From IMG/VR virus record IMGVR_UViG_642918906_000001, positions 192,001 to 256,000 of that record: a stretch of DNA of 64,000 nucleotides; one strand, given 5' to 3'. Positions within the stretch are counted from its first letter, which is position 1. Each line of letters begins with the position of its first letter. Below the pieces are notes generated by a model. That model had not been told where the DNA came from, did not search any database, and saw nothing but the letters and a program-made list of their open reading frames with translations. Positions 1-64,000 of the stretch are shown here, in pieces. A program made the position numbers and the translations under genes. Source of the stretch: a virus. Its lineage: Duplodnaviria > Caudoviricetes.

Positions 1-2
1 TC

Positions 3-320
3 GATACCACCAACCTGACCGGACACAAGTTGTTCGAGAAACGTTCGGATCATCGTCACTTCATTGCGACTGTACAGTTCGCAGATGGCCCTCAGCGGAT
101 CATGACGGTGTACCACAACTCCAACACCGGAAAGCTCGATGTGGATATCGACAATCCGTTGGTTGGTGAAAACATTGAGGATGCATTTGAGGACATCATG
201 ATGATCCTCATCCAGGTATTGCAAATGGCTGCCGGTGTAACTATCTCTGAAAGCATGGCGGGTGTTCGAAGCCATACTTCTGAGATCGCTGTAGCCATCG
301 CTAAGATGGGCACGCGTTAA
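3..320 (+). CDS. hypothetical protein, 5'-truncated by window edge
   Basis: Frame open from base 3 to TAA at 320, followed by a terminator hairpin. Confidence 0.6.
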   Translation, partial: DTTNLTGHKLFEKRSDHRHFIATVQFADGPQRIMTVYHNSNTGKLDVDIDNPLVGENIEDAFEDIMMILIQVLQMAAGVTISESMAGVRSHTSEIAVAIAKMGTR

Positions 321-332
321 GACGACATAAAA

Positions 333-352
333 GCCAGTCCTTCGGGACTGGC
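333..352. terminator. bidirectional intrinsic terminator between convergent genes
   Basis: GCCAGTCC-TTCG-GGACTGGC hairpin with A-rich left flank and T-rich right flank. Confidence 0.85.
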
Positions 353-374
353 AATTATGCTTTTCTTTTTTGTT

Positions 375-1238
375 TCAACGCAACCAGTTAGGCTTACGAA
401 TACCTTTAGCACGATCCCAGCCCAGTGTAGTGATCAGCTCACTTACGTCGTGGGTAGCAGATTCAAGACCCAGGCCAGTACGGCGCCTGGCTTCGTCCTG
501 CATGCGCCACAGTGTATCTGGCGTAATGACCCGTTCTGGTTTGCATTCAGCCTCAGTGAAGCCCTCAAGAGCTGGAGAACTGTATTTGTTGGCAGTAAAG
601 ATACCGCCTTCACCTACGAAGTCCCAAGTCGAGATTTCACGAGTATACTTAACACCACGATACGGATCATCTTGAGTGATGGAACGCACGGAGCAATAAG
701 TGTTAATGCTTGGGTTATCGAGTGAGTCTTTAAAGACCTGTGCAAAAGGACCGTATGGCTTAGCCTCAGCTACAACCATAGTTACAGCCTTACCTTCTTC
801 ATTGCGACCTGGCATCAGAGTCAGGTTACGAATGTGTGCACATACCCGGTTGTCATCAATCTGACGAATACGAGTGAGATACTCAGTATCAGACATTGGC
901 TTACGAACTACACGACCATCGATCAAAAGATCAGTGAACGGTTCAGGGTGTTTGAATTCCATGAACAGAACGCCTTTCTTCAACCGACGCATCAATGAGC
1001 TATTAGGCTCGAACATCGCTCGACCAGAAGCTTCATCGTAGAACATACCAGCTGAGTTGTTAGTGCCATAGCTACCAACAACCAGCGTGTAGTATCCATC
1101 AGCCGAAGCTGGTAAGATACCACGTTTATTAGTGCCAGCCAACATAGCGCAGCCTACGGTAACCGCTGCGTTAGAGGTTGGAACCTGACCCATGGGATTA
1201 GGGACTGTACGCCCCACAACAACACCACTCAGATTCAT
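375..1238 (-). CDS. prohead (head maturation) serine protease, phiKZ gp175-like
   Basis: EFKHPE (catalytic His), CSVRS (catalytic Ser) and TWDFV motifs; C-terminal ALE/GLE self-cleavage-type sites; synteny with vRNAP genes. ATG at 1238 chosen because the upstream gene ends at 1252. Confidence 0.85.
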   Translation of the reverse strand: MNLSGVVVGRTVPNPMGQVPTSNAAVTVGCAMLAGTNKRGILPASADGYYTLVVGSYGTNNSAGMFYDEASGRAMFEPNSSLMRRLKKGVLFMEFKHPEPFTDLLIDGRVVRKPMSDTEYLTRIRQIDDNRVCAHIRNLTLMPGRNEEGKAVTMVVAEAKPYGPFAQVFKDSLDNPSINTYCSVRSITQDDPYRGVKYTREISTWDFVGEGGIFTANKYSSPALEGFTEAECKPERVITPDTLWRMQDEARRRTGLGLESATHDVSELITTLGWDRAKGIRKPNWLR

Positions 1239-1251
1239 AAGAACATTCCGA

Positions 1252-1971
1252 TTAAGTACGGAGCAATTCCTCGATGAGTTCAACTGTTTCACTAGGGTTA
1301 ACCAGTGCAGAGTTGATACCCTCGGTGTAATATGCGCCGTTGAGTTTAGAAGTCGTATCGGAGGTGTTCCAAATAACAGATCGGAATGGTACTGTAACTG
1401 GAGGTTTAGTCAGTACGTCTTCCGGCCTTGCTAGGATGTGCCGATACAGCCGATTCATATCATCGGGATCTCGAGCGATAGTAGAGATAATTAATTCAAT
1501 TACCGACCGGCCACCCAAGTTAACTCCAGCGTGTTCTTCAGCTGTGTCGAACATGTTTGCAATGTCGAAATAGTTCATGTACCAAGGGATATTACCCTTA
1601 GCGATAAACTGGTCGTACATGTAGTAAGTCAGGGTGTCAGTCACAACCAGTGCAGTCGTATAGATAACTGTGTCACCTGCCTCAAATTGGAATTCGATAT
1701 AAGGTTCGTCTTTTATGACTACCTTTTCGGTAGAGCTAGGAGAGATCCGCATCATAGCGATTGTCTTGTTTACAGCGTATCGGTCACCCATGATGATCGG
1801 GAAGAAACCGAAAATAAAAACCTCACTGCCAATGACAGCGAGGTTCTTAGCGGTAAAGGACTCAGGGATCTGAATCCGACAAGGTTCGCTACAGACTACC
1901 GATCCAGACTCCGTTCGATGCAAACGTGCTTTGACGTATTCAGCATCTCGTTTGAGTTGGAAGATATCCAT
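1252..1971 (-). CDS. virion RNA polymerase beta' C-terminal subunit (phiKZ gp176-like)
   Basis: C-terminal 'ELIISTIARD...TTSKLNGAYYTEGINSAL' resembles the beta' C-terminus; lies next to the protease as in phiKZ-like phages. Confidence 0.65.
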   Translation of the reverse strand: MDIFQLKRDAEYVKARLHRTESGSVVCSEPCRIQIPESFTAKNLAVIGSEVFIFGFFPIIMGDRYAVNKTIAMMRISPSSTEKVVIKDEPYIEFQFEAGDTVIYTTALVVTDTLTYYMYDQFIAKGNIPWYMNYFDIANMFDTAEEHAGVNLGGRSVIELIISTIARDPDDMNRLYRHILARPEDVLTKPPVTVPFRSVIWNTSDTTSKLNGAYYTEGINSALVNPSETVELIEELLRT

Positions 1972-2002
1972 GGGTTAACCTCTTACATTTTTTTGGTAGC
2001 TT

Positions 2003-2299
2003 TTAATTCTGCGGTCGAGTCATGGCAGCAAAACCAGCAAGCGGGTCACCGAACAATTTAGTTAGGCTGGTGCTATACTTGTCTTTCCGCGCACGTTCTT
2101 CGGCCATCAAAGGAGAACCCTGATGGATATCTTGCAAGCGTGCTACCCGTTCAGGTAATGACAATGTTTCATCAATACCCATCTCATTGCACTCTCTAGC
2201 AACTCGCGCTGCCGCATCATAAGCTTCTTGCTTGGTGAAGTACTGTGGTCCAGCTTTCTTCATGGTGGTCTCAATAGATTCACCCCGCCGCTCTTGCAA
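2003..2299 (-). CDS. hypothetical protein, possibly a frameshift extension of the upstream gene
   Basis: Fills the gap in the operon; weak TTG start; frame stays open up to 2374, overlapping the end of the upstream gene. Confidence 0.55.
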   Translation of the reverse strand: MQERRGESIETTMKKAGPQYFTKQEAYDAAARVARECNEMGIDETLSLPERVARLQDIHQGSPLMAEERARKDKYSTSLTKLFGDPLAGFAAMTRPQN

Positions 2300-2355
2300 G
2301 CGATCGAGGCGTCTCTTTAGTTCTTCAGGTCCCCATGCTTCTGATGAAGGCTGGC

Positions 2356-4245
2356 TTAGTTCAAAGGGGTTTCGTCATCCTCTTCAGCAGCTTTGTCTTC
2401 TTCAGACTCTTCTTCTGCTGTTTCAGATTCTTCTGCGCCTTCGTCAGTCTCCTCGGACTCTTCTGATTCCTCAGTAGTGTCAGATTCTTCAACCGTGTCA
2501 TCTTCCAGATCAGCGTAGGCATCTTCCTCTTCTGGCTCACCACCAAAATCAGTTTCGTCTTCAGTGGTTTCGACTTCTTCAGTTACGCCATCAGGTCCGT
2601 CAATACCATCGGTACCGTCTTCACCAATAACTTCGTCCGTGGTCTCAACGACATCGTTCTCAGCATCGAACTCACCGCTAGTGTCAGTGGCCTCAGTTAC
2701 ATCAACTACTTCAGCAGTTTCTTCACCACCGTCTTCATAGTCAACTACCGCCAACAGACCAGAGTCATCGATTGCTCCACCTTCTTCAACTGCATTAGGA
2801 TCGATCTCAGGCAGGAAGTCTTCGATCACAATCTGCTTAGCGAGGAACAATGCAACCAAGCTAATAGTAGCCTGAGTATTCAGCTCACGCACCGACGCTT
2901 TAGGGAAGTCTTGACCCAGAGTATCGATAGTGTCCAAGTACTCGATGTAAGTGTCTTCAGGGAAGAACACACGACAGATCAGAGTAGAGAACACTTTGTA
3001 CGGGTTGGTGTAGTCATCACGACGTAGGTAGCGCAGTGATTCTTTCAGCTTAGGTTCAATCTCAGGAGACCAGCGGTCTTTAAGGATTTCCCCACGAGCA
3101 ACTTCACGGAAGGTCGAGATAACGTTATTGATACACTGACGCTCAGCGTAGTCAATTGCCGATTGCTTGATCAGCGGATAGATTGCATGCCAACGAGCGA
3201 TGAACTTATCTGAACCCGCCACAATGTGACGCAGATGAGTTACGCCTGTGTTCTCAATAGCTGCACCCAGTACAGCTTGGAAGTCACCGCCACTAATGAT
3301 CCATGGATCGAATACGTCACCGTTTACTGTCACAACAGCACGACGAGTTTCAATTGGATTAATAGCTTCGTTACGCAGAATCAGGTCGCCATCTTCACGA
3401 GCTTCCGCACGACGAATGTAAGCGCGCATCAGGTAGAAGCCAAACATCTCATGCAGCAACTTGAAGGTGTGTTGCCAATCTTCCAGAGAAACGTCAGTAC
3501 CAGGCACTTGTTCTGGATTATCGATGTAATGACCACACAGGAAATATGCGGTGAGAATATCGTCAACATTAAAAGGAGCCGCTTGCATGGACAGGTAAGG
3601 CAGGGCTGCTGGGGCAACTGGGCCTCCACCAAACAGACTGTTCCAAACAGCCAGTTGACGGTCAGCGCCAACCTTCAGTGCCCACTCGGTAACCTCTTCT
3701 TGTTCCATGTGCGGGTTGTTGATAGCACACATCTCAATGATAGCATCAGCGGTCACTGGAGACAGTACGTAAGAATCATAAATTTCTTTAGGTCGTACGT
3801 TAGTGTAACGAGTGTTAACATGGTTCACCAACACTGGGTTATCGTGAGGAGCCAGATAACGCCAAGGCACAACTTCATACTCAGCCTGTGCAACTGCTTG
3901 CTGTAGGTTAGCAAACGTTTTATGCATTTCTTTAACGGCTGGGATAATAACGTTTGAAGTATTAAACTGAATTTTGGATACGGCGTTAAACAGGTTGTTA
4001 ACAATAGCTTCACGCGAATCGTCAGCAGCAGGAGTGGAGTCCTGATTGATCTCATCGAAGTGATCTTCTACCGCAACCATCTCGGTATCAGGCAAAGCGG
4101 TATTGGTCGGCTCAGAATCGACTTGATAGGTATCAGCAAATACAGCCAAGGGGAACTCTGGGTTCCCCAAGGTCAGTACTTTACCTTCCCGAGTCAACTG
4201 TTGGGCACCGTCACGGACTGCGTCAAGAGTTTCGGATTGGTACAT
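2356..4245 (-). CDS. virion/head protein with very acidic C-terminal tail (phiKZ gp177-like position)
   Basis: 629 aa; GAGGAG RBS; last ~140 aa Glu/Asp-rich; synteny. Confidence 0.75.
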   Translation of the reverse strand: MYQSETLDAVRDGAQQLTREGKVLTLGNPEFPLAVFADTYQVDSEPTNTALPDTEMVAVEDHFDEINQDSTPAADDSREAIVNNLFNAVSKIQFNTSNVIIPAVKEMHKTFANLQQAVAQAEYEVVPWRYLAPHDNPVLVNHVNTRYTNVRPKEIYDSYVLSPVTADAIIEMCAINNPHMEQEEVTEWALKVGADRQLAVWNSLFGGGPVAPAALPYLSMQAAPFNVDDILTAYFLCGHYIDNPEQVPGTDVSLEDWQHTFKLLHEMFGFYLMRAYIRRAEAREDGDLILRNEAINPIETRRAVVTVNGDVFDPWIISGGDFQAVLGAAIENTGVTHLRHIVAGSDKFIARWHAIYPLIKQSAIDYAERQCINNVISTFREVARGEILKDRWSPEIEPKLKESLRYLRRDDYTNPYKVFSTLICRVFFPEDTYIEYLDTIDTLGQDFPKASVRELNTQATISLVALFLAKQIVIEDFLPEIDPNAVEEGGAIDDSGLLAVVDYEDGGEETAEVVDVTEATDTSGEFDAENDVVETTDEVIGEDGTDGIDGPDGVTEEVETTEDETDFGGEPEEEDAYADLEDDTVEESDTTEESEESEETDEGAEESETAEEESEEDKAAEEDDETPLN

Positions 4246-4256
4246 GTGTTAGCTCC

Positions 4257-4457
4257 TCAGTTGTAAGCTTTGAATTTAAGAATGCGACCAATCACACTGG
4301 CCTTGATATCGTTAGCTGTGATGTACTCGCCTTCGATGGTATTAGCTGCGGAGTCAGAACCCATGGTACGAGCGATTGCCTCGTATGCCAATTCAGCTGC
4401 GGCGGTCAGAACAGCTAAGTTCTGACCATGTACTACGTTGTTACTTTGCTTTTGCAT
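4257..4457 (-). CDS. small hypothetical protein in vRNAP operon
   Basis: 66 aa, coupled to the beta gene end, GAGGA RBS. Confidence 0.65.
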   Translation of the reverse strand: MQKQSNNVVHGQNLAVLTAAAELAYEAIARTMGSDSAANTIEGEYITANDIKASVIGRILKFKAYN

Positions 4458-5580
4458 TTACAGTTCCTCGATAAACACCAGCTACCCGTTTAGAGAGAGC
4501 TTTCAAAAGAATGCTGGTCGTTGCGATTAGTTTAGGAGACATTACCATCCGTTCTTCCACAGAGGTGTTGCCGAAGATGATGTCAATTGGAGTGCCGTCT
4601 TCCAGAGTGTTAGTGCCAGTCATCACACGAGAGATAACAGTCTTCATCTGGTTACACAGTACAGCTTTGTCACCTGTACCGAATGGGATATCATGGTCGA
4701 TGTAAATACGAATAACCATGCTATCTGGTTCCAAGATCTGACCTTTAATACGGAAGGAGGAATCAACCTCACCCGAATAAGCATTACGTCCAGTTTGCTG
4801 AGCAATCTCTGCACGTGCTTTGTCTGAGGCTTCTGCGAGTTCACGCAGGTTATCAGACATGTCTTCGATGTCACCATGATAGAAACATTCGATCTTAGAA
4901 ACCGTACCTACGACCTTAGCAGTAGGGGTAGAAGACGACAGTCGTTTGAGCGTCTCAATAGAGGCATCATCAAACAGCGAGCCTGCGGCCGTTTCGGGGT
5001 CTTCAATAATACACAATATTGAACTGAGATCCAGATGGTCACCCGGCTGAACCAATTCAGATACGTGCTGATCAAACCGAACGATAACGTTCTTCACGTC
5101 AGTGGTCTGTGTATTAAGCTTCTTAGCAATAGACTCAGAAACTACCGATCCGTCTTCCAGAGTGTCCAAGTTGTCATCAAACGCAACTACACCGATTACC
5201 CCAGGCATCAGAGAAACCTGATCTGGATTGTAACGGTCTTCTTTGAAATATTTCCGGTTGTATGTAATTGTGTCACCACGTTTAAATTTGTCACCTTTCT
5301 TAAACTTGGTAACCAATTCGTGTGGATACACAACACCCGCAGCTGAACCGTGAATCGTGCCAAGGGGCATTGATTCAACTTCACCATCGGCGTACTGTAC
5401 AGTAATACCGTGTTTGTCCAACGCAACTACTTGACCATCTTGCTCTGCTGCTGTAGCAAAGATACTCGATGTACGTTGACCTACGACCTGTTCGTAACCT
5501 GTACGTACAGGCGAAAGATCGTAACCGTCAGCATACAGACCTTGTTGTTGCTGAATCGAAGCAAAGCCGATCCGCTTCAT
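4441..5580 (-). CDS. virion RNA polymerase beta subunit, exon 2
   Basis: MKRIGFASIQQQQG (equivalent to the ANRALMGxNMQRQA motif), VRTGYE, LEDGSVVSE, GDK..NQMK and DGTPIDIIF beta motifs. Confidence 0.9.
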   Translation of the reverse strand: MKRIGFASIQQQQGLYADGYDLSPVRTGYEQVVGQRTSSIFATAAEQDGQVVALDKHGITVQYADGEVESMPLGTIHGSAAGVVYPHELVTKFKKGDKFKRGDTITYNRKYFKEDRYNPDQVSLMPGVIGVVAFDDNLDTLEDGSVVSESIAKKLNTQTTDVKNVIVRFDQHVSELVQPGDHLDLSSILCIIEDPETAAGSLFDDASIETLKRLSSSTPTAKVVGTVSKIECFYHGDIEDMSDNLRELAEASDKARAEIAQQTGRNAYSGEVDSSFRIKGQILEPDSMVIRIYIDHDIPFGTGDKAVLCNQMKTVISRVMTGTNTLEDGTPIDIIFGNTSVEERMVMSPKLIATTSILLKALSKRVAGVYRGTVNAKAK

Positions 5581-5916
5581 CGTGATATTCAGTATGAGTC
5601 GTTAATTCATACCCGCGCCATTACGCGCAGCTGCATGTCGCCATGCAGACTAGACTATATCTTCATCTCAGTGAGATGCTCCCCATTTCCACCCACTTGG
5701 GTGTACACCGTGATAAGCGGTTAGTCGTTGAACGTTCCTTACATTTCTGTAAGGCTTCGCTGCTGATTGTCTCAGAGAGATATCCCAGCAATTAAAGGAG
5801 ATTCCATCTAGGTATCGCTACCTAGTGGGACTGTATCTATTAAATCTTTGTATTGGATAAACCAAGTTGTCGACCACACTCAATGTAGCGTAGACTTTAC
5901 AAACATTCAATACACA
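5581..5916 (-). mobile_element. group I self-splicing intron (IA2-like, no homing endonuclease ORF), 336 nt
   Basis: Minus-strand P AATTGCTGGGA (5783-5793), Q AATCAGCAG (5760-5768), R GTTCAACGACTA (5722-5733), S AAGATATAGTCT (5652-5663); GCGA-capped P2 and P9 hairpins; 5' exon ends in U, intron ends in G; removal restores in-frame HDD|MKR. Confidence 0.92.
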
Positions 5917-8900
5917 ATCATCGTGGGCAATACCAACACCCAGCAATGCAGAAGTCGAAAGCAGTTTAGACTTACCATCTTTAGATGGGTCATACAAACG
6001 GGTCAAACCACGCATCGATGTGAAGTTAGCATCTGGCGTCATGTAAGCAATAATACCTACGTCACCAGAGTCAACAGTCGACTCAGATACAACACCCAAA
6101 TCAGACTCACCATAAATACGAGTACGAGCAACCATCGATACCGCTGCACGCCCACCATCACCACGATAGGTCATGGCTTCTTGTTCACGCAGGTTAGCGA
6201 TTGGGTTGGAGTCTTCAATCGTCGCTACAGTCGGGTCGTTGAGTTTAGTCCATACTTCATGACGATCCAGAATCACCTTGACATCAGTGGAACCTTCACG
6301 TGCATTGTAACGCTTGATGGCCTTAGACAACGAACTGAAGATCTGACCTGCAATACGTTCGTAACCACGATAGCGCATGTACTGACCATCTACTTCACCC
6401 GGAGACCAATCTTCCATCAACAGTTCAACCGATCTGAACAGCAGACCTTGGAAGTCTGTCGGTTCACCCATCTCTATCAGCATACCTTCAGTGATCGGAT
6501 CAACGAATGCCTCAAACAGGAAATCGATTTCACGAATGAAACGGTTACCCATGTCTTGTTCGATCAGCACACGGTGATACACATCCTTCTTATCGAAGTC
6601 ATAACGAGAGTAATTACGCAGCACTTTGTGATAACGACGCAGACCACCTAAGACCAACATCGAACGATAATCATCGCGTGGGAACACAAGGATCTCATCG
6701 TTGAATGCCAATGTGTAATCGTCGCCAGTCACCACGATACTCTTACCACGTGAATGCGCTTGGTAGCTAACGCCCAACAGATCCAGCAAGTTAGTCAACC
6801 CGAGTTGATAGCCCAATACAAAACCAATTGGGATGTCCTTACCCGAGATCTTAACGTCAACAGCTTCCAGTGGAGCTTTAGCAGCGTTGATACCAGTCAT
6901 GTCCAACAGCGTACCCATTGGTTCCAACTCGTTACCTTCTTTAAGATAGAAGATACCAGCTTTATCCAACAGAATAGCATGTCCTTCACGAACACCTACC
7001 ATTACGTATCCATCACGTTCATTGAACTCTGGATCGATGTTGAACTTTTCCTTAAAGTACTTAGCTCGATTAGGGTAGTTGAAGTAAAGGTGATTGGCAC
7101 CGTTGTCAATACTAGCGAACTTACCGGCCATGGCCGAGTAAACACGTGGTAGGTGATATTCAGACAGATCCAACTCAATGTATTTCTGGTTGGTCACAAT
7201 CGGGTTAGTAGCATCCCGAGCTTTCGTATCGATCTGACGAGTTAACCAAACATCAAAAGCATGCTCTGCACGAGGTGAACGCATAACGAATGTTTTATTG
7301 GTATAGCTAGTCAGCGCAACCCGAGTAGGAGATACTTTACGGATTGGAATATCTGCCCGCTGAACGCGTTGACGATACGTTACGCCGTTACTGAGGAAAC
7401 GACCATCTTTATCGATAACAGGAATTGTAAAGTTAAGTTGTGAAGCCATACCACGAACCGGCTTAACTGTAACCGTGAAGGTTTGAGTGTGGTTCATAGC
7501 GTCTTCGTTTTCTTGAATCTTGATATCTGTTACAGCCACGCCTTGACGTTGAATCGCCATGATCGATTGCAAGATATCTTTTGGTAACAGAGTCTTGATG
7601 TACTTACGCATCATCGACTTGTGTACCGAACGCAACATGGATTTATCCATGATGGTTGTTTTATCAGGGAACTCGTGAGCAGGTACCTCGAAGTCTTCCT
7701 TGGCGTATTGCATGGCTTCTTTAACAGTCAGACCACTACCAAATGGATCAGGCATTTCTTCATAACGCTGGGCGTCATCAATAGCCATCTCGAATGTACG
7801 TTCAGAGATCATACCCACTTTAGCCAGACGGAATGCACGCTTTGCTACACCATCCAACATCTTATCGCCAGTAGTGAACTCTTGGTCAATAATCGTAGCT
7901 GGACGAGCCTGTTCCACCTTGAGGGTCTTAGCTGCGACCCCACTGAGTTCATCGTTTTCGATGTTAAGCGTAGTACGTTCAAGATCCAGCTCTGGTGGTG
8001 GCTCAAAAGTAACCTGCAAAATATCCAGATCGAACGACCGGTATACTTTACTGAGAGGTGGCGTTACCACCTCAGGTTCTTCGATATCGAGGTCAACACT
8101 GACTTGCTTAGCTTTGATCTCTACCGGTTCTTCCTCTTCAGAGAACTCTTCTTCGTCTTCATTAACGACGATTACTGGCTCATCAGATTCTTCAGCTTCG
8201 GCTTCGATCATGGCATTGGCTTGAACGTTAGCATCGTTCTCGATCAGTTGATCGTTACCAGCAGCATACTCAACCAGAGTAGTCATCAAACTAACAAAGC
8301 GGCGCTGAATCAACTCAGGTTTGAAGTAAGCTTCCATGCCGAATTCATCGACATAGGTTTCAAAGCCGTATGTCAATCGTTCGCTAATACCCATATCAGA
8401 GAGGTTACGTTTCTCTTCATAGGTCTCATAGTTACCGTCGGCATCTTGATAAGTCTCAAAAGTAACTGCATCTTCCAGTAGCTTGAGTTTATCCGCTTCT
8501 TTCTCTTCTTCGGTCTGTTCACGCCATTCGTCCAGCTTACCCAAGTTGATAACAAAGAAGCTACCTTGAACTCGGATAAAGAAGTTGATCTGCGGGAAGT
8601 ATTTCTTATCGACTTTAGAGACAAACGAAGTCTTACGATCTGGACCCAAGAATCGATACAGATCAAACAGATCCATCAATTCACCTGTACGGAAAGTCTC
8701 CAACAGGTTTTGAGTTTGAGACGTTTCGAACATCTTGAACTGAGCCATAGTCGGCATCGATTCAGGAACATGCAGCTCGATGAAATGGTTCCACGTTGGG
8801 AACCGAGTGCAGGCATCTTGTACCCCATCCCAGAAAGTAGCCGTGTCGTTCACCCAACGATAGTAGTTAGCTTTATAGCTAGCGATGTATCGATACAGTG

Positions 8901-9279
8901 GATTCAGCAGGTTGTAGTTAAACAACGCTACGTTCTGTTGGTTCAGTTTAACCGATTCATCACGACGCAGTGGTTTGAAGAAACGATTCTGTCTACGGAA
9001 GTCATTAATCAAAGTAGGTGGTAACACCGAAGTACGCTTTGGGTTACCTACTTCAGACTTAAGTTCGGTGATCTGTTCAAGGAACACCTTACCTTTAAGT
9101 TTGGCAATGATTGGATCTACTTGCGATGGACCTAAGACGGCTTGGTTATCCGCATGAAAGTGATACACTGTTTCCATAGGGAAATCGAATTTACCAATCG
9201 CGTGCAGACGCGGAGACTGAAGCTCCGCTGCCTGACGTAGACCAAAGCTTCTTAAAAACTGGTCAATTTTTAAACGCAT
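5917..9279 (-). CDS. virion RNA polymerase beta subunit (phiKZ gp178-like), exon 1
   Basis: IPVIDKDGRFLSNG, SNPIANL, GVVSESTVDSGDVG and LLSTSALL...HDD beta motifs; long acidic N-terminal insertion. Confidence 0.9.
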
Positions 9280-9282
9280 GTT

Positions 9283-10935
9283 TTACTTCCTTGGGATAGG
9301 ATCGCCTGTCATATAACGCAGCGTCAAGTTAAGGGTATGAATATTCAGAGAGAATGCGATACCGCCACCGGCTCGAATATAGGCAAGACGGGATTTAAAG
9401 AATTTGTTGCACTCTGCAATGGACTCTTCCGAATAGCATGCAATCCACGAGGTGGTGTCACCATCGAAGTCAGCTGTGAGGGGAGCAAGGGTAGCAGGAG
9501 GTAGACTAATGGAGTCGTGCCACTGTGCTGGTTTGTTCAGTTCGAATACAGGGTATTCTAATGCAACTGGTAAAGTGTCATCACGTTCCCAATCCCAACC
9601 TAGTGGATAGCGCATCTCACCTTTAACAGTGGTTTTCAGGTACATGCGGCAAGGGATGGACGAGTTATAGTTCTCGATCGGGTAACGGGTAACAAAACCT
9701 ACAGTGGTATTCCACATAGATAAGCCTGCCAAGTAAACCAGCTCCGAATAAGTGAGTGGTCTAATGTTAGCCTTGTCTAAATGCTTTGGAAACTCAGAGA
9801 TATCGCGGAACACTTTAAATGTTTTATCCGGTCCTAGGTATACCAATGCCAGATAATGACCTTCGATCTCAATAGCCCGTGAACGCTGATCCACTACCTT
9901 AAGTTCGTTGATCACTTTCTCCAAACCATCAGGTGTACCCCATCGGTCGATTGTATCAACACCGATATCAACTGGCACCAACTTAAGCGTCTTCTTATCA
10001 ATAAGCTCAACTTGCTGTGTAAGGGTATCAAAGATACCGCTGAGTACAGAGTTACGCAAACCGAAGATCGTCTTAGGTTTAACCGATACAGCACCTTGAT
10101 ACAAACCGATCGCAACGTCTTTAAACTTAGGACGGTTAGGGAGGTCCAAGTCAGCAGCGTTAGTATCCAGAGAACTAATAACGTTTCGAGTACCGTTAAA
10201 GACTTTACGCGAAGCCCAGTTCGCCTGAATGAAACCACCTTTACCTGAGAGCAGTTTCTCATAATGCAGGTAGATCTCAAGTACTGTGTTCTGCAAAGCT
10301 ACACGCTTACGATCGTAAATCGACATGTCGTCATTAGGACCGAAGTACTCAGGAACGTCACGGGCTTGCATTAATAGACGACGATACATCTCGTTAACTT
10401 CGTCCATCGTAGTTCGACCGAATGCATCGATCTCAACTTCACGATAAGCGGCAGGTGCTACCAAGAATTGTTTCAGGATACAGTTAGGTTTATATTTCTC
10501 GATCAGTTGCAGTCGATTCAATCGAATACCGGAGCCTGTCGACTGGAAGTCAACGTTCTTCCAGTTATCAAAGAAGAAAGTATAACCTGTTTGACCTTCC
10601 AGTTCGTTGGACGGAACAAAGTCACGTAGGTTCCGATCGAAAATAGCAAACGCCTTACCGAGGATAATTTGTTCGTAGAAACTCTTGAGCTTTAGAATGT
10701 TACGGTAGATAACCGGATGGATTACGGGCAAACCCAGATCTATGTAACCAAAACGAGACTCACGGTCATTCGATCCGATCCGACCAAAGATCTCAACGGA
10801 GAACAAACCTTTCTCGTGAAAGTTACCGCCCAAGCCTTCGAAGATTTCGTGACTGGTGACTTGACCCAACATAGCGAGCTGTTGTTGAGTTGGAATCAGC
10901 AGTGAAATATTGAAGGGCAATAATGCCTTTTTCAT
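9283..10935 (-). CDS. virion RNA polymerase beta' N-terminal subunit (phiKZ gp180-like)
   Basis: GLFSVEIFG, FGYIDL..PVIHP, GKGGFIQ, RNVIS, TRYP and the catalytic ADFDGD motif. Confidence 0.93.
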   Translation of the reverse strand: MKKALLPFNISLLIPTQQQLAMLGQVTSHEIFEGLGGNFHEKGLFSVEIFGRIGSNDRESRFGYIDLGLPVIHPVIYRNILKLKSFYEQIILGKAFAIFDRNLRDFVPSNELEGQTGYTFFFDNWKNVDFQSTGSGIRLNRLQLIEKYKPNCILKQFLVAPAAYREVEIDAFGRTTMDEVNEMYRRLLMQARDVPEYFGPNDDMSIYDRKRVALQNTVLEIYLHYEKLLSGKGGFIQANWASRKVFNGTRNVISSLDTNAADLDLPNRPKFKDVAIGLYQGAVSVKPKTIFGLRNSVLSGIFDTLTQQVELIDKKTLKLVPVDIGVDTIDRWGTPDGLEKVINELKVVDQRSRAIEIEGHYLALVYLGPDKTFKVFRDISEFPKHLDKANIRPLTYSELVYLAGLSMWNTTVGFVTRYPIENYNSSIPCRMYLKTTVKGEMRYPLGWDWERDDTLPVALEYPVFELNKPAQWHDSISLPPATLAPLTADFDGDTTSWIACYSEESIAECNKFFKSRLAYIRAGGGIAFSLNIHTLNLTLRYMTGDPIPRK

Positions 10936-10972
10936 CTTACTTTACCTCAATGGGGTGTTTACGTGTTAACGA

Positions 10973-10976
10973 TATG
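10973..10976 (+). promoter_or_regulatory. possible late-promoter TATG motif upstream of tape measure gene
   Basis: TATG in the short divergent intergenic region; phiKZ late promoters carry TATG at the start site; the motif is short and weakly diagnostic. Confidence 0.35.
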
Positions 10977-11006
10977 AATCTTTAAGATATCGATGGAGTT
11001 ATTACA

Positions 11007-14000
11007 ATGGCTAAAAAGAGTGTGCCCTTACGGAAACCAGCTGGTTCTGATGGGCAAGGCAACATCAAAGTACCCGGTGGGCCAGTTGTTCTGGACCTGG
11101 GTGATTTCGACGATATCTTTGGTCCAATGGAAAGTGAATCGCCAAAGCAGGGTCCATTGGGTCAGTTCTACACTGGACTCAAAGACTCACTTAGTGATCG
11201 ATTTAAAACAAAAGACATCGTGCGTAACTTCCTGCGCTCGGCGGCACCTGACGGTATTTCTAACGTCATGGGTTTTGCCGACGAGGCTATGGCGGTAACA
11301 CGCGACATCAAAGAATCGCTGGAACGTACTAACGCTGCTGATTTACAATACATTGCCAAGAAAGCGCAACAGATCTTACCTCAGGTTAAAGACTACGTCT
11401 CTGAGGACACTTACAACAACATCAGTGAAGGTCTAGAGAATAAGATTGATGAGTATGACTATACCATCCAATCCGGTCGAGACCAGACAGCAATTCGTCG
11501 CGCTCGTCAAGAAGAGAGCGACAGCAATCAAATAAAAGCGGCGATGGATAACATCGCTCTAACAGAACGTTTAAACCATAACAAGTCTGAACAGGCTGCT
11601 AACGCACGTCATAACCAAAGTCGTGCCGAGAACTCGATCCGTGATGTCTTAACGACTAAACGTTTTGACTTCATGGCTAAGTCCATGGGTATGGCAGTTG
11701 ATTCATTACAACGCCTTGCAGGTTATAATGAACAAGTTGATTATGGGTTTCAAAGAAAAGGTTTAGAGTTACAGTTCCGTAGTTATCTCGGTATCAAAGA
11801 ACTGGTTAAGCTTTCTGAAGCGCACCTAGAACTTAATGCTCGGGCTTATAACTCGATCGTCCGTAACACAGCATTGGCGGATCATCAGAAGACTAATCGA
11901 AAAGATTTAGGTCAGATAGGTAATGGGCAATCCAATAGTCGTGGTTTTGCATCTAATGCAGCACGTGCAATTGGTGGGAAAACCCTCTCTCAGTTCTACG
12001 GTAATTATAGTGGTAACGTACAGTCTCGAGTGACCGACTCATTGAGTCAAAAGCTCGGTATGGCGGTACAAGCTATTAAGATGGGCGAGGCTGGCCCTAA
12101 CCTTTGGGATAACAAGTATTCGTTTGCTGGCGGTATTGCCGGAGACTTCCTGTCAGATTTCCTTCTTAACGACTTAGTCCCAATGATGGGTCGTGAAGCA
12201 CGTAGTCCACTGACCAAGCTTTCTAATAAATACGGTGGTCGTCATAACCAAGCTGGTTACCTCATGGACAACATGCCGGCATTCATGCAGGAGTTCGTGA
12301 ACAACAACCAAAATCAACATGGTTGGAAAGGTTCAATCCGTAATTTGATCGCCCCCTACGTTCCACAGTTTGGATTGCAGGATCGGTTACAGAACGGAAC
12401 GTTCCAAACAATTGACCAGCATGCGGCATTTAACCAAGCCACCCAACGTAGTATCGTTGACGCTATCCCAGGCTACCTTGCTCGTATCTTACAAGAGATG
12501 CGAATGATCCGTACTGGTAGTGACCAAGTAGCGCGCGAAGTTTTTGACATGACCACGGGTAAGTTTGGTGTCGAAGCTAATATGCATGACAACATTCAGA
12601 ATCGTATCTTACCAGAGAATGCTGTTCGTAGTGCTTCGGCTACTATTAACGATGCACTCAACCAGATCGACAAAGATGGTAAGCTTAGTGCCGGTGCGCG
12701 AAAGGCATTAGGTGAGCGGTTATTACGCGACTCATCATCTAACCAACGTTTCGATCCAGAGGCGTATATCCGCACACGCGGTTACGCCCAAGGCACTAGC
12801 CCAGAAGTAGCTGCTGAACTTGAGCAACATTTCCGTGGTCAGTTTGAGTTTGACAATAAGGGTAAGATGGCTGATACCGCCGCTAACCACCAACTACGCC
12901 AAGAGTTCTCTCAAGCCTTCTTAGACATCCGTAGTATTTCTCGTGATCCAATCAAAGAAATCAATCGGATGATTAACTCTGGTCATACTGAACCCCTCCG
13001 TGCGTTGGGTATCATTGTTACTGAGAAAGGTTACGATCGGATTAACTATCCACGTATCTGGGAAATCCTTCGTAGTGGCGTAACGGGTCATAACCCTTAT
13101 GCCCCTGGTGGTGATGGAAACGATCCTAACACAATCGATCGTTCTGGTGAGGCAGGTCATAAATCTTTTATGGGTCCACAACACCCAGGTCTCGTTAAAG
13201 CTTTTGCAGCAAATAAGCTTGATGCTTTCCGTACTAAGTATGCTCCAGAGGAACAAGCAGCTCGTGACGCGATGGCTAAGCACCTTAAAGCAATGAGAGG
13301 TCGCTTTGGTTCTGCGTCTAAGAACGTCCAAGAGACCTTTGCAGACCTTACAGGCGGAAAGGGTACCGATTATACTCCTGGCATTCAAAGCTTCTCTAAG
13401 ATGATGTCAGCGGGCCCAGGCTTTGGTCCACAGAATCTAGGTGGTGGTTACTCCTCGTTTGTAGGTCAAGCTGTAGACGACCATAAAGACTCGATGCAAG
13501 GCTATGTCGCTAACGGCATGCAGCAACTCACTGACCTTTATAGTTCGTTTGATCCAACTCAACCAGTTATCAAAGGTATTGACTTTAGTATGGGTGATCT
13601 AATCGACATCAATACCAAGAAGATAATTACAAAGCCTTCTGATATCACAGGTGAAGTAATCAACCGACTCGGTCAGACTGTTGTAACTGCAACTGAAGCA
13701 GCAGCTGGCCTACTCTCACCTAAGGGTGAAGTTATTGTCAAAGCCGTTGAAGCTGGTGCAGCTGCAATTAGTAAAGCTATCGGGTTGAACCGAAAGACTA
13801 ACCAATCTGAGTCGTCTACCGACAATGAGTCAACAGATCCTAACGGGGCTGAACAACTCAATAAACAGGACTGGTCGTTGGGTCCTGGTGAGAATCCTAT
13901 TATCACCGCACGTGGTATGTTGAATGGCGACTATCGTGACGCAGCGGGTAAGATCATTGATTCGATCGCTGACATCAGTTCTGACGTTTATGACAAGACT

Positions 14001-17000
14001 GGTAACTTAGTATTAACGGCTAAAGAGTTTGCTAACGGTCTTTGGTCTAAACGTACTGGTAAACGATACCGTCCGACTAAGGGGTTGTCTAAATTACTTG
14101 CCCTTGCAAAAGGCGCATCAAAGTTCTCTGGAACTAATGCCACATCAATGGGCTTTGCTGCCATGAAGTTTGCAGGTAAAGCAGCACTAGGTGTAGCTTC
14201 CGCAGCATTTAACTTTGTAATGGATAACCAGAATGCATACCTTCCAGGTGAACCTGTTCCGGTAATCACTCGTCGGCAATTGCAGGCTGGTGAATATTAC
14301 GATGACAAAGGTAAAACCATCGAAGACTTCGCAGACGTTTATTCTCCTATTTACAATGCTCAAGGTGAGGCAGTAATTGCACCAGAGTTATATAAACAGT
14401 TGACTAACTTCGACGGGTCTAAACACGTACTGGCTAAGAACCGTCGTATCTGGGCTAAATTCATCATGCGTCCTATCCGGGCTGTTCGTGATGCTTATAT
14501 GCGTCAAACCAAACGCTATTACAAATGGCTTGGTAAGACGACAGCGAAAGCGGGAGGTTGGTTAGGCGGTAAATTGTTTGGTGGCTTTGCTAAGAGGGGT
14601 AGTAACCTCTTAGGTTCTGCTTTTGATAGCGTAGAAGATCCAAACACCAAAGCGCAGATCGATGCAACATTAATGGCTTCGCAGCAACAGACTTCTGTAA
14701 TGGAACAAGTGTTGCAGGCTATTCAGGACCTTAAACCAAAAGAGCTTCGTAAGGGTAGTTGGCAAGAACAAGCTGCTCGCAAGATGGGGCTTGGTTCAAA
14801 AGATCCTAAAGCTGCTGGCAAAGACGGCGATGAGAAACAAGCCGGATTCCTTAAACGTGGGTTAGCTGGTTTGGCATCAATGCTTGGCCTTGGTAATAAA
14901 GGTGAGGACGATGACGATGATGGATTCGGTCTTGAGGATGCAGCTGACTTAGCTGACATCGGTGATGCTGCTGGTAATGCTCGTGAACGGGGACGTAGAC
15001 GTCGCGGCGGTAAGCGCGGTTGGTTCGGTCGTATGTGGGACAAAGCCAAAGGTTCCAAGCTCGGTAAGTGGGGTGGTGGTCTGGTCGAGAAAGCGGGTCA
15101 GTCTCGTCTTGGTCAGATGGCCGGTCGTGGCCTAGCCATGGCTGGTGAATCGGCAGCGGGTCGTGCTGGTCTTGGTGTGGTTACTCAGGTAGCTAAGCGT
15201 CCAACGCTCTGGACGGCGGTTGCAGCGGCTTCCGTTGGTATGGGTGCTTACCTATACTCCAGTATCAAAAGCTCGTCTGGTGAGTTCCGTAGACTGCGTC
15301 TGGCACAATACGGTATCCGTGGGATGCGTCGTGAACTGAAGGTACTTGAGCTGGAAGCACTCCTTGAGAAATACACTGACAAGAACTCTGATTCACCGTC
15401 GTTCAGCCTTAATGGTGCCGGGGCTAAAGACATCTTGAGTATCATGGGTATTGATCTGGATAACCAAGCCGAGGTACAGAACTTTGCTAAGTGGCTTGAC
15501 CTGCGTTTTAAACCTGTTTATCTTGCGTGGATCGGTGGTCTTAATAAGATCGGTCAATCTCAGGTTAAGATAAATGAGATCGATGACAAAGTTCCTAAAG
15601 AACTCAAAGCCGACTTGTTGGACTCGGTACGGTTCCCTTACAATGGTGATACCCCATACGCTGTTTTGGTTAACCCATTTGATCCAGATGATACCCCAGA
15701 ACCTAACGCTGAATACATCTCCAAGATGTTCGATGAACTGAAAGCTGAGTACGATCCTGAAAGGAAAGCTGCTGAAGCCAAAGTTGATAAGAAAGGTGAT
15801 GGTAAAGGGACGATGGAGAAAGCGGCTGCTGCTGGTACTATTGGCACTGCTGTTGCAACTGGGAACGCGGCTAAAGACTTGGTAACCAAACAAGCTGCTG
15901 CCGGCGACAAGAACAGTGATGTACTGAAGACTCCTTTGGCCGCTACGGCTGCCGCAGCGTCGAGTATGTCAGGGACAATCGCAAACCTGAACGAACGTAT
16001 CGGTAACTCCATCACGGGGCTCCAAGCGATTCGTATGCGTGCTTACGGTGTACAGACGTTGCATTTGTCTGACGTACGTAGCTTACTGGCTTTGGAAGCG
16101 GTATATGCCAAAGACCTGACTGCGGTAGATGGTGTCGTTGACTACAATGGTGACGAATCTAAACTGCTTGCAGCCGCAGGTGCGTTGTTAGGTAAGGATA
16201 CATCGGTTGGTTCAAGTGATCGTCCTAAACTCTACAACTGGTTGGTTCAACGTTTTGGTCCAACATTCCGTGCCTACTACGGTACAGCTAAAGGTTTAAA
16301 TCCTTCTGCTGAACTTAAGTCTATGGAATCCAAGTTAAGTGGTGCTGATAAAGTAACTGTAGGTCAAGCCGTAATGGGTGCGGTCTATCGTCACGATCAA
16401 ACAGTGTGGGATAGTGAAAGTATCTTTGATGTTAAAGGTCCTTTGTCAGATCTTAAGCGTTTGGCTGATGCCGACTTAGAACAACTGCGGAAAGACTCTG
16501 CGAAGGAAGTCATTGACTCTCCAACCCAGAAAGGTTCCGATCAGATGGCTGGTAAGAATGCTGCTGAAACTGGTGGCAGTTTTGCTGACAAAGTCGTAGG
16601 TACTATCAAAGACACTTGGAACAAAACCACTGAGACTGTATCCGGTGCTTGGAACCGGGCATCTGACGCTGCGCAGGATACATATGCCGGTGCTAAGATT
16701 GCTATCGGTATGGGTCCTGACTACGGTGAGGGTGGTGCCAAAGGTGGTGCTGTTAAATCCACGGGTACAGGCGGCACAATGCTTTCGGGTACAGGTGGTA
16801 AGTTTGAGGAACTCCCTTATCCTTCTGCTAACGGTTCTATCAAAGCAGCATACCCAACTTTGTTGGCTGCTGGTAAGATGACTGGTGTACCGGTAGACTG
16901 GTTGACAGTGATTGCAGGTATTGAATCTAACTTTAACTACGATATCAAAGCATCAACCTCCAGTGCAACTGGTTGGTATCAGTTTATCGACAGTACTTGG

Positions 17001-18020
17001 GATCAGGTAGTTAAACAGTACGGTGCCAAATACGGTATCCCTGGGAAACAAGCTGACCCTGAGCGTAAAGCCCGTAAAGACCCTCGTGCCAGTGCCCTGA
17101 TGGGTGCCGAGTTCATTAAGGCTAACTACGCCACTGTTAGTAAAGGTATTGGTCGTAATGACTTAACTGATACTGATATCTACATGGCTCACTTCTTAGG
17201 TCCAGGTGGGGCAATCAAGTTCCTTAAAGCTGATCCTAACGCAATGGCTTACAAGATCTTCAGCAAAGAATACTCGGCTAACATGGCGATCTTCTTTGTG
17301 AACAGTAAACCTTCTCAACCGCGTACCATTTCTGACGTCTATAAGCTATTCCAAGCTAAGATGGATAAGTTCTGGAATACTGTTGGTAAAGGTTACCGTC
17401 AGGGTTCTGGTGAGTCACCGAGTAATACGGCCAACGCCGATGCTCAAACTCCGGGCGCTGTAGAGAATAGCCAAACTGCTGATGAAGCTGCAATGAAGGA
17501 TAAACTGAAAGCCGAGGCCTCTAACAAAGACGGTATGGGTTCTGACACTAAGGGTGAACAACCTGCTGGTGGCAACAGTGATATCAAACAAGGTGATGGT
17601 ACTGGTTCAGTTCAGTCCTTAGCCCGCAACACTGCTCCAATGCCGGGTGCTCCTGCAACTGGTGGCGGTAGTAGCTCTTCGGTTAGTAACACTGGTACTG
17701 ACTCGGGTGCAGGTACAGCTGACTCGCAACAGCAAGCTCAGCTAGATGCAGCTCAAGCTCAGAATACTCGTCGTGCAGCGGAAGTAAAACGTGATCAGAA
17801 TGTGGCGGCGGATGTTAATGACATCCAAGTTCGGCAACTGAATACACTGTTTGAAATCCGTGACCTGACACAACTCCAATTGGATAACTCCAAAGATTTG
17901 TTGAAGGCATTCACTGGCGGTCAATCGGCAGGTGGGCAAGGTTCAGGTAATAATATGAATCCGTCTACGATGCAGGGTCGTCCAGCTGCCCAGCGTGAAA
18001 GCAGTGTGACACTACGCTAA
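11007..18020 (+). CDS. tail tape-measure / structural peptidoglycan lytic transglycosylase (phiKZ gp181-like)
   Basis: 2337 aa, Ala/Gly-rich; C-terminal SLT domain [36 protein letters not shown]; synteny. Confidence 0.88.
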
Positions 18021-18023
18021 CAC

Positions 18024-18047
18024 TAGCCGGTCCTTCGGGACCGGCTA
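18024..18047 (+). terminator. intrinsic terminator
   Basis: TAGCCGGTCC-TTCG-GGACCGGCTA. Confidence 0.8.
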
Positions 18048-18070
18048 TTATTCCTTTCGAGGTTACAATA

Positions 18071-20071
18071 ATGGCCGAAGACTTACAACCCATCTGGCTA
18101 CGGAAAGCTTTCATGCTTCCAGTCAGTTATGATAAACGGAGTTATGGTTCTGGCGCAAAGCGTCGGGGCGCTAACTCAGCAGCATTCAAATTTACAAACA
18201 CATCCCCAGGCGGTAGCTTCCCAATCAACATGTTGCCCCAGTACACTCGTTATGCCGATATACGCGTACCGAGTCGTGGTCGTAGTCACAGTGATCGATT
18301 CCTAGGTATGGGTCGATACTACTCCGAGGCACATGACGACACCAAACAAGAAATTCACATGTCATTCGGCGTACCACGATTTAGTAGTTGGACGAGTTTC
18401 TTCACCAACTTCTACGATCGCAGTGCCGCGGCAATGGCTAACACGGGTGCAGGTACTGGACTGTGGTACAACTTAGGTAACGCGGCTGGTCTTTTAGTAT
18501 CGCTACCAGCACAGCCATTCATCTTGGGTTTGACGGGTACGATGCGAGTGATTAACTTCCTCACTCAGTCTCAGCCTTCTAAATGGTTCTACTTCAAACC
18601 TACAATGCACACGTACTGGTCCAGTGTTAACACCCTAGCTAACGAATTTGCAATCGGCCTAGGGATCACACCGTGGTTCTGGGCTAAAGAAGATGACCAG
18701 TTGGCCACACCGGGTGAGAAAGTAACAAAAGCTGACCTTGCCGAAATTAGTCGTATCTTCCCAACATTGTTTAGACCTGATGGTGGTGTGGATGTAATGG
18801 CACTGTCAGGCCGTGCTCAACGTATGTCCGATGCTTCACAGAAGTCTACTAAGGCTTTGATGGAGAAAGCGCGTACTATCGATGAACTGAATGCCGCCAC
18901 TGAGAAAGCAATGTCTCAGCCGGTAGAAGACCCTAACCCTGGGATCGATGCTCGAACTTACTTCCTTAACTACGTTGACACCATTGATAAGAAAGCTAGT
19001 GAAGACCCAACCGGTATTATCGATAACGAATTCTTCTCAAGCTGGTCTGACCTACAGCACATGTACAAATACATCGTGGGCGCTCAGCACGATGGTCAGC
19101 AGTTTGTTACCTTACGAGCTGACTATAATGGCGAGGTATCTGAAAGCTTTAGTAACTCTACCAAAGAAGTTGGCGTTGTACAAACCCTGAACACAAAAGT
19201 GAACGAAGGTCGTTCAGCAGCATTTAACTTCATGGGTGGTAACATTACTGAAGGCGTTGGCGCAATGACGGGTATGATTGCCGACTTTGTAACGGGTGCT
19301 CTAGATTCGGTAAACCTAGGTGGCTTGAGTGTTCTTACTGGTTCGGCATTCGTAGACGTTCCCGAGTACTGGGACTCTGCAATGGCCAGTCTACCAACTG
19401 CACAATACACGATCCCATTGATTACACCTTACGGTAACGTGATCTCACGCTTCCTCAATATCTATCTGCCGTTGGCGATGATTCTCCCTATGGGTCTACC
19501 ACGTTCAGCGGGCCGTTCTTCGTACACTGCCCCATTCTTGGTACAGATGTTCCATAAAGGCCGGGTACAACGTCAACTAGGGATTGTGGATTCTATTCAG
19601 ATCCGTCGTGGTACTGGTAACGTAGGCTGGAACGCTAACCACGAGATGTTAGGTTGTGAGGTAACCATTGGTGTTAAAGACCTGTCTAAGATCATGCATA
19701 TTCCTATTAAGGGTGGCTTCGCTTCCCCTAGCTGGATTGGCACTGGCGCTAGATGGGCTACAGCAACGGGCGCAGAGGCCGTTGTGAGTGCTGCTGGTGG
19801 TAACGGTGATGCTGGTATCGGCGCAGCCTTGGCGTTGACTGACGGTGCTGTGTGGGACGAACAATCCCTATTTAACGATTACGTTGCTACGTTGTGTTCT
19901 CAAAGTTGGAGTGATTTGTATTACGCAGGTAAACGGCTTAACTTGAACTTGACTCGAACAGTACAGTCATTTAAATCATGGCGTTCTCCATCTAACTTCG
20001 CTTCGTGGGTACTGGATGGTGATGTTGCACGTACGTTGTCTGCATTCGTACAAACGACTTCGCGATTCTAA
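18071..20071 (+). CDS. virion structural (baseplate/tail hub) protein, phiKZ gp182-like
   Basis: 666 aa, GAGG RBS; [21 protein letters not shown] and PEYWDS motifs; follows the tape measure gene. Confidence 0.75.
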
Positions 20072-20145
20072 AAATTACTGGGGTGGTAGATTCTACAGAG
20101 GATCTACCGTCCCCTTAACTTTTATTCCCCATCGAGGATGCAATA

Positions 20146-20634
20146 ATGTTTAAACAGTTTATCTTGTGGTTGGTAACTAAGTTACTGACCCCGCGTGATC
20201 GCCTGCAACTTGTAGTGGATGATGGCTTCCTGGCCAACCCTCGTCGCACTATTGACAACCTTTACCATGTGGCCCACTCTAATAAACACGGTGTAAAATT
20301 CGAATCATTTGACCGTGTATCGGCAAAGCGGCTATCTGAATTCGATATCTCTGGGTCTGTCTATATAGCCGTACTGTTTGCCTTACATGACAAACTTATT
20401 GCATGCACTGGCGGCAGTTGTTTTGAAGAGGAGGTTCGCAACTTCTTCCATAAAGTGAACACTATTAAAGGTCATGGTAACCGTCTGAAGGTTAGTAAAG
20501 ATCTTTTCGAGTTGGTACGCAAAGAGACCCTGTTTGCCAACGAGCAAGATATTAATCTGGTAGCGCATGTATTGCAGCACCAGTACATCGACACTGAAGC
20601 AACTACTAAATTCCTCACTAACACTGGAGTGTAA
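20146..20634 (+). CDS. hypothetical protein
   Basis: GAGGA RBS, 162 aa. Confidence 0.7.
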   Translation: MFKQFILWLVTKLLTPRDRLQLVVDDGFLANPRRTIDNLYHVAHSNKHGVKFESFDRVSAKRLSEFDISGSVYIAVLFALHDKLIACTGGSCFEEEVRNFFHKVNTIKGHGNRLKVSKDLFELVRKETLFANEQDINLVAHVLQHQYIDTEATTKFLTNTGV

Positions 20635-20637
20635 CCC

Positions 20638-21162
20638 ATGAGCCTTATCCAATCGATTGCCAAAACTATCTACACCACCTTCGTTCCTGAGAACGTGCGT
20701 CAAGAAGAAGCTACAGCTATTCTGTCCGATAACAACCGTGCTAGTATGGCGTTGTCTTACATCGGTAAAGAAGCGGCTACGCTCGATCACAGCTCGCAGG
20801 AATACAAACGTGCCTTGGGTGCAGCTGAAGCTCTGGTACTACTGCACAACCGTGCGTCTAGCTTTACTCAGATGTGCCGTAGTATGGTACGCCGTACTTC
20901 CACAGATTCGTACTACGTTACTGCTGTTCTGGGTAACCTGGTTTATAAAACTGAATCGTTGGCATCTGGTCAAACCTCTACCCAAGGTGGTGAAGCTGAT
21001 AAACTGCTGAAAGCTATCGCCGTTGAAGTAGCTGCTGCGAAAGAAGAGAAGTCTTTCATCAAACGTCGTAGCATTATCCGCAATGCGGTTAAGCGTGAGC
21101 TCCCAACGATGACTGCTGACGACCTGAGTCTGGCCGTTGAATTGATCCTCAATAATGTGTAA
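20638..21162 (+). CDS. hypothetical protein
   Basis: GGAG RBS, 174 aa. Confidence 0.75.
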   Translation: MSLIQSIAKTIYTTFVPENVRQEEATAILSDNNRASMALSYIGKEAATLDHSSQEYKRALGAAEALVLLHNRASSFTQMCRSMVRRTSTDSYYVTAVLGNLVYKTESLASGQTSTQGGEADKLLKAIAVEVAAAKEEKSFIKRRSIIRNAVKRELPTMTADDLSLAVELILNNV

Positions 21163-21183
21163 TTCACTATAAAGGATTCTTTA

Positions 21184-21783
21184 ATGGAAAGTATTATCAC
21201 TGGCCTTACTTGGGCCAAAGGTCTTGAGTCCGCTGACGGCGTAGCTCAGGTAGTAGATGTAAAAGAAGCTAAGTCTCACATTGACATTGATGACGTCGAT
21301 CAAAACGATGTTAAAGATGAAGACACTGAGACCCTACCTAATACCGATGGTGGTGATGAAGTTAAGGTTGCTACTGACCATGACGTGGTCTCGGCTGAAT
21401 CGGCGACAGTAGTGTCTGGTGATGAAGGCGGTAAAGTGATCGAGGCCATGTCCGTCGATCCTATCTCTGGTGCAGCTAAGCGGTTTGTGATCTCGGGCTT
21501 TAATGCCCAGACTAACCCAGCTGCCGAGCCGGGTGATAACCTGCTGAGTCTGGTAATCCTGTTGCAGAACGGTATTATCCCAGAAGTAGGTGTTAACGGT
21601 GTTACATGTGAAGACCTTCTGAAAGTAGTCGAGGAAGTTTTCGTAAGCTTCCAAGAAGGTAAGTTCGCATGTGAAGAAAACGAGGAAGTCCTCCAAGGTG
21701 TACGTATGGCACAAGCAGCCATTACTAAACGCCTGCTTCGTCGTGAATCCCAAGGTACCGAAGGGACCTACAAAGGTAACTGA
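21184..21783 (+). CDS. Tad1-like (Thoeris/CBASS signal sponge family) protein with acidic N-terminal extension
   Basis: C-terminal LQNG...GVNGVTCEDLLKVV..VFVSFQEGKFACEEN..L......I.KR..RRE..GTEGT matches the Tad1 family pattern as recalled. Confidence 0.7.
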   Translation: MESIITGLTWAKGLESADGVAQVVDVKEAKSHIDIDDVDQNDVKDEDTETLPNTDGGDEVKVATDHDVVSAESATVVSGDEGGKVIEAMSVDPISGAAKRFVISGFNAQTNPAAEPGDNLLSLVILLQNGIIPEVGVNGVTCEDLLKVVEEVFVSFQEGKFACEENEEVLQGVRMAQAAITKRLLRRESQGTEGTYKGN

Positions 21784-21789
21784 CATAAC

Positions 21790-21809
21790 GCCCTTCCTTC
21801 GGGAAGGGC
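21790..21809 (+). terminator. intrinsic terminator
   Basis: GCCCTTCC-TTCG-GGAAGGGC followed by TTTATTT. Confidence 0.85.
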
Positions 21810-21830
21810 TTTATTTCGTAGTAGAAAATA

Positions 21831-21854
21831 TTTGAGATTTATATTACTGCTATG
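21831..21854 (+). promoter_or_regulatory. phiKZ-type early (vRNAP) promoter
   Basis: TTTGAGATT-TATATTAC-N5-TG. Confidence 0.75.
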
Positions 21855-21882
21855 TATTCTAAACTAGATGTAAGAATAACCC

Positions 21883-22005
21883 ATGATTGAGGAAATGCGG
21901 TCTGTCCCACCTGAACCAAGTCATGTTCCAGAACTACCGATGTCACCATTACGGCGGTGGTTACTGAAACTCAAATATAAACTGCGGAGTTTATTCAATG
22001 CGTAA
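21883..22005 (+). CDS. small hypothetical protein (40 aa, not in ORF track)
   Basis: MIEEMRSVPPEPSHVPELPMSPLRRWLLKLKYKLRSLFNA; follows the early promoter; stop overlaps the next start. Confidence 0.5.
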   Translation: MIEEMRSVPPEPSHVPELPMSPLRRWLLKLKYKLRSLFNA

Positions 22006-22489
22006 TTGTCCTACCGGATATTGTGGTGACCCTTGTTTGTGCAAAGGTGCGCTCGATCATCTCAGTCGTAGCGATGCCAAAGACATGTTGCGTCTGGCTG
22101 ATAATCGCATTAAAGCCATTGATGCAAAAGCGGCTAGTGAGAAACATGGCGAAACCCTCGTACCGTATGCGGCTATTGAGGTAGTACTGTGTGCACTCAA
22201 GTATAACGGTGGCATTGTCAAATGCAACGAGTTATTGCATCGAGTGTTACTGACCAAGCCAACTGACCGAATTGAAACTATATCTGGTATCAAATCGGTT
22301 CTACTGGACGTTGAGGGTGATCCAATCTTCAAGGCCGGTAATGTACCTGAAACTAATACTCGTATCAGGTTCGAGGTATTGCAATGGGGTGATACCGTTG
22401 GGGTATCTGTAGACTGCGAAGGCGGTTACATTCAAGAAGCCTACACCAAACTCAACTACACAACTGTTTTTCTACCAGAGGGTCTTTAA
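21998..22489 (+). CDS. hypothetical protein
   Basis: GGAG RBS, N-terminal Cys cluster. Confidence 0.7.
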   Translation: MRNCPTGYCGDPCLCKGALDHLSRSDAKDMLRLADNRIKAIDAKAASEKHGETLVPYAAIEVVLCALKYNGGIVKCNELLHRVLLTKPTDRIETISGIKSVLLDVEGDPIFKAGNVPETNTRIRFEVLQWGDTVGVSVDCEGGYIQEAYTKLNYTTVFLPEGL

Positions 22490-23710
22490 ATGAGCGTTGT
22501 AAACTATTCGGACTTGGTCCAACTGTTCCCATCCGACGTTTTGGTGCAAATGGCTGAAGCTATCACCGTTGAGTTACGTAATCGGAATACCAGCCATAAT
22601 AGTACTAAACTGGAAGATCTCCGTGAGCGCTATGGTGCCGATGGTAACCGTCTACTGCAACTCCCAGTGTCAGGTTATCATGAACATATGTTAAACCAGT
22701 TTGGTATGGGCGTGCCTGGCCAAATGAACCTACCTCCGGTTAACTACAATCAGGTACCACAGGCTAGTTTCGGCAGCGTACAAACTGCGTATGAACTCAA
22801 CGATCTTCCTTTCAGCACTACGTTCGATATCGACTTCAATAAGTTCGTGTATCGTCCGACTGGACACGGTCTGAAGTCGTTGCAGGAGTTGTTCGGTAGC
22901 TCACTGATTGAAGAAGTGCGTCGTCTGGCTAACGATGACATGGAGATCTTTATCGACCCAACGCTGCTGCCTAACGGTCAGGTGCATCTGCATAACGCGC
23001 CTATTGGTTCGACTATTACCATCGCAGCTACGTTGCGTCAACTGGTAGACTGGTATAACGGTCTTCCTCCAGTACTGGAAGAAAGCGTTGTAGTGGAACC
23101 ACTTCGTTACATTGGTGGTTGGAGTGTCCATGGTGACCAAAACCAACTCCTGCTGGAATACGATGGTAAGTCTCTGGAAGCCGAAGGTGAGATTAACGGT
23201 AATCAGGTGAAAGGTGTTCCATTCAGAGCCAACCGTACTATCCAGTTGATCCCAAACTCCAACATACCTGAGTTGATGGAACAAGGGCGGATCAATGTAG
23301 GGGCGACGATTGAGCGGCTTCCAGCGATTAAGTCGGTGTATGTCGAAGTAGGTGGCCATATGCTCCGCGCTGTGACTAAGACTAACCCAACTGCACAATT
23401 CCAACCATCCCTGGAAAGCACTCTTTTCAAACTACTGGATATGCGCCTCGGTATTGAACTCAAAGCTGGCATGACTGATTGCTTTGGTGAGATTATTGAG
23501 TGGAGTCATCTGCTGGGTGATGAGACCATCACGCTCGACCTCACCTTGGCTGCACGGTATAATCCAGATCGAGCTGAAATCGTTACCACGACTACGCCAG
23601 TTGAATTTATTCATAACGGTCCTAAAGGATCGTACCTGAGTTCACTGCTCTCGATGCCTAACTGTGGTATCCTCGCATTCGATCTCAGCGCTGTAATCGA
23701 AACTAACTAA
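22490..23710 (+). CDS. hypothetical protein
   Basis: 406 aa, GAGG RBS, coupled. Confidence 0.8.
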   Translation: MSVVNYSDLVQLFPSDVLVQMAEAITVELRNRNTSHNSTKLEDLRERYGADGNRLLQLPVSGYHEHMLNQFGMGVPGQMNLPPVNYNQVPQASFGSVQTAYELNDLPFSTTFDIDFNKFVYRPTGHGLKSLQELFGSSLIEEVRRLANDDMEIFIDPTLLPNGQVHLHNAPIGSTITIAATLRQLVDWYNGLPPVLEESVVVEPLRYIGGWSVHGDQNQLLLEYDGKSLEAEGEINGNQVKGVPFRANRTIQLIPNSNIPELMEQGRINVGATIERLPAIKSVYVEVGGHMLRAVTKTNPTAQFQPSLESTLFKLLDMRLGIELKAGMTDCFGEIIEWSHLLGDETITLDLTLAARYNPDRAEIVTTTTPVEFIHNGPKGSYLSSLLSMPNCGILAFDLSAVIETN

Positions 23711-23739
23711 TTCAAACACACTAGAAGGAAAACTGAAAA

Positions 23740-24150
23740 ATGGCTAAAGAACTCAAATCCCGTGGCTACGCTGAAGAACACAAACTGAACGAAGTATTCG
23801 TACTGAACGAAGCCAATGGTTTCGACGTACCGGCTGACGTTTATAACACTCTGGTTCTGGAACCAGCGGGTATTACACTGGACCAAGAGAAGAAGCGTGT
23901 TAAGCTGGAAGGCGAACTCCTGACCGGCGCACTGCTGGTAGGCGGCGAGCAAGTAGGTGATCGCTTCAAGACCGATACCAACCTGCAAGAAGTTAGCATG
24001 ACCATTCCAATGGGTCCTAACCGTACGGCATCGGCTATCTTTGGTCGTGGCGTTGAAACCGTAGTTCAGGTTCAGACTAAGATCGACACTGCTGAGATGA
24101 AGCGTGTGCTGGCACACGTGAACCACCTGTTCGAAGACGTGTCGAACTAA
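23740..24150 (+). CDS. hypothetical protein
   Basis: AAGGA RBS; codon usage typical of highly expressed genes. Confidence 0.8.
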   Translation: MAKELKSRGYAEEHKLNEVFVLNEANGFDVPADVYNTLVLEPAGITLDQEKKRVKLEGELLTGALLVGGEQVGDRFKTDTNLQEVSMTIPMGPNRTASAIFGRGVETVVQVQTKIDTAEMKRVLAHVNHLFEDVSN

Positions 24151-24162
24151 GTCATTAAGACT

Positions 24163-24184
24163 GGGGGTCCCGAAAGGGACTCCC
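24163..24184 (+). terminator. intrinsic terminator
   Basis: GGGGGTCCC-GAAA-GGGACTCCC followed by T-rich tract. Confidence 0.8.
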
Positions 24185-24213
24185 TTCTTATTATTTTTTT
24201 ACGTGGAAGTTTT

Positions 24214-24597
24214 ATGAATATCGAAGACTTTAAAAACTATCAGGAGTCTATCATTGAATTCTGCAAAGCAAACGACATCCGTGAATTCCCAGAAACGTAC
24301 TTTGTCTACCGTAAGCGCCTTGTTGAAATCGCTAATGATAAATCCATTGATAACACAGTGCGAATCAACGCCGCCGAGTTGCATAGTCAAATCAAGTGGA
24401 CCTTTAATGCTGTCTACGGTCGCGGCCTCGCTGATCAACTAAGGAAGTATCCAGAGTCGACCCTCTATGATAATGGACAGTGTTTGACTACACGTTGCCG
24501 TACTAAAGTGGTACAACTAGCTGAGCGCTTTGCATTTAAACCCCAACCTCTGGTGTTGGGTATCAAACATTACTGGGCGTTAAACAATGGGACTTGA
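24214..24597 (+). CDS. hypothetical protein
   Basis: 127-aa ORF in operon. Confidence 0.7.
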   Translation: MNIEDFKNYQESIIEFCKANDIREFPETYFVYRKRLVEIANDKSIDNTVRINAAELHSQIKWTFNAVYGRGLADQLRKYPESTLYDNGQCLTTRCRTKVVQLAERFAFKPQPLVLGIKHYWALNNGT

Positions 24598-24955
24598 TAC
24601 AGACATCTATCGTGTTAATCGTAAGAAGGCTGAAGCGGCCATCTGCAAAAGTTATGATGGTACTAAAGAGTATATTGATTACTGGAGTATCACCGATGAC
24701 GTTGAATCAGTTTGCTACCAGCGTAAGAACTACTTTCTTCAAGGGCTACTCGAAGAACTTACTTGGAGTAACCAATGTGAGTATATCGAGTTAACTAAAC
24801 TCCATGTACACCACTTGGTGTACTGTATGCAGCAGCGATATAAATGGCAGAATAGTTTCGAACGAAAGCGCGCTGCGACGATAGTGAGGGATTTGAAACA
24901 AGTCCTCCATAACTTCGACTGGGATCGTGACATGCTAGTTTGGAACTGGTGCTAA
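24587..24955 (+). CDS. conserved phage hypothetical protein (MGLD...YxRK type)
   Basis: MGLDTDIY start, YQRKNYFL motif, aromatic C-terminus. Confidence 0.7.
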   Translation: MGLDTDIYRVNRKKAEAAICKSYDGTKEYIDYWSITDDVESVCYQRKNYFLQGLLEELTWSNQCEYIELTKLHVHHLVYCMQQRYKWQNSFERKRAATIVRDLKQVLHNFDWDRDMLVWNWC

Positions 24956-25032
24956 CGAAGTTTTACTAGTGTGATGAATATTGTAGGAGATCTACTCCTA
25001 CCAATTCTTAAATTTGTTATAAAGGTAATTCA

Positions 25033-26106
25033 ATGTCCGACAATCGTACTTTCATTGTTCTTGATGGTCCAGACTTCTCCGGTAAGTCTACCCTGATGAA
25101 AGCTTTCCTTGCCCGTGTCGAAGCCGAGGGTATTGATCACGTTGCTATGCGTGAGCCCGGCGGTATCCCAGGCAGCGGTTCGCTTGCTGAGGAAATCCGT
25201 GTTGCTTTGATCGCTAATCGTGATGAACGTGTCCATCCAGAGACTGATGTACTGTTGCATATGGCCTACCGTGTGCAAAACGTTAAAGACATCATTCTCC
25301 CCGCATTGGCCGATAACAAGTGGGTGATCTCTGATCGTTTTGTGTTCTCGACTTGGTGCCTGAATGTTCAAGCTCATCTCGAAACGCACCCGTACCTGAC
25401 TGATATGCTTTACGGCCTGATGCCGTACGTACTACAAGGTCTGCCTGAACCACTGACGTTCATTCTGGATACTCCACGTGAAATCCGTGATCAGCGTGCT
25501 AACTCTGACGAACGTAAGAAAGATCGTTATGAATCGCAGCCTGCCGCGGTACACGATCGTATCGAAGCAGCTTACGAGCAACTGCGTTCTAGTCCAAGCT
25601 GCAAGTTCATTGATGGTACTCTGCCAATCGAAGAACAAGTGGACATCATGTTTGCTTACATCAAAGGCTTCAAAGAACAAGTCCTCGGTCAAATGGCTGA
25701 AGCTGAAGAACGTTCTGGTCTGATGAAAGACGAACGTGAACAAGCACGTGACATGGCTGAACAGATTCGTGACGAACTGAACGCTGACGAATCGTGGGAT
25801 CTGGAAACCGAAGTTGCTAAGTATGTTGAGACTAACATCACTGCAATGGCAGACCAACTGTTCCAAGGTGCTGACCCAGAAGCACTGGCTAAAGAAACCG
25901 AGTTCGCTAAAGAGTTCGCTGCTAATATTGCACGTACTACCTTTGAGCGTACTAATGGTGACCGTACTGTGTTCCACCCTACTCGGGTTGGACAGATCAA
26001 TCAGAAAGTTCACTCGATGCTTAGCTGGGGCTTTGCACGAGATTCATGGGCGAAGCATTTCGCCAATGGTGGCGATAATGGCGCAAATCAAACTCAACAA
26101 GCTTGA
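25033..26106 (+). CDS. tmk: thymidylate (dTMP) kinase with ~140-aa C-terminal extension
   Basis: P-loop DGPDFSGKST, REPGG, ISDRF and DRYE motifs. Confidence 0.9.
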   Translation: MSDNRTFIVLDGPDFSGKSTLMKAFLARVEAEGIDHVAMREPGGIPGSGSLAEEIRVALIANRDERVHPETDVLLHMAYRVQNVKDIILPALADNKWVISDRFVFSTWCLNVQAHLETHPYLTDMLYGLMPYVLQGLPEPLTFILDTPREIRDQRANSDERKKDRYESQPAAVHDRIEAAYEQLRSSPSCKFIDGTLPIEEQVDIMFAYIKGFKEQVLGQMAEAEERSGLMKDEREQARDMAEQIRDELNADESWDLETEVAKYVETNITAMADQLFQGADPEALAKETEFAKEFAANIARTTFERTNGDRTVFHPTRVGQINQKVHSMLSWGFARDSWAKHFANGGDNGANQTQQA

Positions 26107-26299
26107 TTTGTGGAAGTACGCTGACTGCGAGTTCCAATCGCAGGTAGGTGGCCATCGAGTCCGTGTGATCTTAAAGTCTACGGATTCGAAACATGCCATT
26201 GTATCAAACTACTATCACCGAATCAATACTTACAAAATCAGTCTCAAATCATTTCTTGAATCATTTACTCTGGTAGAGGATACCACACGCAATGTCTGA
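26078..26299 (+). CDS. small hypothetical beta-rich protein
   Basis: ATG at 26078 within ORF 25814-26299; similar to the next gene. Confidence 0.6.
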   Translation: MAQIKLNKLDLWKYADCEFQSQVGGHRVRVILKSTDSKHAIVSNYYHRINTYKISLKSFLESFTLVEDTTRNV

Positions 26300-26528
26300 A
26301 ACACTGTCGAAAGGCACCCTGTATGTACGCGCAGCTGAAGTGGGCGATCTGAAAGACTATTACGGCCGTACGTTCATTATTCGTAAGAACAGCGCTGTCA
26401 AAGCAGTCAAGCTTGAGAAAGTAAAAGGTTCTAAAGCTTATCTGGAATACACTGAAGGTCGAGTAGATTCATTTAGTATTCCGCTGAATGAGTTTTTGAA
26501 GTACTATGAATTGCCACAGAAAGGGTAA
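26292..26528 (+). CDS. small hypothetical beta-rich protein
   Basis: GAGGA RBS, coupled. Confidence 0.7.
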   Translation: MSETLSKGTLYVRAAEVGDLKDYYGRTFIIRKNSAVKAVKLEKVKGSKAYLEYTEGRVDSFSIPLNEFLKYYELPQKG

Positions 26529-26531
26529 GCC

Positions 26532-26897
26532 ATGACATTTAAAGTTTCTAACAACCTTGCAATGCTGGCCATGTTGATGACTGGTCTGTATGACGCTAAC
26601 GCTCAGGATCTTGATAACGAAGTTACCATGACAATGGGCGATGTTCGGATGGGTGAATCCGTATACGTAGATGCAACTAAGTCTAAGTATCAGATACACC
26701 TTCGTTTGGAGAAAGGACTCGATGCTAAACTCCAAATCGAGTACTGGCCTAAAGACGAAGAAGGTTTGGTCGAGGGTCACCTACAGCACACTGTGGAAGT
26801 TGATTGCAACGATCCAGATACTTGGATCGAACCAATGATCATTCTTCAGAACGTGTTGGACGGTAAGTGTGAACCTGAAGACGAGTGTGAAGAGTAA
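26532..26897 (+). CDS. hypothetical protein
   Basis: 121 aa, acidic. Confidence 0.7.
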   Translation: MTFKVSNNLAMLAMLMTGLYDANAQDLDNEVTMTMGDVRMGESVYVDATKSKYQIHLRLEKGLDAKLQIEYWPKDEEGLVEGHLQHTVEVDCNDPDTWIEPMIILQNVLDGKCEPEDECEE

Positions 26898-26903
26898 ATA
26901 AAG

Positions 26904-26923
26904 TGTCCTCCTTCGGGAGGACA
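26904..26923 (+). terminator. intrinsic terminator
   Basis: TGTCCTCC-TTCG-GGAGGACA. Confidence 0.75.
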
Positions 26924-26952
26924 TTATTCCGTATTAGACAGAGGGTAACAAA

Positions 26953-27372
26953 ATGGCTAAAGTATCTCCGTTGTTGGGTCGCACTAAGTTTGACTGGGGT
27001 ATCCGTCTCGGCGCGCTGGTATACGAAATCGGTAATTGGGCACTGAACATGGGCGATGAGGGTACTAAACGCTCCAGCGGCTCCATCATGCGTAACGGTT
27101 ACCGTTTCGTTTACACAAGTAAGAAATTTGGTCGTCATCGTACACAAGCCACATGTATTTCGATTTACGGTAGAGGTAAGGCCTATATCTTCGGTTCACG
27201 TAATTATAGTCTAGATGGCGTTAACTGTATTACCTCTGGTGTGGAAGTAACCGACTATAAGGAAATGTATAAATTCTTAGAGCGTCGCGTATATGCTACG
27301 TTTAACGCTAAAATAGCTTCTGAGATTATGTCCGAGGCAGATTCCCTTTATGATGTCCTAACCTCGAGGTAA
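26953..27372 (+). CDS. hypothetical protein
   Basis: GAGG RBS. Confidence 0.7.
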   Translation: MAKVSPLLGRTKFDWGIRLGALVYEIGNWALNMGDEGTKRSSGSIMRNGYRFVYTSKKFGRHRTQATCISIYGRGKAYIFGSRNYSLDGVNCITSGVEVTDYKEMYKFLERRVYATFNAKIASEIMSEADSLYDVLTSR

Positions 27373-27377
27373 TAACC

Positions 27378-27620
27378 ATGCACCAGTATGATCCAAATCG
27401 TGAACTCGAACTCCACATGAGTGTTGGCACCGCTGACGCTGATAGCGTGACGGACAACTTTGCAGTACTGATTGATCGGGGTCCTTTGGACGCAGGTCAA
27501 CTACAAAGTATGTACGAGGGCGGTTGGCACCTTATTAGTGGCCCTGTGGTAGTTGATACCATCGAGGTGAATGTGAGTTTCTATTACTACACCTTTCACA
27601 AACGTGCTTTTCACGGATAA
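27378..27620 (+). CDS. hypothetical protein
   Basis: GAGGT RBS. Confidence 0.7.
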   Translation: MHQYDPNRELELHMSVGTADADSVTDNFAVLIDRGPLDAGQLQSMYEGGWHLISGPVVVDTIEVNVSFYYYTFHKRAFHG

Positions 27621-27624
27621 ATAA

Positions 27625-28317
27625 ATGAAACGTATCCATTGGGTAATTGTTGGCATCATTGCCGTGATTATTTTGACCTGTCGTATTCAGGGTGTGCACG
27701 CCGCACCCATGCAATATTTCGGTACACCTATATTCTACGGTAAGTACTCTACCGATAAAGTTGAATGTGTTTTCAATCAGTCAGCCGCCTATGGGTTTTG
27801 CGGTGACATCCGTGACCCTGAAGAAGGGGTAGTCGGTCTAACTAATCCCAATGATCCAACTAAAGGTGTTGGGGCAATGGTCAGGCTATTCACTGAGGTC
27901 GTATGTGTAAAGGGTGAATGCGCTAGTAACTATGGCGAGCCATTAGGTCGTATTGCTGATACTCGTACTAGTTATTGGTATATCCCAACTGGCTACTACC
28001 TTGGTAATAAAGGTGAGAACGCATTAGCTTACCGTCAAGGTACTGGACCAATGGCTAATGAATTCCCTATGTCGTCAATCAAAGTGTTAGGTGCCCTTCA
28101 GGACCCTCCACGAGGCGTTGTAAGGAAGTATAATGACGATCTTGAGCGGTACAACGTATACTGCAATGAATCGCTTGAGTGTAGCTATATGGGACGTGTG
28201 ATGATGGCTAGTCAGTTAGCTGAATACATCCCCAAGGTACTGACCTATAGCTGCGGTACGGTCTTTTGCTATCACGCAGATAAAACCATTGCTGGCCTAA
28301 ACCCTAGGAAATTTTAA
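27625..28317 (+). CDS. putative exported Cys-rich protein
   Basis: Basic then hydrophobic N-terminus ending VHA; several closely spaced Cys pairs. Confidence 0.7.
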   Translation: MKRIHWVIVGIIAVIILTCRIQGVHAAPMQYFGTPIFYGKYSTDKVECVFNQSAAYGFCGDIRDPEEGVVGLTNPNDPTKGVGAMVRLFTEVVCVKGECASNYGEPLGRIADTRTSYWYIPTGYYLGNKGENALAYRQGTGPMANEFPMSSIKVLGALQDPPRGVVRKYNDDLERYNVYCNESLECSYMGRVMMASQLAEYIPKVLTYSCGTVFCYHADKTIAGLNPRKF

Positions 28318-28318
28318 G

Positions 28319-28696
28319 ATGTTTAATATTTGGATTACACACGGTATTTTCTACGGCTATTCAGATGCATCCATTATTCATTTTGTTCGCCGGATATGGG
28401 ACATTGAATATGATGTGCCCCTATTGCCAGTAAACGGTAAACTGTTGGGGACTGGTCTGGTACTCTGTCCAGAAGAGAGTGAGCTTGATGAGAAACAGTT
28501 GCTGGAAGAAATAAAGGCTCGCCGTATTGTTCCTGACGATTTCCCACACGGACATTGTGGACGTTATACCTTGGAGCAGAAACTTGCCTTCCTAAACCAT
28601 CCGCTATTTCTCCCTCGCTATAAGCTGATCGTTGAAAGGCTTCGCGGCGAGTTCGATTTGCCTAAACGTAAACCCCTACCTGCTAAAGAGAGCTAA
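28319..28696 (+). CDS. hypothetical protein
   Basis: 125 aa, coupled. Confidence 0.7.
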   Translation: MFNIWITHGIFYGYSDASIIHFVRRIWDIEYDVPLLPVNGKLLGTGLVLCPEESELDEKQLLEEIKARRIVPDDFPHGHCGRYTLEQKLAFLNHPLFLPRYKLIVERLRGEFDLPKRKPLPAKES

Positions 28697-28700
28697 TGAC

Positions 28701-29174
28701 ATGAAGCGCATTACAACTGATTTGTCAGTATCTCTGAAAGACCTTACTGTTGAAAAGGTCCGTGAGATCGTTATGTCTACAGAAGACGACCTGTGGGCTA
28801 AGCCTTATGTCGACACAATCTGTGAAGACTTCGGTTATCTTGATCCAGGTATGTGGCCAATGAGTGAGTTGACCGTACGTCATTTGGCTGTACACGCTTA
28901 CAACCGTGGTGCCTACTACAATGCCCGCACCGGCGAAGGTTCCCGCAATGCACAATGTCATCAGTTCATGGATCTGTTACTGAGCTATGCATCGTCAATG
29001 GAAGGTAGTTTGCCACCATCCCTACGTTACAAAGAGAGTGAGCGGATGCCTTACCTGATCTATGAGCAACTGGGTAAGTTTGACTTCCTGGGCTACATTA
29101 AAAACGTACCTGAGTTGAGCCATAAGTGGTCTATCTACGGTTGGGAAATCCAATCTGTGTATTCTTACGAGTAA
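28701..29174 (+). CDS. hypothetical protein
   Basis: ATG at 28701 after the upstream stop. Confidence 0.7.
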   Translation: MKRITTDLSVSLKDLTVEKVREIVMSTEDDLWAKPYVDTICEDFGYLDPGMWPMSELTVRHLAVHAYNRGAYYNARTGEGSRNAQCHQFMDLLLSYASSMEGSLPPSLRYKESERMPYLIYEQLGKFDFLGYIKNVPELSHKWSIYGWEIQSVYSYE

Positions 29175-29184
29175 GTCATAAAAC

Positions 29185-29206
29185 GCCTCTACCTTCGGGT
29201 AGAGGC
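29185..29206 (+). terminator. intrinsic terminator
   Basis: GCCTCTACC-TTCG-GGTAGAGGC followed by TTTAT. Confidence 0.85.
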
Positions 29207-29276
29207 TTTATACCCTTTTCTTTTTGTTCAATGGTACGTAACACCCTTTTAACGAAAACGCTAATAAGGGAGTGGT

Positions 29277-29774
29277 ATGGTGTTGACATACGGAACAGTA
29301 GCAGGTATTGACTTACAAGTTTCCAAAGGCCTAGCCGTTGGTTACTTCGGGATTGAAGACGACGTGTCTAAGATATCTAGAGTAGTAGGTGACTGGGAGC
29401 TACGTACAGTCCCAGATAATCATCGACATGGAATCGGAATGATAGTCGCAGTACCAACAAACCGTAGAACACGCAAGATCTATAATAAAGGTCGTATCGC
29501 CTGGCTAATGGCTTTAGATTTCTCTGAGGAGAAAGCTTGGTTGTATTTCAAAGCGTCTAGAGATCATAAACGAAAATGGGACCATCGCGTTGCACAATTT
29601 GTTTGTGATAACTTTGACTTAGATCCATTCATTATAAATGACATTATCGAGAGCGAGTCCCCACGAAGGACCTGTTTAGATCACGGCGTTTATACGACAA
29701 TGAATCCCGGACAGATATTAGGTGCATGCCAAATCCTGTCTGTGATTAATCAGCTAAAACTACAGGGAACTTAG
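29277..29774 (+). CDS. hypothetical protein
   Basis: GGAG RBS, 165 aa. Confidence 0.75.
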   Translation: MVLTYGTVAGIDLQVSKGLAVGYFGIEDDVSKISRVVGDWELRTVPDNHRHGIGMIVAVPTNRRTRKIYNKGRIAWLMALDFSEEKAWLYFKASRDHKRKWDHRVAQFVCDNFDLDPFIINDIIESESPRRTCLDHGVYTTMNPGQILGACQILSVINQLKLQGT

Positions 29775-29845
29775 GTTCCCTTTTTATAGCCAATTCATAT
29801 GTATCATTAACTTTTGTTATTGGGTAAGGCCCATGGGAGTACCAC

Positions 29846-30277
29846 GTGAACTTTTTCGTAGATTGCGAATTCGACGTACCAACTAAAACACTGATCAGCC
29901 TTGGCATTATTAGCGAGGATGGTCTGCGTGAATTTTACGAAGTGTTAGACTATTCTAACATTCAGGACGAATGGGTAAAACAGAATGTTATTCCTATCCT
30001 ACAGAAAGCCCCTATCACTCGTGAAGAATTTCAAATCAAGCTGACTAAGTTCTGTGGTCAGTTCGCTGGTATGCACATTATCGTTAACCATCCGAATGAC
30101 GTTATTTATTTCAGTGAGGCTCTCTTGGGTGAAAAAGGTAAATGGATTAAGATCCAACCATTAACTTTTGAGGTTGATGACAAACTAAGTGGTAAGGGAT
30201 CTAAGCTACTCCACAATGCTCTTTACGATGCTATGGCTACCCGTGAAGATTGGTTATTACAGAATGGATTTAAATAG
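29846..30277 (+). CDS. DEDDh 3'-5' exonuclease (RNase AS/DnaQ-like)
   Basis: FVDCEF (ExoI), LISLGII and HNALYDA (ExoIII) motifs; GGAG RBS with GTG start. Confidence 0.8.
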   Translation: MNFFVDCEFDVPTKTLISLGIISEDGLREFYEVLDYSNIQDEWVKQNVIPILQKAPITREEFQIKLTKFCGQFAGMHIIVNHPNDVIYFSEALLGEKGKWIKIQPLTFEVDDKLSGKGSKLLHNALYDAMATREDWLLQNGFK

Positions 30278-30286
30278 GTAATAAAA

Positions 30287-30958
30287 ATGTCAACATATCA
30301 ACAAATGACGGAGGCCCGTAACCGTCGTTGCAGGCCCGAGACACTCTTAAGACTACTGCTTTCCACTAGTTATCCTTTATCGACCCTGAGTGACCTCACA
30401 CTGGCTCTAAATGTACATGGTGGTGAGACTAACAAAGACGAACTCGAACGTAATGCTGAAGACCTTCGTGAAGTAGAACGCAACTACACTTTGTATGACT
30501 TTGTACGGTGCGTTGAAATCCGTAGAACCCTTGGTGGTATCCGTATCGTAACCAAAGGACTTGACATCGATCCAGCAATGAAGGCAATCAATGATTGCAC
30601 TGAAACCCATAAAGAAATGGCTGCTGTAGATATCACTCTGGTTAAAGGAGATGAAGCTCTTGATGACGTAGAAGGTTTAGCAACTCGTCTGATGGAGATG
30701 TTCTATCGTTCACAAGTGAAGTCTAAACGTCCAGGTGATTCAATCGAACACACTGAATGGCGATGCCGTGTTAAAGAAGTAGATCGTAACAAACCGGGTA
30801 AGCCAACACGTACTGTTGACACTACCCTGGATGTCAAGCAAGCAATCCATCGCCTGAGTACATCTTTACGTAAACGTAGCTTCCACATCGTCCTCACGCA
30901 GAACTGTATTCTACTGATGGATCAGAAAGCTAGACTGTTTGGTGTTAGCAAAAAATGA
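30287..30958 (+). CDS. hypothetical protein
   Basis: 223-aa ORF. Confidence 0.75.
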   Translation: MSTYQQMTEARNRRCRPETLLRLLLSTSYPLSTLSDLTLALNVHGGETNKDELERNAEDLREVERNYTLYDFVRCVEIRRTLGGIRIVTKGLDIDPAMKAINDCTETHKEMAAVDITLVKGDEALDDVEGLATRLMEMFYRSQVKSKRPGDSIEHTEWRCRVKEVDRNKPGKPTRTVDTTLDVKQAIHRLSTSLRKRSFHIVLTQNCILLMDQKARLFGVSKK

Positions 30959-30967
30959 CAGCATAAA

Positions 30968-30988
30968 GCCCAGCCGTAGTGGCTGGGC
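30968..30988. terminator. bidirectional terminator between convergent genes
   Basis: GCCCAGCC-GTAGT-GGCTGGGC. Confidence 0.8.
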
Positions 30989-30997
30989 AATATGTCG

Positions 30998-32923
30998 TTA
31001 CGGAATGCGTGTTGTACTAGATGCACCGATTTGCCACCACGTACTGTCACGCGTGTTGAAAGCATGACGTCCAACGTTGAACAACAAGTTGGCTGTTTGT
31101 GGATGCTTGACCCAAACCATAGGTAGGTCATCCCAATAGTAAACATCGTTAGTTGCAGCAACTAACACCGCATCACCTTTCGCTCCAGTTGCTGGAGTAT
31201 TAGACATCCACTCGGTAGTCGTCGCATAGATCTTCAGTCGAATAGGGCGTAGTCTTGAATTAGCTACAAAAGCTAATCTTGATTTACCCATAAACTTCCA
31301 AGTATAACTGGTAGGAGAACTACCTAGGTTTTCAGCGTCATGGTAGAACTGATCACAAAAAGATTGTAGATCAGTTTTAATAGTAGGGATACTACTAATA
31401 CCGGTGTAGTATGGGTGACCCCTTACTGACTTGATAAACTCGCTTAACGTACCTGAGTTAACATAGTACGTTTCTGGTGCCGATACGTTTATAGTAGTAC
31501 TGATAGAATACTCAAACGGATCAGTTATCTTAAATGTGATTACGTCACCACTAACAGCACCTAGAGGACATCCAGCACCGGTAAATGGTTGATACGATGT
31601 GACCCCTTCAAGACTTCTGAAATACCCTTGCAGAATACCGTTCTTAAGGATCTCACCGGAATAAGTCTGTGTAACACCTGCACCAGGAAACAGAGATAGA
31701 TCGATACCACGTTTGTAAGTAGTCTGTGGTGATCCCACGGTTCGACCGAGGCTATCCCTCAGTATAATGACACTAGGGTCGATTACTTGGAACAACATTG
31801 GTTTAGTTAAGATCGTACCATCGTCCAATTGCACCAGTACGTTAACCCGATAAGTACCAGCTGTATTCATCGGTACAACTAGGGGTTGATCTGGATCAAC
31901 TTCTTCGTTGGTATATAGTTCAGGCATTACCAGTGATTCAGATGCACCCGCGAATATGTAGGCTGTATCAGGTAATCCGTTTAACAATGGGTGAGATTCA
32001 GGGGGACCTGGATAACCGATCTGACGTTTGATCTCGGATACCAACACAGGTTGTCGGTCGACGTTACCTGAAAAATAGCAGCCATATTCTTTTGCTAGTC
32101 GTGTAGCATCGGCACCAAAAACAAACCCACGGGCTAATGCGTCGGCCACACTAGTGAAGTTGTCATTACAGTGGTCAGTGATAATAGCGATACCATTACC
32201 TGCTGTCCGATAAGCAGCGAGTTCCTTAGCAAACCGTTCAGTGACATGCGTTTCAGACGGTGACTGAGTAGCGTATAAACCAAAGAATACCACGGTCGCA
32301 AATTGATCCAGATAATCAAATGTGAAGTCAATTTTAGAGCTATTGTCAGGTAAGTCGTAATAGGTCGGTGTCCAATTACCAGCCTGACAGATACCATCTA
32401 ATGTATCCCTAAAACCATTATCTGCTCGGGCACCACCTTGATTCTGATAATGTGAATCGGTCAATACAAACGAATAACCTTTAACCGAGTTGCCGATAAA
32501 CAACACCTTGCGGTTACCGGCGGCGACCTTACGTGGGTTAGCACAAAAGTTAAGTCCGTTATAAAGGTACTTCTGTGCCGGGGTTAATGTCGCAAATGTG
32601 TTTGGGTTTACTGCTGGATACGTTCCGCCATTGTTAGCAGCAATCTGATCATTATAAAATTTAGGGAACCCGCCATCGTAAATTACGTTACCGCGACCAT
32701 CTTGCGTAACAGCTAGGAATGGTCGATCGATAGTGGGTCCAGCCGGATCACCTGGCGGTACAGGTGTAATAGGACCCGTGTCGTATGCGAGGATCTCAGT
32801 CAATACAGGCGACCGTTCATTTCGAGTAACAATCGCCCTTCGTGTATTAGCTGGGAACGTCACAGTTAACGTCTGACCCGTGGTGTAGTAACCCGGTTGA
32901 ATTGACGTACTGATCTCAGCCAT
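30998..32923 (-). CDS. putative virion structural / tail-associated protein
   Basis: 641 aa, Thr/Pro/Gly- and beta-rich, DGGFPKFYN motif, GGAG RBS, late-orientation cluster. Confidence 0.6.
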   Translation of the reverse strand: MAEISTSIQPGYYTTGQTLTVTFPANTRRAIVTRNERSPVLTEILAYDTGPITPVPPGDPAGPTIDRPFLAVTQDGRGNVIYDGGFPKFYNDQIAANNGGTYPAVNPNTFATLTPAQKYLYNGLNFCANPRKVAAGNRKVLFIGNSVKGYSFVLTDSHYQNQGGARADNGFRDTLDGICQAGNWTPTYYDLPDNSSKIDFTFDYLDQFATVVFFGLYATQSPSETHVTERFAKELAAYRTAGNGIAIITDHCNDNFTSVADALARGFVFGADATRLAKEYGCYFSGNVDRQPVLVSEIKRQIGYPGPPESHPLLNGLPDTAYIFAGASESLVMPELYTNEEVDPDQPLVVPMNTAGTYRVNVLVQLDDGTILTKPMLFQVIDPSVIILRDSLGRTVGSPQTTYKRGIDLSLFPGAGVTQTYSGEILKNGILQGYFRSLEGVTSYQPFTGAGCPLGAVSGDVITFKITDPFEYSISTTINVSAPETYYVNSGTLSEFIKSVRGHPYYTGISSIPTIKTDLQSFCDQFYHDAENLGSSPTSYTWKFMGKSRLAFVANSRLRPIRLKIYATTTEWMSNTPATGAKGDAVLVAATNDVYYWDDLPMVWVKHPQTANLLFNVGRHAFNTRDSTWWQIGASSTTRIP

Positions 32924-32936
32924 GATTTAACTCCAC

Positions 32937-33305
32937 TTAGATCTTAACAGGCATCGTGATGCGAGCATAGTAAGTAACTGGACCAGTAGCAAAGTTACTC
33001 TTAATAACCAGTTTACCGTCGGCCTGGATTTGATAGGTCAATACACCACTGGCTTCAACCACTGGCGGGTTAGTTCCAACAGTAGGGTCAACCATTGAGA
33101 GTTGAACACCTAAAGAGTAGACATGGTATTGAGCAGCAGTAAAACCTAGTTCGGTTGGAGCGTCAATTACGATTTGACCGTTGGCAGGAACACTACCAGT
33201 TTTATAACGGAAGCTTGCACTACCGCCAGAAACAACCGCGGCTTTAACTTTTGCAAAGTAAGCTGCCATTTGTGCTAGCATGTAAGCCTTAGCAGTTTGA
33301 CTCAT
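32937..33305 (-). CDS. putative virion structural protein
   Basis: GAGGTGA RBS, beta-rich 122 aa. Confidence 0.6.
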   Translation of the reverse strand: MSQTAKAYMLAQMAAYFAKVKAAVVSGGSASFRYKTGSVPANGQIVIDAPTELGFTAAQYHVYSLGVQLSMVDPTVGTNPPVVEASGVLTYQIQADGKLVIKSNFATGPVTYYARITMPVKI

Positions 33306-33315
33306 AAGTCACCTC

Positions 33316-35448
33316 TTATCGCATATATGCGGGTACGTTTGGTTTAAGGATAGCCTTGGGTAAAGTGAACTCATTGATATCAATTTCAATACCGTATTGT
33401 TCAAATGCCTTAGAAAGGATACCGTGTAGGATTTTGTTTTCGTCGAAGTATTCGGGTTTGAAGTCTTCGGCAGCAACGTTGGTAAACACGTCACCTTCTA
33501 ACATAGGGGCTTCAATCCCCATGATTTCTGCGACTTGCGACTGTGACCACGCCAAGATGTCTGCACTACGAGTAGAGATGTTTGGAATCTCACCAGTATC
33601 GAGTGTGCATTGATACACATAGGTTTGAGAGTCTTGACCTAATCGATAGATCCGTGAGATCGCCTGTTCCAGAATGTAGGCACGGAAAGGAGAGTTCAAC
33701 AGAATCATGGTGTCGGCAATGGTAAGTCGTACACCCGTAGACAACGAAGCATATGTAGCGAGTAATGGATTAAGATCTTTCTCGGCGTCAAACCTTTTAA
33801 CGTGCAAAGGTAGTTCGTTGGTATTCTTACCGTAAACCACCAAAGGTGTCATACCCAGTTTAATCGTAACCTGTTCCGCTGCATCCACCGCCTCAACGAA
33901 GCTTGTGAACATGATCGTTTTCTTTTCGGTGGACTCGGTAATACCAACCCAGTCAATGTAAGGTACCATAGCTACGTTAGCTTCGATACGCATACCACCA
34001 ACAACACGACCTAGTACTTCACCTTGGATTTTGAGGTTAACATATTTAACCACTGACTTAATGTCGCGGAAGTCTTTAACCATGGTCTGCGGAAGAAGTT
34101 TCTCGAAGATGTCTTTCTCATAAGCGTTTGCCCTCTTCATTTCATCACCTAGGTATCTAGGATCAGGAGTACGGGAGATCAAATGGACTGTATGCAAGTA
34201 CTCATCAAACTGAATCAATGCCTGGCGGTCTTTAAGCTTACTACGGGCGATCTTGATGAAGTTCTCCCACTTACGCATGTCTGTGTCACGTCGCTTCTGG
34301 TAATACGCTGTACGCTCTTTAATGAAGGCTTCCATCATCTTACGGATAGCTGGGAGAGTAAAGCGCTCACCATCGGGTACCTTAATTGGATAAGGTCTCA
34401 TGATTGGAGGCAATAAAGATTCATCAGCTTCAGACTTCTCGACTTTATAACTAACCAGTCCTAAACGATGGCGGATGATATCTAAACCTTTAGAGGCTTC
34501 TTTACCATACATCTTCTTGAACTTAGCTTCTACCGCTGGAGTGAACAATGGATCAACTACACGAAGCAGGGTAATGATCTCGGCACCCAAAGCTTTTACT
34601 GGGGTACCAGAACCTTGGATGTTATTCTCGGAATCCAACAACTTAACCAAGGACTGATAGAGCATACTACGGGCTGAGTTGGGATCGTTCATGTTGTGTG
34701 ATTCATCTAGAATCGTAACAATCTTCTTCCCTTGGTAAACACTAGGATCTTGAAATAGTTCTTGTAGCTTAGACATTGCATCGTAGTGACACATAATCCA
34801 ACGCTGTCCTTCATAAGCCATCGGCTCGCCGCTATGCCAGATTGACTGCGGTGACTTGAACATCTCATTAACCGATTCAACCCATACTGATTCCAATACG
34901 GCTTTAGGACAGAACACTACAATCAACTCCGCCCCCAGCATTTCGGCCAGTGCTGACATCGAATAGGTCTTACCTGTACCTGCCGCGGCAGCGATCAGGT
35001 CACCTTTAAGGTTGTACTGATCTAAACGGTAACTATAGTTCTTGAAATACTCCATCTGGTAGGGCTTAGGTGTAAAGTGTAAGTTCTTCAACTTACGGAA
35101 ATCTAACCGTCCTTTAATGGTAGTAGTGTCAGGAGGGATAGTTCCTTTCAACCACGTATGTTCGTTGAGACCTTCGATTATTCCATTAATAGCCCGGATA
35201 CTCGTCCATCGATGGCGGTATTTCTTTATGCCGTCAAGGATATAAGCAATCTCTGGGGCAAAGAACTTATAAAAGCTAAACGAGTTACCACTGACGGTAT
35301 TGAAGATGTTCTGCGTGATACGGGTGGTCTTCCAGTGCTTATCCATGTCACGGACGATGTCTTTAGCACGAATACCAGATACCACGATTTCAGTGTTAGT
35401 TTCCTTTACGGTCACTCCACCGAATACGTTTCGGAATTGGTCTAACAT
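33316..35448 (-). CDS. SF2 (SNF2-like) DNA helicase
   Basis: Walker A AAAGTGKT, DESH, SGTP, TGVRL and QAISRIYRLGQ motifs. Confidence 0.9.
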   Translation of the reverse strand: MLDQFRNVFGGVTVKETNTEIVVSGIRAKDIVRDMDKHWKTTRITQNIFNTVSGNSFSFYKFFAPEIAYILDGIKKYRHRWTSIRAINGIIEGLNEHTWLKGTIPPDTTTIKGRLDFRKLKNLHFTPKPYQMEYFKNYSYRLDQYNLKGDLIAAAAGTGKTYSMSALAEMLGAELIVVFCPKAVLESVWVESVNEMFKSPQSIWHSGEPMAYEGQRWIMCHYDAMSKLQELFQDPSVYQGKKIVTILDESHNMNDPNSARSMLYQSLVKLLDSENNIQGSGTPVKALGAEIITLLRVVDPLFTPAVEAKFKKMYGKEASKGLDIIRHRLGLVSYKVEKSEADESLLPPIMRPYPIKVPDGERFTLPAIRKMMEAFIKERTAYYQKRRDTDMRKWENFIKIARSKLKDRQALIQFDEYLHTVHLISRTPDPRYLGDEMKRANAYEKDIFEKLLPQTMVKDFRDIKSVVKYVNLKIQGEVLGRVVGGMRIEANVAMVPYIDWVGITESTEKKTIMFTSFVEAVDAAEQVTIKLGMTPLVVYGKNTNELPLHVKRFDAEKDLNPLLATYASLSTGVRLTIADTMILLNSPFRAYILEQAISRIYRLGQDSQTYVYQCTLDTGEIPNISTRSADILAWSQSQVAEIMGIEAPMLEGDVFTNVAAEDFKPEYFDENKILHGILSKAFEQYGIEIDINEFTLPKAILKPNVPAYMR

Positions 35449-35522
35449 GTTGGTAATCTCGAAATAATAATCATAAAATGATGGGTCAGCAGTACATCTA
35501 TTATTAGAAGCCTTTTAAAGAG

Positions 35523-35537
35523 TATATTACACTCGTG
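35523..35537 (+). promoter_or_regulatory. phiKZ-type early promoter
   Basis: TATATTAC-actcg-TG. Confidence 0.7.
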
Positions 35538-35566
35538 AATTAGCTATAACCAATAGGAGTACAAAC

Positions 35567-35860
35567 ATGTGGAATACAATGGAAGAGTTGAACCGGTCGT
35601 TTGCTAAAGGCTTTGCTGTGGCAGCAGTTGCCTGTTCGGCCATTAGTTTTGGTATTGCTTACTACGTCAGTAAGCTACCTGACCCACTCCAACTCTTTTC
35701 GGTAACCAGTACTGAAACTGGTATCGTGTATATGGTAGTTGCCATGTACGAAGAAGATGTAGCTGATATCATGGCTAAGCAGTCTGTAGTGTATACCGAT
35801 ATCCAACACATCGGTGTAGCTTTGGATAATGCTAAAGCTGGTGATATAGTCGTACTTTAA
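35567..35860 (+). CDS. hypothetical membrane-anchored protein
   Basis: AGGAG RBS, N-terminal TM segment. Confidence 0.7.
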   Translation: MWNTMEELNRSFAKGFAVAAVACSAISFGIAYYVSKLPDPLQLFSVTSTETGIVYMVVAMYEEDVADIMAKQSVVYTDIQHIGVALDNAKAGDIVVL

Positions 35861-35967
35861 ATCTACTGGATAAACCAATGCTAAGGAGGGGGAGTTCCTC
35901 CCATTGGTTTATTTAAAAACTATTAGCGTTAGCTAATATCCTTATTCGCTCTTAGAGGTACCATGCA

Positions 35968-36141
35968 ATGGGACGTAATTACATCTATATCGTGACTAAC
36001 GAGAACGGTATAAGCATTACAGTGATTGCAGAGTCAGCTGACAAAGCGAATGACTTTGTAGAACTGGCTGGACATGAAGCAGTGGAGACTCGTGAGGTGG
36101 GTAAAGCTCATCCGGGTTGCGCAGCAGGTATCGTTGACTAA
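35968..36141 (+). CDS. small hypothetical protein (57 aa, not in ORF track), paralogue of upstream gene C-terminus
   Basis: GAGGT RBS; MGRNYIYIVTNENGISITVIAESADK...VGKAHPGCAAGIVD. Confidence 0.65.
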   Translation: MGRNYIYIVTNENGISITVIAESADKANDFVELAGHEAVETREVGKAHPGCAAGIVD

Positions 36142-36152
36142 GGAGCCCCAAC

Positions 36153-36512
36153 ATGGGACTTAAGTTAAAAGTTCTTCGTGAAGACACCACAGCGTGGATC
36201 GTTAAGTGGCTTGCAGACCACACTAACAAATCCAATATCGAGGTAGAACGTAAGTACTTTGACAACCCGCTGAAGCATTACATGCAGTTCACCAATTCTG
36301 AAACGAATCGCACGGTAAAGCTCAGAGCGAAGCCTGAGTATTATCTGGTGCACTTCATGGATCATCGGATCGATGGATACTTTCATTTGAACTTAGACTA
36401 CAATCGACCTGTGTCGGAAGCAGCTGAGATCATTCTGAAATACCTGACCAGTGATCTGCAACAAGAACAATTTAAGGATTGGGTGAAAGCTCTTATCCTT
36501 ACAGTAGACTAA
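36153..36512 (+). CDS. hypothetical protein
   Basis: AAGGAG RBS. Confidence 0.75.
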   Translation: MGLKLKVLREDTTAWIVKWLADHTNKSNIEVERKYFDNPLKHYMQFTNSETNRTVKLRAKPEYYLVHFMDHRIDGYFHLNLDYNRPVSEAAEIILKYLTSDLQQEQFKDWVKALILTVD

Positions 36513-36523
36513 GGAGTAGCAGG

Positions 36524-36946
36524 ATGGATAAGTCTAAAATCATTGAAACCGTTAAAGCATTCTGTGCTAAACAAGAATTCCCAATTGAGCGATTGGTATT
36601 GGGTTTTGAAACAGCAGCTGTGATGCATGGTCTGCAACGTGGTACTGGTGTTATCCACGCTGAAGTTGATGACCGTGACTTCGAATGGGTTTGGTGCATG
36701 ACTGACAGCCCACCAGGTCGTGGTCTGATGGGTCAGAACATCACCGTTGATGGTGTAACATTCCACGTCGGCATAGCTGGTCATAATGCCAGCCTGATCG
36801 ATGGCGTGATGGTAGTGAGTAAGACACGGTTGTGGGAACAATGTACACTACCGCACATCCAACGTGACTGTGTTCCAGCAATGATTAAGATGTACCAGTC
36901 GATCGCATATGAGTTGATCAAACCTGGTTATCCTGAAGCAGAATAA
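36524..36946 (+). CDS. hypothetical protein, degenerate nucleotidyltransferase-like
   Basis: AAGGAG RBS; LVLGFETAAVMHGLQRGTGVIHAEV resembles the GxxALxxHGxRxxTxDxD motif without the aspartates. Confidence 0.6.
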   Translation: MDKSKIIETVKAFCAKQEFPIERLVLGFETAAVMHGLQRGTGVIHAEVDDRDFEWVWCMTDSPPGRGLMGQNITVDGVTFHVGIAGHNASLIDGVMVVSKTRLWEQCTLPHIQRDCVPAMIKMYQSIAYELIKPGYPEAE

Positions 36947-36974
36947 AAGCTAGCTCCCTTCGGGGAGCAGCTTT
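36947..36974 (+). terminator. intrinsic terminator
   Basis: GCTCCC-TTCG-GGGAGC with extended stem and T tract. Confidence 0.85.
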
Positions 36975-37010
36975 CTTATTTTCTTTTTTGTTAAATTATA
37001 CTTGGTGCAT

Positions 37011-37025
37011 GATATTATAGTCATG
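37011..37025 (+). promoter_or_regulatory. early-type promoter variant
   Basis: GATATTAT-agtca-TG has the same spacing as TATATTAC-N5-TG; also reads as an extended -10 TGnTATTAT. Confidence 0.45.
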
Positions 37026-37198
37026 AAGGCAGTCCGTGCAAAAACGCACTGCATACGAGGGGGTGATCCAGCCATAGGTGACCTGGTACGATAAAGCATC
37101 GGCGAGAGCTAACGCGAGTACCTAACTACGAGCCTTGTGACTATCGTTGGCACTATTCTAACCGACGGGTATCGAGCCAGCCTTCGGGTTGGCTTTAT
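37025..37198 (+). ncRNA. candidate structured non-coding RNA
   Basis: Lies between a promoter-like motif and its own terminator; no ORF with RBS; several nested helices. Confidence 0.45.
37175..37194 (+). terminator. intrinsic terminator
   Basis: AGCCAGCC-TTCG-GGTTGGCT followed by TTATGCC. Confidence 0.8.
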
Positions 37199-37265
37199 GC
37201 CGTTAAACAATACTGAGGTAGACATAATCTGTAGGTAATGTTGCCTACTTAACCGAGTAAATAAC

Positions 37266-37991
37266 ATGACTAATGTTGCTACAATTAATAGTCTGATCAA
37301 GACTACAATACAAGCAGTGTTTGACGCAGCGCCAGAACCAGTGTTTAATCCAAGTAGTGTCGAGTATCTGATGGATCGACGAACCACTGGCTTCACCGTA
37401 CCTAAAGATCTCGTTGATTACACACTGTTTAAAGAAGAACTAGTAAACCCCAGTATCAAGGCAATCGTGGTTGTACCTAACCTAGACGACTGGGCTACCA
37501 TTCGAGATACCTTCACCCACGGCCTTGGTCAAGATCCTAAGTTCCGTGTTTATGATACAGAAGGTCAAGTCATCGATGCTTACAACTTCGGTAGTAAGTC
37601 TCACCTCAAATTAGCTAAGTTGTTGAAGATCGATCCAGAGCTTAAAGAGATCGTAAAAACTTCACACATTACTTTTGTAGCTAACGGTGAAGAACGTGAG
37701 GTACCGAGAGGCTTTGTGTTTGAATACCACGCCGAGCGGAATGGGTTCATCATCAAACAAGTGTTGGCTAGGTATCTTGGTCAGGTTAGGATGGTAAATG
37801 AAATCGTCTCTAACATTAATAACGATACACCTGCAATAGCAACCTTGAAAAAGGATGATCCACGTGAGCCACTTGATTTGGTAGTGGTCTATAATTCACG
37901 TAAGTTCTTTGATAAGGTACGTATCAATAAGTTTTACACGTGGTTGTCTACTCAGGCCCATGGTAAGACAAAGATCGTTTTTATCAACTGA
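37266..37991 (+). CDS. hypothetical protein
   Basis: 241-aa ORF flanked by terminators. Confidence 0.75.
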   Translation: MTNVATINSLIKTTIQAVFDAAPEPVFNPSSVEYLMDRRTTGFTVPKDLVDYTLFKEELVNPSIKAIVVVPNLDDWATIRDTFTHGLGQDPKFRVYDTEGQVIDAYNFGSKSHLKLAKLLKIDPELKEIVKTSHITFVANGEEREVPRGFVFEYHAERNGFIIKQVLARYLGQVRMVNEIVSNINNDTPAIATLKKDDPREPLDLVVVYNSRKFFDKVRINKFYTWLSTQAHGKTKIVFIN

Positions 37992-37996
37992 GTTAT

Positions 37997-38023
37997 TAAA
38001 GCCTGAGCATTGCTCAGGCTTTA
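37997..38023 (+). terminator. intrinsic terminator
   Basis: TAAAGCCTGAGC-ATT-GCTCAGGCTTTA. Confidence 0.75.
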
Positions 38024-38042
38024 TACCGCCAATACAAATAAT

Positions 38043-38065
38043 CTCAGATTTATATTACTAGAGTG
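38043..38065 (+). promoter_or_regulatory. phiKZ-type early promoter
   Basis: CTCAGATT-TATATTAC-tagag-TG. Confidence 0.75.
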
Positions 38066-38087
38066 TATTTAAATTGGAGCCTTAAGT

Positions 38088-38552
38088 ATGACTAGCAGTA
38101 AAAAGGAAACACGCCTCTCAGATTGGGGTTTCATCATTGTAATGGTTATCATGTCATGCTGGTCTACCTATGTCTGGCAAAATAACGAATACATGAGATA
38201 TCGTGATGTACCCGTTACCTACATCGACCGTCATGAAACTCGAAGCTGTCATAAAGGTAGTTGTAAAGATAACCTAATTGGTTTATTCAAGACCGATGAC
38301 GGTGTATTCTTTGAACGTTACATCGGGCTGTATACGTACCAACAAATGCATCTGGGTGAAAAGTTTGAACTGAACCTTCGCCAGATGGATATCAAACAAA
38401 CCGAACGGGATAACATCCTCTGGCTGTTTGGTCCGATTTTAGTTTATGCTGTGACATTCATCATGTGGGTTTTATTCATCTTTGCAAATATCCTCGAGCT
38501 AATCGAGCGAAATAAATCTAAGAAGGCCAAACAAAATGCAAATCACCGGTAA
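38088..38552 (+). CDS. membrane protein (2 TM)
   Basis: Two hydrophobic segments flanking a CHKGSC-containing loop. Confidence 0.7.
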   Translation: MTSSKKETRLSDWGFIIVMVIMSCWSTYVWQNNEYMRYRDVPVTYIDRHETRSCHKGSCKDNLIGLFKTDDGVFFERYIGLYTYQQMHLGEKFELNLRQMDIKQTERDNILWLFGPILVYAVTFIMWVLFIFANILELIERNKSKKAKQNANHR

Positions 38553-38883
38553 ACTGGATGTAGATTTCCTTAACCTCGGTTACGATCGTAGCATTAATGA
38601 AAACCTTAGTGGTGAGGAATACCTACGGGTTGATCGTTGCTGGAATATTTACTACCATGGGTTTATGGATGAGTTTGATGACATCGCTTACGTGAAAGGT
38701 AATGTATCAATCGAACCCGGTATCTACGAAGTGGTTACCTATGGTATTCCAGCTATTTTATTCTTGTGGCGCTTTACCCATGACCACCATCGTGACCTGA
38801 AAGGACTGATTGTTAAAGTGGGTGACGACGATATGATGAAAGACGCTTATCAGAAGTGGTTTAACCACGAATACTTTATCTGA
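38536..38883 (+). CDS. hypothetical protein
   Basis: Coupled ORF. Confidence 0.7.
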   Translation: MQITGKLDVDFLNLGYDRSINENLSGEEYLRVDRCWNIYYHGFMDEFDDIAYVKGNVSIEPGIYEVVTYGIPAILFLWRFTHDHHRDLKGLIVKVGDDDMMKDAYQKWFNHEYFI

Positions 38884-38891
38884 GGTTAGTT

Positions 38892-39290
38892 ATGTCTATT
38901 GAAAACACCGCACTGAGTGACCGTGGTTTTAAAGGTGGTAAGTTCACTGACCGTTACGGTGAGGAATGCTCTATCCAGGAATCATCCATTTGCGCAGTTG
39001 AAGGTGATGGCGAAGGCTGGTGTATTTGGCTCGGTGTAGATAAGCCTAAATGTACTCAACTCATACCCGGTCAAGGTTGGACCGATGTACCCATCCCGGA
39101 AGACGCACTCCATTCTGGACGCATGCATTTGTCTCAACGTCAAGTAGGTGAGTTGATCCCACATCTGCAATACTTCGTTGAAACTGGTTATCTACCAACT
39201 CCCGAACAACACGATGAGTTCGTTAAGCATCTTGATGACAATCGCGTTCAAGACATTATTAATGATTTCTTTTCAGAGGTATCTAACTAA
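38892..39290 (+). CDS. conserved phage hypothetical protein
   Basis: GAGGT RBS; RGF..F.DRYG..CSIQESS..IWLG..RMHL pattern. Confidence 0.75.
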   Translation: MSIENTALSDRGFKGGKFTDRYGEECSIQESSICAVEGDGEGWCIWLGVDKPKCTQLIPGQGWTDVPIPEDALHSGRMHLSQRQVGELIPHLQYFVETGYLPTPEQHDEFVKHLDDNRVQDIINDFFSEVSN

Positions 39291-39601
39291 TGGAATATTC
39301 GGCACGCATTGATCGTATTAATGTTGTACGCTTTAAACAACTTAAAGGTGGTCGAGTTATCATCCGAAATCACCGTACTCTAAAATGTAATGCACCCATC
39401 ATACCTGATGAAAACGGGGTCGCTAAAGTACGCATTAATACCAGTCAGTTCGAAGTGACTATGTCTGGTACTATGAAAGGTGAAATAATTAACATGACGG
39501 CCACCTCGCCACTGATCGTTAAAACAAAGTTTTTGAAAAAGGGTTTTAAAACTGTGATGGCCTATGGCCTGCGAACTAATAAAACTAACACGGGTCATTG
39601 A
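39290..39601 (+). CDS. hypothetical basic protein
   Basis: GAGGT RBS, coupled. Confidence 0.65.
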   Translation: MEYSARIDRINVVRFKQLKGGRVIIRNHRTLKCNAPIIPDENGVAKVRINTSQFEVTMSGTMKGEIINMTATSPLIVKTKFLKKGFKTVMAYGLRTNKTNTGH

Positions 39602-39605
39602 TAGC

Positions 39606-40007
39606 ATGAAATCTAATTCGGGATTTAGGATTGAAGTCTCTCCAAACACTAAGCTCGGTAAGCGATTGATTAGCCTAAGTGTACACCTACGTAATCGTAG
39701 TGACGCTGTTAGGATCACCCGTAAGATACTTGTGTACGTGAAAGGCCTAGGTGTGGTGGCAGGTAAGTGGACTGTTCGACAGTCTGGCGCAATCAGCTTT
39801 AAAGGTATTACATCGGAATGCGGTGAGATTGAATACATTTATGGTAAACTGACCATCGGTTTGAATCTTAACTCACCGGGTCATCAGGTATGGCTGCCTC
39901 GTGACAAGACAATCCGATTGATGTCGCAGTTGATTGTTACAGCTTTCCCACATGTCAATTACAATTTGACTGAACGTGATCTCAATTCAAAACTAATCAT
40001 TCGTTAA
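39606..40007 (+). CDS. hypothetical basic protein
   Basis: ATG at 39606 after the upstream stop. Confidence 0.6.
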   Translation: MKSNSGFRIEVSPNTKLGKRLISLSVHLRNRSDAVRITRKILVYVKGLGVVAGKWTVRQSGAISFKGITSECGEIEYIYGKLTIGLNLNSPGHQVWLPRDKTIRLMSQLIVTAFPHVNYNLTERDLNSKLIIR

Positions 40008-40016
40008 GGAATTACA

Positions 40017-40931
40017 ATGGGCTGCGATATTCATCCAAACTTCGAAAAACGTGTAACTCGTGAAGACGGCACTAAGGTCTGGGAAAAGATCGAGGAACAT
40101 AAATACGAGGGTAATCGTCACTACTTCTTGTTCGGTTGGCTGGCCAACGTTCGTAATGGTTATGGTTTCGCCGGTGGTGATACTGGTGACGGCATTAAAC
40201 CACTGGCTCTCCCGAGAGGTTTGCCTACAGACATTGCCAGTTATGAGCCTGAGCCACCAATCAACGATGACACGAATTGGAACTCACCTGAGTACAAAGT
40301 GTGGGAAGAGTGGTACGAGCGTAATGACTACGGTGATCACTCTCAGAGCTGGTTGACTGGCGAAGAGATCATGAAAGGTCTCGAGGAAGTCGGTGGTACT
40401 CGTAAGCGTGGCGTGTTGTCTCTGGCACAATACACTAATTGGGATCGTAAGAGTCAGCCTGATCGTTGGTGCGGTGCTATCTTTGGTCGTGGGTGCGTGA
40501 CTCTCAGTACTGACCAAGCTAACCGTCTCGACCCTAAGGTAGGTAAATATATCAAAGGTGTAACTGACGACCTAACTCATGTTAGTAAGTCTGGCCGCTG
40601 GGTTAACAAACGCAAGATGATCGAAGTGCGACCAAATCTCGATCGTTGGCACTACATGTACAAGGTTGGTGGCAACTATCCTAAACTAGAAGGTGAGACT
40701 ACTGAGTTCAAACTCGTATGGGACCGTCAGTACAAAATCAAACCCTCTAAAGCCAAACATCTGCGTAAGTTGAATAAGTATGCTGACCGCATTGGTAATA
40801 TCAACGTGGCGTGTCAGTGGACTCTGGACAACAAAGCTGTCCGCGAAGAGTTTGCTTATTTCACCGATGAAGTAAAGCGCCTGATGGACCTCCATGGTGA
40901 GATCCGCATGGTCTTCGGTTTCGATTCTTAA
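40017..40931 (+). CDS. conserved phage hypothetical protein (MGCDIH family)
   Basis: MGCDIH..RHYFLFGWLANVRN..PRGLP..DHSQSWL..RMVFGFDS. Confidence 0.8.
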   Translation: MGCDIHPNFEKRVTREDGTKVWEKIEEHKYEGNRHYFLFGWLANVRNGYGFAGGDTGDGIKPLALPRGLPTDIASYEPEPPINDDTNWNSPEYKVWEEWYERNDYGDHSQSWLTGEEIMKGLEEVGGTRKRGVLSLAQYTNWDRKSQPDRWCGAIFGRGCVTLSTDQANRLDPKVGKYIKGVTDDLTHVSKSGRWVNKRKMIEVRPNLDRWHYMYKVGGNYPKLEGETTEFKLVWDRQYKIKPSKAKHLRKLNKYADRIGNINVACQWTLDNKAVREEFAYFTDEVKRLMDLHGEIRMVFGFDS

Positions 40932-40944
40932 TTAAGAGGTTAGT

Positions 40945-41496
40945 ATGAAAGCTTGGGGTATCGTTCGTTTCATGGGTTCTTTGGCAATGTTGTCCAAAGA
41001 CAATATTACCTTTACCGATGACATCTATAAAGCACGACAGTTTGCTAGCCGTGAAGATGCAATGCTGATAGCGTCTTCTATTAAGACGCCTACTCAGGTT
41101 CAGGAGATGGATTTCCCTGAACCAATCAGGAGTAATTTCCCACCACCTGATTTCTTTGAGTCTGTGCCGGACAGTATGACGGTGAACCAACTCATTGATC
41201 TCCTGCGTTTGGAAGACCTGACTGAATATTTTACCCCAGTGGATAATATTACAGGTGCTCGACAAATGACGGGTAGTGCAATCGCCGATGAGCTGACGGG
41301 TAACATCGTTGGACGCAGGTATCAATTCAGTTTCGCCAAATGCCTGACGGACAGCGCAGCTAACGATCTGGCTGAGATCCTTCAGGCTGATGCAACGTGG
41401 ACTGGCTATCGGTATATCCGTAAACGTGCTGGATTCACCAGTTATGCTGTCCTAACTCTCGTGCGTTCTAACAATCCTATAGGTACTAACAACTAA
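40945..41496 (+). CDS. hypothetical protein
   Basis: GAGGT RBS. Confidence 0.7.
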   Translation: MKAWGIVRFMGSLAMLSKDNITFTDDIYKARQFASREDAMLIASSIKTPTQVQEMDFPEPIRSNFPPPDFFESVPDSMTVNQLIDLLRLEDLTEYFTPVDNITGARQMTGSAIADELTGNIVGRRYQFSFAKCLTDSAANDLAEILQADATWTGYRYIRKRAGFTSYAVLTLVRSNNPIGTNN

Positions 41497-41508
41497 CAAG
41501 GTATACCA

Positions 41509-41877
41509 ATGGCTATTCCAACCCCAGACTCACTGCTCGATTTAGTAAGAGTAACAGCAGATACCCCAGAAGCTTTTATCGCTAAACTGTCAACCCAAAT
41601 GGCCGATCCAGAATTGGTCAAGAACGGTTACCGTGGCGCAGGGCTATTCAGTTTCTACGTGCCGGGCGCAATGCGGCCTATCGGACATGAAACCGTTCGT
41701 AAGCAACTGAAAGAAGCAGGTTATGATGTACATCAAGTAGAACAGATTGTTGGCTACATGCCACCTAATCTGGTAATCGATTTCCGTAGCGCTGGACCTT
41801 ATGATCCAGATGTAACTGGTCCATCGACTTTCCCTTGGATTCATGTACAGGTTTCCAAGACACCACCAGCATCATGA
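41509..41877 (+). CDS. hypothetical protein
   Basis: AAGGT RBS. Confidence 0.7.
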   Translation: MAIPTPDSLLDLVRVTADTPEAFIAKLSTQMADPELVKNGYRGAGLFSFYVPGAMRPIGHETVRKQLKEAGYDVHQVEQIVGYMPPNLVIDFRSAGPYDPDVTGPSTFPWIHVQVSKTPPAS

Positions 41878-41883
41878 CATAAC

Positions 41884-41903
41884 GCCCTCCCTTCGGGGAG
41901 GGC
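41884..41903 (+). terminator. intrinsic terminator
   Basis: GCCCTCCC-TTCG-GGGAGGGC followed by TTATGCC and T tract. Confidence 0.85.
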
Positions 41904-41924
41904 TTATGCCTTTCTTTTTTGCTC

Positions 41925-41955
41925 AACTCAAATTATTTCAGATTTATATCATGTA
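41925..41955 (+). promoter_or_regulatory. early-promoter variant (TATATCAT), copy 1
   Basis: AACTCAAATTATTTCAGATTTATATCATGTA, 29/31 identical to 60530-60560. Confidence 0.65.
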
Positions 41956-41981
41956 TTCGTAATCAATCAAAGGTAACCATA

Positions 41982-42404
41982 ATGGACATTCAAACTGTAA
42001 CCCCAGAGTTGTTGACTAACGCTGTAGTGAGCTATATCCTCACTGATTGGAGTACTGTTCCTCCAACACCAGATGTTGCCTTAGCCACCATCTTATTCAA
42101 GGATAGTGCTTTCTACGATCTCTACGGAAATCATTGGGATAGCTTTGTCGATCTGCGTAAAGAAGTCAGTAATGCACTCGTTGACCCAGCACACCTTAAA
42201 TTGGAGAACAGCGAGATGGTATTCAATTTAAGTAGTAACGAGGTCAGCCCGGAATCTTTGGGTATTCTTAAGGTATTTCTGACTCAGTGTGGTTGGGACA
42301 GCTTCACTGTACATTGCACTGGATTTGTTAATTTCTTATACCGGGGCACCATGGGCAGCAAATCGTGTTACGAATTCCGTCTAACCAATAAGCGAGCTAA
42401 ATAA
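41982..42404 (+). CDS. hypothetical protein
   Basis: AAGGT RBS before ATG 41982. Confidence 0.7.
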   Translation: MDIQTVTPELLTNAVVSYILTDWSTVPPTPDVALATILFKDSAFYDLYGNHWDSFVDLRKEVSNALVDPAHLKLENSEMVFNLSSNEVSPESLGILKVFLTQCGWDSFTVHCTGFVNFLYRGTMGSKSCYEFRLTNKRAK

Positions 42405-42877
42405 TGACTTTCCCTAATATTGAACAATCGGGTTATGCTGTAGATGATACAGTTCACCCACATATTACTCAGGACTTCACCGCCGCAATGGTCGATCGAT
42501 TAAATGAAATCGGTCAAAACTATCTCGATCGATATATGAAGCAGTGTTGGATTGAGACACCTGAATTCACTGGATGGCGATGGGATAAATTTAATAACCC
42601 GCGTGTAGTAGCTGGCGTGGCTAATCGTTACGGTAGTATTATCGTGATGGGAGTTCGCCATTACTCGAACATGATGCAGGTTGCCTTGGATGCATTAGGC
42701 GGCGTAGAACTTTTAATTCGATGGGCGGGGGAAGAAAACTGTGAGCAAGGATTCGTGGATCAATATGGTACTTTCTTGGATCGCCAAGAAGCTTGGGTTC
42801 TGGCAGAAGCAGCTGGACAAATCCGTCACCGAGCCAACCTCCCAACCGGCACCCTCTACTCAGAACACCTTTGGTAA
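42404..42877 (+). CDS. conserved phage hypothetical protein
   Basis: GVRHY..EQGFVDQYGTFLDRQEA..AGQI..LYSEHLW pattern. Confidence 0.75.
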   Translation: MTFPNIEQSGYAVDDTVHPHITQDFTAAMVDRLNEIGQNYLDRYMKQCWIETPEFTGWRWDKFNNPRVVAGVANRYGSIIVMGVRHYSNMMQVALDALGGVELLIRWAGEENCEQGFVDQYGTFLDRQEAWVLAEAAGQIRHRANLPTGTLYSEHLW

Positions 42878-43301
42878 TAAAGCTTACCTTGTATGGGTTG
42901 AAGCAGAAAATTGGTTTAAAACGCCAAGCGCCTTTTGTAGCGATAAAACATTATCGGAAAAATTAATTCGCCATCGCCTGATCGCAGGACGCATTGCCGG
43001 AATAACTGGGCGTTATACTCGACTACATTATAATGAAATTGGTAAGACTGCTACATGGTACGCGGTTTCACCAAAAGCAGTCAGCGGCGTGCGCGTTTTG
43101 ATGGTAACCAATCGTAACGGTAAAGTCTACGCTAGGAACCGAATGTTCGTTTCTTACATAGACCAACTAGAGTACCTGGTTGAAACGTATGGTGGTCAAC
43201 CCGTAACGTTGTATTACTACGATGTAAAGATACCTGTAGAACCCGCTTTCTTTAAACAAACCTTTCTCGATGGAGTATTTCAAAATGTCAAAACCGACTA
43301 A
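42765..43301 (+). CDS. hypothetical protein, start uncertain
   Basis: Open frame fills the 42878-43301 gap; the nearest upstream in-frame ATG overlaps the previous gene by ~110 nt. Confidence 0.45.
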   Translation: MVLSWIAKKLGFWQKQLDKSVTEPTSQPAPSTQNTFGNKAYLVWVEAENWFKTPSAFCSDKTLSEKLIRHRLIAGRIAGITGRYTRLHYNEIGKTATWYAVSPKAVSGVRVLMVTNRNGKVYARNRMFVSYIDQLEYLVETYGGQPVTLYYYDVKIPVEPAFFKQTFLDGVFQNVKTD

Positions 43302-43719
43302 ATTCAAAGGTAACCAAGCAACATTCAATATTACTTTTGATGGCATTGACCTTACCATCAGCAACGTAATGGTTAAGGAAGTAGATATTGGTTCAGGTAA
43401 TCATTGGGCAATGCTGGAGCGCCGGGGCGATCGTTGGATGCTGCTGACTACCCCAGGCTATTTGATCGAACCACTTGTCGACCAGCAACAAACGCTTGAG
43501 TTTGATCGAACCGATGTAGATCGACCAGTTCTGGTGAATGGTCACATGGAACGTCTTCCAATTACAGTTCACACTGCACTGAATATCAGTGAGTCTAAGT
43601 TGTTCTATTCGATTGACGAGTGTTCTACTGGGACCCGTCTTCAGTACAACAGTAATTTGTTCAATGGGGCTGAACACGATGCCATTAAACACATTGTATT
43701 CGATAAGGTGGTCAAATGA
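43285..43719 (+). CDS. hypothetical protein
   Basis: GGAG RBS before ATG 43285. Confidence 0.7.
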   Translation: MSKPTKFKGNQATFNITFDGIDLTISNVMVKEVDIGSGNHWAMLERRGDRWMLLTTPGYLIEPLVDQQQTLEFDRTDVDRPVLVNGHMERLPITVHTALNISESKLFYSIDECSTGTRLQYNSNLFNGAEHDAIKHIVFDKVVK

Positions 43720-44231
43720 GTAACATGGACCGGATTGCTAAATTCGCTCGTCGATTGGAAACCTCCATCAGCACAGGTGGGTGCCCAATCGATAAACTGT
43801 TTATGACGGCTTGCTTGGTACATTCAAATTACCACATTGTCGAAATGGACCCGGAGGTTAACGCTAAGGTAGTTCAGGCGGACGTGGCCTACAAGTTGGT
43901 CGTGGAAGTTACAATGTGCATTGCACGTCCAGAGCACGAATCTAAGTGGCGCTGGGAACCAAACAAGTACGATAGTGGTGTACTGCTTTTCTATCATTAC
44001 GACTTCGATGCGTTGCTTGCTTATGTAGCCGATTATCTTGAAGCACACCACGATACAATGGTACCAGCGTACATGGTTAATAAGGCCACTGAAACGCGAC
44101 GAGCTTACTTCGTTAAGTGCCTTAAGCACGCTCCAATCGGACGTGTTAAACATATTACCGATGATCCAGATTATCTAAGTGAGTACAAAGTCTATTTTGA
44201 CGAACTAAAAAATCCACTGGAGGAAGACTGA
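43716..44231 (+). CDS. hypothetical protein
   Basis: ATGA overlap, AAGGTGG RBS. Confidence 0.75.
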   Translation: MSNMDRIAKFARRLETSISTGGCPIDKLFMTACLVHSNYHIVEMDPEVNAKVVQADVAYKLVVEVTMCIARPEHESKWRWEPNKYDSGVLLFYHYDFDALLAYVADYLEAHHDTMVPAYMVNKATETRRAYFVKCLKHAPIGRVKHITDDPDYLSEYKVYFDELKNPLEED

Positions 44232-45043
44232 TGAAAGACCAACTTGGCGATCGGATGAAGATGTTTGAAAACGACTTCATCGTAAAACGTTTTATGCCGG
44301 GACTACCAATTGTAGCTCGCATCGACGGACGAGGCTTTAGTAGATTCACTCGTGGTATGAAACGCCCATACGACCCTGACATGTCGGCTGCTATGATTCA
44401 CACCACTCGTGAATTAGTTAAGCATACCCAAGCCACTGTAGGTTATACTCAGTCGGATGAGATTACTTTGATCTGGTATTCGAACGATTACAAATCAATG
44501 AACTGGTTTGACGGTCGTGTACAGAAAATGGTTAGTCTGTTGGGTTCTCATGCAACGTTGTACTTTAACCAGTACATCATGCAATACATGCCTCAGTATG
44601 CGAAGCGTAATCCGACGTTTGATGCCCGTGTATGGAACGTACCTTCTTTGGAAGAAGCAGCTAACGTCCTAGTGTGGCGTGAATGGGATGCTACCAAGAA
44701 CTCCATTCAGATGGCGGGTCACCACTATTTCAGTAACAAAGAACTCCACAAGAAAAACACCAGTGAGATCCAGGAGATGTTGTGGTCTCAACACGACGTT
44801 AACTGGCATCACTATCCAGTGTTCTTCAAACGGGGTACTTATATTGGCTGGAAACAATTCAGGGCTGGCCGTCGTCTGACCGATGAAGAAATGCTGTTGC
44901 TCCCACCAAAACACCACGCTCACAAGAACGATGGTTGGATTGAGAAAGAGACTCGTGTACTGACTGAACTTAGTCTCCCGCCGATCACTCAGATCGAGAA
45001 CCGGGTTGAATTCTTCTTTGGAGCTAAAACTAAGGGGGTGTAA
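44231..45043 (+). CDS. tRNA(His) guanylyltransferase-like (Thg1/TLP) 3'-5' polymerase
   Basis: RIDGRGFSRFT, GYTQSDEITL, FDGRVQK, FDAR, WREWDATKNS and FKRG motifs. Confidence 0.92.
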   Translation: MKDQLGDRMKMFENDFIVKRFMPGLPIVARIDGRGFSRFTRGMKRPYDPDMSAAMIHTTRELVKHTQATVGYTQSDEITLIWYSNDYKSMNWFDGRVQKMVSLLGSHATLYFNQYIMQYMPQYAKRNPTFDARVWNVPSLEEAANVLVWREWDATKNSIQMAGHHYFSNKELHKKNTSEIQEMLWSQHDVNWHHYPVFFKRGTYIGWKQFRAGRRLTDEEMLLLPPKHHAHKNDGWIEKETRVLTELSLPPITQIENRVEFFFGAKTKGV

Positions 45044-45315
45044 TGCAACTACTATTGTTGGTGTTACCATTCTTTACAGCATTCGGCGTTACGTTCTCTG
45101 AGGCTCTCGTGAAGTGCTTCCAGGCTCGTAACATCGCGCAGGGTAAAGAGTGGCATTCTGGATTTACATCAATACTAGTGACCTGTATGAACTTCTCTAC
45201 GTTTGGGTTGTTCTTATACCAAGGGTTTCTGGTATTGATACCAGCGGCATTAGGTGGAGCTATTGGGACAGTACTTTCTATCAAATTACATAAACGTTTC
45301 TTTAAGAAGGGATAA
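45043..45315 (+). CDS. small membrane protein (3 TM)
   Basis: Hydrophobic, GGAIGT motif, coupled to the Thg1 gene. Confidence 0.7.
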   Translation: MQLLLLVLPFFTAFGVTFSEALVKCFQARNIAQGKEWHSGFTSILVTCMNFSTFGLFLYQGFLVLIPAALGGAIGTVLSIKLHKRFFKKG

Positions 45316-45318
45316 GTA

Positions 45319-45543
45319 ATGGAAAATGAGGCCCAATGGATTAATTCCACATGCAAACCTCTCCTTTGGGAAATAATGTGGATCATAAAAAATCCACACT
45401 ACTACGATGACATGGACCATCGGATTACAGTTATTCAGAACATCATGGTCAGGTATCGTCGCAATGACTTAATCAAATCAATCCTACAGTTGAGGGCTAC
45501 CAATGGAATCAAAAGGGTGCATCGCTATAGTGGGCTCACGTGA
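45319..45543 (+). CDS. hypothetical protein
   Basis: 74 aa in operon. Confidence 0.55.
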   Translation: MENEAQWINSTCKPLLWEIMWIIKNPHYYDDMDHRITVIQNIMVRYRRNDLIKSILQLRATNGIKRVHRYSGLT

Positions 45544-46162
45544 GGTTCCGTTAGACGAACTAGAGCTATTAATCCGACTGGGTCGTACGTTTACCGATCT
45601 GGGCTACGAGGATAGCTCTGGAGACGCATTCGGGTCTGACCGAGCCGGTTGGGTAGGTGCAAGACAATCGGATCGCTATGACCCACACAGTGCACGTATC
45701 TACCTAGTGGATTCTATCCGCAACCGTAAGCGTGCATTGGAACATGGTTTCAAGATTGCGCAAGACTATCCTGAGAACTGGGTAACCGCAGAAGCGATTG
45801 CCTTAAAGGCTCGGGGCAGTTGGAATGGTATTGATGGACCTCATAACCAATTCAAACGCGACTTACATATTCGCAACGTATTCCAGATCCTAGGTCACAG
45901 TTTAATAGACCCAGCTAAGGCTCTGGTCTATTACGCACCACCTGTGGGTCGTCTAGAACGTGAGGTGGTATCGGGTGGAACTAACACGGCTCTGCAAATT
46001 GCTAAGACTGTGGGAATCGAGAAGCGGTATAACTTAGCTACTAAAGCGGGCTACGATTGGGCTAACGAATTCCTAAAACAATACGAAACCGAAAAAGAAT
46101 ACGAGGAGATCGACTGGCGAGAAATACTAAAGCCTGATGATCCCCGTCTAAGTTACCTGTAG
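45503..46162 (+). CDS. DprA/Smf-like (SLOG superfamily) Rossmann-fold protein
   Basis: IAIVGSRE, SGDAFGSD, RN..QILG and SGGTNTA motifs. Confidence 0.8.
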   Translation: MESKGCIAIVGSREVPLDELELLIRLGRTFTDLGYEDSSGDAFGSDRAGWVGARQSDRYDPHSARIYLVDSIRNRKRALEHGFKIAQDYPENWVTAEAIALKARGSWNGIDGPHNQFKRDLHIRNVFQILGHSLIDPAKALVYYAPPVGRLEREVVSGGTNTALQIAKTVGIEKRYNLATKAGYDWANEFLKQYETEKEYEEIDWREILKPDDPRLSYL

Positions 46163-46170
46163 AGGCCACG

Positions 46171-46671
46171 ATGGAATACAAAATTGCTAAAGTAGGGTTG
46201 GGTGAAAAGACTTGTGATGTTCCAGAAGACATCCAACAAAAGATCCATGTCGTGGGAGTCATCTACCACAAAGAGATGTTTCATCTAACTCATGCCACTC
46301 CAAGTGAAGCACTTGATTTCTATGACAACGTCAGTCGACTTACCCTTGAAAATGAATTTGACCCAGCACCTCCTCCAACATGTGTAGACGTCAGTGCCTT
46401 ATCAAGTGTTATGGGTACAAAGAAATATTTTGTAATCAATAAAGTCGCTCAACACAAGGTGACGTATGCCTGTCAGCCAGCATGTTGGTTGGCTTGGTAC
46501 GATGGTCATCCCGATAAGATGTTCTTTGCGCCACTCGACATCTTCTACAGCGATAACCTGAAACGTGTCGAAAGTGAGTGCTGTGTCTATGCATTGAATC
46601 AAGATGTAATTGACCTTAGAATGACCTTCGATGCAGATAGTACGTTTAACGATATCATTAAGGAACTGTAA
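46171..46671 (+). CDS. hypothetical protein
   Basis: GAGG RBS. Confidence 0.7.
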   Translation: MEYKIAKVGLGEKTCDVPEDIQQKIHVVGVIYHKEMFHLTHATPSEALDFYDNVSRLTLENEFDPAPPPTCVDVSALSSVMGTKKYFVINKVAQHKVTYACQPACWLAWYDGHPDKMFFAPLDIFYSDNLKRVESECCVYALNQDVIDLRMTFDADSTFNDIIKEL

Positions 46672-47045
46672 TGCGCACCAATCCGATCAAAACTCGCGAG
46701 TCTGATATCCGCGATGTCATCAAAGCTACCTTCGAGCGATTCATTCCAAAAGTCTGGTATGCCTGCTATCAGCTTCCTAAGCACCTGATGGGGAACTATC
46801 AGAAGATCGCTGTGCCGATCAAAGACGAACCTAAGATGCAGGTGACTTTGCAACGTAGTCGGCTTGAAATACTGTACAACGGTGAACTGTATGTCGTAGA
46901 CTGGGAATGTGATCCACGGTCAGCCCAGTTCTCTGGTTTCCTGATCTCCTCCAATTGGGGTAGCCCATCGGGTAGCCTATTCTGCTTCCCTAAGGTCATC
47001 ACTGGATTGACGTGCCACATGGCTGACGTAGCGCAACGGATCTAA
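46671..47045 (+). CDS. hypothetical protein
   Basis: AAGGA RBS, coupled. Confidence 0.7.
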   Translation: MRTNPIKTRESDIRDVIKATFERFIPKVWYACYQLPKHLMGNYQKIAVPIKDEPKMQVTLQRSRLEILYNGELYVVDWECDPRSAQFSGFLISSNWGSPSGSLFCFPKVITGLTCHMADVAQRI

Positions 47046-47090
47046 CTTTACTGATCTTGGTTATCTAATGTAATCAATTGGAGTTAACTA

Positions 47091-47450
47091 ATGTCATTTG
47101 AAACTACATTCCGCGGTAACCAGTGGACGCACAGTAGTTCTATTAAAGGTGGGCGACGAGAGATCGTAAAGAAAGGTGTATACGTAATCGACCATCGGAA
47201 CACCGGTAAGTTTATCGTGGGTACGTCTTCGGATGTATCCAAAGAAGTTGATAAACACATGACATTATTAGCCAAAGGGAAGTCCCCGATCAAACAGCTT
47301 CAGCAACAGTATATCGAGGAAGCCCAACGCGAGAATCGTCAACCGGTGTTTGTGGTGATTGAGTATGCGCTCAATTCCGACAAAGATATCAAACGAACCC
47401 TTAAAGAGATCCGTGAGACTAACACGACTCCTTACTGTTTATTAAACTGA
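47091..47450 (+). CDS. GIY-YIG-like protein, probably catalytically degenerate
   Basis: KGVYVIDHRNTGKFIVGTSSD then helix LAKGKSPIKQLQ; second Tyr and catalytic Arg apparently absent. Confidence 0.65.
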   Translation: MSFETTFRGNQWTHSSSIKGGRREIVKKGVYVIDHRNTGKFIVGTSSDVSKEVDKHMTLLAKGKSPIKQLQQQYIEEAQRENRQPVFVVIEYALNSDKDIKRTLKEIRETNTTPYCLLN

Positions 47451-47458
47451 GGTGTTAT

Positions 47459-48100
47459 ATGCGTGAACATGCTTTACAACAATACACTATTCTGGACGTG
47501 GCGCGAGCCTTTAGCGTAGCCGCGCATTGTGCCGTCGGTCAGAAACGTAAATACAGTGGTGAGGATTATTTCCATCACCCCGAAGAAGTATTGCAAATCT
47601 TGCTGACGTACGAAGATCCAACCCTCGATGCGCAAGTAGCTGCCCTGCTACACGATGTCGTTGAGGACACCCAGGTTAAATTAGATCAAGTCAATCGTAT
47701 CTTTGGTCGCAAGGTGGCTATGTATGTTGAACAGCTCACTGAGGTTTCTAAACCTGGTGATGGTAACCGCGAGGCCCGAAAAGCTTTGGACCTAAAACAT
47801 CTTGAGTTGGCTAGTCACACTGCGATGTGTATTAAGTGCGCCGACTTGATTTCTAACTCACGGAGTATCGTTGAGCGTGACCTGAACTTTGCACGTACGT
47901 ATCTGGTTGAGAAACTCCGCATGCTGAAGGCTATGGAGTATCTGATTGGTGGATGTGCCATCTGGTCAGCTGCACTGGAAGTATGCTATAACGGCATCAA
48001 AAAGATCTGGACATCCCCAGAAGATCAACTGGGTCTGTTCCATCGGGAAGGATTCACTAACATCACCATGGCTATGTTAACACAGGACACTCCAAAATGA
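47459..48100 (+). CDS. HD-domain phosphohydrolase (SpoT/Mesh1 small alarmone hydrolase-like)
   Basis: AH..QKRKYSGEDYFHHP, AALLHDVVEDT and IKCADLISN motifs. Confidence 0.88.
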   Translation: MREHALQQYTILDVARAFSVAAHCAVGQKRKYSGEDYFHHPEEVLQILLTYEDPTLDAQVAALLHDVVEDTQVKLDQVNRIFGRKVAMYVEQLTEVSKPGDGNREARKALDLKHLELASHTAMCIKCADLISNSRSIVERDLNFARTYLVEKLRMLKAMEYLIGGCAIWSAALEVCYNGIKKIWTSPEDQLGLFHREGFTNITMAMLTQDTPK

Positions 48101-48504
48101 GTCACGCTTATGCGATGGTAGCTAAACACCTGATGGCGATCAGCACTAATTTCGACAACGGGGTTCCTTATCACTACACTGATCCAGCTAAAGTTGAACA
48201 GATTAAAGCTTTGGTAACTAAGTGTGCAGAAAAGCTAGACTATGGTCTACCGACTTGTGGTACAGCTCACCTTCGCATGAACGTCATTGTTAAAGAATCC
48301 CCTAACAAGGAATCTTGGCAGTACTCAGGGGGTGTGCTGACGTCCCATGATGTTGACGCTCAGATTGAAGCTGCCTGTCAACGAACCCTGAAAGCTAATC
48401 CGGGTAAAGTGGTTAAAGATAAATTGTTGACGTGTCACATTCTAAATGAATGGGGTCGTTACTCCGTAGTGTTCGATTTGGTTATTACGGTAGGATTGGA
48501 ATGA
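48097..48504 (+). CDS. hypothetical protein
   Basis: ATGA overlap. Confidence 0.7.
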   Translation: MSHAYAMVAKHLMAISTNFDNGVPYHYTDPAKVEQIKALVTKCAEKLDYGLPTCGTAHLRMNVIVKESPNKESWQYSGGVLTSHDVDAQIEAACQRTLKANPGKVVKDKLLTCHILNEWGRYSVVFDLVITVGLE

Positions 48505-48893
48505 GTGATCTTAGTGAGATGGTTGAAGCCTTGACTTTGGGTATGGCGCGTAATGCACATTTCCATGAGTGGCTTCCTAAGATGGATAGCGTTGTAGTTA
48601 GCTACAGTTCAGAGGAAGTCTTCCAAGCATTTCAAACCGCTTATTACCTGCAACATGGTGAACACTTTTGCTACACGATTACAGACTGGCTTAAACTAGA
48701 CGTGGAGAGTAAAGCTCAGTTGATTGGCGAGAAAGTCATGTTGATCAAACCCCGAAATGAGATGCAGGGTATTGGTGGAAGTATTCTATTTAATACTCGA
48801 CGTTACTATACACAACGTGGTAACGAGTTCATCGTGCTGAAAGACGCAACTGCCGAAACCGGTAAACCGTACACCCCATCATTTAGCTATTGA
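48501..48893 (+). CDS. hypothetical protein
   Basis: ATGA overlap, AGGA RBS. Confidence 0.7.
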   Translation: MSDLSEMVEALTLGMARNAHFHEWLPKMDSVVVSYSSEEVFQAFQTAYYLQHGEHFCYTITDWLKLDVESKAQLIGEKVMLIKPRNEMQGIGGSILFNTRRYYTQRGNEFIVLKDATAETGKPYTPSFSY

Positions 48894-48900
48894 GGTTTAT

Positions 48901-49518
48901 ATGTACCCAACTAAAGCCGATTACAAAGCCGCTGTGAATGGTGAGAAGCCATGGCCAGTTAGTCCTACTCCAGTTGATTTTGAAGTACCCGAAGTTAAAG
49001 GTGTCGTATTGAAAGATTCTTTAAAAGTCCCTGATGTACCCGGCGAGGAAGACGGATTCACTAATCACGAATACCGTCTTAATCAAGGTGGTTTGAATGG
49101 CGGTGACTTGTTGGGTACCAGACAGGTGTCTAACCGTGTCATTGTAATCGCCCCAACTATTGAAGACGTCGTAAAGTTCAGTGCTGCACTACCTGAATTT
49201 TTCCGTGTTCATCACCCGATTTCGTTGCCCGATGCAATCGAGCAGAACATTCGACCTGAGCCATGTCAGATCATCCACGTTACACGTGAAGAAGTTAATA
49301 CTTACCGTGATGAAAAACGTGGTCGTGTATTCTTCCTAGCCTACGCTATATTCGAAAACATCGAAGGTTATGGTGGTTGGGTGGATCTACGTGACCAGAA
49401 TGATTGTAAATGGGGTCGTAATCCAGTACGCCATGCACCAGGGTGCACCCGTTCGTTCCAAGTCCTCAACGGTGAAACTACCATCGAAGAAATCAAAGCC
49501 AAGTGTGGTTTCCAATGA
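48901..49518 (+). CDS. hypothetical protein
   Basis: GAGGT RBS. Confidence 0.75.
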   Translation: MYPTKADYKAAVNGEKPWPVSPTPVDFEVPEVKGVVLKDSLKVPDVPGEEDGFTNHEYRLNQGGLNGGDLLGTRQVSNRVIVIAPTIEDVVKFSAALPEFFRVHHPISLPDAIEQNIRPEPCQIIHVTREEVNTYRDEKRGRVFFLAYAIFENIEGYGGWVDLRDQNDCKWGRNPVRHAPGCTRSFQVLNGETTIEEIKAKCGFQ

Positions 49519-49661
49519 AGACTGGTAATTCAAAGCTATTCAGAAAGCTATCGCTCAATCGCCGAAGCAACCGAGTTAGCTCGGCCGCTCGGAACCCATC
49601 TAAATTGTCAACCCCTATCCCTAACTGGTGGAAGGCGGTTAATGTTAAGGACTCTCTATGA
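49515..49661 (+). CDS. small basic hypothetical protein (48 aa, not in ORF track)
   Basis: MKTGNSKLFRKLSLNRR...; ATGA overlaps at both ends. Confidence 0.5.
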   Translation: MKTGNSKLFRKLSLNRRSNRVSSAARNPSKLSTPIPNWWKAVNVKDSL

Positions 49662-49999
49662 GAAGAGGCGGTTATAAACAAGTTCCCCGTGAATGGTCAC
49701 AAGACGCCATTCACAAAATGATTCAAGCAGTCTACCACCTAAAGTATTACCTACCACGTCGTGATCGTCAGGAACCATTTGAGATCACCTATAATGACGT
49801 GACCATAATGTTCTATCCTAATGGGATTGACTATGGCATCGGTCAAGGTCCTAACGGATACCTTAACCAGATTAAGTGGGAGAACATCACTCATGGCGAT
49901 GCCCTCGTACCAACAGTAAGTAACCTCACACCGTTGATTGAGACAGTTCGTAACGGTTTGGGTCCCCTCCTCAGACATTGGCTGGATACTACAGAATGA
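49658..49999 (+). CDS. hypothetical protein
   Basis: AAGGA RBS. Confidence 0.65.
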   Translation: MRRGGYKQVPREWSQDAIHKMIQAVYHLKYYLPRRDRQEPFEITYNDVTIMFYPNGIDYGIGQGPNGYLNQIKWENITHGDALVPTVSNLTPLIETVRNGLGPLLRHWLDTTE

Positions 50000-50415
50000 C
50001 AGTGAATATATCACATAAATTCCCGCACGACTACGATGAAGACGAATACATTGAGTCCGTGAAGAATAATCCATCGACCAAGCTTTTTGATGAACATGAT
50101 CTACGTACAGACTATCGTCTGCGCAAAGCCGGTGTAGCTGGACTCCTAGAAGAAGCCGGTCGTTACATTAAAGATCTGGTGACCTCTGATGGAGAGCTAA
50201 CTGTAGAGAAAGTCGACTTTGATAATTTTGTTAACCAACGACTGGGTTCGGTAGCAAGTGCACTTGATGGTAATATGCCATCCACTCGTTGGGTGGTATT
50301 AGATTATCAATTTGAGGTAATCAAAGATCCAACTACAGGTAAAGTCGAATTACTTGAAGAAACTCGACCTGTTGGGAGTATAGCTACTGCCTATTGGGAT
50401 CTGGTGAACGGATAA
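49996..50415 (+). CDS. hypothetical protein
   Basis: ATGA overlap. Confidence 0.7.
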   Translation: MTVNISHKFPHDYDEDEYIESVKNNPSTKLFDEHDLRTDYRLRKAGVAGLLEEAGRYIKDLVTSDGELTVEKVDFDNFVNQRLGSVASALDGNMPSTRWVVLDYQFEVIKDPTTGKVELLEETRPVGSIATAYWDLVNG

Positions 50416-50464
50416 TTTACTACATTAGCTAATAATGTACACCATCCATTCAAAGGTTAACTAA

Positions 50465-51052
50465 ATGACAATTCTTGCAGACTGGCAGATCCATACCCTG
50501 TGTACTGGTGACAAGCCAATGATCACCCCATTCCACGCTGAGAAAATGCGATACATCGGCGATGGGATTCGGGTACCTTCTTTCGGTCTTTCGAGCTACG
50601 GTTATGATATCTCGATCTCTGATAAAGGGTTGAAGCTGTTTACTGACGTACACTGTATCGAAGTAGACCCACGCAATATTGATCCACGTATTTACATCGA
50701 ACCTGTAATCAAGTACGCCAATGATGGCGCGCCATATGTATCGTTACCACCTAACGGCTTCCTGTTGGGTCATACGCTTGAATGGTTCGACATGCCTAAT
50801 AACGTATTGGGTAACTGCCTAGGTAAGTCTACTTACGCTCGTGGTGCAGTATCGGTTATCGTTACACCACTGGAACCTGACTGGTCCGGTAATCTGGTTG
50901 TGGAAGTAGTAAACAACTGCAACCTACCAGTGCGCGTGTATTTGAACTGTGGTATCGCACAGGTCCTGTTCTTCCAAGGTGAACCATGTGACTCCGGTTA
51001 TGGTGACGGGAAGTATCAGGGACAAAAGGGTACTCAAGACGCAATTGCTTAA
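50465..51052 (+). CDS. dcd: dCTP deaminase
   Basis: GLSSYGYD, GKSTYARG, TPLEPDWSG, GIAQVLF and GKYQGQKG motifs. Confidence 0.93.
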   Translation: MTILADWQIHTLCTGDKPMITPFHAEKMRYIGDGIRVPSFGLSSYGYDISISDKGLKLFTDVHCIEVDPRNIDPRIYIEPVIKYANDGAPYVSLPPNGFLLGHTLEWFDMPNNVLGNCLGKSTYARGAVSVIVTPLEPDWSGNLVVEVVNNCNLPVRVYLNCGIAQVLFFQGEPCDSGYGDGKYQGQKGTQDAIA

Positions 51053-51058
51053 TTAACG

Positions 51059-51076
51059 GGGGTTCTTCGGAACCCC
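51059..51076 (+). terminator. intrinsic terminator
   Basis: GGGGTTC-TTCG-GAACCCC followed by TTTT. Confidence 0.8.
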
Positions 51077-51106
51077 TTTTATATCGTCTTTTATTTGGAT
51101 TTGATT

Positions 51107-54104
<2,998 letters not shown>

Positions 54105-54112
54105 GGTGTGTA

Positions 54113-55219
54113 ATGCAGTGGCTTAAAAAACTGTTTGGTGGCGAACCTTGTGGTACCGGTGGCGATGAACCTAAGAAAGAACCATTTACTATCATGTCGC
54201 TGTATGACAAGATCGTAAAGGATGCGTATCAATACCCTACCCATGTTGGTCGACTTGAACTGGAATATAAATTACCCCACGGTGAGCACGTATACAAGCG
54301 GGATGTGGTTCTTAAATTTGACCCTAAGGAATGTGAGATCAAGTATTGCCGTATCGACTGTAACGATTTCTCCGTGTTTACCTTCCGGCTAGACGATCTT
54401 CGTAAACACATTATTAACACTGGCAGTGAGCACGTTTATGAACTTGATCGATATAACCTTGAGTTCAAGTTGAGTTGGGTTAACTACGCTGAGATGGAAA
54501 AGCTAACGGCATTGGGTGTACGGGCTCTACTGGAAGAAACTCCACTTGGGACAGCACTTCGAGCATTCAATCACCTGTACATGGTCAGTAATGACGCACC
54601 GGATGAGTCCGCCTTGTATCTAACTCATATAGGTGGTCATCGCAGTGTCCCACATTGGGTGACAGACAGTTATTACCATTTCGGTAAGGTGAGTGAGACT
54701 AGTACCTTACCTTCGTTGATTGTAACTGATGACCGTATTTGTGACGTGAAGTATCTCCCGATGGATCATCACCGACGTTGGGTCACTTTCACAGAGACTA
54801 CTGGCCAGGGGGTTGTTACCATCGTACCGACTGAGAGCTTTACTGGTAAAGTGATTAGTTGTGACGTGGTATTCGATCTTGACGATCCAGCTATGGCTGG
54901 TGTGAGTGTCAACGTCTGTAAACTGTTGTACGATGCATGTGGTGACCTATGGCGCGATAGGTTTAAAGAACTCTACGGAGGTGCAGCGAAAAATAACTCC
55001 GCACTCGCCCTGATTCTCGAACCAAAAGACTTGAAAGTTAAATGGGGTGGAATCCATTACAATCTGTGGGATTTCATATACGACCAAATTGAGAAATTCG
55101 ATCCTGAGAAACGACCTTACATCCTTACTAATGTATCGCCAGTCAACATCCTAGAAAACATCTTCGGTATTGATCGGCATGGTAATATGACCTTTAAACC
55201 AGCAGAGGCGCAACAATGA
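54113..55219 (+). CDS. hypothetical protein (paralogue family)
   Basis: GAGGTG RBS; shares motifs with the next gene. Confidence 0.75.
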   Translation: MQWLKKLFGGEPCGTGGDEPKKEPFTIMSLYDKIVKDAYQYPTHVGRLELEYKLPHGEHVYKRDVVLKFDPKECEIKYCRIDCNDFSVFTFRLDDLRKHIINTGSEHVYELDRYNLEFKLSWVNYAEMEKLTALGVRALLEETPLGTALRAFNHLYMVSNDAPDESALYLTHIGGHRSVPHWVTDSYYHFGKVSETSTLPSLIVTDDRICDVKYLPMDHHRRWVTFTETTGQGVVTIVPTESFTGKVISCDVVFDLDDPAMAGVSVNVCKLLYDACGDLWRDRFKELYGGAAKNNSALALILEPKDLKVKWGGIHYNLWDFIYDQIEKFDPEKRPYILTNVSPVNILENIFGIDRHGNMTFKPAEAQQ

Positions 55220-56247
55220 GTGTTATCGGTGACATTAAGAAATACCTTACTCATCAGTTTACTGATCCTACGGTATTCTTGGGTATTGCCCAGATGCTTC
55301 AAGCGGGTATTCCAATCGTAAAGGTACGTTATCGTAATGTACCAGAACCTCGATATTACATGGGCACTGGCGAGCGTTATGGTAACGGTGTGGGTAAACA
55401 TGCTCGTTGGATGATGACGGTAACCCACTTCAAACAACACGATGATGGCATTAGTCGTTTGGAACCTGAGATTAGTCCTTGGATGGACCAACGCGAGTTG
55501 GATCTTTTGCTCCAATGGCACAACTATGATATCCATGTGATGGAAGCCACCTTCGTATCAGCTGTAACAGCTGAGGATCAGGTCGACATCATCAAGGATA
55601 TCGTACGTCGTTTGAAGCCTGGTCAAGGTTACAACTATAGCGGTTCTGAGATCAAGACTGATTGCATCCAACCGGACGGTTATCTGATCCATACCGGTAG
55701 CCATAAACGAATCGTACCTGAACGATTCATTAATACTGGTCTGGTATTCCCACGAGATCAATTCGGCAATGACTTCAAAACGAAGAACTTGTTCGTAGCC
55801 GATGAGAAGCGTATTAGACGTCAACATCGTTCGAACAAAGATCTCCATCGGTGGCTGGTGGTTAAACCAGTGGTCAGTGTAAATGATCAATGGGCTATTA
55901 AATACACCAATGGTCACACAGCACATGCACCGGTACATTATTACAGTGTCGATATTGACATTGATAATAAAGCCATGAAGGGCCACCCCTTCTATATCCG
56001 TGAACTGGTAGAACAGGCCCTTAAGGACATTCATGCGATACACTCCGATGGTGACTACGTTTTCAATCCAGATAACGTTTTGATCACATGGGACGGTCGT
56101 TCAGAAACCCTCCCTAAATGGTTAGAACGCGCAGCGCGGTATCGTGCTTCTAATGATGAGGAACCGATCATCATCACTGAGAATTTCAATGGTGAAGTTG
56201 ATTTCGGTTACTATAATAATGTAAAACTAACTTTGGGGAATAAATAA
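55216..56247 (+). CDS. hypothetical protein (paralogue family)
   Basis: ATGA overlap, GAGG RBS. Confidence 0.75.
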   Translation: MSVIGDIKKYLTHQFTDPTVFLGIAQMLQAGIPIVKVRYRNVPEPRYYMGTGERYGNGVGKHARWMMTVTHFKQHDDGISRLEPEISPWMDQRELDLLLQWHNYDIHVMEATFVSAVTAEDQVDIIKDIVRRLKPGQGYNYSGSEIKTDCIQPDGYLIHTGSHKRIVPERFINTGLVFPRDQFGNDFKTKNLFVADEKRIRRQHRSNKDLHRWLVVKPVVSVNDQWAIKYTNGHTAHAPVHYYSVDIDIDNKAMKGHPFYIRELVEQALKDIHAIHSDGDYVFNPDNVLITWDGRSETLPKWLERAARYRASNDEEPIIITENFNGEVDFGYYNNVKLTLGNK

Positions 56248-56486
56248 TGACACGTACACGACTCGAGAAAAAATTGCTGAAAGACTACCTCCATTCACAA
56301 AGCTTTGTTGAGTGGTTCCAAGACTTCCGTGGTGCACTACTGGAAACCTTGGAAGAGAACAATGATCCTCGGGTTATCATCCGTCAGTTCAAGAACCGTA
56401 TGGTTAAACGGGGTAACCGTAATGTGTGGTTCCGTCGTACGCGGATGGCACATTACGTTAAAGTGGCATTGGACCTCGATCTGTAA
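56247..56486 (+). CDS. hypothetical protein
   Basis: Coupled. Confidence 0.65.
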   Translation: MTRTRLEKKLLKDYLHSQSFVEWFQDFRGALLETLEENNDPRVIIRQFKNRMVKRGNRNVWFRRTRMAHYVKVALDLDL

Positions 56487-56519
56487 CCAATCCTGTAGTC
56501 TAACTACAGGGGCTACACC

Positions 56520-56927
56520 ATGACCTTTAATGTTGTTGAAACAGTGGTTGATCTGAACTATCGGTTCAACCGCACCTACTACGAACACGGGGATAACCTA
56601 GTTAAAGTAGGTAATAAAGATTGGGGATTCACTGACGCGGATATTGTAGAGATCAAGTTGTATGGTTGGCAAGCTAAAGAACAGAAACTTAAGTTCTATA
56701 AAGAACGTAACTATGTTCAGCAAGACCGATTGATCTTTACGATCTTTGATGAATACACTAACCTGATTCAAACTGAACTGCATGTAATCCTTTCTGAGAA
56801 AAGAACTTACTGGCGTGAGAACCGCGAGACCCGTGGTCGCACGTTCCCTAATTTCTCATTAAAGCTTAAGATCATTCAAGATCCAAACAAGAAGACTTAC
56901 GTGTGGTCTGGGGAGTATTGGGGATGA
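56520..56927 (+). CDS. hypothetical protein
   Basis: AGGGG RBS. Confidence 0.65.
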   Translation: MTFNVVETVVDLNYRFNRTYYEHGDNLVKVGNKDWGFTDADIVEIKLYGWQAKEQKLKFYKERNYVQQDRLIFTIFDEYTNLIQTELHVILSEKRTYWRENRETRGRTFPNFSLKLKIIQDPNKKTYVWSGEYWG

Positions 56928-57352
56928 AGTCATCAACGCGTATCACGATACCTATTATCCACGGTGTTAATGGTTGCATCATGGATTTCCCATTTACACG
57001 TCAGGGTGAGACTAGGTTGGCTCCAATCAAATGGATTACACCTATCGAAGTTGAATACCCTGATGGATGGGCCATCTTTAAACTGAAAACCGTTCCTACC
57101 TTGATCCTTTATGAAGACCATAAAGAGTTCGAGATATGGGATCAGTACATGATGTCCAAACCTAAGTTGGTAGGTCGAGTTAAAATCAACTGCACTACCG
57201 ATTATTATGAAGTCGAACTTGAACCTAAGTACAGGTGTTTCCGACTGAGTATGATTCTGTTGGTACACCATAACCCACAGGAACCTTTTTATACCAATGC
57301 GTTTCGTAACCGTACTCCGTATGGTGAGTGGCGCTATAAGGATGTTATCTAA
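56924..57352 (+). CDS. hypothetical protein
   Basis: ATGA overlap, GGAG RBS. Confidence 0.65.
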   Translation: MKSSTRITIPIIHGVNGCIMDFPFTRQGETRLAPIKWITPIEVEYPDGWAIFKLKTVPTLILYEDHKEFEIWDQYMMSKPKLVGRVKINCTTDYYEVELEPKYRCFRLSMILLVHHNPQEPFYTNAFRNRTPYGEWRYKDVI

Positions 57353-57601
57353 ATGTGGAACGATCCGTTAATCACCCCAAAGCCGGCTGCCAGGCCACCA
57401 GCACCAAAGGCACCACCACGGAAACCGGCTAAGAAGAAGCCTAAACCAAAGCCTAGGCCTAAGTCCACTGCTAAGTTGGAGAAAGACCTAGCTACCCTAA
57501 AAGAGTTGACTAAGTCTCAAGGTATCCAGCTTGCACGTTTGGGTGAGATCGTTACCAACCTTCAGTTGAATCATATTGATCGAATCGCGGTGGATACATG
57601 A
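57353..57601 (+). CDS. Pro/Lys-rich coiled-coil protein
   Basis: PKPAARPPAPKAPPRKP followed by heptads. Confidence 0.7.
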   Translation: MWNDPLITPKPAARPPAPKAPPRKPAKKKPKPKPRPKSTAKLEKDLATLKELTKSQGIQLARLGEIVTNLQLNHIDRIAVDT

Positions 57602-57921
57602 ATGACTTATGGGAATTGTTAAAGAAAGTCTTTTGTTCGAAGCGTAGTGAAGGGCACCATAAGAAACTTCATGACGCTTGTACACGCAAACCTTTACCTG
57701 ATAAGGCTCCACCTGGACCACCTAAGATCAATAAAGTTACTACCGTAAGGCTTGAGGTCGATATGGCAAAACAAACTAAGAAAGATAAGATTGTTGAACT
57801 AGAACGTGAACTCAAAGACCTGCGTCAACAATCTGAGAATCAAACAGCTTTGTTGGAAGTTATCGTTAAAGAGTTGTCTGGTCTACGCCGTGATCTCTCA
57901 CACCTACTCCCGGAGAAATAA
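57598..57921 (+). CDS. coiled-coil protein
   Basis: KAPPGPPK followed by C-terminal heptads. Confidence 0.7.
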   Translation: MNDLWELLKKVFCSKRSEGHHKKLHDACTRKPLPDKAPPGPPKINKVTTVRLEVDMAKQTKKDKIVELERELKDLRQQSENQTALLEVIVKELSGLRRDLSHLLPEK

Positions 57922-57923
57922 GA

Positions 57924-58739
57924 ATGGCAATTGCAGTAGTTAACCATAGTGATCTTGTTAAGTTCACCGATGACTTGGGGTTTCCTAAGTACACCAAAGT
58001 AAAACTGGAACCGGGTGGTATTGGTTATCAGTATTACGATAAATGGGTACGCGAGAACGTGCAGTGGATTGACCTCATCAACCTAGATCCATCGGTACAT
58101 GTACGTATCACTGAATCGGCTCAATTGGTTGGCGAAATCCCTGAGGCGTGGAATCTCCGCCACCAACAGTTCCTTGAAGGTACCGAAGAACTAAACTCCT
58201 TTAAGGCAATCAGTACCGAGATCGATGGCGTTCCAATTGAGATTGAAACCCACGTGAACCGTAATGCCATTAAAGTAGCCGTAACTACAACTGAGTTGAA
58301 ATACAAGGTTGATTACGTCAAGTCTTTTGAAGGTGATGTACTCAATGAGAACCATTTGGTAATTGCCGTATTCGATTCTCCAGAAGATACTAGCATTAGC
58401 TATACGACGGAACTACCTGTTGACGTAATCTGGACAACTAAAGTTGACCACGTTGACGAAGGTGGTGTCGAGGTACCGTACCTTTTCAAACGGGCTTATT
58501 ACAACGATCCAGTGAAGGAAGAATCACATCCATGGATCTACGTGGGTAGCCTAACCGACGAAGAATACGAGATCTGGAAAGAGTACAATATCGAGAAACC
58601 TAAGACACTCGAAGATATGCTCGATACGGATTTCCGTGGTATTGATGAATCAAAAGTAAAAGCCGCCGCTGAATCTACCTTAACGTTGGCTAATGCTATT
58701 GGCGATGCCCGTAAAGGTATCAGTCATTTAGCTAGTTAA
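57924..58739 (+). CDS. hypothetical protein
   Basis: GGAG RBS, 271 aa. Confidence 0.75.
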   Translation: MAIAVVNHSDLVKFTDDLGFPKYTKVKLEPGGIGYQYYDKWVRENVQWIDLINLDPSVHVRITESAQLVGEIPEAWNLRHQQFLEGTEELNSFKAISTEIDGVPIEIETHVNRNAIKVAVTTTELKYKVDYVKSFEGDVLNENHLVIAVFDSPEDTSISYTTELPVDVIWTTKVDHVDEGGVEVPYLFKRAYYNDPVKEESHPWIYVGSLTDEEYEIWKEYNIEKPKTLEDMLDTDFRGIDESKVKAAAESTLTLANAIGDARKGISHLAS

Positions 58740-58744
58740 ATTAG

Positions 58745-58762
58745 TCCTCCCTTCGGGGAGGA
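58745..58762 (+). terminator. intrinsic terminator
   Basis: TCCTCCC-TTCG-GGGAGGA followed by TTTATT. Confidence 0.8.
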
Positions 58763-58789
58763 TTTATTCTGTTTTGGAGTGGGTTAACA

Positions 58790-59032
58790 ATGCTTAAAAT
58801 ATTTGAGTTGATCTCATTAAATACATGGTTTCGTAAATTTGCCGCTGAATATAAAGTGGCCAAAGTTAAGTTGCTTCAACGTGAATTGGCATCGTGCAAT
58901 AAACGTTTAACTGATATCATCCAGCTAGCTAATGCGAACCCCACTGTAGACTACTCAGGGAAGATCATTGGATACTGTGATCTGATTCGACATTACGAAT
59001 GTAAGCTTATTAATAATGGCGTACAGATTTAA
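58790..59032 (+). CDS. hypothetical protein
   Basis: GGAG RBS. Confidence 0.6.
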   Translation: MLKIFELISLNTWFRKFAAEYKVAKVKLLQRELASCNKRLTDIIQLANANPTVDYSGKIIGYCDLIRHYECKLINNGVQI

Positions 59033-59068
59033 CACTATAGTCTGCCCTCAATAACAAAGGTTTAACGG

Positions 59069-59437
59069 ATGCTAAGTTTAACACACGTAACACGACTGAT
59101 GCTATTAACTGGAGCTTTGATGTTCCCTACAATGGCACACAGCGTTCAACAGGTTTTCGTTGATCAGCTTTATTGTGATGGTCTAGCTGATATGGCTAAG
59201 GCTGGAGCAGAAGCTAAGCAACGAGGTGAGTCACTTCAACAGTGGCGAAACAACATGTTGGCCATGAAAGGCTACGGCGTGCGCAACGAAGATAACGTTC
59301 TTTTCCGCGTTCTGCCACAAGCAATTGAAGAAGCTGGTGAAGTCTATAAGGCAAAGCGTCCTCCGGTTGCCACCTACATCGCTACTTATAAAGCTTGCAT
59401 GGTATCAGACTTCGGTCATACCAAAATACTGCGATAA
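59069..59437 (+). CDS. putative exported helical protein
   Basis: Signal-peptide-like N-terminus ending AHS; two Cys. Confidence 0.7.
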   Translation: MLSLTHVTRLMLLTGALMFPTMAHSVQQVFVDQLYCDGLADMAKAGAEAKQRGESLQQWRNNMLAMKGYGVRNEDNVLFRVLPQAIEEAGEVYKAKRPPVATYIATYKACMVSDFGHTKILR

Positions 59438-59442
59438 AACAT

Positions 59443-59460
59443 CCCCTCCGAAAGGAGGGG
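59443..59460 (+). terminator. intrinsic terminator
   Basis: CCCCTCC-GAAA-GGAGGGG followed by CTTTATTT. Confidence 0.75.
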
Positions 59461-59481
59461 CTTTATTTCGAGGATGCCTTC

Positions 59482-59694
59482 ATGACTTTGCTAAATAAGG
59501 TTTACTTTTTTGTGATTCTACCACTTTGGTTAGGCTCAGCTAGCCTTAACATATATGCGTTCTTCAAGAAACGTACTGTACGTAGTCCAATGTTCAGACG
59601 TTGGAATCTAACCCATAGTGTCACTCAGGTGACCACCATCCTATTCGGTCTCTTAGTAGGTTTCCTAGGGGCTGAAGTTTATCGAAACTGGTGA
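59482..59694 (+). CDS. small membrane protein (2 TM)
   Basis: GAGGA RBS before ATG 59482. Confidence 0.6.
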   Translation: MTLLNKVYFFVILPLWLGSASLNIYAFFKKRTVRSPMFRRWNLTHSVTQVTTILFGLLVGFLGAEVYRNW

Positions 59695-59699
59695 ATTAA

Positions 59700-59933
59700 A
59701 TGTTTGAATACCTTAACGCTAAATTGATTCAACCTTTCCTACTCCGTCGTAAGTTGGCTAAACTCAAATTACTGCGAGAAGAATACGAGATACACAAATG
59801 GGCGTACGGTACCAGTGTACCTAATGAACGTAGTAAATGGTGTGATAAAAGAGCCAGTGCTATTAAGAATGAAATCCTTAATCTACTGACCGATGACGCC
59901 TACCCGTGGAACGCTGAGAATAAGGCTAAGTAA
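59700..59933 (+). CDS. hypothetical protein
   Basis: 77 aa in operon. Confidence 0.6.
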   Translation: MFEYLNAKLIQPFLLRRKLAKLKLLREEYEIHKWAYGTSVPNERSKWCDKRASAIKNEILNLLTDDAYPWNAENKAK

Positions 59934-60277
59934 TGATTCCTTTCAAGGACGCAGATCAGTGGCGTATTAGTGAAGGTTATGCTGACATGACTGTCATTAA
60001 TACAGGTGGCTGTGAGAACTTCGCAACCGACATGCTACACCACATACCTAACGGTGAATTGATAGGTACTGAAAACGTGGTCTGCTGGGATCACACAGAT
60101 ACATGGCCAGGTGGCCACTGTTGGATTTACGATGGTGACAAACATTATGACAGTGAAGCACTAGACGGCGTGGATGACTGGCGACAACTTCCTTTCTTTA
60201 GTACTCGCCTCAAAGAACTTCGCGAAGTAACAGAATGTGATTGTCCACAAGTATGTTTTGTGAAAGTAAATAAATGA
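59933..60277 (+). CDS. hypothetical protein with possible Cys-His-Asp triad
   Basis: INTGGCENFA..GHCWIY..HYDSE. Confidence 0.65.
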   Translation: MIPFKDADQWRISEGYADMTVINTGGCENFATDMLHHIPNGELIGTENVVCWDHTDTWPGGHCWIYDGDKHYDSEALDGVDDWRQLPFFSTRLKELREVTECDCPQVCFVKVNK

Positions 60278-60282
60278 CATAA

Positions 60283-60303
60283 CCCCCTCCATTACGGAGG
60301 GGG
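60283..60303 (+). terminator. hairpin, probable terminator
   Basis: CCCCCTCC-ATTAC-GGAGGGGG preceded by GACATAA. Confidence 0.65.
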
Positions 60304-60330
60304 ATGGTCTAATTCTTTTTTGGAGGTTTT

Positions 60331-60531
60331 ATGTATCACGTATATATCTGGTTGTCCCTAGCAATAACCTTTATTGCTTTAGTTTGGTTTGAACATAAGC
60401 AACTTACCAATGGTGGCCTGTTCTACGGATTTGGATTCTTCTTTAGTAGCATCGGATTCACACTTTCAACTATTGGTTGTGTTATCAGCATACTCATCGG
60501 TGCGGTGGAGTTGTTTAAGCTTTTAACTTAA
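60331..60531 (+). CDS. small membrane protein (2 TM)
   Basis: GGAGG RBS, hydrophobic. Confidence 0.65.
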   Translation: MYHVYIWLSLAITFIALVWFEHKQLTNGGLFYGFGFFFSSIGFTLSTIGCVISILIGAVELFKLLT

Positions 60532-60560
60532 CTCAAAAGATTTCAGATTTATATCATGTA
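60530..60560 (+). promoter_or_regulatory. early-promoter variant (TATATCAT), copy 2
   Basis: AACTCAAAAGATTTCAGATTTATATCATGTA followed by GTTG. Confidence 0.65.
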
Positions 60561-60603
60561 GTTGAGTTATAAACCACTTCAATCAGCATAAGAGGAAACG
60601 TAC

Positions 60604-61725
60604 ATGTCTATCCAACGCATTACTTTCGAAGGTGTTCTGAACTGGCTGTCCACTAAGCAATCCGATAAGTGGCACATGGTATTTCAGGCATCTCAGTTTG
60701 ATCTGAATGACTTCGTTGATAGTGTTAGCTTCGGTCATCTGACTTTGAACCTGAGTCCTAACGCTACTCGTGACATGGCTCTGTATGATGAACACATCTA
60801 CTTCAAGATCTGCAAGCACGGCATCCCACAAGAGATGATGATTCCATATACAGCCTTGATGATCATTCAAGATCCAGATGATCCATCCGGTTCCATGCCA
60901 TGGCCTTATTTCTTGGATCATGGTGAAGACTACACTCCAGACGAAGATGAAGAACTTGACCAGGGTACCGTAGTTAAGAAATCCAATGTAATCGAACTAC
61001 CTAACTCGGGAGTTAAATTGGAGTTGCGTATTCCTACGCTGGAGGACTATAACAACCTGAATTTCGACAACGTACTTCAGTTCCCTAAAAAGGATGCTGA
61101 TGGAGAACTACCATCCGCCGAAGAAATTGCTGAACTCAATCAACTGATGTCGGACAATGGCATGGACATTAATCTGGTGGAGTTCAAACGAAATGACAAG
61201 GGTGAGTTTGAAGTTTCGCTTAGCCTTAATGATAATCCGGTAGTTGAATGGGACGGTAAAGATAAGCATCTCAAGCAACTGTCTGATAACCTACCTAAAG
61301 GACTGGTTTCCGATGACGGCATTATTGATGTAGTGAAGCTCGCTTCCAAGGCACAACGTCTGGCACTGGCTGCGCCGCCTACGTTGCAACAACGTATGGC
61401 TGAACGCGGTATGAGTGTGATCATCGGTGGAGCTAAGCCTGCTGAAGCTAGCATGCCTTTCATTGATGAAGTCTATCGTGCTAAGCGTGAACGCCGTGAA
61501 GCTATCCAGAAAGCGGCAGACGAAGCGTTGTTCAAAGAGCGAGCACTTCCAGCAGGTACAACCCTAGGTGAAATGCTTCAATCGCCCGGCATGACCATTC
61601 GTTCGGATGGTTCTAAAGGTAACTCGGTGTTCTTCCCTGATCTGGATGTACGTAAGTGCTACTTCCATACTCGACGTATTGTTCGTCCAGAATGGCTCCA
61701 AGTACATGAAGGGGGTCTGAAATGA
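60604..61725 (+). CDS. SspB-like ClpXP adaptor protein with long acidic tail
   Basis: HLTLNLSPNATRDMALYDEHIYFKICKHGIPQEMMIPYTALMII matches the SspB core; C-terminal RPEWLQVHEGGLK. Confidence 0.75.
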   Translation: MSIQRITFEGVLNWLSTKQSDKWHMVFQASQFDLNDFVDSVSFGHLTLNLSPNATRDMALYDEHIYFKICKHGIPQEMMIPYTALMIIQDPDDPSGSMPWPYFLDHGEDYTPDEDEELDQGTVVKKSNVIELPNSGVKLELRIPTLEDYNNLNFDNVLQFPKKDADGELPSAEEIAELNQLMSDNGMDINLVEFKRNDKGEFEVSLSLNDNPVVEWDGKDKHLKQLSDNLPKGLVSDDGIIDVVKLASKAQRLALAAPPTLQQRMAERGMSVIIGGAKPAEASMPFIDEVYRAKRERREAIQKAADEALFKERALPAGTTLGEMLQSPGMTIRSDGSKGNSVFFPDLDVRKCYFHTRRIVRPEWLQVHEGGLK

Positions 61726-61886
61726 TTGACGGTATTTTTGCAGCGGCGTACATCTTCACCATCTTAGGTTGGATAGGTATCCCGATGGCGGTGCTAGGTA
61801 ATAACGATAGGATGTTTAAATATCTATTACCCACTACCATTTGCTTTTCAATATTCACTGTAATATGGACTATTTTCTATGGATAA
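61722..61886 (+). CDS. small membrane protein (54 aa, not in ORF track)
   Basis: MIDGIFAAAYIFTILGWIGIPMAVLG...FSIFTVIWTIFYG; coupled at both ends. Confidence 0.6.
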   Translation: MIDGIFAAAYIFTILGWIGIPMAVLGNNDRMFKYLLPTTICFSIFTVIWTIFYG

Positions 61887-62277
61887 TATCGGTCGTAACA
61901 TCGAGGTTCGTGCAATTATCGAGAAAGCTTTTGAAGTATTACAGATGATAAAAGATCCATTGGAACTTTGGTGCATCGTAGACCTTGCTCCTGAAGTACG
62001 CGGTGCCATTCCACCGACAACAGAGAAGCTGGTGTCTATTGAACTGGGTCCGTTAACCCGTAATACCCGGACGACACTACATCCAGATCACTTGATGGTT
62101 TCACTTAGTGCAGACACACCTAAGGTTAAATTGCCCTACAGTGCTATCTACTGTATGGCAACCTCAAGTGATCTAGCCCAGGATCTCAACTGGATGCAGG
62201 GTACATCCGAAGGTCGCGACCTAGCCTATGTCGACTTGGTACAACCTTATCACGGGATTCCTAAGTACCAGCAATAA
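61879..62277 (+). CDS. second, divergent SspB-like protein
   Basis: LVSIELGPLTRNTRTTLHPDHLMVSLS..KVKLPYSAIYCM aligns with the SspB core. Confidence 0.5.
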   Translation: MDNIGRNIEVRAIIEKAFEVLQMIKDPLELWCIVDLAPEVRGAIPPTTEKLVSIELGPLTRNTRTTLHPDHLMVSLSADTPKVKLPYSAIYCMATSSDLAQDLNWMQGTSEGRDLAYVDLVQPYHGIPKYQQ

Positions 62278-62333
62278 AACACTCTCGGGGATTACATATG
62301 TAATCCCCTTCCTATTTCGCCTAGAGGTATAAA

Positions 62334-63707
62334 ATGCAACAGTATCTAGATTCCATCATTGACATTAAAGAGAACGGCGTTTTTAAAGGTGACCGCACTG
62401 GCACTGGTACTCAGAGCAAGCTGGGTCAACAAGAACGTTATTCGCTGCGTGACAACACCCTCCCAGTAATTACCACCAAGAAGATCCATCTACCGTCTAT
62501 CATCCATGAACTGATCTGGATGCTATCGGGTGATACACGTGTAGACTACCTGATCGAAAACGGGGTTCGAATCTGGAACGAGTGGGTAAAACCGCACACC
62601 GCTGAATACCGTGCTTTGATGCCAGGTGAATTGCGTAAAGCACTTCAACCAAAAATCGGTGATCGTCATCTATTGGTCTTTGTATATGGTGAACAGCGTC
62701 CAATCAAAGTGATCGATTACAACTCTTATCTGGATTCTCTGAAAGACGAAGCCGCGCGCGATTTCAAACAACAGTTCAATGAAGAGCAACTAACCACAGC
62801 TGAATACGTGATCGAAGTGACACCAGAAGACTGGCGTCGTGTTAGTACACCAGACTTCAAAGAGCACCTTACTCCAAACCTTATTCCGTACGAATACGAC
62901 CAGCGTATTTATCGACTACTGTTTGATAAAGAGCCGATGAAGTTGATCGGCGGTGATCTCGGTGCAGTGTATGGTAAGACTTGGCGTGATATCGAAGACA
63001 CCCGTGTGATTCCAAAGTATGACTGGGTTGATTATGAAGCTCGTGGTTTTGACTTCGTAGTGGATGTTCCCGGTACCAGCATTGAGAATGATCGTTGTGT
63101 TGTAACCCGTCGTATCGATCAGATCCAAGACATCATCGATCAACTCCGTACCAACCCTGATTCTCGTCGGATCATCGTTTGTGCATGGGCACCTCAACTG
63201 GTAGATGAGCAAGCACTTCCACCATGCCATAGCTTCTTCCAGTTCTGGACTCGTGAATTGACAGTGGAAGAAAGGATCAAGTTACTCCGTACGACTAAAC
63301 CTGAGATCTATAACGTGATTGATGGGACCACAGGGTATTTCGAACATATCGCTGATATCAATGATATCCCTAAGCGTGCAATTAGCTGTCACCTCTATCA
63401 GCGTTCGGTTGACGCCTTCCTTGGAAAGCCGTTTAACATCACGTTCTATAGTCTGCTGACTCACTGGCTGGCTAACCAACTGAACATGGTTGCGGATGAG
63501 TTCGTTTGGACTGGTGGGGATTGTCACATCTATTCCAACCACCAAGAACAAACTGATCTTCAGTTGACTCGTGAACCGAAAGCTCTGCCAACTATTCGCT
63601 TTACTCCTGAAGCTAAGGGTAAAGACATTCGGGAGATCCGTCCAGAAGACTTCGAGATCCTGAACTACGAGTTCCATCCACACATTGCAGGTAAGGTAGC
63701 TGTCTAA
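62334..63707 (+). CDS. thyA: thymidylate synthase (ThyA) with large insertions
   Basis: DRTGTGT, TTKK, IWNEW, GDLGAVYG, DSRRII, LPPCH, YQRSVD, PFN and GDCHIYSNH motifs. Confidence 0.95.
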   Translation: MQQYLDSIIDIKENGVFKGDRTGTGTQSKLGQQERYSLRDNTLPVITTKKIHLPSIIHELIWMLSGDTRVDYLIENGVRIWNEWVKPHTAEYRALMPGELRKALQPKIGDRHLLVFVYGEQRPIKVIDYNSYLDSLKDEAARDFKQQFNEEQLTTAEYVIEVTPEDWRRVSTPDFKEHLTPNLIPYEYDQRIYRLLFDKEPMKLIGGDLGAVYGKTWRDIEDTRVIPKYDWVDYEARGFDFVVDVPGTSIENDRCVVTRRIDQIQDIIDQLRTNPDSRRIIVCAWAPQLVDEQALPPCHSFFQFWTRELTVEERIKLLRTTKPEIYNVIDGTTGYFEHIADINDIPKRAISCHLYQRSVDAFLGKPFNITFYSLLTHWLANQLNMVADEFVWTGGDCHIYSNHQEQTDLQLTREPKALPTIRFTPEAKGKDIREIRPEDFEILNYEFHPHIAGKVAV

Positions 63708-63940
63708 TGGGTCCTACAGCACTTGAGCTGATTGAAACGAATATCGGTAAAGGTATTCCACTCACGCTTGATGATCGCGTGTATTACCATGAAGCTAAGC
63801 AGATGGGCGCTGACTACCATAAGGTGGAACCAGCGATTACGAATGCTAAAGACATTCTGTCTTTACTGAGTCGACATGGCCTGAATCGCACTGAAGCTGA
63901 ACTATCCGAGTGGCTGGATAAACAAGGCGTACCTAAGTAA
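63707..63940 (+). CDS. hypothetical protein
   Basis: Coupled to thyA. Confidence 0.65.
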   Translation: MGPTALELIETNIGKGIPLTLDDRVYYHEAKQMGADYHKVEPAITNAKDILSLLSRHGLNRTEAELSEWLDKQGVPK

Positions 63941-63950
63941 CTGACATAAT

Positions 63951-63968
63951 GGGTCCCTCCGGGGACCC
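63951..63968 (+). terminator. intrinsic terminator
   Basis: GGGTCCC-TCCG-GGGACCC followed by TTTT. Confidence 0.8.
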
Positions 63969-64000
63969 TTTTATAATGTGGACTACCATGAACCCTAAAT

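Follow-up and report, generated by a model that had tools for sequence, protein, structure and literature searches.

The window analysed here, a 64,000-nucleotide stretch that spans bases 192001-256000 of a 316,674-base genome, carries at 21184..21783 a gene whose product ends in a domain of the Tad1 family. Approximately 125 C-terminal residues (aa 73-199) of this protein are a genuine Tad1 domain, a case that rests on sequence and fold together, and, judged by sequence and gene order, the gene is the syntenic ortholog of phiKZ gp184 in a phiKZ-like giant Pseudomonas phage. We consider it likely that the protein is packaged as a precursor and cut by a gp175-type protease, and that its injected Tad1 domain would bind an adenine-containing cyclic signal rather than cA3. 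This arrangement is already published for phiKZ gp184, and the window gene extends it to a second, widespread Pseudomonas jumbo-phage subgroup. What is new here is a subgroup without the phiKZ capsid wedge, together with predictions at the level of single residues.

The Tad1 gene, its locus and its homology

The gene, the elements that surround it and two head-gene orthologs in the same window are as follows:

21184..21783, + strand: coding sequence of 199 aa, phiKZ gp184 ortholog (ORF list, PHROGs, PDB sequences and tblastn)
21172..21176, + strand: AAGGA, resembling a ribosome-binding site, 7 nt 5' of the ATG (direct reading of the sequence)
21790..21819, + strand: terminator-like hairpin (21790-21809; 8 pairs, 6 of them G-C) with a T-rich tail, directly 3' of the stop of the Tad1 gene (consensus scan)
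20146..20634 and 20638..21162, + strand: ORFs of 162 and 174 aa that share the terminator-bracketed unit with the Tad1 gene
375..1292, - strand: ortholog of the phiKZ head protease gp175, the expected S/A/G-x-E cutter (tblastn, 56% over 268 aa, E 6e-94, window 378-1175)
1252..1971, - strand: ortholog of the phiKZ head protein gp176 (63% identity, tblastn)

The reading frame opens with an ATG at 21184, closes with a stop codon at 21781-21783 and holds 199 codons. According to the consensus scan, an upstream hairpin at 20080-20113 and the hairpin at 21790-21809 bracket a three-ORF unit at 20146..21783. The two ORFs in front of the Tad1 gene gave no match in PHROGs, NCBIfam or the PDB sequences, and none to phiKZ gp183; phage Viktualia has two similarly sized ORFs (163 and 173 aa) in the equivalent position. 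The local layout of Viktualia matches that of the window locus, and every gene there is annotated as hypothetical.

Conservation of gene order extends well beyond this unit. When phiKZ gp184 is compared with the whole genome by tblastn, it matches window positions 21421-21780, that is, the Tad1 domain, at 59% identity, and the counterparts of phiKZ gp174, 175, 176, 177, 178, 180, 182, 184, 186 and 188 are found by tblastn, with order and strands that match those in phiKZ. A profile search of the genome for a second Tad1 domain returned only the Tad1 gene itself (E 8.6e-61), the next best match having E 0.96. As a separate observation on this gene block, a group I intron, matched over the full length of the Rfam model RF00028 (87.4 bits, E 7.7e-23), lies at 5631..5851 on the - strand and interrupts the phiKZ gp178 ortholog, whose two ORFs, 5818..9279 and 4441..5580 (both - strand), match gp178 residues 1-1072 and 1074-1451, respectively. 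The phiKZ record lists gp178 as a structural head protein, and a passage of 10.1101/2025.11.23.690004 places it among the virion RNA polymerase genes.

The preliminary description had recognised a Tad1 residue pattern in the C-terminal part of the protein. All residues that it listed are present, at aa 128-195, but their spacing is off by one in three places; a strict regular expression for the pattern fails, and a form that tolerates one residue matches. That the homology itself is real and no chance pattern is borne out by phmmer and by a 19-member family profile. Specifically, phmmer against the PDB recovers the CmTad1 chain 8kbb_A ('Thoeris anti-defense 1') at E 4.7e-7 and CbTad1 chains at E about 0.02, and with the family profile E falls to 2.3e-16 for CmTad1 and to between 3.3e-15 and 5.2e-15 for CbTad1 (7uav_A 4.7e-15), in an alignment that spans CbTad1 chain positions 10-123 of 125. 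The best match among the PDB sequences is 8y6v_I, named 'gp184' (E 1e-43, aa 80-199 against 111-230). Three PHROGs families cover the protein to different extents: phrog_23843 matches its full length (E 2.3e-110), phrog_22140 matches aa 80-199, and phrog_2428, a profile of 131 positions, matches aa 96-197 (E 9.2e-20). Scans of the 199-aa protein against a local copy of Pfam and against NCBIfam returned no family. Because the homologs bear the label PF24729 (precomputed for 52 of the 57 found by a word-based protein search), which one source names the Acb2/Tad1 hairpin domain, the empty Pfam scan is treated as a library gap and not as evidence.

Additionally, tblastn against phage records yielded 145 matched records (72 Bacillus, 64 Pseudomonas and 9 others), 13 of which cover at least 80% of the query. 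The best of these come from Viktualia (75% identity), Phabio (56%), PA1C-type phages (52-54%) and PhiPA3 (49%), and in all of these closer relatives the protein is annotated as hypothetical; phiKZ-type phages match over aa 80-199 only, at 59% identity. Further afield, a search with aa 84-199 against 1.84 billion representatives found 1610 proteins at E<=0.001, of which 110 reach E<=1e-10. Among the 147 representatives listed (P0058-P0204), 70 do not exceed 150 aa, and the other 77 reach lengths of up to 591 aa. Many of these longer proteins end in a C-terminal Tad1 domain and have unrelated N-terminal parts, so that, by their sequences, N-terminal additions to Tad1 look common and diverse.

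The predicted fold points in the same direction. An AlphaFold2 model computed from a 19-sequence alignment (mean pLDDT 60, with 66-77 in the beta region and 84-93 in the helices) places three strands (75-79, 85-91 and 98-104) ahead of two helices (142-158 and 164-190), which is the Tad1 layout of an N-terminal sheet and two C-terminal helices. The Foldseek comparison that had been proposed as a check came out in favour of Tad1: all seven PDB matches at E<=0.001 are CmTad1 or CbTad1 chains, Tad1 extends down to listed rank 16, and the first non-Tad1 match has E 1.7. In VIA-align, the top eight entries are all Tad1 (rmsd 0.6-2.4 Å over 52-72 residues, 28-34% identity), with Z of 5.5-6.5, which, being below 8, is modest taken alone; the superposition places model residues 125-198 onto chain residues 50-124, mainly the loop and the helical hairpin. 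The chain 8y6v_I is missing from the Foldseek matches of the window model because only 34 of its residues are modelled, and these lie outside the Tad1 domain.

The N-terminal extension and probable head maturation

Two protease-type motifs, GLE-S at aa 13-16 and SAE-S at aa 70-73, divide the protein into three parts:

21184..21228, + strand: aa 1-15, N-terminal peptide of conserved pattern L-x-W-A-x-G/S-L-E, the end of which is the first S/G-x-E motif, predicted cut after E15
21229..21399, + strand: aa 16-72, acidic linker, predicted to be disordered, ending in SAE|S, predicted cut after E72
21400..21780, + strand: aa 73-199, Tad1 domain with beta strands at 75-104, a helical hairpin at 142-190 and a C-terminal G-T-E-G-T tail

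Both motifs had been pointed out in the preliminary description and are present, but the second predicted cut falls after E72 and not, as given there, after E73. The predicted products are aa 1-15, 16-72 and 73-199, and the last of them (127 aa, 13.5 kDa) is near the solved Tad1 chains in size (123-138 residues). The N-terminus is as acidic as had been claimed, with 22 D/E against 5 K/R over aa 1-83; the balance is 20 against 5 over aa 1-72 and 18 against 4 over aa 16-72, with a pI of 4.05 for each of these two segments. In the AlphaFold2 model, nearly all of aa 1-74 has pLDDT below 50, and a helix is predicted at aa 2-13 with low confidence.

The head protease of such phages reportedly follows an S/A/G-x-E consensus. 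Motifs of the form [SAG]xE start at positions 13, 57, 70, 79, 113, 162 and 191 of the 199-aa protein, and their number in the whole protein is not above chance (7 against a shuffle mean of 5.06, sd 1.89, a count that 21.5% of 5000 shuffles attain); within the first 83 aa there are 4 against a shuffle mean of 1.97, which 9.7% of shuffles attain. The positions of the two motifs tell more. In an alignment of 58 sequences, consisting of the window protein and 57 homologs, the motif at the GLE|S position (about 13) is in place in 55, with W10 kept in 53 and E15 in 57, and 51 of the 58 have an [SAG]xE motif no more than four residues from position 70. The exceptions are mainly phiKZ-type and the most distant sequences. 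In contrast to E15 and site 70, only 12 of the 58 retain E81, which belongs to the GDE motif. As the aligned sequences indicate, it is the positional conservation of the two protease-type motifs, and not their number, that exceeds chance. Mean identity of the 57 homologs to the window protein is 56% over aa 18-72 and 69% in the Tad1 domain; the segment 18-72 is therefore constrained and no free spacer. One close relative, P0045 (300 aa; 62% identity in the Tad1 domain), has roughly 100 additional residues inserted where the acidic extension meets the Tad1 domain, which again marks the linker region as modular.

The N-terminal peptide motif was also sought throughout the genome, in all 1123 ORFs that encode 60 aa or more, and was found in the Tad1 gene only, with two further loose matches deep inside unrelated ORFs. 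For a capsid-targeting tag common to other head proteins this search gives no evidence. Among distant Tad1-domain proteins, the phiKZ-family N-terminal motif occurs in 1 of the 77 that are longer than 150 aa and in none of the 70 shorter ones, and it is therefore specific to the close jumbo-phage family.

That the protein enters the head, is matured there and is injected had been suggested from the sequence, and the suggestion matches what is published for phiKZ gp184; for the window protein it would hold by orthology. In the relevant passages of PMC11297242, gp184 is a minor capsid protein inside the capsid that is cleaved by gp175. Below the vertex it fills a gap between gp86 and a subunit of the major capsid protein, and the cleavage product is longer than the part that was modelled. 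PMC10449902 describes gp184 as an inner-body interactor whose injection was validated by a FLAG-tag western assay. The bioRxiv text 10.1101/2025.11.23.690004, as excerpted, calls orf184 tad1 and describes it as tolerating transposon insertions and non-essential; it is stated there and in a section of the review PMC13282480 that the head protease releases the C-terminal part of gp184 and that this part is injected. The same bioRxiv text credits the Tad1 naming of gp184 to Li et al. 2024; the 2023 preprint of Li et al. (10.1101/2023.11.15.567273) makes no mention of phiKZ. According to a passage in PMC11724313, AntiDefenseFinder gives Tad1 as the sole known anti-defence gene in phiKZ.

These data bear on the idea that the protein is an unpackaged cytoplasmic Tad1 whose acidic tail serves solubility, regulation or mimicry. 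Such a protein would be in keeping with the absence of the phiKZ beta insert from the window protein, with the search of the genome's ORFs, which found the N-terminal motif in no other gene and hence no targeting tag held in common, and with the unrelated extensions of the 77 longer proteins among the 147 distant representatives listed. Against it, the N-terminal peptide and both protease-type motifs are conserved, the first of them in phiKZ-type sequences as well, and the gene stands in a block of virion genes, syntenic with a protein for which the passage in PMC10449902 shows injection. We regard an unpackaged protein as highly improbable, and packaging of a precursor remains the preferred reading.

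The window protein and gp184 have in common the peptide L-x-W-x-x-S/G-L-E-S, an acidic extension and S/A/G-x-E motifs, and both phages encode a gp175-type protease. The two proteins differ in length (199 aa against 230 aa) and in aa 18-72, where identity is only 22%, and the window protein is without a beta-rich insert. In phiKZ, this insert includes most of the gp184 residues that are resolved in the capsid. The chain of gp184 in PDB 8Y6V (chain I, 8y6v_I) has 34 modelled residues, 69-102, which align to residues 66-102 of a model of P0052, the phiKZ-type gp184 used for modelling, which has 9 differences from the AF399011 protein over 230 positions. Residues 69-102 lie N-terminal to the Tad1 domain of gp184 (111-230), and most of them belong to a beta-rich insertion that occurs only in phiKZ-type sequences (P0052-54, P0058, P0060, P0061). 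In the alignment of 19 sequences (A1), the window protein and its subgroup have a gap at this insert, so most of the capsid-bound beta segment is absent from them. On either side of this segment gp184 has AIE|E (57-60) and GHE|H (106-109), motifs whose positions fit the release of a Tad1 domain of about 122 residues.

A second idea gives the protein a chiefly structural role, as a minor capsid protein of the vertex-binding complex in which the Tad1 fold is kept for assembly and not for signal capture. The place of phiKZ gp184 in the gap between gp86 and the major capsid protein, as PMC11297242 presents it, and the position of the window gene among virion genes would both agree with this. The capsid-resolved residues, however, are outside the Tad1 domain and mostly in the insert that is absent here, orf184 of phiKZ tolerates transposon insertions according to the excerpted 10.1101/2025.11.23.690004, pocket residues without an obvious structural role are invariant in 98 family members, and the vertex complex of Goslar, in the portion of the Goslar preprint that describes it, contains no gp184 homolog. 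A chiefly structural protein is very unlikely in our judgement, and the pocket residues that speak against it also underlie the preferred reading of the protein as a packaged sponge.

Predicted ligand sites of the Tad1 domain

The ligand contacts of CbTad1 and CmTad1 were mapped onto the window protein by hand through the phmmer and profile alignments. Contact lists came from sections of the Tad1 discovery preprint and of the preprint by Li et al. (10.1101/2023.11.15.567273), and numbering offsets of +1 (7uav_A) and +10 (8kbb_A) are consistent with all residues named there and with the structural ranges from VIA-align. The mapping gives the following picture:

gcADPR/cyclic-dinucleotide pocket, kept from CbTad1 (7 of 11 contacts identical): F82 = F156, F87 = F161, N92 = N166, R109 = R183, R113 = R187, G55 = G130, G120 = G194
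same pocket, changed from CbTad1: H29 to K99, R57 to I132 (in a loop beside an indel), R78 to V152, N122 to Y196
cA3 site: none kept; CbTad1 R90 / CmTad1 R88 to E164, and T97 / T95 to Q171
CmTad1 hexamer interface (R88, T95, K96, Q98, E99, M102, W103, K106): 1 of 8 identical (K182)

The four CbTad1 residues F82, N92, R109 and R113, at which mutation abolishes binding according to the relevant part of 10.1101/2023.11.15.567273, all have their counterparts kept in the window protein. An alignment of 98 family members shows N166 and R183 without exception, R187 in 95 sequences, and either F or Y at position 156 in 96. In CbTad1 the ribose-ribose linkage is read by the side chains of H29, R78 and N122, as the Tad1 discovery preprint states in its structural part, and all three are replaced, by K99, V152 and Y196. 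Both substitutions singled out in the preliminary description fall at meaningful places: the change of DRL to EVF brings V152 to the position of CbTad1 R78, a ribose-linkage contact, and that of REN to EEN brings E164 to the position of CbTad1 R90, the cA3-site arginine.

Neither change is peculiar to the window protein. Of the 19 sequences in alignment A1, only the two most distant have R at position 152, and the other 17 have V, T, I, L or M there. At position 164, 53 of the 58 close homologs have E, Q or D, and no more than 7 of 74 relatives at greater distance have R; since R164 is rare among close and distant relatives, this feature of the cA3 site is not universal in this part of the family. 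The phiKZ-type gp184 likewise has E164 and has lost the counterpart of R78 (L), so that both replacements are common to it and the window protein. The solved proteins CbTad1 and CmTad1 (7UAV/7UAW/8SMD and 8KBB-8KBH) have the same domain, and CmTad1 also shares the C-terminal G-x-E-G-T tail. They differ from the window protein in having no N-terminal extension, in not being known to be packaged, and in having the cA3 pair (R90/T97; R88/T95) and the hexamer interface, where the window protein has E164/Q171.

The earlier caveat, that with these residues replaced the ligand might differ or binding be lost, is partly right as judged from the alignments: the linkage-specific contacts and the cA3 site are replaced, but the pocket retains its adenine and diphosphate core. 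The domain is predicted to bind an adenine-containing cyclic signal and to have lost canonical cA3 binding, and its interface residues make a dimer more probable than a hexamer.

Because the linkage-reading residues are replaced, the protein could instead be a packaged sponge for a signal other than 1''-2'/1''-3' gcADPR, such as another ADPR-derived Thoeris signal or certain cyclic dinucleotides. The loss of all three linkage readers, the scarcity of R at position 152 and the variation in binding spectra among Tad1 homologs that 10.1101/2023.11.15.567273 reports in the section concerned would all suit such a ligand. On the other hand, the adenine stack, the Hoogsteen reader and the diphosphate arginines show little or no variation, all 10 of 10 diverse homologs inhibited Thoeris in the experiments quoted from the Tad1 discovery preprint, and phiKZ gp184, with R78 replaced by L, is still cited as Tad1 in the passages available on it. 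We think a signal of this other kind unlikely. A broader form of the idea takes the Viktualia/Phabio/PhiPA3-type proteins as a distinct packaged sponge, which would enter the head by the N-terminal peptide alone, as with a T4-like tag clipped at GLE|S, without the phiKZ beta wedge, and whose pocket, which still grips adenine and diphosphate but lacks the linkage readers and the cA3 site, would therefore be tuned to a non-gcADPR signal, e.g. another TIR-made ADPR derivative of Pseudomonas Thoeris. This, too, seems doubtful to us, and we favour a sponge that has kept the canonical pocket.

Proposed delivery of the Tad1 domain with phage DNA

In the mechanism that we propose, the gene would encode a Tad1-family sponge for nucleotide immune signals as a precursor with an acidic N-terminal extension of about 72 residues. 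By analogy with phiKZ gp184, this precursor would enter the prohead, where a gp175-type head protease would cut it at the conserved S/G-x-E sites, after E15 and E72, and the freed Tad1 domain of about 127 residues would be delivered with the DNA into the next host and be present there before any phage gene expression. In the canonical pocket, where the two subunits of the dimer meet, the domain is predicted to bind gcADPR and/or cyclic dinucleotides, and it would not bind cA3 at the canonical trimer-of-dimers site. For the window protein, we infer packaging, cleavage, injection and binding by orthology. A precedent for the delivery part is IPI* of T4, an anti-defence protein with a short N-terminal capsid-targeting peptide that the prohead protease trims at x-x-E and that is injected with the DNA; the analogy concerns mechanism only, as fold, phage lineage and target (a restriction enzyme and not a signalling molecule) are unrelated.

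A counter-defence protein that is delivered ready-made with the DNA can blunt Thoeris/CBASS signalling before phage expression. The packaging extension appears to be modular, the phiKZ capsid wedge being dispensable in the subgroup to which the window protein belongs and the N-terminal peptide and protease-type sites being kept, and the biochemical prediction, that pocket binding would be kept and cA3 binding and the hexamer lost, extends to phiKZ gp184 itself.
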